A stretch of DNA of 64,000 nucleotides from Plasmodiophora brassicae (lineage: Eukaryota): contig CP145420.1 of assembly GCA_036867785.1 (NCBI GenBank), positions 1,178,001 to 1,242,000 on the forward strand, read 5' to 3'. Under the pieces are notes generated by a model. The model saw only the letters and a program-made list of their open reading frames with translations. It searched no databases and was not told the DNA's origin. Shown here piece by piece: positions 1-64,000 of the stretch (its first letter is position 1; every line of letters starts with the position of its first letter). The position numbers and the translations under genes are program-made.

Positions 1-718
1 GACTCTTGTCACTAAGGCGTAGTTCGGCACAGGTCTTGTTCGACACTCCCGCGATCTGCGCGGAGCCTTGCACGAAGACCTTGTATCGGACCCATTCCAA
101 GGCGTGCTTCATGATGCCCTTCAAGTCACCCTCCCGGTTGGTCTTATCGTCTTTCACCCATTGCCGCACATGGTCCCGTAATGGCCATGGCTGAAGTGTG
201 TCCACCAACAATCGGCCAAGTGCTCGGCGTCCACCGGTCGTGTCTCGTAGGTGAAGCCATCCGCGCTTCCACTGGATCTCCGTCATCCGATCCAAGATGG
301 ACTGCACTTGGTCCTTCAACGTAGGGAGGTTCACGTCCATCGACAGCTCCTTGGACATCTTGACTTCGATGTCCTGCGTCGTGAGCCCATGGCTGGCCGG
401 AAGACTCTTGATCTGGCCGTCGATCCACCCTTCGAGTTCCTCATCAGTCAGCATGTCGACGCTGCGAAGGAAAAGGTGGTTCAGTGCAATGGACGTCAGC
501 TGTGGCGTCGTGAAGCAGAAGCGGATTGCTTGCGGCTTGATCCTAGCTTCCTCAGGACGTTGTCCTTCGCGGTCAGTCACGACAGCACAGTAGCGATCAT
601 ACCGCTCCTTCAACTTCAGGATCGACGTAGAATCCAGCTTCGTCGCGTGCGGAAGAATGCTGAGGTTTGCCGAGCTCTTGAAACCGCCGACGTTCGCGCC
701 TTGCGACTGAGATGCCAT
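1..718 (-). CDS. Gag-like ORF of LTR retrotransposon copy 1 (runs off the left edge)
   Basis: Hand translation from ATG at 718 (MASQSQGANVGGFKSSANLSILPHATKLDSTSILKLKERYDRYCAVV...) stays open to base 1. It starts about 95 nt downstream of the LTR at 813-1026. It is absent from the ORF track because there is no stop in the window. Confidence 0.7.
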   Translation of the reverse strand, partial: MASQSQGANVGGFKSSANLSILPHATKLDSTSILKLKERYDRYCAVVTDREGQRPEEARIKPQAIRFCFTTPQLTSIALNHLFLRSVDMLTDEELEGWIDGQIKSLPASHGLTTQDIEVKMSKELSMDVNLPTLKDQVQSILDRMTEIQWKRGWLHLRDTTGGRRALGRLLVDTLQPWPLRDHVRQWVKDDKTNREGDLKGIMKHALEWVRYKVFVQGSAQIAGVSNKTCAELRLSDKS

Positions 719-812
719 GACGTTGTAAACAGTTGCGACGCTCCGCCGCCCGTTAACGTGTAGCGTGTACGTGTGGTTGGACGTATACGTAGGGGTGGGA
801 CGTAGTGCGCAC

Positions 813-1026
813 TGTAGTCCCGTGTCTGCAGACTCTTGACGGCACGTAATGACACAGAAACAGAATGACGTTTATCAATCGCATCGTCACGACGACGTCA
901 GCCTCGCCACGTCATCGTGCTAAATCGGGGCACGCAGTTTGTCTAAATATAGTCCAGGACCGTCAGGTCAAGTGGCAGCACGTTGATGTAGGGAACGAGA
1001 CGCTATAAATAGAGCCCCGCTCTACA
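813..1026 (-). mobile_element. 5' LTR (214 bp) of gypsy copy 1
   Basis: The minus strand reads TGTAGAGCGGGG...GGGACTACA (TG...CA with 5-bp terminal inverted repeats). Its first ~53 nt match the plus-strand LTR start at 3426. Confidence 0.8.
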
Positions 1027-2678
1027 CTGGTCGCATCGCACTGTCATGTAGAGCAACGCGCATCATGCAGATGGACGATTTGCGAGTCACTCCTCGGCAA
1101 CATCCTGAATTCAGCTGGCCGACCGAAAAGGAGATCCGCGATTCGCAACGCTTTCTGTCACGAGAGGAGAAGATCGAGGACGGGGTATACTTCGATGAAG
1201 CTGATCGTCTGTGGAAGAACGAGAGCAAAGCCGTTCTTATTCCTTGTCATCAAGACTGCAAGAGTCTACGCCTTCGAATCCTGGTCATTGGCCATTGCGC
1301 AAGAGCTGGTCATCGTGCGTCGGAAGTAACCAAGCAGATGATCACGGAGCGCTTCTTCTGGACCAAGATCAATCAGGACATTGAAGCGATGTGTCAGCAA
1401 TGCCTGCATTGCATCACGACACGCGGTGGTAAGAAAGTTCCTCGGCCGCTCGGTGAAGCATTACACGGTCACCAGCCGTTCGACGTACTCACGATGGACT
1501 ATCTCTATGTGGAGCCTGTCAGGGGCGCGGACCACAAGTACAAGTATATCCTGCTCTTGAAGGACGACTTCAGTGGTTATGTTCGTCTGATTCCATCAGC
1601 TGAAGCGACAAGTCGTGTTGCTGCGGAAGCTCTGAATCAGTGGATAGCCGATTTCGCGACGCCCGAGTACCTGGTCACGGACGGTGGTTCACACTTCACT
1701 GCAGAAGTCATGGAGGAGCTTACCCGGCTACGAGGTGTTCAGCATCACATCACAACGGCATATTGTCCGTGGGCTAACGGCACGGTGGAACGCGCGAACG
1801 GCACGGTGCTCAACGTCATGCGATCAGTCCTGAACGAGGCCCAGATTGGCACGCACAACTGGCCGTACTTATGTCCTGTTGTTCAGCATGTCATCAACCA
1901 CACACCAAGTCGACGACTCAACGGCTACGCGCCATTCACGGTTATCACGGGACGTTCACCGGAAAGCCCGCTTGACCAGATCTGGGACCCAGTAGAAAGA
2001 CAGTGTCGACGAGTACCACCGGAGGGATTCGCCAAATACGTGCAGATGTTGCAAGAGACCCTCGACGAGATCCACAAGGCCGTCGATGAAGCGAAGGCAC
2101 AGCGACATGCTGCCAATGTTGAGCAACGACGACGACGACTCAAGAGTAGTCCCTACGCATCGTTCATCGTTGGCGACTACGTGCTCAATGCCAAGCCGGT
2201 ACCAGGTCCTGCGCAGAAGCTGATAGCGCAGTGGCGGGGACCGTATCGAGTTGTCAAGCAAATCAACGAGCAAGTGTATGAGTTGGAGAACCCACTATCT
2301 GAACGACGCTTAAACGCACATACGCAACGAATTCGACGATATGCAGACGCTGACTTGAACATGACCGTCGATTTGAAGCGCCACCTTCAACACACTGACC
2401 AGCATTTGATTGTGGACGACCTATTGGATTGTCGTATCGATCGAGACACGCAAGAACTGCAAATCAAGGTATCGTGGTCTGGGTTTGATCTTGAGGAGGC
2501 GACGTGGGAACCTGCACATATCATCTATGAGGACGTCCACGAGTTAGTGCACCAGCTCATAAGACGTCTGGGAGACAATCATCCACAAGCGGAAGCTCTA
2601 CGTCGTTTCGCCCCAGCACCAAAGCGAGCGAGTAACGCGCAACGCCAGACAAAGCGGAAGCAGCGACGACGGCATTAG
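1027..2678 (+). CDS. Ty3/gypsy (chromovirus) pol 3' part: integrase plus chromodomain, 5'-truncated by copy 1
   Basis: HHCC zinc finger (GHCARAGH...CQQCLHC), DDE core (TMDYL, VTDGGSHF, NGTVERAN), GPY/F motif (WRGPYRV) and chromodomain (VSWSGFDLEEATWEP). The frame stays open upstream of ATG 1065 to the LTR junction. Confidence 0.93.
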
Positions 2679-3413
2679 GTATGAATGACAATGCCTGTGC
2701 AGTGTTTACGGTTTGTGGTTGTACAGGAGTCAACCGTCAAACACGCTTATTCAGTACCGTCGGGACCGGAAGGACGACGCAACCGTATCGGTTCTGCACT
2801 GGACGATACGAGGATGATCATGATCATGGTCCTCAATCATTGTGGGCCCGGTTCTCAAATCATTGGGACCATTGCAACTGGTTTGCATGCAAGTCATGGA
2901 ATCAGTCAACCTGGTTGTTATGCGATCATGCAACCACGGTTTATGGCGCTCCTCTGAGAGGCCATCACGTTATTCGATGGGTAGTCACACAGGTGGCCTC
3001 ATCAATATCGTTATGTCACGGGACATTCGGCAGCATCCGTTAAGTCACTCGTCACCGCAGATTTGACTCTGGTCAGGGCGTTCTGACTATCGAGACTCTG
3101 TTGCGCTGGGGGTCCACGCATCTGTGTCGGCCGCTGAGCTAGGTGAATGATACTTTTCGGGTGTATATGGACCGGGCTCCACCCATCTGGGTCGAGCGCC
3201 CCATCGCCGATGTCTTCGTCAGTTCATGTATCTCCATCTCGGCTGGCTGTGGCAAGGGTGTCCGTAAATGGATTTTCCACCGATTTTTCCCATGGGGTTA
3301 CAAGGTGGTTTTTTAGTGAGTATTGGGTGATTCCGAGTCTCACACTACCCTTCGCCGTCTTCTCTATCTTCGCCGGGCACGATGATGATGTTGCTGGTTC
3401 CGGGCACGAGTTC

Positions 3414-3478
3414 GGAGAAAGGCAGTGTAGAGCGGGGCTCTATATTTAGCGTCTCGTGCCCGACCTCAAGGTGCTGCT
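3414..3478 (+). mobile_element. Polypurine tract and truncated 3' LTR of gypsy copy 2
   Basis: GGAGAAAGGCAG is followed by TGTAGAGCGGGGCTCTATATTTAGCGTCTCGTGCCC...GTGCTGC, homologous to the LTR at 813-1026. Homology stops at about 3478. Confidence 0.8.
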
Positions 3479-3778
3479 GTCCTGAGGAGGGGGTCCTGCT
3501 GTCCTGAGGAAAGGGGGCCTGCACGGATTTGGCTCCACTGTGATGGCAGGGCCGACACCGTGGATGGGATGGATGATAAAGCTCATTGGGATATTGGCTC
3601 GAGACTGACTACACCATTAACTATAGCTCATAGATTGCGCGGGTTCCGCGGTGGGGACAATCGTGGTCTAAAGCCCGCTTATTGCGTAAATTCTGTGCGT
3701 AACTCATAGATATAGGCCCCGCGTTGGAGATGCTCTAAGGATGTAATATCATCGATTCACCAGCTTGTTGACGACAAG

Positions 3779-4387
3779 ATGATGGATCCACTGCGAGCGA
3801 AATACATGATCAATCCGACGCAGTTGGCGGTGACATTGGCAAGTCGCGGCCAGTGCCAACTCAACAACGAGATCGCATCGACGAAGCATATGCTCGATAA
3901 GGTTGCTAAGGTGATCGCGGATCGCATATGCCATTCGCGACACGAACTTAAGCAGAAGGTCGTCGGGTCTATGAAGAAGAATCATGGCGACGCTCACAAT
4001 CTTCCCCTGAAGGAATTCGCTCTACATGCGTTCCCGCCGTCTCCAGAAACTCCAGAATCGCCAAGCGACGTGAATGACTCTAAGATTGAGCGGGATGCCC
4101 TGTTACGGGCTCACCGTAACAAACGGACAGGCTTCTGGCAGGCGATCGACAAGGTGTTTGACAACTTGGATGATCTGCGGAGCAGCGGTCGCGAAGACGA
4201 GGCCGACGCAATCATTTGGGATTACGTCGAGGACGATAAGGAAAAGTTCGACAAAAGTGTCAATGACGATCAATACGAAGGTGACGACGCACAGGTTGAG
4301 GGGAACGAAGAACCCGTCCCTGAAGGAGACGAGGGGAATAACGAGCGTGTTCCTGGTGCAGACATGGACCCTGAAGACTCTGGCTGA
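3779..4387 (+). CDS. Hypothetical protein with acidic tail, probably transposon-associated
   Basis: 202-aa intronless ORF with a helical-looking core (FWQAIDKVFDNLDDLR) and D/E-rich C-terminus, lying between two transposable elements. Confidence 0.45.
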   Translation: MMDPLRAKYMINPTQLAVTLASRGQCQLNNEIASTKHMLDKVAKVIADRICHSRHELKQKVVGSMKKNHGDAHNLPLKEFALHAFPPSPETPESPSDVNDSKIERDALLRAHRNKRTGFWQAIDKVFDNLDDLRSSGREDEADAIIWDYVEDDKEKFDKSVNDDQYEGDDAQVEGNEEPVPEGDEGNNERVPGADMDPEDSG

Positions 4388-4877
4388 CCGCATCACAACC
4401 AACATCACGACTTCCGTTACGAATACAAAATTACGATCGCCATTCATGCATGTGGACGCGTCGGTCCAACGCCCGCGCCTGGCCGCTGACGAAAGCTGAC
4501 AAACGTAGAAAAGAGGAGAGAGAAACCTATGATAGCGTGGTCGAAGGGATGCCCCCAACGACCTTAATGGGCATTTGCTATACATCCATTCAATAAATAC
4601 AAAATCGCAGTCACCCATTCGATGTGGACGCGAACTGATTGCCGTGGGTCGTGGCCATGCTTCACGACCGAGGACCTCCTACGGAGTCTCCTTGAAAGGC
4701 CTCCTCAGGAGGTCCGCTGTTAAAATGTTCTACACGAGCTCGGCGTCAACCTTTGAAAGAGTATTTTGCACACTACTCCGTGGGAGACTCCAGCCGCAGT
4801 CTCCACCAGAGGTCCGAGACGTGAAACCTCCCACGGAGCCTCCGTAGGAATGTTCCCCGCCAAAAACCTCAGGAGAA

Positions 4878-7538
4878 TCTCAACTTTTGGCCGTGTACTC
4901 TGGGCAATTTACGTCTACGATGCACCTCTCGACGAAAACTCTAGCAACATATACGTAGATGACATCGCCTCTTGGGCCACTGGGAGAACGAAGAAACAAG
5001 TGAAGCGCACCCTACACAAAAAGAACGCGGCACTAATGAAATGGTGCGATGCCAACCATATTAAAATCAACTGGGACAAGACGGTAATATTATTCAACGA
5101 GTACAACCCGGACGACGCTCTTAAAACAAACAAAACCAGTATAAGGACAGCACCGGAGGTCCTAGGAATCACACTAAGGGCTAATGAGGAAAACAAACAC
5201 GGTATGATGATGATCGACATTAATGGTGTAGCGGCCAGCATAACACAAAGAAGCAAAGTAGCCAGGTCGCTGCTAAAATACAACTTCCCAATTAAAATAT
5301 ACTGTACCACCAAATATGCAAAGGATTCATCGGGCAAACTAAATTACTACATGCCGATACTTGGGGCAGAAACAGGTAAAGAAATGAAAAGTGCCATCAA
5401 GCCCCTAGAAACAGCTTATAACGAGTATATGAGGACATACTCAGGAGCGTTCAGACCCACACCAATTCCCCTTCTACACGCAATGACTGGATTTCCGCTA
5501 TTACGAGACGCGATATGCACAAGCGCTACCATGACAGTCCTGTCAGCAATTGCCAATGACACCCTGCTAGGTAGAGAATACAGCACTTGGGACGGTGAGG
5601 GTGATGGATGGAGCCGAATAGTGGGGAAGACCCTCAACGAGGACATGCCCAGAACGTACACTGAGGTACATCCAAAAGTAAAGCTAAGTGAACAGACGCT
5701 GGAAACACTCTATCAGGTGCAATGCCACACGAGTTCTAGAGCAGAAGCGATCGAAAAACACCTCACAGACGAGCTACTACCCCAAGAATCACCTAAGCCT
5801 GACCCCTGGGGAAAACGCAGGAGCAGCTGCGCTCGTCATAGACAACAGGGAGTACCCGCCCACTGAAACAGTGAGAGAAACCGCTTTAAACCCGGTCATC
5901 GTTCGTTCCAGCTACGAAACAGAACTCATTGCATTAGGGTGCGGACGGGACGTTGCTATCGATGAGAACTTCAACGACACCAAAGTACACATCTTCTCGG
6001 ACTCCTGATCGTGGATCAAACAGCTGCAAGCGCTCCCAACAAGGCCAAAAAGGGTGCACGACGAGGTCGCAGCTAATGCTGACAAGCTGGCCAACCTAAT
6101 AGAGAATAACAACGAGGTACACGTACACTTCATCCCAGCCACGTCCCAAAACCAGACGAAGAAAATACGGACACAAGTTCACAGAAGACCGAATGCTCAG
6201 AGTCGTATGTAAACACGTACACTGACAGGAAAACCCCAACCAGGCGAACAGGTATCAGAAACGGTCAAGAACAATACCCAGGTAAAGACAGTAGCAGTGA
6301 CGGCTCAGACACTGACCAATCCTCGACTCGAGACGACGAAAACCCGCCAATCCACCCCAGATCGCAGATGGAGAACCAAACACATGCAGACAAAAGCAAA
6401 GCCAGTGACGGCACGAACCACACGGGCCAAAGGGCAGAAGAAGAGGACAACTCAAACACATCGCACGACTCACTACCTACGCGAAATGCGTCATTGACTG
6501 AGGAAAGCAGCGAGGATGACTCGGTGACAGACTCGGAGAGCAGAAAAAGGATCAAATACCTGGAAATAGGTCATAATGAGGAGATTGACAAGCTTGCCAA
6601 GCGAGCAGCAAAGAAAGGAAAATGTGGGGTAAACCACACACCATTCCTGTCCTCCTACAAACTCAATTTAAGACGACTAGCAGCCGAGCGGCTAGAGGAC
6701 TACCTAAAAAATAACATCAAAGACAGCAAGTGGGACGACTACCCGAAACGAAAACGATACATAGACGACGCATGGGACATCGCGTTCAACAGCAGAAAGC
6801 TACATACGCACCCACTTCTCAACAGAGCACGATCCGGGCACAGTGCAGAGCGTAAACACCTACACAATATTGACAAAAGAATGTCCGGAGAATCAGACCA
6901 ATGCAGGCACTGCAACAGTGCTGAAGAGACTATCGAACACCAACTGGTACATGCACTGCACCGCACTACGCCTCAAACTACAACACGAGCGCGAAACATA
7001 CGAACGATTATGGAAAAACTCCTTCACAGAAGCTCTATGGAAGTACGAAGACGAAATGACAAGAATACTCAAATCCGAAAAATCCAAACGATGCATATTC
7101 ATCTAATGACAAAGGAACAGGCCGAGGGCAGAAGAACAGCACAAGGTGCAGAAGCGCTGCGCACCGCCAATGCAACCCCGCCTTTGTCCTGTGGGTGCCC
7201 GACAGCCCAGTAAGTGTCGTTTAGGACTGATCATAGGGGGTCTGGGCGCCTGTAAAAAGGTGACCACCTCCACAGGGGGGTGGATGTCGTCAGTAGTGTA
7301 GGCCGGTCAACCGAAGTGAGGAAGACCAATCACCTGCGAACCTTGGAGGGCTCGATGAGCCCTTAGACTCGCCCCGGAGCCGCCACCCTGCAAGACCCCA
7401 GCACAGAGGTGACAGGCCGGCTCTGCCAGGTCGGGGAAAGTGAGCGTTCTGCGAACTTCCCTACGGTCCTCGGATCCGAGAACGAGGCGCCTGCGTTAAA
7501 AGCGCGAAACACAAATAAACTTAACTTCAACTTAACTT
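4878..7538 (+). mobile_element. Degenerate 5'-truncated LINE (RT C-terminus, RNase H, CCHC-like knuckle)
   Basis: RT motifs YVDDIASW and KINWDKTVILF. RNase H motifs SSYETELIAL, HIFSDS and GHNEEIDKLAK. Knuckle CRHCNSAEETIEH. The element has frameshifts and stops, an A-rich coding strand, and ends in AATAAA plus an (AACTT)n tail at 7514-7538. Confidence 0.85.
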
Positions 7539-7985
7539 GGAACGCTCGACGACCATCGCTCGAACTCGTCGGGTACGGCCACAACCGCTCGCTCGGAGCA
7601 ATCATTGCAAACGACCTGGCCGAATGACCAGGCATATATTGGGCGGTTAATTGCAGTACATGACTTGTGATCGAGCAGTCTCGGCCTGCCTCCTCATGTA
7701 TAGACCGTCGTCGACTGCACTGTGATGAGTGGGGAGGATACTCTATCATTCGGAGTATGAATATTCGCATGGATTATCACGGCGTGCATGCCCGTGCCGA
7801 CGTCGGCGTCCAGCCCCGGCCGCGGTACGTACAACGCGGACGAAGTGCGGGGTGGAGGGCCGCGGTCCGGCCGCCTTCCTCCGGTTGCCAAACGCGGCGC
7901 CCTGCCTCTGGTAGTGGGCGGGTGGCGCGCGGCCGACAATCACCAGTACCGGCTACGGTGCACGTATTACTGATTGGCGCCCGTC

Positions 7986-10349
7986 ATGGTCCTGGCCGGC
8001 GCTCGTCGCCGTTCACTGCCGCGCCTGGACAGCAGCCTGGCCGATGCGCTGCTGCCCGACCGTCACCCCGGGGCATCGCCGCGGTCCGCACGACACCAGC
8101 AGGTGGCCGTCGCCGTCGACTTTGTCCACGATGCGTGCCACGGGCACAACCCGCGCCCGATCCGCCGCCTCGCACGTTCATCGTGGACGCGCCGCGTGCA
8201 CCTGGACAATGCGAACCTGGTCCTGGCCCTGGCGAACGCATCGGTCATTGTCCTGGAGCCCGTCTGTACGGGTCACGCACCGACTGGGCCGTCGACATCC
8301 CTCACCGCCATCATCGAGGCCCTGTGTCTGGCGTTGCTGGCCATCGACCTATCGATCGTGTGCGCATGCCTGGGCCCGAAACGGTTCCTGGAGAAGCGCT
8401 GGCATCTGGTCCAGGTCGTCTGCCTGGGCGTGATGATGGGTGATCTACTCCACGCCACCGTGCCGTACATGATGAACGGGGACAGCGGGCCCCGCCTGCG
8501 CCTGTCCCGCCCGCTGCGCCCCGTACTCGTCATCAGCGCCTGTCGCCCGCTGCGCCAGTTCGTCGCCGTTGCTCTGCTGACGCTGGTGTCCATGGCCCAT
8601 TTGCTGGGCCTGCTCGTCGTCATCATCGTCATCTACGCCATGGCCGGCGTGGCCCTGTTCGCCGATACGCCCCAGTACCGCGTACCGTAGACATTGCCAT
8701 GGCGTTCGCGTCAGTCGCCCCCCGATATCTGACGTCCGGTGGCGCATGCAGGACCCGGCACAGATCCCGTACAGCGCCGTGCAGAACTTCGCCACGTTCG
8801 CGTCGGCGTCGACAGCGCTTTCGGTGCTGGTGACGACGGAAAACTTCCCCGATATCTACCTGCCGGCGCTGCACGCGCACCCGGTGCTCGCCACCCTGTA
8901 CTTCCTGTCGTTCTTCGTGCTGGGCCCCTGGGTCATCATGTCCCTGGTCATGGCCGACACCTACCGATGTTATCGGATGCATCAGGCGCGCAAGGTGTCC
9001 CGCGTGCGGTCCAAGGAGCACCGGTCCCTGTTCTGCGCCTTCCACGTGCTGGCAGACGAGTACCGGGCCGGTTCGAGCGACCCCGCTGCTGAGCAGCCAG
9101 CGCCGGCGCCAACGATCAGCCTGCCCGTGTTTGTCGAGTTCTGCCACCATGCCTGGCCAGCACTGTCGTGTAAGCACGGCATGAATGCGCACGTCCTGTT
9201 CGCCCTGCTGGACACGAACCAGGATGGGCGCATTGAGCTACGCGAGTTCCCGCAGCTGGTCCAGCTGTCCAACAGCGCCGTTCGGCGCGTCCAGAACCCG
9301 GTGGACAGCCTTCACCCGGGTACCGCCGCCATGATCCTGCAACGCGGTTGGACCAGGGCGCGCTGTACCGTCGGCCACGCGTACTACGAGGCTGCCGTCC
9401 TGGGCGTCTACCTTGTCAATGCGATCGTCATGGTCGGCGCCTATGACAATCCAACCGTGGCAGCGATCATCGTTCCCGGCTGCCTGGCCATGATGGTTGT
9501 CGACGTGGCCATGCGAATTGCAGCGCATGGCCTGCTGGGCGCCCTGCATGGGCGCCCGCTAGCCATCGGTCTTGTCGTCGCGTCGGTGCCTGCCGAGTTG
9601 GTATTGCAGGGACGCGCTCTGCTCTTGGCACGAGCGCTGCGCCTGGTCCCCATCGTCACCGCCCTGTTGGGGCGCGTACGGGCCAATGCCCGCGAGATGG
9701 CTGTCATTGTCACCCACATGATGTCGATTCTGGGCGCCTGCTTCTACGTGTTCGCCGTCATCGGCATGGAAATGTTCTCCAGGGACGCCTTGCGTCACGA
9801 GCACCGCGTCGTACCGGACCGCGACGAACGGTTTGATTCGTTCGCCGGCGCCTGCCTGGCCATGTTCCAGATGGCGTCTTCCAATAACTGGTACGATACG
9901 CCCGAGCGCCGTCCGTCGTCATCGAGTCGCGCGTTGACGTTGCCAGTACAACAGGCAGGACAACCTGTACCCAGCGGCCATGGACACCAGGTCGGTGCAG
10001 CGCATGGTCAACAGCTAATGGATGCGGCCGGTACTGATTATTGCACAGCCTGGCGTACGCAGCCCCGTTCTTCATCGTCGTCTACATCGCCATCAACATG
10101 ATCGTCATCAACGTGTTCGTCGCCAACGTCATTGCCGCCTATACGCTGTCGCAGGACGACCTGCACCAGCGCGTCGTCATTGACGATGGGCGTACCTACG
10201 ACGTCGTCGTCCATCGCCCATGGGATCGGCGCATCATCGAGGACGACATGCCGATCTTCAACGACGCCGAAGTCGATGCCCTGCACGAATACGTCCGGCA
10301 GCTCAACGAGACGATCCGGGAAGCCCCGATCGCCGCCCTGCGCCAGTGA
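7986..10349 (+). CDS. TPC1: Two-pore channel (TPC) with EF-hand linker, at least 3 introns
   Basis: S4 LRLSRPLRP, pore I LVTTENFPD, EF-hand DTNQDGRIELREF, pore II FQMASSNNW, and final S6 FFIVVYIAINMIVINVFVA. Confidence 0.85.
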
Positions 10350-10476
10350 TGCACCGGGCGTCCTGCTGCCGTGCAGTACCATCATACTATTGTAGGACAC
10401 AACACGTCTTGCAGGATACCCTGCCTGGACTGTATTCAGAAACGTTTGCTAACCTGCCGAAACATACATGAACGAA

Positions 10477-12263
10477 TCACTGCTCGTCCTCATCGTCGTC
10501 CTCGTCTTCGTCGCCTTCGCTCTCGTCATCCTGCTGAACCTCGCCTGTCTCCTTCTTCTGCTGCTCGTCCTTGCCGGCGTCCTTCCTCTTCAGCTTCGCC
10601 TTGTTCAAGACGACCTCGGGTGCAGGCGCGCTGCCCGATTTCCACATGTAGGCGACGAACGCAAGCAGACCGGCCAGGAGCGTGGCAGCGAACGGGTACG
10701 GGTTCGCAGTCACAATGTCGAGGTACGGCTGAACGGCCTGGACCATCTTGTCCACCTGCTCGCCCAGCGGGCCAGCCTGTTCGGCCTTCTTTGCATCCTC
10801 GACCTGCACACGCCGCAGCCAGTCAGCATACCGCGATACGCTGCCAGATAGAGAAAGGCGAACACACATACCTTCTTCTCCTCCTTGGCAACCTCCTCGT
10901 GGGCAGCCTTCTCGGCCTCGTACTTGACCTTCCAGTGCGCATCCGCCCACGCTCTGGCCTCGTCGGCGCTATGCCCAATGTAGATATCGTCGAACTCGAT
11001 GTTGTCCTGCATGGTCCAGATCTCGAACCCGAGGCCCTGCACGGGGGCGATCCCGTCCGTCACCTTGGTGACCTCGAAGTAGTCCGGGTTCGGGACCTGC
11101 CTCGGCTTCCACGGGCCCTTGTACTCCGGGTTGTCGATCAGGGGCGCCTTCCACTTGCCCTTGTAGGCCGGGTTCGGCTTCTGCGGGGGCGACCAGGGGC
11201 CACATCCCTTCGTCGAACATTCCGGGTTGTCGACCAGCGGCGGCTCCCATTCGCCGTCGTCCTCAACGCTCCAATCATCGGGCTGTTCCGCTTCCGGGTC
11301 GGGAATCTGAATGCCGGCAGGCACGGTCAGCGCGACCCAATAGACACACACACACACGAACAAACCTGTTTCGGTGCCGACTCGTCCCAGTCGGCAGGCT
11401 TGACAGCATCAGTGTCGGGGATCGTGGCGGGGGCATCCTCGTCCCAGTCATCGGGCTTTACCGCATTCGGATCCGGGATCTTGGCCTGGTCGACCCAGTC
11501 CGACGGCTTGACGTCGTTCGGGTCGTCAATCTCGGCGGGCGTCTGGACCGGCGGCTTGAAATCGGTCGTCGACGCCAGGTCTCCGTACGACTTGACGACG
11601 CCGTCGATGGCGATCGAGTACGACTGGTTCGCCCAGACCGCCAGCGTGTACAGGTGCGTGAAACGGTCGTTGACGATGGCGGGCGTCGACGCCGCGTGGT
11701 GCTCCGTGTACTTGCCCGTCTTGGGCGACTTGTGCCTGAAGATGAAGTGCACCTGCGCACACGCGGAGCACGTCAGGGCAATGTCGTGCGCCGACGTCGA
11801 ACGTACGCCGCTCTTCATATACCTTATCGGTCGTACCGCACTTGTCGGGACCGAACATGATCGAGTAGGGCGACTTGTCGTTGAAGGCGGCGGCGTCGTC
11901 GAACGGCGCCGACAGGGCCTTGACGTAGGCGCCACCGCACTCCAGGTGGTTATGCAGGCGCACCGTGTACTGCATGATGAAATCGTCGCCGTCAACGGGC
12001 ACCGGTTCGTCCAGGGACGTGGAGATCGCATGCCGACGGGCCTGCGATGCGGCGATCAGGGCCGTGTCGCCGACCAGGGCGTACTTCAAGGGCCCCTGCC
12101 CGATCGTCCATTCGCCGGTGAACTCCGGCGCCGTCGACAGCGTCCACGCCTCCATGGACTCGAACGTCTCCGTCCAGACGCGCGCGCCGACCACGGCCAG
12201 CAGCAGGGCCCAGGCGGCCACGGCGCCGGCCCATACGCGTGATCGTCGCGGCGTCCCCACCAT
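10477..12263 (-). CDS. CNX: Calnexin (intron-containing)
   Basis: Signal peptide, LECGGAYVK, YSIMFGPDKCG, P-domain repeats (IPDPNAVKPDDWDE, GKWKAPLIDNPEY), a TM helix and an acidic tail. Confidence 0.95.
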
Positions 12264-12628
12264 GACGGCCGTCGTCGCCCCGATTTGCCAAAATGACACG
12301 AACCGGGCCACGGGCGCGCGCACCACTCGCAGTCGCACAGACCGACCACCACCCCCGAGGCGTTACAACGGGCTGACGTGTAACGCCGCGCGCGCCTGGG
12401 ACCCCCCGCCGCGCCCAAAAATTGCCGCGCAGGAATATTCCGCGGCGCACGCGCCCACCCCGCAATTCTCCACTGGCGCAGAGGAGGGGCTGCCTGTCCG
12501 ACACGCCCACGCCGCCTGCCTGCCTGCACCTGCGCTGATCGATGATTGGCCTGCCCCACGACCGTCACTGCACCAAATCTGTTTAACGCGTACAGGTGCG
12601 CGTGCCTAGCTAGCTCGGGCGCTGGCGT

Positions 12629-13395
12629 TTAGCGCGCCTTCAGGTGGCGGATCTCGTCGATCAGCTCGCGCTTCTCCGTGATGCCCTGGATCTTTTCGAC
12701 GCCGTTCTCGCGCAAGATGGCCTTGAGCTCCTGGACGGACATGTGCGACAGGATCTCGACGGGCCAGGTCGACGGGTGCCCCGACGGCCGCGATGGTTCG
12801 TGCGCCACGCCGACCACCTGCCGCAGGGACGTCTCCAGGCCGGGCTTGCGCGGCTTGCCGAACCAGTCGATCGTGCGTCCGTCCTTCTGGATGACCAGGG
12901 CCAGCGGCGTCTTCCAGGACACTTCGCAGACGTTGCGCAGCCGGTTGCAGAGGTCGCCCGACGGATCCATCAGGAGCTGGAATTTCATCTGCGATTCGTG
13001 TTCGCGCACGAACTGGCGCAGGGCGTCACAATCAGCCTCCTCCGTGATGCCCAGCAGGACCATCTTCTCCGGGAACTCATCGACCAGGTACGACAGATGG
13101 TCCAACGAGTCAATGCTCTCCTGGCATTGCCTGACGGACGCGCACAACAGGTGAACGGGTCAGAGCAGTGGGCAGAAGTACTCATGCGCAGGAGCGACGC
13201 CTACGTGCTGAGGATGACGAGGACGATGACGTCGGAATGGCGGTCGCACAAACCCTGCCAGTCGAAGTCGGCGTCCTGCAGGGTGCGCAGCTTCGGATGC
13301 AGGTCGTGGGGAAGCTGCTTGAGCTGCATGTGCCCCTCTTTGATCTGGGTCGGATCCACGCGTGCCTCGCCGACATCCTGCACGTTCGTCGACAT
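12629..13395 (-). CDS. TlpA/redoxin-like thioredoxin-fold protein with C-terminal SAP-like helical domain
   Basis: Spliced VIVLVILSTQCQESIDSLDHL aligns with the FWATWCxxC region. PLALVIQKDG and MSVQELKAIL...GITEKRELI are also present. Confidence 0.6.
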
Positions 13396-13718
13396 GGGTG
13401 ACGTACTGTTCTGTTGCCTCGCTACCGCGTTCGCTGTGCCGCTCGGATGAAAATTGATGAAACGGCCGGCGCGCGGACGGTCCAGGGATTCATCCGCGTT
13501 CTGGTTGCCCAGTCCAGGAACATTCCAAGTCCGGGGGTCGCCCTGGAATAACGCCGTTTGGGCCCCCGATTTCTCACCTGGGACGTGTACTGGTCGCCTG
13601 GTGGCAACCAACTCCCGGGCCGAACCCACGCCCAAGAGTACCTACGCCACTGACGACTGCTTGTACGACGTTGCCTGCCGGACGAGGAGATCGTGACTGC
13701 AGAAAGTCAGGCCGCATG

Positions 13719-15198
13719 TTATTGGTCAGGCAGGCCGGCTACGATGGTTTCGATGGTGACCAGACGCTGGTTGTTGCGCACCGTCGACTGGAATACAATC
13801 TTGCTCCACGAGTGCGCCAGCCTCTGCATCATGGCACACACACACACAGCACGCCCGAGTCAGACCGAGTGCATCGATAGGAAAGTGCACTTAGCAACAA
13901 CAGACCTTGGCGGGCGAGCACGCGCCCGCATATTCGCAATGCAGCAGCGTTGGAGCTGAACACACACAAACACGCGGTCAGGAATCACACAGGGTCACGA
14001 CGCGGCCAGCTAGGTTCACCTTCTGCATTGATGTCGACACCGCCGATGGTGAACCTGTTCGCAGTACGGATCACTGTTCATGCCCCAACCCTCTACAGGA
14101 TGCATGCCACGAACCTGTGCAGTCGGTTTCGCTCGAGAGCGGCACCGTCGCCCAGATCGACGCCGTCGGCCGTCTGCAGGCGACCATCAGCCGTGCAGCG
14201 CAGAACGACGAGGTGCGGTTGCTGGTGGGCGACGTCGCCGGCGTCGAACGAGTCCACCTCGTGCGTGCTGCAGCGGGCGTCCTTCCAGACCAGGGTCAGC
14301 GGCGTGTACCCGGGTTCGTAGAGCGCGTCGACGTGGTGGAACCTGCGCAGACCGGGACCGTCGTCAGGCCGACCTGTACGCAGGGGACGCGGGCGCACGC
14401 CGCTCACGAACAGTAGGCCATCTTGAACAGGGGCGTCCTGGAGCAGGCCCGCCCCATGATACGCCTGCCAGACGGCCTGCCTCGTGCACGGCGCCGATGG
14501 CAGGACGCAGACGGCGTAGGCGTGGGCGGGCGACGACGCCGACGACATGTGCATCTCGTCGGCCTTGGTGACCATCCAGTAGTGCCTGAACTGTCGCGTG
14601 GCATTCACCAGGTCGTATCCCTTCCAGGCGAGCAGGTCGACGATGTACAGGCGCGCGCCCTGCAGGATGCAGTCGAGGATCGTCAGCTGGTCGACCGAGG
14701 CCGTCGCAGGGGACCCGCCCGGGGCCGCACACGTGAACGCCTGCCCGCCGAACAGCGGGCGCCCGTCCGGGGCCAGCGCCTGCGACCTGCCGCCCCGACA
14801 CCGCACTAGCACAGGCGTCGTCGCGTCACTCGCCAGGGCCATACCAACACGGACGCGGCCCACCGACCTAGGCACCGCTGCCCTTCCGGTCGGGGCGCGA
14901 CGCTCCACGACGGGTGCAGGTCGCCGGGCACCGACACCATCCACTCGGGATGTTCGACAATGTGCGGCACCGCCTGGCGACCACGGGCGGCGGGCGGCGG
15001 CGGCGGCGCGTGCACCTGCACAGGTTCGGGCGGGGCCTGCCCCGCAGCCGCATGGTCGAGCGCCGCCTGCCGCACCTGGCGACGGGCGCCGGCCTGCCGG
15101 TCCAGAGCCGCCTGCCGCCGGCGCGCATGGCTCCGCTCCGACAGGAACGCGCGATCGCGCGCCTTCAGCGATCGGTGCGGGGCAGGTTGCACCTCCAT
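13719..15198 (-). CDS. SNUPN: Snurportin-1
   Basis: Arg-rich IBB-like N-terminus, PEWMVSVPGDL..W...RPEGQRCL, TILDCI, DLLAWKG...FRHYW, DGLLF and YEPGYTPL. Last exon reads AHSWSKIVFQ...LPDQ*. Confidence 0.88.
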
Positions 15199-15768
15199 GG
15201 CTGCGAGCGCCGCCCCAGGACGGGACGCCGGTCACGGACTGTCGCGCGCGCGGGCGCACCCATGTTCGTACGCGCGCCCGGCACCAGGCGCGACACCCTG
15301 CACACGCCCACTCGCATGCGTGCACGGGCAACAGGCCCCTCTCTCTCTCCCCCCAGGGAGCGTACCCATTTGCGCGCCCTGGGTCGGTACGCGGGTACGT
15401 ACAGCCAGGGACGGATGCTGGCAGGGAGCAGGACGTTCGGGAACCCGGCGTGCGGATCTGGCTGGGCCCACGTTACGGCCGCTGTTGCCCGCCCGTGTGA
15501 CCGTCTGCAGCAGCAGAGCCGGGCGTCTGCGTGTTACGTGAGGGACCGGACGCCCTATACTACTGGCGTATCCCGCCGGATACGACCCGAACAGAACCGC
15601 GAGTTCCTCCGACTGCGAGTCCGCGCCCAACCCTTCCAGAAATTCAGGGGGCCTGCCGCTGCAGGGCACACGCAGGCACACACACACACAAACACAGAGA
15701 ACGCGGGCGCACGCGTCTCGCCTCGCCTGCCTGCACAAGGTAGAGGTTGCGTACGACGCGTCCACCCC

Positions 15769-16790
15769 ATGTCGTCGACCGTGAAGCACCGCCTGCGTCG
15801 CCTGATGCGGACGGCGAAGCACGCGGTCAAGGATTACAGCGCGGCCGAACGCAACGTGCTGCAGGCGACGTCGAACGACCCGTGGCCGGCGCCCTCGTCG
15901 CTGCTGGCCGTCGTCTGCCTGTCGCTGGACGACCCGGGCGTCTACGACCCCGTCCTGATGATCGTCCTGCGTCGCCTGCAGGATCGCCGCCAGATGACGC
16001 ACATCAAGAAGTCGCTCATTGTCGTCGAGTACTGCCTGCGGCACTGCCGGTCGGCGCGCTTCATCCAGGACATGCGCGTCCGCCTGCACGTCTTCCGCTC
16101 GTTGACCGCCTACCGGTACCTGCTGCACGGCCAGGACAAGGGCAACGAGGTGCGTCAGGCCGCCGACGCCATCATCGACCTGCTCAACGACGACCTGCGC
16201 CTGCAGACCGAGCGCGCCGTCGCACAGAGGTACGCCCTGCTTAGAGCAGGCGCGTCGCGCGCGCGCGCGCGTACCTGTACATGTCTAACACGGGGTACAG
16301 GACCCGCGTGCGCATCCAGGGATACGGTCCCGGATGCCTGCCCTACACGGACGCAGACGCCATGATCCGCTCCCACCCGGCACATATCGCATTCGCGCCA
16401 TCGTCGCCGTCCACTGCACCTTCGTCGTCACCGTCCGGCCAGTCGTCGTCGTCGTCGTCGTCGTCGTCGGAATCGGCGACAAGCGCATCGGAGGGCGCGG
16501 CGCCTGTCCAGCCGCTGGCCGTGGTCCCCGTCGGTCCCCCGGCAGCGAAACGCGGTCGTGGGCGTCGCACGCAGGCCCGGTCCGCAGGCCCGGTCGTGCC
16601 CGTGACGGCTCCCGAACGGCACGCCCAGCCGGACGCCAACGCCTGGCTGCTGGACTACGTGCCGGCGGCACCGAAACAGCAGGCGCCCGACCCGCTGCCC
16701 TGGTTCGCCGCCGACGAGAACGCCCATGCGTCCAGGCAGAACGTCGCCAGCCAGGCGCAGGCGACGAACGCCAGCCCGTTCCTGTTCTAA
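15769..16790 (+). CDS. ENTH-domain (epsin-like) protein
   Basis: YSAAERNVLQATSNDPW, IKKSLIVVEYCL and DKGNEVRQAA, followed by a Ser/Pro-rich tail. One intron at about 16230-16300. Confidence 0.85.
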
Positions 16791-17051
16791 CCCGCGCCTC
16801 CTGTACACCTGCAACCACTACGTAGCGACTATTTTCAGGCAGGGCAGGCAGCTCCCAGGGGCCGCACTGCATTGCTGTGCGAAGCTGTAATAATAAATAA
16901 TACAGGCAGGGTGGCGGAGGATGCGCGACTGCCGTGTCCCGCAATGTACGAAGGTGCAGACAGCACACTGCGCCGACCCGACCGTCGACACTCGTCAGGC
17001 AGACACGGGCGCAGTCAGTGCGCCGCCTCCTGTCCCGCAGTTGCCCACGCA

Positions 17052-18005
17052 ATGGACAGCGAGCCTTGTTCCGCCCATGGCATCATCGTGTCCGGGCGCG
17101 ACGAGGTCCACGCCTACCGACGATCAGCGGCCGGTCGGGCGGTGGGGGCGGCGGTGCGGGACGCGGCGACCCTGTGGCGGCACACGCGCCACCTGCTGGA
17201 CTGCTGCATGGGGGACGCGGGCGTCCCGCTACCGCACCGGTACCGGTACGTGGCCGACCGGCTGCGTGCGATCCGCTCCGACATGACGCGGGCCGACGAC
17301 GACCTGCGCCCTGTGGCGCCCGCCATTCTCCAGGCCATGATCCGATTCCGTCAGTAGGGCGTACCCGCGCCGAGCATCGCATCCGGCCAGCGGCACCAGG
17401 AAGGCCTGACTGAGCAACGTGCTGTGCGCCAGACGTATGCACCCGCGACGTCCTGCACGACCGTATCGACCATGTCCTGAACGACGCCATGCTGGCCGAC
17501 TGTATGGATCGCGTCGACCTGCTGGGCGGGGCGGACGCGGCCGGCGCCCGGCACAAGTGGCTGTACCTGCTGGGGACGGGCGCACGCCCCGGTGCCTGCC
17601 TCCTGCAGCGTACGTCGCCGACCGACGGCGACCTGCGTCAGGTACGCGCCACCCGCCACGTCCTCGCCGGCCGTCTGTGCCCCTGCGACGACGACTGACC
17701 GGCCGTGCCTGCAGGTGGCCGTCGCCGTGCACACGCACGACTACGTGCGCTTCTTCGACCTGGTCCGCCCCTGGCCGTACACCGACCTGGCCCTGCTGCT
17801 GCCGTTGCTGCGGCGCCTGCGGGCCGATGCCCGGCGTCGTATCGGGCGCGCGTACCGCCCGGCGGCCCCGGCCGCCCTCCTGGCCGCCTACGCCGGTGAC
17901 GACGGCCGCGACCCGCTCCTCGTCGGACACCTGCCGTCGCCCCGTGACGACGACGGCGCCCAGCTGCACGACTACCTCGTGGGCGACAACGGCGACGCCT
18001 ATTAG
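17052..18005 (+). CDS. Short SAC3/GANP-domain protein (SAC3D1-like)
   Basis: AYRRSAAG...VRDAATL...YRYVADRLRAIRSDMT and DYVRFFDL. Two introns. Confidence 0.7.
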
Positions 18006-18148
18006 TCCCGGCGCGCCCGTCCAGCTCCTCAGTCCGCCCTGCAAACGTGTCGACATCGTCGTCATGATGGTCAGGCGCGATGTATTGCAATAGGGTCCGG
18101 ATTCCGGCACACACGACGACGATGACGACGAGGGGAGGGCGCCGGCGA

Positions 18149-20173
18149 CTAGAAGACGTACTGGTCGACGCGCACGCTGAAGGGCGGCGTCTTGACCTGC
18201 TTGCCGGTGCGCTGGTTCCAGACCTGGAAGGCCAGCGCCTCGTGCAGCTGGTGCAGGGGCATGTCGCCCAGGGCGACCTTGTAGCCGTGCGAGATGTCGC
18301 ACGGGCGATCGCGCTGGAACTCGACCTGCGACAGGTGGCCGCGACCCTCCATGAAGATCTGCCCGATGACGACCGGCTCCGCCTGCTGCTGGTCGTAGGC
18401 GTCGGCGTCGGCGGCACCGGCACCGGCACCGGGCGGCACGGCGACAACGTCGACCCGCATGGGCGAATCCGTGCAGGGCACGTCGCAGAGCGACAGGATC
18501 ATGTGCTGGCGGATGGGTTCGGGGTAGAGTTCGACGCGGCAGGCGTCGCGCTGCTCGTCGTCGTCGGCCGCCGGTGGCATGGTCGGGGCGGGCGTCGGCG
18601 CCGGCGTCGACGCACCGTTCATCGTGAACTGCTGGATGCCCTTGCCGACCGACAGCGACGACTTGCGCCCGGGCAGCGCCGACGTGCTGGACAGGACGCG
18701 GGGCGGCGTCGACGCGTTGTGCCAGCCGTACGTGGTGCCCAGCGAGAATTGCACGGAGGCGACGGCCATGCCCGGGGCGCCCGGCCGCCCGGGCTTCACG
18801 TCCGACCACGACGTGACGTTGTGCCCGATCCCCATCAGCTTCTTGCCGTCGGTGCCGCCCAGGTCGCCGGTCGTCAGCGTGACGCCGGGGGCGGTGGCAC
18901 CGGCGCCGGCCCGCCCGCCCCGGCGCGCCGTCTGCGTCGCGGTCGGCCCAGGCAGGCCGTTGCCCTCGATCGTGCCGTCCAGGTCCTGTGTGTTGCCCGT
19001 GACGGGGACGGCGACGCCGTTCCACCCGTTCAGGGCGCCGGCCTTGCCGGGGACGCCGGCGCCCCAGCCGTCGCCGGGCGTCAGGCCCGTGTCGGCCGAC
19101 AGGACCGCCCCGGGCACGTCGTCCGTGTGCGCGTCCTGCACGCTGCTGAACGTCATGCCGACGCCGGCCAGCGCCGGCACCGACCCGTTCCCGCCCGTGT
19201 TCGCCCCCGCCAGCGTCTGGTGCGTGCGCGCCGTCATGTCCCCCTCGGTGAACGAGTCGCCGACGCGCGCCAGCCCGTGCGACATCTTCAGGCCGACGGC
19301 GCCGTGCGCCCCGGTCGTCACGTTGATCGGCGCGTTCTCGACGTGGCCGTCGACGGGCGTGCCGGCGCCGGTGGGCGTTGGCGCACCGGTGCCGGTGCCG
19401 GTGCCGGTACCGGGCGGGCGCAGGTGCGCGCCGGCGTCCTGCTCCGGGTCCCAGCGGGTCGTGTCGGCGCAGGCCTGACGTCCCGAGAAGGGCCCGCGCA
19501 TGCTGGTCAGCTGGCGGGTGGCCTCGGGCGGCAGGCGCGTGCTGGCGTCCGGGTTGTGCAGCGACCAGCGCCACCAGATGCGGTCGACGTTGGCGACGAC
19601 GGCCCAGTAGAGCGGGTCGAGCGGCGCCGTGTCCATCTGGGCGCACCCGCCGCCCACCGCGGCCAGCGCCGACTCGAACAGGTTCTCCAGCAGGATGGCC
19701 AGCAGGCCAAAGTCGAGCTGGGCGAACGCCATGCACTCGAGGTCGGCCAGCGCCTCGGTCGGGAACGGGGCGTACGGGCGCCGGTCGGCGACGTGCAGCG
19801 GGTTCGCCTCGAGCAGGCCGGCGCCGTCCTGTCCAGGGCACTGCGCGTCCAGGAACGCGGACGGGACGGCCGTCGTCGCAAAGTCCCAGTAGTGGACGGG
19901 CGCCTGCAGGGCGTCCTCCAGGCGGTGCAGGGCCTGGCGGTGCCACGGCAGGAACGCCGGCGACCCGTGCGCCGCCGTCGGGTCGCTGCCGATCTCGCGC
20001 AGCGCCCCGCTCTTCAGCACCGACGTGAAGTTGGCGCGGTACGCGGCCAGGGCCGACGCCGACAGCGACGTCACCGACTGGCGCCGCCCGGCGAACGACG
20101 CGTCAGCAGGGGCGGCGCCCAGCAGCAGCAGCAGCAGGGCGCCCAGCACAGCAACGACGGATGGGCGTTGCAT
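18149..20173 (-). CDS. Secreted tyrosinase-fold protein with degenerate copper sites
   Basis: Signal peptide, AHGSPAFLPWHR..L..LE, HYWDF and APLDPLYW...ANVDRIW in an intronless 674-aa ORF. Confidence 0.8.
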   Translation of the reverse strand: MQRPSVVAVLGALLLLLLGAAPADASFAGRRQSVTSLSASALAAYRANFTSVLKSGALREIGSDPTAAHGSPAFLPWHRQALHRLEDALQAPVHYWDFATTAVPSAFLDAQCPGQDGAGLLEANPLHVADRRPYAPFPTEALADLECMAFAQLDFGLLAILLENLFESALAAVGGGCAQMDTAPLDPLYWAVVANVDRIWWRWSLHNPDASTRLPPEATRQLTSMRGPFSGRQACADTTRWDPEQDAGAHLRPPGTGTGTGTGAPTPTGAGTPVDGHVENAPINVTTGAHGAVGLKMSHGLARVGDSFTEGDMTARTHQTLAGANTGGNGSVPALAGVGMTFSSVQDAHTDDVPGAVLSADTGLTPGDGWGAGVPGKAGALNGWNGVAVPVTGNTQDLDGTIEGNGLPGPTATQTARRGGRAGAGATAPGVTLTTGDLGGTDGKKLMGIGHNVTSWSDVKPGRPGAPGMAVASVQFSLGTTYGWHNASTPPRVLSSTSALPGRKSSLSVGKGIQQFTMNGASTPAPTPAPTMPPAADDDEQRDACRVELYPEPIRQHMILSLCDVPCTDSPMRVDVVAVPPGAGAGAADADAYDQQQAEPVVIGQIFMEGRGHLSQVEFQRDRPCDISHGYKVALGDMPLHQLHEALAFQVWNQRTGKQVKTPPFSVRVDQYVF

Positions 20174-20399
20174 GTGAGCGTGTGTGTCTGTCGATGTGTT
20201 GGATGGTGTGGTGCGGCGACCCAGTCGACGACGAACCGGGTGCGCGTGATTTTCGTTCTGGGATCGGCGGCGACCTGCGCGGCCGGATGCCCCTGGCCCA
20301 CACCGGGCCGTGACGTCACGGGCGAGGAATCACGGTGCCGGCCAGTGATGTCACGCCCCGCCCTCGGGTGTTGGCCGCATGTCGTGCGTCTGCGGCGGA

Positions 20400-21660
20400 A
20401 CACCTGCCATCGTTATCCGGGTGTACCCACTACAGGCTGAAGTGCGATCATCTCCTGGCCATGTTCTTGTCAAGCCACGTGGACAAGAAGAGCGGTACGC
20501 ATGCGGAAGCAAGCGCGTCAGCTGGCCAAAGCGTTGCAGGTTCTGTCATCATTTTAGAAACACAGTACCGGGTGTGTTACTTCCACCTGCTGACGGACGT
20601 CGTACCGGCTTCCAATGTGAACGCGTACGAAGACCTATTGTAATCTCTCTACCGTATAGGTTTGGAGAAAACGCACCGGAGATATCGCAAGTTCTGCAGG
20701 ATATCTACGACATGCATTTCACGTTTGTCCTGCTCGTCTTCGTTAAGAAGATCGCCCGAGCCACGAACGTATGGCGCACGTGAGGCGACGCCGGCGATCG
20801 GTTTGCCACCTACTTCCTGAGCTCTTCGTGCCCGGAAATCGCACACAGGCAGCGTATTCTGACGATGGTCCGTGTGGCATACGGGCGTCGGTGTATGCTC
20901 AACAAACAAGGGCGTTGAGCAATTCAACGGCGAGTTTGGAAAGGTAATGGCTGGCCCTCTTGTAAGCAAATACAATAACTGATGTGAATTATGCAGGATG
21001 CGACGGAAAGGAAGCGCCTATGCATATTCCCATGTGGATCCTGGCGGCCGCGAATCTGATTCATCGCAATTGCCTGTACAATTTGCTGCAGAGTTCGCCC
21101 CGACCAAGGCGATGCTCAGTCATTGGGCATCCCTTGACCGCGCCGGCGTGTTCGACATCCGCCGCGGGCGTCCCGACGGTGAACAGTGAGCTTATGTCGT
21201 AATGATATGGTAGGACTTCAATGAACGCGACATGGCGGACTGTTCAGAATATGCACGTTGGAGGTAGATAGTCCTACGCGGGACCATGAAGCATTACGAG
21301 CATTTCGAACGTGTCGTTATGCCGGTCGAAGGTTGGCAAACCCTAAGCCAACCTTCGTCTGGCATAACGACACGTTCGAAATTAAATGCTCGTAATGCTT
21401 CATGGCCCCGCGTAGGACTAAGCTCTCGGTCCAGCTGAAGGGCAAGGACAACTTCCTGGTTTGGGCGTCGTCATGCCAACGACCTGCACGACGCGGCAGC
21501 GGTTGAGCGCCGGCCGGGGTGCGCGATTGACAAACCGCCCGACAGGAGCGACCTGACCACGGATCGGTAGGTTGGGCTTCTTTAGGGCCGCAATGATATG
21601 TACACAACATCCGAACTTATCAGCCAACGCACAGGGGCACCTGCGCGTTGGCTCATAGGG
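20400..21660. mobile_element. Degenerate Mutator-like (MULE) transposase, with the SWIM part inverted
   Basis: Plus strand: RVCYFHLLTDV, QDIYDMHF, GVCSTNKGVEQFN and MPVEGW, with stops. Minus strand 21430-21660: CPCALADKFGCCVH (SWIM CxC..CxH). Confidence 0.65.
21269..21420. repeat. Fold-back inverted repeat, ~69-bp arms, 9-nt loop
   Basis: TAGTCCTACGCGGG...GAAGGTTGGC [AAACCCTAA] GCCAACCTTC...CCCGCGTAGGACTA, with 3 substitutions and one 5-nt bulge. Confidence 0.95.
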
Positions 21661-21840
21661 GGCGCGATATTAACTGACTGCCCGACAGGAGCTACTTGGC
21701 CGGGTATCGGAAGGTTGTGCAACTAGGGACCATCGGCAAACTGCTGGCGACCTACACGACGCTGACGGTTGAGTTGGAGCCGCAACGCTCCGCGCGCGGG
21801 TGCGGAGTGTGAAGTCTACGCACTTTGCCACATAGGCTAA

Positions 21841-22017
21841 GGTGGGATGCGCCAGTCTCTGGGTAGGGCGTACCAGTTTCTGGGTCGATAGCACCAGTAC
21901 TGGCTGGGTGGAATAGCACCAGTCTCTGGGTGGAGTGCACCAGTCTCTGGGTGGGGTGCACCAGTCTCTGGGTGAAGTACCCCAGGTTTTGGGTGGAGTG
22001 CACCAGCTTCTGGGTGC
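21841..22017. repeat. ~21-bp minisatellite, about 8 degenerate copies
   Basis: Unit approximates GTGCACCAGTCTCTGGGTGGA. Confidence 0.85.
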
Positions 22018-22204
22018 TGAATCCCAATTGGGCACCGCGCGACCTGTTTGGGTGAAAAGTCTGGATGTTGCATCCCAGGCTCTAGGTGCGAAGTACCAAA
22101 TATTGGGTACCCCAACCTTTTCGTCGGTTTCGCTATATGGCTGCGCGTTCTGTATTTGAATACATAGCGACGACGACGACGAACGACGGCGACGACGACG
22201 ACAA

Positions 22205-25200
22205 CTAGTGGATTGCGTTGAAGACCGCGGTGACCTGGTCGTAGTCGAATGCGACCAGGGCGTGCTGCAGGTCGGGCAGGCGCTGCTGGACGGGGCGGCC
22301 CAGCAGGCGGTGCACGTCGACGAACAGGTCGGTGAGCATCGTGCGCAGGAAGTCCAGGTGGCGCGGCGCCACGGCCACGTCGCGCTGGATGTCGTCCGCG
22401 TGCGCCAGGATGTCGACGTACTCGGGCGACAGGTACCGCAGGCAGGCGTCCTCGCCCTGCACAGACGCGCGATCAGCGAACCGATGCCCGGGGGCGTCAA
22501 CGGGCGCAGGCCGCTGGCGTGCGCACCTCCTGCGTCACGATCTCCTTCAGGGCGGCCACCTTGCCGACCTTGGACGCCAGCGACGTGTGGCACCGGACCT
22601 TAGGGCCGATACGCTCGACGAGCGACATGACGGACGACGCGTCTAGGTCGACGTCCATCGTGAACGGCACCTTGGCGAGCGTGGCTTCCTGCCCAGGAAC
22701 GTGTCGATCAGTACGAGTCCGGGGCACGCCTCCACCCGGGACGCACCTTGGAGATCACCTCCCGGATGATGGAGATCGTGCTACAGGAATCGGACGTGAA
22801 CGTCGCCTCGCCCTTCCTGCACAGCAGACCCCGTCATCAATCAGGCAGGCAGTGGGCGACCTGGCGCTGCCGGCGACGTACTGGTACTGGCAGGTCAGGT
22901 GCGACCCGAGGAACACGTTGCGGTACGTCAGGCGCACGTCCGACTGCGACACGTGCCCGGACACGTCGGGCAGGCACTGTCCCACCCAGCCGTGCATCTG
23001 GGTGCGCTCCCGTTAGACAGCGTGCCTTCACCGTCCGCGCGTGCCGCCCGTACCTGGGCCAGCGTGAACGACCCGCGGAATCGGATGCTGTTCATGGCGA
23101 ACTTGGACGGCGGCAGGGACGGCACCTTCTCGTGCAGCGACAACGGCTTGATCGGTATCGTGACGGTCTGCACGTGTTACGCGTGAGCGGGTGTGCGGGT
23201 GCGGGGGGCGGTCTGTGGGGACCCAGGGCACCCATGGACGCACCTGGGCAGTCTTTGGGTACAACTTCGGTATGATGCAGATCCTCAGGTCGCCGGACCG
23301 CCCTTCCAGCGTCCTGATCTGCAGGGTGGCGCGATTGCAGGAGTCCACCGGGCGCAGCGTCGCCAGCATCTCGCCCTCTGGTGCCACCGCCCCGATTAGA
23401 GCAACCCGTAAACGCTGTGCCGCCCGTCCGGCCGGTTACCATGGTCGCTGGGCGACGTGCTGACGATGGCCGACGAATTCAGGATCATCACTGATCGCAG
23501 CAGCTGTCACCGAACAGGGGGGCACAACGCTGCCGAGCGTTGCGTTGCGTACCGGTGACATCGGATCTCAGGGCGACGACGTCGATGGGCATCTCGATCT
23601 CGATGGCCAGGACGTAGGCGCCCAGGTCGGGATCCAGGCGGAACGTCTGCTGCACGTGGAACTGCGTCTCGACGGCCACCAGCTCGTTGCTCTGCTGCTG
23701 GTACGCCGCCCGCCTGCCGTTCAGCTGCTTCGTCACGTCGTCGAGCTGCGCCCTGACGGCGGCGATCTCGGCGGCCAGGCGCGGGTCGCCGCCTGCGCCC
23801 GCCTGCAAAGGTGCCGCGCTTGACGATGCGCTTCGCAGCAGCGGGCCCGCGCCGATGATGCTCGGCGTGCGCTTGGACGACGACGACGACGACGGGTCGG
23901 TCGTGCGGGACGGCGCCCGGCGCAGCAGGGTGACGGCGCCGTCGTACGTGACGACAACGACCTCGTGGAAGGCCACGGACGTGATGTGCCCGGCGTCCAG
24001 GGCGCTGATCGACCCCGGGAACACGGTCCTGTACGCCGGGATCAGCGTCGACCCTGTAAAAGATGGCCACGTGCGCACACGCCCCTGGTCAGTGCACACG
24101 GGCGCGCGTCGGCGTCGCTGTACGTACCCGTCGTGCCGTTCTCCCACGTGTACACGGCGACGGTGCCGCAATCGAACCCCACGACGACGTCGTCGCCGCC
24201 CGTCTGCACATCGGGCACGCGCAGCGACGATCAGTGGCGGCGAGGACAACGGGTGCGCGACACCGACGTTGCTGAGGTCGGTGTGCGTCATGCAGGTGAC
24301 GGCGCCGTGCCGGGTCTCGAACAGGAAGTCCTGGCGCAGGAGCGTGCCGCCCGCGCCCATCAGCACCTGACCTGCAACACGCCCATGTTCGCATGCTGTG
24401 CAAGCCGACCGGTGTCAGGCACCTACCTAGCTGGCCGCGCGACGTCCCGAACAGGATGCGCCGCACGCCCCTGTAGACCGAGTCGCCGTCCAACGCCGTT
24501 CCTGTTGTCGTTGCCGTCGACACGGGCGCCTCGTACGACCCTGGGCACGCGCATGGTCACCATGACGACCACCTGGGAGGGGGTGGGATCATCTGCGGGG
24601 GTGGCGTACCTGGCGTCGGGTACGCCATCACCTGGGTGACCGGGGCGCAGACGGCCATTTCGCTGACCAGGTTCGCACCTGATCAAGTACGCACGTCGCC
24701 CCCAGGGAGGGGGCGGGCACCGGTCAGTACGCCCCATCCGCCGCACGACGCCCCAACCGGGTTTACCATTGACGACGCGGATGTGGCTGTCCTGGCAGGC
24801 CAGGACCGCGAGCAGGGCCGGCGGGGACGCGCCGTCGGCGTCAAACTCGATCGTGAAGTGGTTGATGACGTCGTCGCACATGAAGAAGGCGGTGTCGACG
24901 CAGTTGTCGAACCGGTTCAGGACGTATTCGCCCGACGCCCATATCGTGACGTTGTCGACGACCATGTGCCGGATGTCCTGGACGCGACGCGTTCGGTGGG
25001 TGACACGGACGACACCGACGACGACGACGACGGGCACCTACCTCGTTCAGCGTCGTCGCGAACTTGAAGAACTCCTTGCCGTTCTTCTTCACGCCGACGA
25101 CCGTGTGCCCGTAGGCGATGAACACCTTGTCCTTGTGCGCCCGGGGCCCGCCCAGCGCCAACGCCGTCACCTCGCGTTCGCCCGGCGGCGTCCTGAAGAT

Positions 25201-25452
25201 GTGCTGTGGCAGAGGGTGCACGTGTTTAGCGGGCCGCCAGGCATGGTGGAAATCGGGGGCGGGCGCGCCTGTGTGCCCGGGACGCACCTCGACATTGGCT
25301 GGATTCGTCAGACGCCAGCAGGCGACGACCCCGGCCCGGTCGCCGGCCACCACCTTCTGCTCCTTGTGGGCCGCCGATGGCAGGACAGCCATGGCGTTGC
25401 GCACGGCCGACGACGCCTGCCCGACGGCGCATGGCGTCTGCTGGATATCCAT
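22205..25452 (-). CDS. BBS7: Bardet-Biedl syndrome 7 protein (BBSome), multi-exon
   Basis: QKVVAGDRAGVV, KVFIAYG..VVGVKKNGKEFFKF, VLACQDSHIRV, CNRATLQIRTLEG and YRNVFLGSHLTCQY. Confidence 0.92.
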
Positions 25453-25761
25453 CCGGCGATGCACGCCAACCGTCCCCAGGGGGCAGCGCGCGCCCGATTC
25501 GGCAACGTGTGGTGGCGATCGACGACGAGTGTGACTCACAGAGAGAGGCGGAGGGCGGCCACCTGCCTAGAGGCGCCCGCCGCTCGGGTCGTACCGTGCC
25601 CTGGTAACGGGGCGGGCGGCTGATACATGCACCCGAACGTGACGAGGGCGACTCTCCAGCGTATCGCCGGACGCTGACGTGCCCTGCCTGATGGACGGAA
25701 CCGTGGCGAGCGTATCACGTGTTTAGTGCTGAGCGAAACGAGCAGGTGCGCGCCCCGGTCG

Positions 25762-28624
25762 TCAGTCGGCGACATTGGCCATGGCTTCGTCGGACGTCAG
25801 CGTGGCATCGTCGAGCTCGGTCACCATCCCATGTGGACTGCGCCCCGGCAGGACGCGGGCAGGCATGGGCGCCAGCGTGTCGTTGTCGTCCGTCGTGGAC
25901 GACGACGACCATGTCGTGGCGGCCGCCTGGGGCGTCGTTGTTGGCGACGTCCTCCAGTGCCATGGCCGCTTCTGCCAGGCGTGATCCGGTTGTCGTCGCT
26001 GATCATCGAACGCCGCCGAGGCGCCGCCCGACGACACCAGACTGCTGATCGCGAACGTCGGGAAGGGCGCCGGCTGCTGCTGCTGCTGCTGCTGCTGCTG
26101 GGGCATCGTGTAGGGCGCCAGGACGGCTCCCGGCTGGGCGTACGCCGGGTACCGCTCCGGCGAGTACGCCACCGCCGTCAGCGGTTGAACGGGGTGCATG
26201 GTCGCCGGCGATGTCATGAACGACCGCAGTACTGGAGCGGGCGATGAGCCGTGGGCCGGGCGCTGACGCCGACCGACGTAGGCGATGGCGAGCAGGAGCA
26301 CGAGCAGGACGCCGACCAGCGTGGTCAGTAGCATCGCCGTGAACGTCCATGATGCCAGGAGCGACGGTGACGACGTCCCGCCAGGCCCTGGTCTGTTGGC
26401 GTCGGTCGCCGGCTGGAGGCAGGTCTGCGGGTCGGCCGTCGCCGGGCCGAATACGCCCAGCGAGCACTGCCGCAGGTCGACCAGGTCGACGCGAGCCCGC
26501 ACGTTCGGGTCAATGGTCGCCGTCAGCCGGTCCAGGATCAGGTCGGCGTACAGCGTCGTCGAGGCCGGCGCGGCGAACGCGTTGACCAGGGCGACGGCCA
26601 CGTTGGCCATCTCGGTCAGGTTGCCCGGCGATGCCGTCGGCAACAGCAGGAACGTGATCGTCGACTGGTCGGCGTTGGCCGTCAGGTGCACGCCCGTGAA
26701 CCGTGTCGCTGGCAGGCCCGTCGACAGGGCCAGGGCGCGGATGAGGTCGCGCGGCAGGGCCACGTTGACCTCGCTGGAGGTGTACGTGGACGTGCCCAGG
26801 CGTGCCGCCACCGTGAACCTGGTCAGAACACACAAATCGTCAGCACGGCGTACACTGGCCGGAACGCCCTGACTTGCGAACGTGTCTTACTGGCAGGCTT
26901 TGAACACCGCCCCGATGGGCAGCGTCGCGTACGACGGCGTCGGCGTCGTTGTCGTCGTGGCGACCGCGACTGTGGCCTTTCGTGACGCCGATCGGATTGC
27001 GATACCGTTCCTGGCCCGGGAGGCGAGCGTGGTCGAAGCGGGTCTCGGTTGCTGCTGGGAATATCGGGGTCTGGCCAGGGTGCCCGTTCGACCAGCTGGG
27101 CTGGCGGATCCGGGCAGAGGGTACGGGGACATGGCCGACGACGACGTCGACGAGCCCTGACCGACGCCCCTAATGTTCCGTATGGAGAACCATTTCCATT
27201 CGGTCTGCTGGGCGCTGTCCACTGGACCCGTCAGCGACAGCGTGCACGTCTGCGCCAGAGCGTGTCGCCCGTCAGGTGATCGGATCAGCGGTACACGCGT
27301 GGCACACGTGGGTACGTGCTGACCTTGCCGGGCGTGATCAGGTTGGCAGTGTATCCCGGGTAACTGCCCTGATCCGAGTAATTGCACGGGTACGTGGACG
27401 GCGTGAACGGATCAACCGTGGGCCAGTCATTGGCGTCGGTACGGGTCAGGACCTGCTGCCACGTCCCTGGACGGTCGCCAGGAGTCAGCTACCGTCGGGT
27501 CTCCCGGCGAACGCAGACGACGGCCGGGGGGCTGACCTCCGTTGACACCTTCTGTGTAGTCCACGTACAGGTCGACCTGGACAGTGCTGGCGACATGCGC
27601 GTCAGACTAACGATGCCCACCTCTCCGGCCGCGGCCGCTTCGGGGCGCAGCGTACCTTCGGTTGGAGGCGCTGCGCACGACCATTTTCAGGCCGACGAAC
27701 TTGTCCACCAATGCGGAATAGGGAATGGATGATGCCGCCGTCCTGATCGTCTTCGACTACGCAGGGTAAACAGCAACGACCGCAGCGACGCGTCAGAGGC
27801 AAGGTACAGACGGGCCGGACGTGGTACAGAGATCCCCATACATAGTAACTTTGCAGGTATCGTTTCTGAAGGGCGAACTGTCTGTGGACATTGCATCTGT
27901 GTCAGTCGAGCAATATCGGGTGGCACCGGCCATGCGCGTATCGACACCGACCTGGACTGGAAGTACGCCTTCACCACGTAACATCGGAAGGAGCACGGAT
28001 CTGACCACGTCATGAGATGTCGAAGTATTCGCGTCCGGCTGCCTGGCCGGCGTTGGTCGCAACGCTGTACCGGAAGTGGATCCGCCGCCAAAGCGCGCCT
28101 GAAGGGTGAGTGCGCTGAACGACGTTCCGTTGAGACCGCCTGGACTTCGAGCGTATGCCGTCAGTTCGACGTCCGCCCACCCGTACTTCGTGTTCGTGAC
28201 GGAAAACTCTGGCCCACCTGTGCCGTTGCCATCAGGTCACCACATGCATATCGCAGTAAATGAGACGGTGATAATCTGCAATACCCGAGAGCGTCAAGAC
28301 GCCTCTGGCCAGCGTTGCCAGCCCAGTCCCGCGCAGAAGGGACCGGCTGTCCACCGGGTCTACGCCGCTGGACGCTATGGACCGGTTCGTTGTCCACGAT
28401 GCGTACCAGGACATGTCGTCGTTCACCGTCGGGTACAGCATTCGTATTCCGTCTGGACCCAGCGACCTGCTTGCTGTTGCTGCCGCTCCAGTCGACCGGA
28501 CGCCTATTGCACTGGTTCTCCCCAGGGCACCTGTCATCGCAGTGCCAACGAGCAGGACCACTGTGAACGCGGCCTGCAGATCAAACCGTGGCATGACGTC
28601 GATAACGCTGCCTCCTCTTTGCAT
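25762..28624 (-). CDS. Tandem membrane-protein family, copy A
   Basis: Signal peptide, GPDGIRMLYP...YGWADVELTAY...EWKWFSIRNI ectodomain, S/T linker, FTVAARLG..LPRDL domain, TM helix and P/Q-rich tail. Introns are GT-AG at positions shared with the paralogs. Confidence 0.8.
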
Positions 28625-29263
28625 CGTATACCGAACCCCGATTACACATGCGTAAGCGGGTGGGGTACGATCACTGGCCTCCCGATCGATCCATATAGCA
28701 CGCCGATAGCCAACCTGTGTTTCATCCACAATCCTGAGAGCGTCCCGTGCATATAGGCATGCTGTTCCATCTGATGGTCCCCGGCATCGTCCGAACATAA
28801 AGAGTGATCGGTACATGTCCTGGCGTTATTCTCCAATGCACATCGGGAGTCACTCATGGCAGCCATGTGCCGATGACGTGGTCGAGTACTGGTTCGCGTG
28901 CTCGTGGTCGATGCGGGGGCCTCGTAGTCAGGGGCGCCCACAGTCGACGACTATGTCTTCCTATACGAAGGCAATAGGAGCCAGGCCCGCGCCTCTCTCT
29001 CGTATACACGAAGTACGACTGGCCGAGGGCATCGGGCGCATCGCAGGAGCAGTCCTGGCCTGCAAGATGATACCTTATCGCGACGTACAGAACTCGTATC
29101 TGAATATATAGAGCGTGCGTCGCGACAATGTCCAGTCCTGGACGCAGCCGACAACTGTGGATGCCCCACGCCCTTGTTGAAGCCACGGTACACACGCGAA
29201 CCTGACTCAGGGGCGACTGCCGAACCTGTTTAGTGCTGTGCCAGCGAGGTGCCGGCCCCGTCG

Positions 29264-32070
29264 TCAGTCGGCGACACTGGCCATGGCGTCATCGGACGTC
29301 AGCGTGTCGGCCACCATCCCATGTGGACTGCGCCCCGGCAGGACGCGGGCAGGCCCGGGTGCCAGCGTGTCGTTGTCGTCCGTCGTGGACGACGACGACG
29401 ACGATGCCGTGCCGATCGTGGCGTCCGCCGCCTTGGGCGTCGCTGTCGGCGCCCGCCACTGCCATGGCCGTCTGCCAGCCGTGATCCGGACGTCGTCGCT
29501 GATCATCGAATGCCGTCGAGGCGTCGCCCGGCGACACCAAATTGCTGATCGCGAACGTCGGGAAGGGCGCGGCCGGCTGCTGCTGCTGGGGCATCGCGTA
29601 GGGCGCCAGGACGTCTCCCGGCTGGGCATACGCTGAGTACCGCCCCGGCGTGTACGCGGCCGAGTGGTACGCGGGCGGCGATGCCGCCAGCGGCTGAACG
29701 GGGAGCATGGTCGCCGGCGATGTCCTGAACGACCACGGTGGAGCGGGCGATGAGCCGGGGGCCGAGCCCTGACGCCGACTGGCGTAGGCGACGGCGAGCA
29801 GCAGCACGAGCAGGACGCCGACCAGCGCGGTCAGTAGCGTCGCCGTGAACGTCCATGGTGCCAGGAGCGACGGTGACGACGTCCCGCCCGACGTCCCGCC
29901 CGACCCGGGCGGTCTGCTGGCCCCGGTCGCCGGCTGGAGGCAGGTCTGCGGGTCGGCCGTCGCCGGGCCGAAGACGCCCGGCGAGCACTGCCGCAGGTCG
30001 ACCAGGACGACGCGAGCGCGCACGTTCGGGTCAATCGTCGACGTCAGCCGGTCGAGGAGCAGGTCGGCGTACAGCGACGAGGTCGGCGTGGCGAACGCGT
30101 GGACCAGGGCGACGGCCACGCTGGCCAGCTCGGTCAGGTTGCCCGGCGATGCCGTCGGCAGCAGGTAGAACGTGATCGTCGACTGGTCGGCGTTGGCGTT
30201 CAGGTGCACGCCCGTGAACCGTGCGGCGGATATGCCCGCCGTCGATGCCATGGCGTTGGCGAGATCGCGCGGCAGGTCCACGTTGGTCTCCGTCCAGGAA
30301 TAGGTGGCCGTCCCGAGGCGCGCCGCCACTGTGAACCTGCGACAACAAAGAGGCGTTAGTCGCGCGCGCCTCCCGACCGCCACCGGATGCCATACGTACT
30401 GGTAGGCTTTGAAGGCCTTGCCAATAGGTAGTGCAAGCGGGGTCGCTGGCGCCGTACTTGTGATCGTGACGTCGCCCGCACCTGCCGCCGCGCTTGTTCT
30501 GCGGACGCTGATCAGGGACGGGCGCCGCCTCGTTGACGTCCTGCGAGTAAGGGATCCCTTCGCTGACTGCGTCGGGACCGTCCGCAACGCCCTGCCAGTG
30601 GTCGACGAGGGGCGGGCGTCCCCAATGTTTCGTATGGAGAACCATTTCCATTCCGACTGCTGGGCGCTGTTCTCCGGACTCGTCAGCGTGATCATGCACG
30701 TCTAGACATGAGGGCAAGCATTCGTCAGGTGATCGGCGAGGTGCGTAGATACGCCTAGAGCAGGAGATACCTTGCCGGGCGTGAGGATGTTGGCGGTATA
30801 CCCCTGGTAGGCGCCCTGATCCGAATAGTTGCACGGGTACGTGGCCGGCGTGTACGGGTTGATGGTCGGCCAGTCGTTGGCATCGATGCGCGCGAGGACG
30901 TTCTGCCACGTGCCTTTGCCCGTTTAGGGTGAGTCCACTAGCGCATTTGCCCGTGCTGGGGAGGTCTATCCACCAACCTCCTTTGACGCCTTCGCTATAG
31001 TCCACGTACAGGGCGACGGCTACCGTGCTACACAGGGGGGGCGCCCCGACGTCATTCCCATGACGACACGTTGCAGAATCGCGGAGCAACGCGCGTACCT
31101 GCTGTTCGAGGCGCTGCGAACGATCAGCTTCATGCCGACGAACCGGCTGACAAACGCGGAATAGGGTACGGATGACGTCTCCGTCCTCGCCGAGGCCGAC
31201 TGCGCGCGCAGGCATCATCGAACGAGACCGGGCGCGCTGTTGCAAAGGGGAATGGCCCTAGCTTACATAATGGGTCGCCAAGTACTGCTTCTGCATGCCG
31301 AATTGCCTACGCAGGCGTGGCCGTGTTATAAAGGCGCGGCGCCACGATACCAAACGCGGGCTCAGACCTGGATGCGAAGTAGGTTTTCGCCAGGTAGCAC
31401 CTGAAGGAGCATTGATCTGCAACGACGACGACGACGTGGGCGCACAGTCATTCGATCGGGGTCATCACCCGAGCACGGCCCACGAGGGTCGTACCGGCCG
31501 ACGATGCGCCACCGGAGCGCGCCTGGATCATGAACCCGGTGAAAGCGGTACCGTTGAGGCCGGACGGGTTGCGGGCGTACACGGTCAGCTCGACATTGCC
31601 CCACCCGTACTTGTCGTTCGCGACAGACAGCGTCGGGGAACCTGTGCGGCCATCGCCCGTGATTTCAGTTCAGGGGTGAATGCCACTGCTGGCCCAGCAG
31701 GCGTACCCGTGATCGTCATGAGGCCGTTGGCGATTCTCGCCGACCCGGGCCCGTGCAGTACCGACCGGCTGTCGAACGGGTCGACGGTGGCCCCGCCCGT
31801 CTGCACGATCGACCGGTTGGTCGACCACGACGCCGCTGAGTACCAGGACATGTCGTCGTTCACCGTCGGGTACAGCATCTGGATGCCGTCTGGCCCCAGC
31901 CACTTGCTTGCTGGTGCTGCCGCTCCAGTCGATCGTGCACCTATTGCACTGATCGGCGTCGTTGTCCCCAGGGCACCTGTCATCGCAGTGCCAACGAGCA
32001 GGACCACTGTGAACACGCCCTGCGGATCAAGCCGGGGCATGACGTCGATATCGCTGCCTCCTCTTTGCAT
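29264..32070 (-). CDS. Tandem membrane-protein family, copy B (chimeric; frameshifted tail, actual stop at 29289)
   Basis: Same exon structure as copy A, with a 2-nt deletion at about 29471 relative to A. Confidence 0.8.
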
Positions 32071-32486
32071 GTGCCAAACCCCGATTACACCCCTGTAAGC
32101 AGGCGCGGTACGACCATTGTCCTCCCGATCGATCCCATATACGTGGCACTCCGATAGCCAACCCTTGTTTCATCCGGTACTGGTTAGCGTGGTCGTGGTC
32201 GATGCCGGGGGCCTCGTAGTCAGAGAGGCGACCACAGTCGACTACGATACCTTCCTATACGAAGGCAATAACTGCCAGGCCCTCGCCTCTCCCTGGTACA
32301 CACCATGTACGACCGGCCGAGGGGCGGGGCACATTGCAGGAGCTGGCTTGCAAGCGGATACTCCATCGCCGCGTACAGCACTCTTATATACACATACAGC
32401 GTGCGTTGCAACGCCTTGGAGTGGCCCGGTTCATAAGCACCTTTATATTGTTTGGGGATCAGGCAACTCATGAATAGAGCTGCCGG

Positions 32487-35293
32487 TCATTCGGCGACCC
32501 TGTCCCTGGATCGGTGTGGTGATATCGCAGGCAGAGGTGCGGTCGGCAGCGTATCGCCATCGTCCGTCGACGACGACATGTACGTATTGTCATGCTCTGC
32601 TGCCGCCATCGCCCTCCATCGCCTCTGCCGCGCATCGAGACGGTGTGCGGCCATCGTGGGCATCACCGCGGGGCCGCCAACGGAGGACGTCGTCGCGAGA
32701 GTCGGTGCGACGTACGTCTGCCCCGTCGGGTACATGCTCATCGTGGAGAGTTGCGGCTGGAAATACATTTGGGGCGCCGACGTCAGCGACTGGATCGGGA
32801 GCGCCATGCTGCTGGGATGGACGGCCATGTGCGCCGGCGCTGACGACGAGTTACCTGGAGGCCTGCGCCTGCGCCGCCGGCAGTAGACCACGCCGGCACA
32901 CGTGATCGTCACGAGGGCGACGAGCGCGACGCCTGCCAGCGACAGCAGCATCTCCAGGGGCGTCCATGCCGTCAGGAACGATGCCAATACTCCTGCAGGG
33001 CGCGGGGTACCGGGCCCGGGTACCCTGTTTGGCGCCGGCGACGTCAACCTTGTTGTTGGCGTCGACGACGACGACGGCTGCAGGCAGGTATCGTGGAGCG
33101 CATCAGTATCGGCCGGTGCGAATACGCCCGGCGAGCACTGTTGCAGGTTGGCGAGGTCAGACCGGGCGCGGATGCTCGGGTCGATCGTGGACGTGACACG
33201 CCCGAGAAACAGGCTCGCGTACAGCGACGACGTGGGCGTGGCGAATGCACTCACGAGCACGAAGGCCACGTTGGCCATCTCCGTCAGATTCGAGGGCGAT
33301 ATCGTCGGCAGCAGGTAGAACGTGATCGTCGACTGGTCGGCGTTGGCGTTCAGGTGCACGCCCGTGAACCGTGCGACGGATATGCCCGCCGTCAATGCCA
33401 TGGCGTTGGCGAGGTCGCGCGGCAGGTCGACGTTGATCTCCGCCCAGGAATAGGTGGCCGTCCCGAGGCGCGCCGCCACTGTGAACCTGCGACAACAAGC
33501 GTACCCGTATCAGTCCCGCGCCGTTGCATACGCGCCGCCCGACCACCGCCTGGTGCCCTACTGGTACGCTTTGAAGGCCTTGCCAATAGGCAACGCAAGC
33601 GGAGCCGCTGGCGCCGACGACGTGAGTACGGCTGCAATCCGCGACGACGACGACGGCGACGTCGCTTGGGCGGTACTTGTGATCGTGGACCTGATCACGC
33701 TTGTGACGTCGCCCGCACCAGCCGCAGTGCCGGTTATGCGGACGCTGGTCGGCGAAGGGGGCCGCATCGTTGGCTTGCGAGTAAGGGATCCCTTCGCTGA
33801 CTGCTTCGGGACCGTCCGCAACGCCCTGCTAGTTGTCGAGGGGCGGACACCCCCAATGTTCCGTATGGAGAACCATTTCCATTCCGACTGCTGGGCGCTG
33901 TTCTCCGGACTCGTCAGCGTGATCATGCACGTCTGGACAGGGCAAGCATTCGTCAGGTGATCGGCGAGGTGCGTGGATACGCCTAGAGCAGATACCTTGC
34001 CGGGCGTGAGGATGTTCGCGGTATAGCCCGGGTAGGCTCCTTGATCCGAATAATTGCACGGGTACGTGGCCGGCGTGAACGCGCTGTTGGTCGGCCAGTT
34101 ATTGGCGTCGATGCGCGTGAGAACCTTCTGCCACGTGCCTTTGTCCATTTAACGTGAGCCAACAACCTGATCAGCACGTTGCCCATGCTGGGGAGGGCTA
34201 TATATCCACCGACCTCCGTTGACGCCTTCGGTATAGTCCACGTACAGGTCGACCGTCACCGTGCTATATTGTACGCAGGGGCGCCCCGACGTCATTCCCA
34301 TACGATATGTTGCAGAATCGCGGAGCATCGGGTCCCGTACCTGCCGTTCAACGCGCTGCGAACGATCAGCTTCATGCCGATGAACCGGCTGACAAACGCC
34401 GAATAGGGTACGGATGAGGTCGCCGTCCTCACCGAGGCCGACTGCGCACGCGCACCAACGACATGGTCTCAGGCATCATTGAACGAGACCGGAAGCACGG
34501 TTGCCAAGGGGCGTGGCGCTAGCTTACATAATAGGTCGGCAGGTACTGCTTCTGCATGCCGAGTTGCCTACGCAGGCGTGCCCGTGTTATAAGGGCGCGG
34601 CGCCACGATATCTACGCGGGCACAGACCTGGATGCGAAGTAGGTTTTCGCCAGGTAGCACCTGAAGGAGCATTGATCTGCAACGACGACGACGACGTGGA
34701 CGCACGGTCATTCAATTGGGGGATCATCATCCGAGCACGGTCCACGAGAGTCGTACCGATCGATGATGCGCCGCCCGAACGCGCCTGGATCGTGAACCCG
34801 GTGGAGGCGGTGCCGTTGAGGCCGGACGGGTTGCGGGCGTACACGGTCAGCTCGACATTGCCCCACCCGTACTTGTCGTTCGCGACAGACAGCGTCGGGG
34901 AACCTGGTGCCCCCATCGCCCCATATCAGTTCAGGGGTGAATGCCACAGCTGGGCCAGCGACACGTCGAGCGTGCAGGCGTACCCGTGGTCGTCATGAGG
35001 CCGTTGACGATTCTCGCCGACCCGGCTCCATGCAGTATCGACCGGCTGTCGAACGGGTCGACGGTTGCCCCGCCGGTCTGCACGATCGACCGGTTGGTCG
35101 ACCACGACGCCGCTGAGTACCAGGACAGGTCGTCGTTCGCCGTCGGATACAGCATCTGGATGCCGTCCGGGCCAGCCATCTTGCCGGCCGGCAGCATTGA
35201 CGTTGACCGACCCCTCGAGCTGGTCCTGGCCACTGCCACCACCACGAAGCAGGCATGGACGAGCGCGAGCGTCAACAGCGGGTACGTCGGCAT
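32487..35293 (-). CDS. Tandem membrane-protein family, copy C
   Basis: MPTYPLLTLALVHACF signal, GPDGIQMLYP, YGWGNVELTVYARNP, TM helix followed by CRRRRRR, and a divergent tail. Confidence 0.8.
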
Positions 35294-35554
35294 GGCAGGT
35301 GGGGAAACGCGGGCCCTCCGCCCGCTCCCAAAGGGTAAGCGACCTGTTTAATTGACCGAACTGGTGGTACCCCGCCTATTTGCGGGCCGGCTTCAGTCGA
35401 GTACCGGTGGAGGGACCTCGTTCCCTCTTACCAGGACCCTTACCTGGCCGACGACCACGATCACCATCAGCACGTCATGGACATGGCACAATACGTGGGC
35501 GAGCCTGCGACGACGACGTATTGAAACAAACGCGCCCCCAAACGTGTATCATGA

Positions 35555-38236
35555 TCAGGTGGCCATGGTGTCATGATCCGAGGTCAGCGTGGCGTCGGCG
35601 TCGTCGGCGACCAGGCCATGCGGGCTGCGACCCGGCACGCGCCGACGCCGGGCCGCCGACACGGGCGCCAGCGTGTCGGCGTCGTCCGCCGACGAGACCG
35701 TGTCCATCGTGTCCTGGTCTGCGGTCGCCGCCCTCCATCGCCGCGTCTGTCGAGCATTCGGGCGTTGTTGTGTCGCAGGCGGTGCGTTGCCACCAGAGGA
35801 GGTCGACGTGGCGGCCTGGGTGTCCAGCGTCGCGAAGGGCGACGGCGGCGCCTGCTGCTGCTGCGACGGCGACGGCAGCGAGTACGCCAGCATGGGCAAC
35901 TGCGGCGCCTGGACGTACGCTGGCAGCGAATGCATCGGCATCATGGTGGGGCGCGCCGACGTCAGGAGCGGGGCGGGTGCGCGCCACGACGACCACGGGC
36001 GCCGGCGCCGCCGACAGCAGAACGCGGCGAGGCAGACGACGAACAGCAGGGCCAGGGCGGAACCGGATAGCGCCAGCAGCATCGGGATGGAGGTCCACGA
36101 CGACCCGAGGAACGACGTCGACATGACCGCAGGTGATGTCGCGGGCCCCGGTCTGTTCGTGCCCGGCGACGAGGACGTCGTCGCCGTCGTCGTCGTTCGC
36201 TGGTCGGCGACGCACGTGTCCGGGTTGGCGGACGCGGGCCCGAAGACGCCCAGCGCACACTGCCGCAGGTCGACGAGGGTGACGCGGGCCCGCACGTTCG
36301 GGTCGATCGTCGACGTGATGCGCCCGAGGAACAGGTCGGCGTACAGCGACGAGGCGGGGTCGGCGAACGCGTTGACCAGGTCGACGGCCACGCTGGACAT
36401 CTCGGTCAGGTTGGAGGGCGACACCGTCGGCAGCAGCCAGAACGTGATCGTCGACTGGTCGGCGTTGGCGTTCAGGTGCGCGCCGGCGAACCGGGCCGCG
36501 GGCAGCCCCGTCGACAGGGCCAGGGCGTTCGCCAGGTCGCGCGGCAGGTCCACGCTGGCCTCGCGCGTCGTGTACGTCGTGGTGCCGAGGCGCGCCGCAA
36601 CCGTCACCCTGCGGAACGTGCCGCGTACACGCGTCAATGACGGGGACGAGGAAGGAGCGACGCAGCTGGTCGTTACTGGTAGGCCTTGAACACTTGCCCG
36701 ATGACGGGCAACGCGTATGGCGGCGGTGCTGTCGCCGTCGCTGCCGGCAGCACAGCGCTCGTCGCGGGTGCCAGAGCCTGCCGGGTCGTCGATCTGACGA
36801 GGGCGCCCGTGGCCCTCCTGCTGACGGTCCTCGTGGTGGTGGTGGCCGCCACCGGAGACGTCGTGGACGACATGGGCGGGCGGCGCGCGTTCGCCCCGAT
36901 GTTGCGTATGGAGAACCACTTCCACTCAGTGGCCTGGGCGTCACTCACCGGGTCCGTCATCGTGATCGTGCATGTCTGTCGATAGGCGCGCGCGTGACGG
37001 TTCGTGGCACAGCAACGGCAGACGCGGCAGACGGACCTTGCCGGGCGCGAGAAAGTTGGCCAGGTACCCAGGGTAGGCGGCTGGGTTGTCCGAGTAATTG
37101 CACGGGTAGGCCGTCTGCGTGTTCCAGTTCGCGGCCCAGTCGTTGGCGTCGACACGGCCAATGACCTGCTGCCAGGTCCCTGCACGAAGTCAGAGCCGGT
37201 CGGGACGGGGGGCGCGTGTGCGGTCAGTCATCACCTCCGCCGGCGCCTTCCGTGTAGTCCACGTACATGTCGACGGCGACGGTGCTGCGAGGCCCGCCCA
37301 TGCATCAGCCTGGGGCGACACACGCGACCGAGCGTCGCTGCATAGTACCTGCCGTTCGTGGCGTTGCGCACGATCAGCTTCATGCCCAGGAAGCTGCCGA
37401 CGTATGCCGAACTCGGGACGATCGACGTGGCCGTCCGGAACGATGACGACTAAACCGGTGGGCGCCCGTGTCAGCGACGACGCCATGCAATCATCGACAC
37501 CGCCCCTACGTAGTACGTCGGCAGGTACTGCTTCTGCAGGCCGTACTGCCTGAGCGGACGCGCGCAGGTCAGCGTCGGGACGATCAGACGCGCTGTCATC
37601 ACCTCACCTGGTCTGCAGGTAGAGTTTGGCCAAATACGACCGGTACGAGCACTGATCTGACGGCGCGCTCAAACGTCAGCGGCGGGCGGGCGGTTGGCGG
37701 GACAGCAGGGGCCGCCCGGGGGGATCCGTATACCCGAGGAGGAGTACCCGCCGGAGCGTGCCTGAATCGTAAACCCGCTGTACGTGCCGCGGTAGGCGCC
37801 GGACGGGTTGCGCGCGTACACGGTCACCTCGACGTCGGCCCAGCCGTACTTGGCGTTCGTGACCGACACCGTCGGCGAACCTAAGCCCGTTCACATCGCG
37901 TACGGTGCGCGCATGGACGCGGGCCTGCCTACCGGCCATCGTCAGCAGGCCATTCGTGATGTTCGCTGCCCCGTATCCGTTCAGCAGCGACCTGCCATCC
38001 GCCGGGTCGGCGACGTCGCTGCCGGACACGGCCACGAAGCGATTCGCCGCCCATGCCGTCGCCGAGTACCACGACATGTCGTCGTGTACGCTCGGGTACA
38101 GCATCTGGATGCCATCCGGGCCCAGCACCTTTGGTGGCATCCGTGTCGACCGCGCAGGCAGGCTGGCGGTCCCTGCCACCCCGGACAAGTCCAGGCACAC
38201 ACGAAGGAACGCGAGCGCATGCAGCAGGTGCCTCAT
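35555..38236 (-). CDS. Tandem membrane-protein family, copy D
   Basis: MRHLLHALAFL signal, GPDGIQMLYP, YGWADVEVTVYARNP, EWKWFSIRNI, and TM helix followed by CCRRRRR. Confidence 0.8.
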
Positions 38237-38629
38237 TGACGGAGGGCACCCGGGTCCCACGTTGATTCCCGCACACCCCTTCGCGCGCCCACCTATGCGT
38301 AGGAGAGGCGGGGAGGACAGAGGTACAGGTGCACGGTCGCGATCGACCCGCTGGTCGGACAGTAGTAGTGGCCCTCTCCTAGGCCTTCCTCCGCGTGCAC
38401 CATGTGGTCGCACAGACGGGGGACCAGGGTATGTGCCTCCTACCGGCGGGGGCACTTATTTCGGAGGCGGCGCTGACGTGGCGTGGGGCCGCGGCTCTCT
38501 GTATTCGTCGGGTCCGGCGGCGCCAGGGGCCAGGCAGGGCCGACATCGCCTGTCCCCGTCTCCGTCGCAACACCCCCCTCGGACGGTCGTCCTCGTCGTC
38601 GAACCCGGCCAGCGCGCATCGCCATCATC

Positions 38630-39658
38630 ATGCAGTCGTCGTCCGATCACCGGATCACGCTGGACGCCCTGCCGGGCAGCGCAGTGCTGGCGTCGACGCC
38701 GGCGCCGCCATCGACCTGGCTCTACACGGCGCCGTCGCCGCCGGGCGCGTCCGACGACCCGCCGACGCCGTCGACCAGGTCGGTGTCGCTGCAGGCCCTG
38801 TTCGGCATGTACGACGCGCGCCTGCTGCCCTACGTCGACTGGCTGTCCAGGAACGGGTTCGCCCGGGTCGACCACGTCGGCGCGCTGACGCCCGACGAGC
38901 GCCGCTCCGTCTACGGGGCCGTGCGCCCCCCGATCCCCTACTCGCTTCAACTGCGCCTCGAGCGCCTGATCCGCACCGCCATGGGCGACCCGCTATCGCA
39001 CAGCCAGCGCCACGCCGAGACGCAGACCTGCGACCCGACCCACGTCGTCGTCGTCGCTGCCGCCGCCGACTGCGTCGACCAGGCAACGCAGTGGGCGGAT
39101 CCGGACGCCGCCTCCAGCACCGCCCCTGTGCCGGGGGCGGTGCTGGCACCCGACGACCGCCCGGCGCCGTCGCCCACCGCCGCCGCGGTCGTGCCGGGCG
39201 AGGGCGCCGACGGCCTGTACTCGTGCCCGGTCTGCGCGGCCATGTTCACGCGGCAGGACGCGCTGACCGTGCACCACCGGGCGCACACGGGCGCGCGCCC
39301 GTTCGTCTGCGCCCGGCCCGCCTGCGGCAAGGGGTTCCGCTCGCGTACCTGCCTGCAGCGCCACGAACGCGGCCACGTCGACGAGCGCCAGTTCGTCTGC
39401 GCCCTGTGCGGCAAGGCGTTCAAGACGGTGGACGCGCTCGCCAAGCACCGCAAGGTGCACACGCAGGACAAGGCGCACCAGTGCGACATCTGCCGGCGGT
39501 CGTTCCGCCGCAAGGACAACCTGGCCGCCCACCGCCTGATCCACACGCGCGCCTACCCGTGCGACCTGTGCGACCAGACGTTCCGGTGGAAGTCGGGCCT
39601 CGCCGCGCACCGCCGGGCGCACGCCGACAGCACCAACAATGAAGTGCCGAACGGATAG
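38630..39658 (+). CDS. C2H2 zinc-finger protein (5 fingers) with possible SAM-like N-terminal domain
   Basis: Five CxxC...HxxxH fingers with an HTGARPF linker. LLPYVDWLSRNGF..V..VGALTPDE looks SAM-like. Confidence 0.88.
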   Translation: MQSSSDHRITLDALPGSAVLASTPAPPSTWLYTAPSPPGASDDPPTPSTRSVSLQALFGMYDARLLPYVDWLSRNGFARVDHVGALTPDERRSVYGAVRPPIPYSLQLRLERLIRTAMGDPLSHSQRHAETQTCDPTHVVVVAAAADCVDQATQWADPDAASSTAPVPGAVLAPDDRPAPSPTAAAVVPGEGADGLYSCPVCAAMFTRQDALTVHHRAHTGARPFVCARPACGKGFRSRTCLQRHERGHVDERQFVCALCGKAFKTVDALAKHRKVHTQDKAHQCDICRRSFRRKDNLAAHRLIHTRAYPCDLCDQTFRWKSGLAAHRRAHADSTNNEVPNG

Positions 39659-39729
39659 GTGATGACACCCTGGGCAGAGAGAGGGACGCGCCGCTCGCCC
39701 CACACTGTCCCCAGTGCGACTGTCTGTCG

Positions 39730-41567
39730 ATGGCGACGACGGCGACGGGCGAGTTCCTGCGCGACGTGCTGACCGCGCGCGTCTACGATGTGGCCGTCGA
39801 GACGCCGCTGCAGGGCGCCGCGCTGCTGTCGGGGCGCGTCCGCAACCGGGTCCTGCTGAAGCGGGAGGACCTGCAGCCGGTGCACAGCTTCAAGGTGCGC
39901 GGCGCCTACAACAAGATGGTGCACCTGGGCGCCGGCGAGCGCGCCCGCGGCGTCGTCTGCGCCAGCGCCGGCAACCACGCCCAGGGCGTCGCGCTGGCCG
40001 CCAGCAGGCTCCAGTGCCCCGCCACCGTACGTTCGTTGTCGTTGTAGCAACGCGGGCGCGGGCCCACCCAATGCGCTCCCCCACAGATCGTCATGCCGAC
40101 GACGACGCCGCCCGTCAAGGTCGACGCCGTGCGGGCGTACGGCGACCACGTCCAGGTGGTCCTGCACGGCGACACGTTCGCCGACGCGCTCGCCCACGCC
40201 AAGGGCATCGAACGCGACCGGCAGCTGACGTTCGTGCACCCGTACGACGACCCGCACGTGATCGCCGGCCAGGGCACCATCGCGATGGTACGTGCGGCGG
40301 CGCTCGTTAGCGCGCTGCTGACGTTCACATCCAGGAGATTGTTCGACAGCACCCGGACCCGATCCACGCCGTCTTTGTCGCCGTCGGCGGCGGCGGCATG
40401 ATCGCTGGTAAGCGGGGGCGCGCGAAGGGCGCGTGCGCGTACTCAAACGGGGGCGGCCCGTCTAGGGATCGGCACGTACCTGAAGCTGGTGCGGCCCGAG
40501 GTGCGCGTTGTCGCCGTGCAGACCGTCGACTCGGACAGCATGGCGCAGAGCCTGCAGGCGGGCCAGCCGGTCGCCCTCGACGACGTCGGCCTGTTCTGCG
40601 ACGGCACCGCCGTCAAGCGCGTCGGCGACGAGACGCTGCGGCTGGCCCGGCGCTGCATCGACGAGGTCGTCTACGTGACGACGGATCAGGTCTGCGCGGC
40701 CATCAAGGACGTGTTCCTGGACACGAGGTCCATCCTGGAGCCCTCCGGGGCCATGTCCATTGCCGGCGTACGTTCGTGCGTGTCCGCTGCCTGGGGGCGA
40801 CCTGACCGGGACCGACGTCGTTCTAGGCCAAGGCGTACCTGCAGCGGTGCGACCTGCAGGGGCAGACCGTCGTCTGTGTCGCGTGCGGCGCCAACATGAA
40901 CTTTGACCGCCTGCGGTTCGTGGTGGACCGGGCCGAGCTGGGCCAGGAGCGCGAGGCGCTGCTCGTCGTGCGCCTCCCGCCGGGCAGGACGCTGACGGAC
41001 CTGGCCGCCGTCCTGCCCGCCCACCTGAACGTCACCGAGTGCAACTACAACGCCAGCTGCGTCGGCGTCTTCCTCGGCGTGTCCGTCGTCGACGCGACCC
41101 AGACGGGCGCCCTGCGCGACCTGATCGAGGCGAACGGGTTCCCCACCGGTGCGTGCGTTCGAGCGCGTCGTCGTCGTCAGGACATCTCGCTGACGAGTGT
41201 GTGTGCTGTCGTGGGGCGCGCAGTCGACGTCACCGGCGACGACCTGGCGAAGAACCACCTGCGGTACATGGTGGGCGGAGGGCCCAGCGACGACGACGCC
41301 CACCGCACGCAGCAGGTGTGCCGGGTGGAGACGGCGCAGCGCCCGGGTGCGATCCGGCACCTGCTGCTGCGCGTCCTGCCCGGGCGCTCGATCACGCTGC
41401 TGCACTACCGGAACCATGGCGGCGACGTGGCGCGCATCATGATCGGCGCGCCACCGCCCCACCAGCAGCAGCCGTCGCTGTACGACACGCTCAGCGCCCA
41501 GGCCGGGTACCGGGTCGTGTCCGACGCCGACAACGCCGCCCTGCACATCCTGCTGACGCGCACGTAA
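39730..41567 (+). CDS. ilvA: Biosynthetic threonine deaminase with ACT-like regulatory region
   Basis: KREDLQPVHSFKVRGA (PLP lysine), SAGNHAQGVA, HPYDDPHVIAGQGT, ILEPSGA, GANMNFDRLRFV and ITLLHYRNHG. Confidence 0.95.
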
Positions 41568-41621
41568 ACCGGATGCCAGCGCGCCCATCTGTCGTCGTTC
41601 GTGTGTGTGTGTCGCGCCCGG

Positions 41622-43076
41622 TCAGTCTGTATCGACGACGGGCCCCTGCTGCTGCTGGACGATGGCGCCGATCTGCCTGCCGAGGTGCTCGTAGACGGCG
41701 TGCCGGTGCCGGTGCTCCGTCTGCGCCTTCCACAGGTGGAAGGGCGCCGGCCGTCGCCGGTGGTCGAACGGGCACGCCAGGTACAGGTCGGCCCGGGCGT
41801 CGATCGTTCGGCACGCCCGGCGGCATTGCCGTCGGGCGTCCCAGTCCATCAGGCGGTGGACGGCGTCGAGCGGGTCGCTGGCACAGGGCGCCCGCGCCGC
41901 CGCCTCCTCGGCGATGTCGCGCCGCACCGACGAGACCAGGGCGGCCATGCGCTCCCGGTGCGCCTGCCGCCGTCGCTCGACGTCGCGGTCGTAGATGGAC
42001 GGCGACGACGACCTGCGCCTGGCGGCCGCCCCGTCCACCTGGGCCCTGTCGCGCTCCCGCGCCGCCTGCTGCTGCTCGTGGCGCCATTGTCGCATGCGCT
42101 GCAGGGTGTCCATGCCCAGGCGGTACTGGTGGTCGCCGTCGGTGACGGGGCCGCCGGCACCGCCCGTCCCGGTCGACGACGTCATCAGCGCGTGCACGCG
42201 CCTGCGGTCGTCGTCGGCCAGCCGCTGTCGCTCAGCGTCGCGCCGAGCCTCCAGCGCGCGCTGTCGGGCGAGGAACGCCTCCGGCGACGTCGACGTCGCT
42301 GACTCGGTCCTGCGCCCGCCTCGTTGTCGCTCCTCGTCCCCGATGCGCTCGCGACGACACCGCTCCCGTCGAGCCGCTCGCTGCCGCTCCTGGAACGCGT
42401 TCGCGTCCTCCTCGGTCATGGGCCTGGCGGGCGCCGGCGGCGGCCGGTACTGCAACTGGCGGCGGCGCTCCCGTCGTCGACGTTGCCGCGATCGGTACCA
42501 GGCGACGTTCAGGTCGTAGACGGACGGCGCAGGCGGTTCACGACGACGACGCGTGTCCATGGGGTCGCCTCCCTGGACCAGGCCGGCGGCCGGAGCCCCG
42601 TTGTCGCTCACGACGTCGTCGTCGACGTCGTCCGCGTCGATGGACATGGCGATCTCGTTGGCCAGGTCGTCGTCGTCGTCGTCGTCGTCATGCCCCGCAG
42701 GTGCACTGTCGAGGTCGGCGTCGACCACAGACCTGACAATGTCGTCGGCGAGCTGGTCGTCGTCATCGTCGTCGGCCTGGGCCACGAACGTGTCGCCGAG
42801 GGCGGTCGCCAGGGCGCCCGACCAGGCATGGGCGTTCGGCCGGCTGGCGCCCGGTGCGCTCGATGACGACGACGGTGCCGGCGCGGCCAGGTGCTGGGTG
42901 GCAGCAGCAGCCTCTGCACGACGTCGTCGTGTGGCTGTGCCGCCCGACGATGACATGGGCGCCGGCGTACCAGCACTGGCCGCCTGGGCGGTCCGCTGCC
43001 CTGCGCTGCCGTCGGCGTCGGCCTGCTCCCGCTGCTGCTGACGTGGCGGTGGCGCCAGCCGACGCCAGAAGGGCAT
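41622..43076 (-). CDS. Hypothetical low-complexity/coiled-coil protein
   Basis: Long ORF with acidic tracts, R/E/Q-rich helices and recurring SVYD/SIYDR motifs. Confidence 0.55.
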   Translation of the reverse strand: MPFWRRLAPPPRQQQREQADADGSAGQRTAQAASAGTPAPMSSSGGTATRRRRAEAAAATQHLAAPAPSSSSSAPGASRPNAHAWSGALATALGDTFVAQADDDDDDQLADDIVRSVVDADLDSAPAGHDDDDDDDDLANEIAMSIDADDVDDDVVSDNGAPAAGLVQGGDPMDTRRRREPPAPSVYDLNVAWYRSRQRRRRERRRQLQYRPPPAPARPMTEEDANAFQERQRAARRERCRRERIGDEERQRGGRRTESATSTSPEAFLARQRALEARRDAERQRLADDDRRRVHALMTSSTGTGGAGGPVTDGDHQYRLGMDTLQRMRQWRHEQQQAARERDRAQVDGAAARRRSSSPSIYDRDVERRRQAHRERMAALVSSVRRDIAEEAAARAPCASDPLDAVHRLMDWDARRQCRRACRTIDARADLYLACPFDHRRRPAPFHLWKAQTEHRHRHAVYEHLGRQIGAIVQQQQGPVVDTD

Positions 43077-43360
43077 CCGTCGATGATCCGATAACGGACG
43101 GGCGCCCGCCACCCCCGGTCCAGATATCTCGCGTCAGGCGTGACGCCTGCCGCGGGTATCGTCCAGCATGGCTCAGGGCAGCGGCCGATGAACGCCGACG
43201 TCGTCGGCAGCACACCCCCCGCGAGACATCACGTTGCGCGTCGTCGCCATGCTGCCGACCCCTGCGCCTGTCTATGCGCGCGCGCGCCTGGCACCGGCCA
43301 TGGGCGCAACGCGCCGATTTCATTTCGAAGGTGGTGCTGTGTGTGTGAGGGTCGATCAGA

Positions 43361-44315
43361 GCGTCTGCAGGAGTTTGCGCGCCACCAAGAGGGACGCCGC
43401 GATGATATCCGAGCTCTGTACCATCAAGTAATGGACATGTGGCCCATCGACCTGTTCACACGCGAGACAGCGGATGATGTGGTGCGATCGTTGTGGTTGT
43501 CGCATATCCCTGACGTCCCGCAGACTGGTGCGCGTCACTCCTCCGGATCCGAGCGCCGGGTTGTGGACTCAGGGAGGACGGTGGTGGCTGCGGGACGTCA
43601 GGGAATATGTGATATGCACAACGATCGGACCGCTTCATCCGCTGTCTCGCGTGTGAAGGGGTCGATGGGCCACATGTCCATTAGTTGATGGTACAGAGCT
43701 CGGATATCATCGCGGCGACGTCCCTCTTGCTGCCCCTACAAACTCGTGCAGACGCGCGGTCGTCTCTCGGACAGCGCCGTCTCGAGCAGCGTCGCGGCGA
43801 GCGCCGCCGTCGAGCTATAAGGGCCATGTGGACGACAGGTGTTCCGGTATTCCATATAGGTTGCAGTTGGGGCCAAGTATCCAATCATCAACCTGTTAGT
43901 ACTGCTTGGCTGTGCCCTTCTGTGGCGTCGACGGCAAGAGACATCGATTCCCAACCTGAGTCGCTGTACCATCCAGCAAGAGCACGACCGAGGTGGGCGT
44001 CAGCTTCATCTCATTTCGTTCGTAGCCACATTGTTCGTCACTCCTCGGGATCCGAGCGCGGTGACCCGGAGGGCTGTGGACTTACCGAGGACGGTGGTGG
44101 CAGCGGGACGTCAGGGATGATCGACAGCCACAACGACCGCACCACATCATCCGCAGTCTCGCGGGTGAACAGGTCGATCGGCCACAATTGCATGACTTGA
44201 TGGTACAGCGCGCGGGTATCACCGCGGCGTCCCTCTTGTTGGCGCGCGAACTCCTGTAGACGCTCGATCGTCTCTCGGGCAGCGCAGACTCGGGCAGCGT
44301 CGCGGCGAGCGCCGA
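43361..44315. repeat. Triplicated gene-end fragment: inverted pair (43361-43523 / 43588-43755) plus a direct copy at 44036-44315
   Basis: All three segments are homologous. The first and third translate to ERLQEFAR.QEGRR.D.RALYHQVM..WPIDLFTRETADDVVRSLWLS.IPDVP. Confidence 0.9.
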
Positions 44316-44703
44316 CCTGCTCTCGCTCCATGTGACGACGCGCACAACGCTGGAGCGTTTGCGATATGACAAACATATCACTGGGTGCGATCGCCACGTC
44401 GGTCCACTTGGGGGGCAAGACTGCGATGTCCGTTGGCTGCCGCAGCGCCCCCAGTCGTGACCCAGTCGCGATCCAGGTCCGCAGCGGACTGGGTATGGGC
44501 CCCCTGACCTGGGACTGGCCGACGAAGGGTATGTACCGCGGCCGCCAGGTGGCAAGTATCCGCTCCACGGGCCTGGTCGCACTGATTTCTGTCGGTTGTT
44601 TTCCTTCTGGGCATTCATTACCTACAGTCACCACGATCTGACTCGCGAACGGCGGGTCTCCGATTTCGTGCACCTTGCCCCTCTCCGCACCGTCTCTCGG
44701 CAC
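44038..44703 (-). CDS. Hypothetical protein (likely source of the duplicated fragments)
   Basis: 221-aa ORF whose 3' part is copied twice to its left. No recognisable domain. Confidence 0.35.
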   Translation of the reverse strand: MPRDGAERGKVHEIGDPPFASQIVVTVGNECPEGKQPTEISATRPVERILATWRPRYIPFVGQSQVRGPIPSPLRTWIATGSRLGALRQPTDIAVLPPKWTDVAIAPSDMFVISQTLQRCARRHMEREQVGARRDAARVCAARETIERLQEFARQQEGRRGDTRALYHQVMQLWPIDLFTRETADDVVRSLWLSIIPDVPLPPPSSVSPQPSGSPRSDPEE

Positions 44704-45320
44704 GATATGCGCTAATCAATTCGGTACTGGGGACATCTCTGTAGCATCTCCCTTGAGGAGTGATTCGGAAACATGGAGGCGAATGCGTTTTAGTAGAGGA
44801 AACCGGACACCTCTCGAACCCGATCTGTAGTCGGTTGGCATATGGGTTCGGGAGCGCTCAGCGCCCAGGCCGGGTACGTACCGGGTATGGGATGCGGTTC
44901 AGAGGAGAGCGCTACGCGCGTCTGTGCCCCCTCCGGCAACAACGACGACGACGCCGACGTCGCTGTCCAGGGGCCTGCCCTAGCTCGCAGCGTTGGCGCC
45001 GCTCCTCGTCCAGGGAAGGCTCCCGACGACACCGGTCCTGCCGAGCCGTTCACTGGTCGCTGGCGTCGGGCCGCTCACGTGCCGCCGGCGCCGCCCGACG
45101 CCAGAAGGGCACCTCAACGATCAGACAACGGGTGGGCGGCGCCCGCTAGTCGTCAGGCGTGACGCACCCGATGAACGACCTGTGGCTCTACCCCGATACG
45201 CAGGCGGGAGGTCATCGCCATGTTCGTCGTCTGTATCGATGGCACCGAATGTGCCATACTGCTGATGCGGCTGGCGGGCGGGTCGATCGTGAGATGGGGA
45301 GGGTCGGCGCCGGCGCCAGC

Positions 45321-48300
45321 CTAGCGGAGCCCGGCCGTCGTCGACCCGGACGCCAGTGCGCTCGGCACGACGGGCGTCGCCGGCGTGACCCGGTTGATGC
45401 CCGACGTCAACGGGAGCGCCGACGTCGTCGTTGCCCCCTTCGCCTTGCGCTTGGAGACGCTCAGCAGGTCCCAGGCCTTGTCATTGTTCATCTCTGCCAT
45501 GCGACGTTAGCAACGGGCGTTCGTCGAACGCGGGCCGCGCACCGACCCTTGTCGTAGAAGATGATGTAGATCTTGGTGAGCACGACGCCGGTGATCGTGA
45601 TGACGACGCTGAGGAACAGGCCGACGGCGCGGACGGCCAGCGCCACGTCCTGCTCGTTGATCAGGAACGAGATGACGAACGCGCCCGTGCCGAACGTCGC
45701 AATGTTGTAAATGGAGAAGGCGATCTTCTTCGATTCTGTCATGTCGACGGCGGTGGTCAGGCGCGCCTGATCGGCGGGTGGTAATATCACCAGGTCAGAC
45801 GCACCGTTGAACGCGTCGTGCACGTTGCGCGTCTGGATGCAGAGGGCGATACCGGCGATCAGGACGGCGAACTTGGCCACGATCGACACGGTGGCGAACG
45901 CCCAGACGGAGCTGCCGCCCGACGACACACACTGGTGCCTGCTGACCGCATTGCCCAGGTCGACCGACGCCAGCGTCAGCGGGTTGATGACCTGTTGGCG
46001 CGACGACGATCAGTACTGACGACAGGAGCGCCAGGGCATGCGTCATCGATTGCGATCCAACGGTGCGCCTACGGTCCAGGCGACGAGGATGAGGAGCTCC
46101 AGGGACGTCATCAGGCCGACGATGCGGAACAGGGTCTCGTCGGACACGGCCTTGACGGTCAGGTTGTTGGCCTCGAACGCCTGGAACAGGGAAGACACCC
46201 TGTGCGAGCACCGCACCCGGGTCAGTACTGGCGCCTGGCGAATAACGCGCAACGTCGATGATCGTCAGGTACCGGTACGTCTTGGCGAACAGGGCCCCTT
46301 AAAACGCTGTTAGCCCGCACATCTCGTTGCAGGCCCCGACGACCAATTGGGACGTACCGAACATGAGCGCCCATCCGATGGAGATGGCCCAGATGTTGAC
46401 CATGCAGGAGGTGGAGCTCAGGGAGTAGGGCACGCCGACGGACACGTCGAGCGCCATCCAGACGCCGCACGTCAGGGCAATGATGGCGCCGACCAGCATG
46501 ATCTGCAGGAAGCGCGGCGCCGCCGCCTTCAGGATCGGCTCGCGGCTGTACCGCTGGACCAGGGCCTGCGACACGCGTGCGTCCACAGTCAGATCAACCT
46601 GGGCCGGCTCGTTGGCAACGGGCACGCGCGTACGTACCATGAGGACGAGCGCGTAGACGATTCCGATGATGGCGAGGGCGATGCTGAAGCCGGCGACGCC
46701 GACGGAGATGCCGAGGAACGTGGGCGGCGGGTCCAAATTCAGCACGAACGTCTGCTGCGACACCTTGCTGGAGCGGATCATGAGCGCGTCGCCGACGGTG
46801 ACGGCCTTGAGCGTGATGCGCCCGCTCTGGGCGATCAGGATCGGCCCCTGGTAGAGTTCGGCGGCGTCGGACGGCTCGCTGCCGTCCAGCGTGAAGTAGA
46901 TCTTCGTGCCGCCCGTGACCGTCGTCAGGTTGACCCATACGGGTTTCGTCGAGATCAGGTCGGTCGGCGTCGTCGTCGTCGTCGATGACGATGCGGTGAT
47001 GTCGGGCGGCGCCGCCTGGTGCAGGTAGACCTGGACGCGGGCCGTCTCCAGGCGCTGGAGCATGGCCCGGATCGCATCGCCCGTGTAGTTGTAGGTCAGG
47101 AACTTGACCAGCTCGGGCGTGTAGACGGCTTTGAAGTCGGCCAGGACCTCCCTGTCGCCGACGCCCGTGATGTAGTCGGCGTTCCTGAGCATGTTGGCCC
47201 CCTTCAGCGTCAGCGGGTCCGATATGCTGCTGAACGCGTTGACGTTCGACGGGATGCGAATGTCGCCGGCCTTAACTCTCGCAATGGACACGTTCGTCGA
47301 CACGAGGTAGGCGAGCCAGGCCTCGGCCAGGGCCGGGTTCTGCGACGTCGCCGAGATGACCAAGCCGTCTCCGGGCGCGTTCTCCCCAACGGCCAGGCCC
47401 GGGTCGAAGATGGGGAACTGGAAGAAGTCGAAGCTATATGTGGCGGGCGCGGGTCGTCAGTCAACGCTACCGACACGACACGATGCCCTGACGTACTCGC
47501 TCATGTTGAACCCGGCGGGAGCGCCCCAGCGCACGAAGTCGCCGCAGAAGGCCATGGCGGCCGTGCCCAGGAAGACCGGGTCCGGCGTCGACCACCCGTT
47601 CACGATATCCTGGTACCGCGTGTACTTGTCCAGGATGCGACGCCACTCCATGAACACGTCGTACACGTCCGGCGACGTCCACGGTTGCTGCCCTGCGCCG
47701 CGAAGATTCCCGTGAGTCAGTGAGTACGAACGTCTGATATTCGATATCGTCATCAGCGACGTACCGTCGAGCAGGGCCATGTGGGCGACGGGGCCGCGGA
47801 TGCGCATGTCGAAATAGTCAAAGTTGGAGATGGCCGGCCAGCCCTCGTAGTTGCCCAGGTAGATGGGCGTGATGCCCGCCGCTAGGAACGTGTCGCAGGC
47901 CGCCATCCAGTCGGCCCAGGTTTTCGGTGGGCGCACGTTGTACCGGCGCCAGACCGACGGGCGGTAGTACATCTGTCGTTGGTGGACACCGGTCAGTGCA
48001 TCGGCCAGGTCGCGTCTAGAGACACCTGACACAGACCGCCCAGTGGTACGCATCCGTCGGTACGATATACGGGTGCCCTGCACATTAGGCGGATCAGGGT
48101 ACCTCGATCGACCCGTTGTCCTGCTGTGCGCACCGTTGGCGTCCTGGCCGCCTTTCAGCATACTGGGCGCCAGCTGCTCGTACAGGTTGTACTTCTTGAA
48201 CATGGCGTCGAGGTTGCGGAAGTTGCCGTTGGCGATCAGCTTGTTGGACCCGGACCCGCCCGAGTACCTGTCCAAAGGCAGTGTGTGGTGAATACGGGCG

Positions 48301-48961
48301 ATCACCGGGCGCCCTGCAGGCCATATGATTGGTGTCGGTGTCACGACCATTGGAGAACGTCGGGCCCGCGTTGAACGGACGTGTACGATGCCGTGTCGGA
48401 TTGGATCCTGTGGGTCGCACGATCAGTGCCGCCGGGGGTGACGCCACGACCGCGCGCCGGCTGTGGCCGAACGTACTCGGCGTCCGTCGATTGCTGGACG
48501 AAGCTGACGACGGTGTTATCCGGGTACGTCGCCAGGAACGCGCTCATGTACGGCTCGTACACGGCGTACGGGCGCTTCGTCATGATCGTCATGGTGCTGC
48601 CCGTGTTGCCCAGGTTGTAGTGCCCGCCGTAGTGAACCGGGGTCGTCGTCGGCGCTTTCGTTACGACACAGTCTGACGACGTCCGATACGGTCAGCCGGG
48701 GCAATGCAGGCGCTGGGCGATGAACCCGGACGAACCTGTTCCACTGCCGCCCCATCGGCAGGTCGTCTTGCCGGTGCCAGCGTCGCCCGGGCCGATACAG
48801 CAAACGAACCCGGACCCGCTGCACGTGTCGGTCGCCACGCTGCAGGTGATCCAGTCGCCGACGACTGTCCCTGCACACAGGATATGCTCGACAGGCAGCC
48901 AGCAGCTGGCCAGAATGACGACCCGGACGATGCTGCGGCCGAGGGCGGCCTGTGCCGACAT
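45321..48961 (-). CDS. Class C (7tm_3-like) GPCR with bacterial-type sugar-binding-protein ectodomain and Fn3-associated domain
   Basis: Signal peptide. SBP-like MYYRPSVWRRYNVRPPKTWADWMAAC..F.AAGITPI.LG..WPA..FDYFDMR. Fn3-associated IYFTLDGSEP...LYQGPI. 7TM motifs PILKAAAPRFL, GWALMFG, LFAKTYR, TRNVHDAFN/ESKKIAFSIYN and TKIYIIF. Confidence 0.82.
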
Positions 48962-49319
48962 GACGACCGTCAACGTGTGTGTGTGCGGATCGTGGCTCGG
49001 TACCAGAGCGCCTCGTGCGCTTTTACTATACTCGTTAACCGCCGGGTACGGTCCCTTTTCCCTATCGGGCGCTTCCCGGCACACGAGGAGACATGTCGAC
49101 TTCCAGCATCGTCCATTGCTAGACAGGACCTCGGAGATTCGGCGTGTCTGTAGATGATATTCACGGTCGTGCCATCCAGACGAGCAGCTTGACTTCTCTT
49201 ATACCAGGGCTGGCGGTAATGTGCCTCGGCAAACGACCAGTGGCGGACGAGGAACGGGGCGGATCGCCCGGCCGAACATGATCCCGTACCGCCGAGGACG
49301 ATCGGCCCTGGAACCACTT

Positions 49320-49478
49320 TGCGCTTGGAGACGCGGAGCAGGTCCCAGGCCTTGTCATTGTCCATGTCTGTTGCAGACATCCCCACTTAGTATGTGGGAT
49401 GTTCCTGGGCGATGCACGCGACACTAGCGGTGCACGCCGACCTTTGTCGTAGAAGATGATTAGACTTTGGTGAGCAAC
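49320..49478 (-). pseudogene. Relic of a paralogous GPCR 3' end
   Basis: IIFYDK and MDNDKAWDLLRVSKRK match 45445-45583, including the intron position. Indels are present. Confidence 0.75.
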
Positions 49479-50032
49479 CAAAGGATGCGTTTCGACCAGC
49501 TCGCCTCCTACCATCAGCAATCGGCCGGGCATGACCCGGATGGGTCGACATCTACTTCCGCGTGGGCGTTGCCTGTTCTGGCCGCCACGACATCCATCCT
49601 GGGCTCGACACAGAGATGCCATGTCGGACCAGCGCGTTGTTGCTATTCGACAGGGAGCATCTCGGATCCCGCGGGGCGTGCAGTGGCCGGTTCTATTTAT
49701 ACCGAGCCGGCCGCGGACGTGGCCGCCAAATCAGTGGTCGACAATCGCCTGGTGTACGTACTGCTTGCTTGCCTGGCATGGGACAGTGCAGTTCGAGCCC
49801 CGCGCCGACCGCCTTGCGTGTACCTGCGGCCGGCGGTGGACTCCGTGGCAACTATATCCGGCTGTCCGTAGAGTCAGTCTCAGGAAACTGCGCCACTGGG
49901 CCTCCGTCGCCGGACTGATCGGGGCAACACCACCCATCGTCCGTCGTCGTGCAGGTCGACGACTGCCCCGAACGTCATTTGCAAATCGGACGCGGAGCGC
50001 GCACATCGTCGCCGCTCCTCTATCGTATCGTC

Positions 50033-51748
50033 ATGGCTATTCAATCGGGCACGAAGAACGCGCCCGCCCTGGAGCACGCATCTGCCTCCAACACCATCTC
50101 CAGTGTCGTTGTCGACAACGGCGGCGCGCCCGACAAGACGGCCGGCGCTGCACCAAAGACGGTCGGCCTCGTCGACGGCATCGTCTTCGTCCTGTCCTGC
50201 ACGGTCGGGTCCGGATTGTTCTTCGCCCCTGGTGTCTCGGCCCATGCGCTGGGCGACCCGTGCGCATCGCTCCTGTCGTGGTTGGCCGCCGGCGTGCTGT
50301 CGCTGGCCGGCGCCTGGTGCTATGCGGAGCTGGGCACGACGTTCGTCTCGGCCGGCGCCGAATCGCACTACTTCAAGAAGGCGTTCGGGCCGGCCACGTC
50401 CTTCTGCTTCACCTGGTCCACGTTTCTGATCGCGGGTTCATCGGCCTGCTGCGCGATCGCCATCGTCATGGGCCAATACGTCATTGCCATCTTCACAGAC
50501 GCGACCAGCCCGTACGTTTCCCTGTCTCTGGCGTGATCCGTAAGGTTGACCTCTGACCGGCTGTTGCTGTCCAGGTTGAGCACGCAATTCATTGCCACTG
50601 GTGTGCTGGCATTCTTGGCCATAGTGAACATGATCAACCCGTCGTATGTGCTGATGCTGAACCGGTTCAACGTTGTGTGCAAGGTCCTGGCCGTCGCCAT
50701 CGTCATTGTCGGGGCGATCATCGCGGCCGCCATGGGCGCCACGCCCGCGAACGCCTTCATGGGCCAGTCGTGCTTCGGGCCGCAGACCGAATGGGCATCC
50801 TTCGGCAAGGGCATGGTATTCGCGCTGTTCGCCTTCTCCGGGTGGAACTACTTGAACCCGCTGACCGCCGAGATGAAGGACCCGCAGCGTGACGTCCCAA
50901 GGGTACTTCTGTGTCGCATGTGTGCCATCCCTCCGGCCAACGCCTATAGTTCTGATGTGCGATCGTTTCCGCTCGGTAGGTGTACACGATCGGTATGCTG
51001 ACGACGATCACGCTGGCTCTTGGCGTGAACGTCGCCTTCTTCGTCGTGCTGCCGTTCGACCAGTTGACGAACAAACTGGCGGGCCCGTTTGCCGAAGTCG
51101 TCGATCCCGCGTCTGGCATCCTGAAGCCGATCCTCTGTCTGATGATTTCGTTCTGCTGCCTCGGGTCGTGCAACGGCATCATGATGGGGTCGTCCAGGAT
51201 CATTGCGGCGGCCGGCGAGAACGGCGACATCCCGGCGTGCTTCAGCTGGAAGACGAAACGCCACGGCACGCCCTACGTCGCCCTCATCGCGTTCGCCGTG
51301 TACACGAGCGTGATGGCGTTCGCCATGAATCTGGATGATACCGTCGACTTCTACACGGTCGGCCAGTGGACGTTCTTCGTGCTGATCGGCATCAGCATCT
51401 ACGTCCTCCGGAGGAAGTTCCCCGATGTCCGACGGCCGTTCAAGGTATCGGTTCGTTTCCTCAGGTTGATTCCGGCGCTGACGGACGCTCGTACAGGTAA
51501 TCGGATACCCTGTTGTACCGGCAGTCTTCGTTGCTGTCAGCGCGTACGCCGTCGGTGTCACATTCGTACCGGGTGGGTCGGAGGTGCCCGTTGTCGCGCT
51601 GGTCGGCGTTGCGATCATGGCCGCCGGGTTCGGCGTCTACTACGTCCGACGTATGCACCGTCCTGCCAAGGTTGCCGACGACGCGTCGACGGCCGGCGAC
51701 AAGGTCCAGGTCGAGCTAGCCACCCCGGCTGCCGCTGTGGAAGGCTAA
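50033..51748 (+). CDS. LAT/APC-family amino-acid permease, 3 introns
   Basis: CTVGSGLFFAP, CYAELGT, FAFSGWNYL..EMKDPQRDVP, GTPYVAL and RRPFKV. Confidence 0.92.
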
Positions 51749-52026
51749 GCACAACCCCCCCGAGCGTCGGACATTATTCATAATATATTTATGAATACAC
51801 ACACACGGAATTGCAGACCAGCATTCATGGCTGCGGCAACGGGTACGTGTTCCTGTTCGCCCGCCACGTGGGCAGAGACGTCCTGCGGGCCGCCCTCATC
51901 ATTGCCTGGACGGCGACGGCAGCAGCAGCAGCCGCAGCTCGGAGTCGGACCAAGTCCGTGAGTGGCGGGGCGTTGCAGCTTCATTGCGCGGGGTGCGACG
52001 GCGCAGCGCCCGTGTCGTCGTCTGCG

Positions 52027-60122
<8,096 letters not shown>

Positions 60123-60965
60123 CGTCAACACCGTGCACTCGTGACAGGGTCTGCATCGAGTAAACCATCAGGGGCTGTTGTTGCCCCATGCAATTCGTTC
60201 GGCGCCTCCGTAGAACTATGAGTGACAGTCGTTCAATGTTACCGAGAGTGTTGAGTCGCCCGAACGCGAAACGTCCAGGGCCTGCTCTCGCCATAAAATG
60301 TCGATCGACGCGCGAGCGAAGCGCCGCGTCGGACCCGGATGATCCTCTTCCTGAATGCGTAATTGTGCTCGTATTGGTTACAATCACGAGCTCGCGCCAA
60401 ACGTGGAGTGCCAACCTGCACAGCTCGTCGCCGTGATGCTTCCCGGTATTGTGAAGACGACGACTGCCCGGGCTGCGTCGATGGGTTAGGTCCCGAGCAG
60501 GGTTCTGGCCTCCATGTGGCGCATCCTTGTAGGCCGTATTGTCAGCAGCGAGCGTATTATTATCAAATGCCGCTCGTCGCGTGCATCAGGCCGCGCCGTT
60601 TAGGATGCCAGACCGTATGGGGAGAGGGTCAGCAACTGAGCAGGCCAGCTTCCAAAGATGAACCTCGATGGAATGGCGTCGCGTCGTCAGTGGACCTGGG
60701 GTACGCGGGTCTAAGTCAACCGTCGGCAGGGACAGCACCTGACCTTGCTGACGCTGCGGTTGTGAATCACTCAGCCCTTTGGCCTTGATGCGTCTGCGGT
60801 GAGCAGTGTGTAACCCTTCCTAAACAGGTGATCCGGGTTAAGCGCGAACCGATCGTCAGTACGGTGTACGGTACCAGAGCCTGCCTAGGCGCCACCGCCC
60901 AGCCTCCCTTATAGCAGACGAATCAGTGTGGGTGCAGTACCGCCACCGGCGTCAACGACTTGGGC

Positions 60966-63900
60966 ATGGCTGCTGACGCACTGGTCCTGGCGCCTCTCAT
61001 CGCCAGCCTCGTATCGCAGATCGCCGCCGGCGGCTGCTTCGAAACCGTCCCAACGTCGGACCCGCAAATCGCACGGGCGCTCGTCCTCGACCAAGGCGCG
61101 TACTATGGCATCGGGCCACAGCTCATCCTGCAGGTCATTCTCGGCGACTTCATGGGCTATCGGATTACGCCCGGGAACAGCGCCAACCCGGCCCCGGGTG
61201 CGCCCGCCGTCACGATCAGCCCCGCTATCCAGATGCCCGCCTCGCCGAACGATTTGTATTTCGGGCAGCAGGCGCCTGCCAACCTGACCCTGCTGGGCCT
61301 GCTCTCCAAACAGGTGTGGGAAGGCATCTACATCTCCAACTGGCTCCACGACCTGTATCCGAACCTCAGCGACTGGCGAGCGTTCCGAAGCCGGGCCGTT
61401 GTCGACATGTTCACAACGAATCCGCCAACGTTCCCCGGCGTGAACCTAACGGGCACCGGGGCGTTCATGTGGGACGACCCGGTGTCGTGGTACTACATAT
61501 CGGACTACCAGAAGATATTCGCCCAGCTGGGGCTCGACTTCACCGTCCTGAACTACGTCAGCACCGCCAGCTTCAACGCCGACCTTCTAGCCATGCAGGC
61601 GAGCCGCACGCCCGCCTTGTTCTGGGCATCGCCGTTCAACTATCAGCTCCAGGACCTGAACGCCACGCGAGTCAGCCTGCCCCCATTCGACCCGGACCTG
61701 TACCTGGACGATTCGGGTGCCGTGTCTGGCCGTTGCGACTTCCCCGTGTATCGTTTCGGCAAGTACGTCGCCCTGGACCTAAACGTCACGTCGCCCTGGG
61801 CCTTCGAGGTGCGCACGCGCGCCCTTCCACTCCAACGTCCCACCTTACATCGCTCATCACATGCTGTGCCAGGTGATGACCCAGTTCGACATCACCAGCG
61901 ACGACTACATGTGGATGCAGGCGTACGAGAACTCGGTGTACGTCTCCAACCTGCAATCGGCGTGCCAGTGGGCGAAAGCCAACGAGCGGCGCTGGAAGCA
62001 GTGGATTCCCGTCGCGTTCTTTCGCAGCGAGATCTGTTCCGCCGGGCAGGAGAACATTGGCAGGTTTGCCGACGCCCTCAATCGAACGTTCTGCGCCGAG
62101 TGCCGGCCGGGGCACTTCTCGGCAAACGGCAGCGCGTGTGTGCCGTGCCCCATGGGGACGTTCGCCGACGCACCCGGTATGTCGTCATGCCAGCCATGCC
62201 CGTACCTGTCGACGACGCTGCATACGGGAAGCAGGTCGCTGTCCGACTGCCTGTGCACAGCGGGGTCCTACGAGCGCATACGGGCGAACACCCAACTGGT
62301 CTGCATCGCCTGCGACCCGACCGGGTATGCGTCATCGATCGGGCAGCTCCAGTGCACGCCCTGCCAGTCGCACTCGACGACGAACACGACGGGAGCCACC
62401 TCAGCGGGATCCTGTGCCTGTACGGAAGGGTACTACGAGGCGCAGGAAGGGCACTGCCAGGCCTGCCCAGGTGGAGCCCAATGTGCTGGCAGCGGCGCCA
62501 TGCCATTGGCGAAGGTGCACCACCGTTATGCGCTTGCTGCAGCGACGACGACGTTAACGGCATGTGTGTGTGTGTGTGTGTGTGTGTGCAGGTCGGGTAC
62601 TGGAGCAGCGCAGGCAACCCGCTGGAATTCTACCTGTGCTCGTCACCGGGTCGCTGCCCTGGCGGCTTGCAGCCTGGCACCTGCCCAGCCGGGTACGACG
62701 ACGTGCTGTGCGCCGACTGTCAATCGGGCTGGTACACCAGCGGCCCCATCTGCAAGGAATGTCGCAGCTCGATCTGGCAGGTCACCCTGACGGCCGCCTT
62801 CTTCCTGCTGATCGCCGTACCGTGCCTGATCATCTTCATTGTGAGTCCATACGCCTGCCCCAGACGTCCCAGGACCGTTCGTCGATGGGCCTGACCAATC
62901 TACAATATGCACGCAGACGATCGATATGACGAAGAACAGGCAGAACGAGCATTCGTCGGTGAGCTGGACGGTGGCCGTCCGCCAGGCCGTCGAATTCTGC
63001 CAGCTCCTGTCGGTGGTGGGCGGACAGGTCATCCGCGACGTGACGTTCGCCGTCCCCAAGTATATTACGGCGGTCGGCAGCGTGTCGACGGTGTTCTCGT
63101 TGTCGCCCGGTCAGTTCGAGGTCGAGTGCCTGCTGAAAACGTCGTGGACCCTCTCGTACACTGTCCGGACCACTGTGCTGAACACGTTCGCTGCGCTGGT
63201 CATCACCGCCACCGTCCTCAAACAGTACTCGCCCAGGTTCTTGCCACTGCCACACGCCAACAAACTGCTGTCGGGGTCGTTGCGATTGCTCGACATCCTC
63301 TACATCTACGTACGTGTGTGTTTTCACAGCCAACCCTAGATTGACGATATGCTGCTTACAGTACTTGTCAACGTTGCTGGAGTTGTTCAAGTGCTATGAG
63401 CAACCAACCAGCCCCGGGTTGTACACGTCCGAGTACGATGCCAGGATCCGCTGCTACGCTCCCGGCCAATGGATGGCTCTGCTTCCAACGGCCATTGTTG
63501 GCCTCTTCCTGGCCACGATCGGTACGAGTACGGATGCGCCAGTGTCCACGCTTGGTCCTGACATGTACGTGCGTGCCTTGTACAGCGTATCCGCTCATGG
63601 TGGGCGCCATTATGTGGAGCGCCCCGTCGCAAACGTCCAACGACGATTTCTTCGAGGTCGGCCACGTTTGCACCGACCACACGAACTATACGTAATTGGC
63701 GACTGATCGTTGGTCGCTGTTCAACCTGCAGATCTTCGCCCACTACTTCCGCCCGTATCACAACAAGGTCCCACGACCTGCCTCCAACGACATGTGAAGG
63801 AGCTAACGCTTCGTGTTCCGTTTCGTAGATGTGGTTCTGGTACTGTCCGACATTGTTGCGCAAGCTGTTAGTATCGTTCCTGCTGTCCTCCATTGGGTCG

Positions 63901-64000
63901 GACGACTCGTCGACAACGGCCATTGGCGCGATGATTGTCTGCGCCCACCTGGCCGGCTCCGACCTGTGCCGGCCGTACTTCCACAACGTCAACAACCGCC
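60966..64000 (+). CDS. Receptor-like membrane protein: glycine-betaine-binding-like PBP domain, Cys-rich GCC2/GCC3-type repeats and multi-TM region (runs off the right edge)
   Basis: Signal peptide, WEGIYI, ALFWASP, RVSLPPF..CDFP, ACQWAKANERRWKQWIP, CPMGTFADAPGMSSCQPCP-type repeats, CPAGYDDVLCADC and hydrophobic helices. Confidence 0.72.
62563..62588. repeat. (TG)n microsatellite at an intron 3' end
   Basis: About 13 TG units directly before the CAG acceptor. Confidence 0.9.

Follow-up and report, generated by a model that had tools for sequence, protein, structure and literature searches.

Metazoan GABA-B receptors (GB1/GB2) are obligate heterodimers that carry a type-I ANF/LIVBP-like flytrap and a coiled-coil tail. 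The ANF-receptor domain is shared in animals by class C GPCRs and receptor guanylyl cyclases. GPCR signalling in Plasmodiophora brassicae has reportedly been covered by Bi et al. in 2019, whose work may treat receptors of the SBP-7tm_3 kind. That class C GPCRs can carry binding-protein domains of type II (SBP_bac_1, OpuAC, LysR_substrate and PBP_like_2) has been in the literature since papers of 2012 and 2014. Krishnan et al. 2012 (PLoS One 7:e29817, PMC3251606) described Glutamate-family GPCRs of Allomyces macrogynus that have an SBP_bac_1 N-terminus and lack NCD3G; as in the gene analyzed here, 7tm_3 follows a type-II binding domain of the same Pfam family. However, Allomyces belongs to another eukaryotic supergroup, Fn3_assoc is not mentioned in that description of the receptors, and the likeness is drawn from the description and not from sequence.

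Within P. brassicae, fusions of SBP_bac_1, CHB_HEX and 7tm3 domains were presented by Rolfe et al. 2016 (BMC Genomics 17:272, PMC4815078), where the legend of Fig. 3 terms them transporters and section 13 states that the transcriptome shows single coding regions. The fusions were regarded there as unique to P. brassicae, with four 'sugar-type' members, and one of the four identifiers is represented in supplement 8, by SNP rows only. The present gene is very probably one of these four. As far as these sections describe them, the published fusions agree with it in species, in Pfam architecture and in having one transcript over all domains; they differ in being described as transporters unique to P. 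brassicae, whereas the evidence below favors a receptor with relatives elsewhere. The fusion itself is already in print for both P. brassicae and Allomyces, and the novelty implied by the initial annotation of the locus falls to the publications of 2012, 2014 and 2016.

The gene was analyzed within a 64,000 nt stretch of P. brassicae DNA, hereafter the window. It comprises 14 exons on the minus strand, and the interval of the initial annotation runs exactly from the start codon (48961) to the stop codon (45321). The 13 introns are all GT-AG and 53–81 nt long, the hand-built 14-exon model is open in frame, and correct splicing gives a product of 921 aa. We read this product, with a probability of about 0.72, as a class C (GABA-B-like) GPCR, putatively sugar-sensing and G-protein-coupled, with a type-II solute-binding domain of the bacterial ABC sugar importer family as its sensor. 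The features of the locus are collected in Table 1.

Table 1. Features of the receptor locus, in window coordinates
Feature	Position	Strand	Basis or remark
Whole coding region	45321..48961	-	exons, high to low: 48961-48736, 48672-48477, 48407-48348, 48267-48134, 48077-48037, 47972-47765, 47692-47497, 47433-46638, 46565-46358, 46297-46273, 46199-46073, 45991-45805, 45735-45547, 45493-45321
Exon 8, single uninterrupted exon: SBP C-lobe, linker, Fn3_assoc, TM1	46638..47433	-	gene model
Intron 12, 69 nt, in frame, without stop; erroneously retained in the public protein model	45736..45804	-	skipped in contigs of 3/3 putative RNA runs
5' UTR with spliced 57-nt intron (49148-49204)	48962..49476	-	joint 49147/49205 in X2, X3, X9
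Degenerate copy of the gene's own exon 13/intron 13/exon 14 junction, in the 5' UTR	49319-49476		blastn, 72% identity over 159 nt
Signal peptide, ~residues 1-30	48872..48961	-	N-terminal hydrophobic segment, residues 6-29
Cys-rich stretch, residues 29-77, across intron 1; orphan	48668..48877	-	cysteine positions
Type-II solute-binding domain SBP_bac_1, residues ~100-490, 6 introns	47025..48601	-	Pfam, AcbH match, predicted fold
Ser/Thr/Pro-rich linker, residues 491-512	46959..47024	-	sequence; pLDDT falls to 73 at 501-510
Fn3_assoc/CHB_HEX_C_1 beta-sandwich, residues 517-583	46746..46946	-	Pfam; all-beta, pLDDT ~90
GABA-B-like seven-helix domain (7tm_3), residues 598-862 of the 921-aa form, 6 introns	45554..46703	-	Pfam, hydrophobicity, model
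Cytoplasmic tail, residues 863-921	45324..45553	-	gene model; pLDDT < 50

The public protein of the gene (P0001, 944 aa, 'G-protein coupled receptors family 3 profile domain-containing protein [Plasmodiophora brassicae]') is 100% identical to the translation of exon 8, and its sole difference from the 921-aa model is 23 aa encoded by intron 12. These 23 aa are missing from five 7tm_3-carrying relatives aligned across that point. Removal of the intron joins AFN to ESK and restores the class C TM6 motif, which is intact only in the spliced form. The P0001 annotation errs in keeping intron 12, and the correct product is of 921 aa.

All 13 splice joints are present in contigs of three sequencing runs from three studies (X2, X3 and X9), with CT..AC ends on the plus strand. 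The 'RNA' label of these runs is an automatic guess; they were taken as RNA because the introns are missing from their contigs. In contigs of the DNA run X15 none of the 13 introns is skipped. Intron 5 occupies 47973-48036 in the contigs, in agreement with the public model. One contig (X9 record 15) joins SBP exons (47764-47972 and 46637-47433) with 7TM exons (46357-46564, 46071-46198 and 45887-45989), while another (X2 record 10) is continuous from the 5' UTR into exon 9.

These data bear on whether annotation could have merged a secreted SBP gene with a GPCR gene, or with bacterial contamination. According to the text of Rolfe et al. (PMC4815078), the e3 genome annotation left such genes unannotated or split them in two, so that errors of gene modelling have a precedent here. 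Yet because a single exon spans from the SBP C-lobe to TM1, the fusion is established at the DNA level, independently of any transcript data, and the spliced contigs bridge the SBP and 7TM exons as well. At least five other database proteins also have the same domain order. The six spliceosomal introns within the SBP part, matched by six within the 7TM part, and a uniform GC3 (0.92–0.96 over the domains, 0.93 for the whole CDS and 0.81 in exon 1) mark the gene as fully 'eukaryotised' and native to its eukaryotic genome. A merged or contaminating gene model was rejected on the exon 8 span and the bridging contigs, and its probability is negligible.

An upstream in-frame ATG (~49283), reached once the 57-nt UTR intron is spliced out, was considered as the start and rejected; GC3 in the in-frame 5' extension is 0.62 against the values given above for the CDS and exon 1, and for this reason the ATG at 48961 was taken as the start. 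A tandem paralogue upstream was likewise rejected, as tblastn of P0001 against the window returned only a 17-aa tail fragment, and the space upstream of the gene is taken up by a divergent amino-acid permease gene. Contigs of X2 and X9 have loose ends at 49369 that match the window further upstream.

From the N-terminus, the protein consists of a signal peptide, a Cys-rich stretch, SBP_bac_1, an S/T linker, Fn3_assoc/CHB_HEX_C_1, 7tm_3 and a short tail. All Pfam matches of P0001 exceed the curated cut-offs (residue numbers refer to the 944-aa protein): SBP_bac_1 (PF01547) at residues 112–399 with E 3.6e-22 and 80.2 bits against a cut-off of 26, Fn3_assoc (PF13287) at 521–583 with E 3.8e-12 and 46.6 bits against 23, CHB_HEX_C_1 (PF13290) at 517–574 with E 8.3e-12 and 45.3 bits against 22, and 7tm_3 (PF00003) at 604–804 with E 7.1e-29 and 101.7 bits against 33.5. 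Predicted strands of the beta-sandwich region extend over residues 498–585 (pLDDT ~90). The combination of a GABA-B-like 7TM, a sugar-type SBP and an Fn3-associated domain, as proposed in the initial annotation, is thus real. The small Cys-rich module of the same proposal fared less well. Its cysteines do exist (C29, C40, C47, C54, C55, C68 and C77), and the Cys-rich strings quoted for it are located in exon 1. However, the exon gave only chance-level matches against Pfam and the PDB (E 0.13 and 0.88), the stretch is predicted at pLDDT < 50, and it was found in none of eight aligned relatives.

Among solved structures the SBP part comes closest to AcbH from Actinoplanes sp. (PDB 3oo6-3ooa), which serves an ABC sugar importer as its binding protein and is called a bacterial solute receptor in its PDB title. 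It leads by sequence (E 4.1e-29 over residues 123–409) and by fold over residues ~100–490, followed by sequence by xylan-, chitin-oligosaccharide-, xylobiose- and glucose-binding proteins. The fold is predicted as two intact lobes with pLDDT > 90 over most of the domain. Foldseek gave a TM-score of 0.85–0.87 to AcbH (E 5e-21) and the same leading set of proteins as the sequence search; the 50 matches listed are all sugar SBPs or MBP-fusion chains, with no ANF-type receptor among them. The ANF_receptor profile found no match in P0001 at E up to 0.1. A type-I Venus flytrap ectodomain (ANF_receptor/Peripla_BP_6) is absent and SBP_bac_1 stands in its place; the flytrap is typical of the animal members and is not demanded by 7tm_3. 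The profile score and the two-lobe type-II fold place the domain in the SBP_bac_1 sugar-binding family. Sequence and predicted structure thus bear out the initial annotation on this point: the sensor belongs with the type-II, sugar-type binding proteins of bacterial ABC importers and is no ANF-type flytrap. AcbH itself differs in being a free lipoprotein/periplasmic-type protein that serves an ABC permease, while the P. brassicae domain is tethered to a GPCR and has ~20% identity to it in the structural alignment. Two outcomes that would speak against the proposal, separate SBP and 7TM transcripts or an ordinary ANF-receptor fold, were not found, since the sensor is of type-II sugar type and one transcript carries all the domains.

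At only ~20% identity, the closest solved SBP is too distant to put a name to the putative sugar. What the nearest solved relatives bind is the sole basis for expecting a carbohydrate. A class C receptor whose SBP senses some other small molecule, such as a phosphorylated compound, an organic acid or a plant metabolite, would agree with the low identity to solved sugar binders (17–20% in the fold alignments) and with the presence in SBP_bac_1 of non-sugar binders such as UgpB, a weak match here (E 0.0015). In addition, the nearest bacterial operons have polyol/ketose-type enzymes and not glycoside hydrolases. However, each named ligand of the SBP chains with E < 1e-6 is a sugar or oligosaccharide (two entries are named only 'ABC transporter'), and the SBP chains among the Foldseek matches listed are likewise all sugar or oligosaccharide binders. 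Five metagenome loci from among the seven best-ranked (L002-L005 and L007; 29–33% identical) were examined. In all five, BPD_transp_1 permease genes of sugar type come next after the SBP gene, two in four of the loci and one before the contig end in L002. The SBP of P. brassicae differs from these in being fused to 7tm_3 instead of free-standing beside permease genes. The neighbors in the metagenome loci include LacI-type regulators (3/5 loci) or sugar/polyol enzymes, e.g. an FGGY kinase, an Fe-ADH, a transaldolase and a protein resembling fucose isomerase. We consider a non-carbohydrate ligand unlikely on this evidence.

Less probable again is an SBP that has lost ligand binding, its role as ectodomain being structural or adhesive and the receptor being an orphan or constitutively active. 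Nothing speaks for this directly, though the relative P0158 indicates that the SBP part can diverge greatly. Against it stand the 80 bits on SBP_bac_1, the intact two-lobe model, and 15 positions (including W264, F270, D271 and R276) that are at least 90% conserved in an alignment of 49 sequences including free-standing SBPs.

The membrane part has seven hydrophobic segments at 604–854, apart from the signal-like segment at the N-terminus. GABA-B and mGlu receptors are its closest solved chains, and GABA-B2 chains the closest solved seven-helix bundle (E 8.8e-17), which like the P. brassicae protein comes without a Cys-rich NCD3G. After correct splicing the TM3 K-T-x-R, the TM6 F-N-E-S-K and the TM3/ECL2 cysteine pair are all kept; the TM3 and TM6 motifs serve activation in GABA-B and mGlu receptors. 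C673, C760, K694, R697, F800 and N801 are invariant in a six-member family alignment. When the relative P0035 was aligned with human GABA-B2 over the whole bundle, K-T-W-R, the TM6 N-[DE]-S-K, P-K-L and both cysteines were in register. TM7 deviates, with T-K-I-Y in the P. brassicae protein versus P-K in the relatives and GABA-B2, and exon 13 alone gave no match to solved chains at E up to 1. The model of the 7TM part, built from only six related sequences, has the helices and an ECL2 hairpin at pLDDT 51–93. The P. brassicae protein departs from GABA-B in its type-II SBP, its beta-sandwich spacer and the shortness of its tail.

These features weigh directly on the reading of Rolfe et al. 2016, in which the tethered SBP would capture sugar and pass it to the seven-helix domain for membrane passage. 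That reading comes from the authors who first described these P. brassicae genes, and the relevant text notes their expression early in infection and in galls (PMC4815078). Bacterial members of the SBP family do feed transporters. However, the membrane part, at 101.7 bits, belongs to the 7tm_3 GPCR bundles and retains the receptor motifs. A scan of 23 long window ORFs found no BPD_transp_1, ABC ATPase or ABC transporter gene near the receptor gene, whose neighbors are ordinary eukaryotic genes. To our knowledge, no 7tm_3 protein transports solutes. A nutrient transporter is therefore highly improbable.

Database relatives outside P. brassicae (P0032, P0034, P0035, P0046, P0137, P0158 and P0167) set the putative sugar receptor in a wider family. 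The ectodomain cassette has a 7tm_3 output in P0034, P0035, P0032 and P0158, whereas in P0046 the SBP and Fn3_assoc domains sit on a single-pass Guanylate_cyc output. This follows the same logic as the sharing of the ANF-receptor domain in animals, with type II of the SBP family in place of type I. In the tree the fused SBPs lie together on one branch, although the SBP part of P0158 is strongly diverged (end branch 4.86, no SBP Pfam match). The independent assembly claimed for the P. brassicae receptor holds relative to animal ANF-type receptors only, as the cassette is common to these relatives and falls on one branch. A metagenome scan gave 598 matching stretches, 234 of them with relatives; the 80 retained match SBP residues only (up to 502), with no fused locus among them. 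Word-indexed protein searches found no fused relative either, with PF00003/PF01547 in 0 of the 27 other matches of one search, but these say little because only candidates sharing most words were scored.

It is possible, and we put it forward tentatively, that the SBP and Fn3_assoc ectodomain forms a portable sensor cassette that arose once, ultimately from bacteria, and that protists wired it to two or more outputs, among them a class C bundle and a single-pass nucleotide cyclase, mirroring the use of the ANF-receptor domain in animals. In such a cassette, signaling might pass through contact of the closed, sugar-loaded SBP with the outer loops, unlike the rearrangement of a flytrap dimer; the flexible Ser/Thr linker from which the cassette hangs would leave room for such docking.

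For a sugar-sensing receptor, the sequence of events would begin with a small carbohydrate (a mono- or oligosaccharide, possibly a polyol) that closes the two SBP lobes. The tethered closed SBP might then dock on the extracellular loops, as bacterial SBPs do on transporters and chemoreceptors, or the receptor might rearrange as a dimer, as in known class C receptors. Two-copy structure prediction of residues 95–590 gave no support for a homodimer, and no verdict either way. By either route the bundle would activate a heterotrimeric G protein, and the parasite would be informed of sugars in root exudate or host cytoplasm.

What is added to the published fusions is small: a corrected 921-aa model, a reading as receptor over transporter, same-architecture relatives that make the family not unique to P. 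brassicae, a cyclase-linked cousin carrying the SBP/Fn3_assoc cassette, and a tree with the fused SBPs on one branch. For receptor biology, the architecture suggests that binding proteins of type II, too, can drive a class C bundle, and it poses a testable question on how activation is transmitted. P. brassicae, the cause of clubroot, lives inside the cells of brassica crops as a parasite that cannot be cultured, and its host sensing is largely unknown. A receptor with a recognizable sugar-binding module would be among the few sensors of this organism whose ligand might come to light in a simple in-vitro ectodomain screen.

The DNA around the gene is GC-rich eukaryotic DNA (GC 0.62-0.65 over 44-50 kb of the window), and minus-strand stop-to-stop frames within 48961-45321 contain pieces matching SBP_bac_1, Fn3_assoc/CHB_HEX_C_1 and 7tm_3. 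A hand-built model with 13 short GT-AG introns gives an open frame from an ATG at 48961 to a TAG at 45321, and the limits of the initial annotation (45321..48961) coincide exactly with these start and stop codons; the annotated feature is confirmed. With the largest exon as query, a public protein of 944 aa (P0001) was found that is 100% identical across that exon and whose NCBI name is 'G-protein coupled receptors family 3 profile domain-containing protein [Plasmodiophora brassicae]', which identifies the organism as the clubroot pathogen. All four Pfam domains of P0001 exceed the curated cut-offs, including the SBP_bac_1, Fn3_assoc and 7tm_3 matches that had been anticipated from the sequence.

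Pfam domains of the public receptor protein P0001
Feature	Residues of P0001	Pfam E
SBP_bac_1	112-399	3.6e-22
CHB_HEX_C_1	517-574	8.3e-12
Fn3_assoc	521-583	3.8e-12
7tm_3	604-804	7.1e-29

For a transcript check, contigs of three putative RNA runs (X2, X3 and X9, from three studies, whose RNA status is a guess) and of one DNA run (X15) were aligned to 45100-49400. All 13 introns are absent from the putative RNA contigs and none of the 13 is absent from X15; among X2, X3 and X9, the joint 48265/48346 was found in X2 and X3 only. The contigs place intron 5 at 47973-48036, agreeing with the public model. Intron 12 (45736-45804; 69 nt, in frame and stop-free) is spliced out in all three putative RNA runs, but is retained in P0001 as 23 extra residues in the TM5-TM6 loop that interrupt a conserved TM6 motif, and the 7tm_3 match of P0001 ends at residue 804, profile position 198 of 251. 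With the intron removed, the protein is 921 residues long and elsewhere the same as P0001. An X2 contig has C>G at 47317 and an X3 contig lacks 3 bases at 47571; both strain differences fall in SBP exons and are absent from X15.

A single contig (X9 record 15) contains both SBP exons and 7TM exons, and X2 record 10 extends from the 5' UTR to exon 9, so that the two parts share a transcript, as opposed to the separate transcripts weighed in the initial annotation. Exon 8 (47433-46638), which needs no RNA data, by itself encodes the SBP C-lobe, the linker, Fn3_assoc and TM1. Because this exon bridges the SBP to TM1, the SBP part is interrupted by six introns, and GC3 is uniform (0.92-0.96 in each of the three domains), the gene is a long-resident eukaryotic gene and neither contamination nor a merged annotation.

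The 5' UTR contains a 57-nt GT-AG intron of its own (49148-49204, minus strand), spliced in the X2, X3 and X9 contigs and unspliced in X15. Also within the 5' UTR, at 49319-49476 (minus strand), is a degenerate copy of the gene's own exon 13/intron 13/exon 14 junction (72% over 159 nt), the original of which lies approximately 3.9 kb downstream; a partial tandem duplication may have left this copy behind. Splicing of the copied intron apparently still occurs, as the X2 and X9 contigs stop at 49369 and their loose letters match the window just upstream; the X3 contig reads through it unspliced. One 10.3-kb X9 contig, containing exons 1-3 and the 5' UTR (48268-49400) and extending upstream past the examined stretch, has a mean depth of 529, and the remaining X9 contigs on the gene have depths of 8-10. 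Because contig depth is a mean over the whole contig, the value of 529 is probably due to a strongly expressed neighbour upstream that was joined on during assembly.

That the sensor is an ABC-type sugar-binding protein, as originally proposed, was borne out by sequence and by predicted fold. The best solved relatives by sequence are AcbH structures (3oo6 and others; E 4.1e-29, residues 123-409), followed by xylan-, chitin-oligosaccharide-, xylobiose- and glucose-binding proteins of ABC importers. The structure of P0001 was predicted from a 49-sequence alignment with a mean pLDDT of 78.8, exceeding 90 across most of residues 100-500 and reaching about 90 in the beta-sandwich. In a Foldseek search of the PDB, AcbH was again the top match (TM-score 0.85-0.87 on the target, E 5e-21). 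All 50 matches listed are sugar SBPs or MBP-fusion chains and none is an ANF-type receptor, in keeping with the earlier view that the ectodomain departs from the type-I fold usual in class C GPCRs.

A metagenome scan yielded 598 stretches, 234 of which encoded relatives; 80 loci were kept, and all 80 align to SBP residues only. BPD_transp_1 permease genes come after the SBP gene in all five loci examined (L002-L005 and L007, among the seven best-ranked and 29-33% identical): four loci have two of them, and L002 has one before its contig ends. LacI regulators are found upstream of the SBP gene in three of the five, and nearby genes encode an FGGY kinase, Fe-ADH, transaldolase, a fucose-isomerase-like protein and DUF6937/DUF6938 proteins. 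This operon context hints at a monosaccharide or polyol ligand, and not a polysaccharide fragment.

Whereas the bacterial relatives in these five loci adjoin ABC permease genes, no ABC transporter parts were found among the 23 long ORFs scanned in the window of the P. brassicae gene, which lies near a divergent amino-acid permease, an ion channel, snurportin, an ENTH protein, PRP8 and a retrotransposon. The amino-acid permease gene (49919-51783, plus strand) starts about 1 kb from the receptor start codon and matches AA_permease_2 in two ORF pieces (E 6.1e-10 and 6.7e-18). A plus-strand ORF at 987-2678 encodes an integrase core, an integrase zinc-binding domain and a chromodomain, and is by these domains a predicted chromovirus-like retrotransposon remnant or copy. 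Between 4001 and 8000, GC falls to 0.50-0.535 with a strong AT skew (+0.25, +0.32), unlike the remaining window; the long plus-strand ORFs 4757-5866 and 6110-7213 gave no Pfam match.

The membrane part has seven hydrophobic segments within residues 604-854 and its best solved matches are GABA-B2 chains (E 8.8e-17), which upholds the description of a GABA-B-like 7TM. An alignment of human GABA-B2 with the relative P0035 covers the whole bundle, with the TM3 cysteine, K-T-W-R, the ECL2 cysteine, TM6 N-[DE]-S-K and TM7 P-K in register. Residues C673, C760, K694, R697, F800 and N801 are invariant in a six-member family alignment. Since intron 12 divides the TM6 motif, the motif is intact in the spliced 921-aa form only. 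In TM7 the P. brassicae protein has T-K in place of P-K. Rolfe et al. 2016 (PMC4815078), in the passages on these proteins, term them transporters; this reading of the membrane part is unlikely, given a GPCR bundle that retains activation motifs and the absence of transport machinery.

A receptor is the preferred reading: the predicted protein shows a type-II sugar-type SBP on the secreted side, tethered through a Ser/Thr-rich linker and beta-sandwich to an intact-looking class C bundle, and the initial annotation was largely right as to architecture. A putative carbohydrate would close the SBP, the closure would pass on to the seven-helix bundle, and the bundle would then activate a G protein. 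The closed SBP could possibly dock onto the outer loops, much as SBPs of bacteria do with their partners, a route with which the flexible linker (modelled at pLDDT 73 in residues 501-510) is compatible. The class C receptors known so far instead signal via dimers. The Cys-rich stretch (residues 29-77) has no match in Pfam or among solved chains, is modelled at pLDDT <50 and is absent from every relative in the family alignment; we treat it as an orphan, lineage-specific addition.

An exhaustive HMMER search over 1.84 billion representatives returned 6326 proteins at E<=0.001, 76 of them at E<=1e-30, and Pfam was scanned on 16 from the best 150 matches, picked by length or match extent. P0034 (942 aa, 35% identical) carries SBP_bac_1, CHB_HEX_C_1/Fn3_assoc and 7tm_3, an order also found in P0032 (42% identical), P0035, P0158 and P0167 with partial or diverged SBP parts. 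In P0046 (1054 aa), SBP_bac_1 and Fn3_assoc precede a single membrane segment and an adenylate/guanylate cyclase domain (Guanylate_cyc, E 2.1e-26); P0039 (579 aa) is a fragment of the same architecture. By domain content this type is a predicted receptor-cyclase cousin of the GPCR family. P0137 (1003 aa) has an SBP in the same clade, then a membrane segment; its C-terminal half of 450 residues gave no Pfam match at E<=0.001 and contains a motif that may be reminiscent of HET domains.

A quick maximum-likelihood tree was built from the SBP part only (56 rows), leaving out seven weak or partial rows (P0029, P0192, P0196, P0197, P0198, P0201 and P0202). Eight fused proteins are split from the 48 others by one branch (SH-aLRT 98), with the caveats of long branches, a quick search and a mid-point root; P0046 and P0039 group with the fused GPCRs. 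As leads only (scores 0.90-0.91), the ESM Atlas gave eukaryotic clusters combining SBP_bac_8/SBP_bac_1 with 7tm_3: one of 151 members, with Chytridiomycota the commonest phylum and 7tm_3 on 41%, and one of 57 members, with Bacillariophyta commonest and 7tm_3 on 100%. Given the domain order of the relatives and these clusters in other eukaryotes, we rejected the fusion as a feature of P. brassicae only.

The SBP-7tm_3 fusion is already in print for P. brassicae and elsewhere. In Rolfe et al. 2016, section 13 lists four members of the sugar type and four of the phosphate type, while the conclusion passage gives seven proteins in all; the authors describe single coding regions according to the transcriptome and absence from all other eukaryotes. 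Krishnan et al. 2012 (PMC3251606) report, in the part concerned, SBP_bac_1 on eight Glutamate-family GPCRs of Allomyces macrogynus and, for further members in fungi, OpuAC, LysR_substrate and PBP_like_2; the relevant part of de Mendoza et al. 2014 (PMC3971589) describes 7tm_3 with OpuAC or Bmp as kept across distant eukaryotes. To these the present analysis adds relatives of the same architecture, predicted cyclase-linked cousins and a tree of the SBP.
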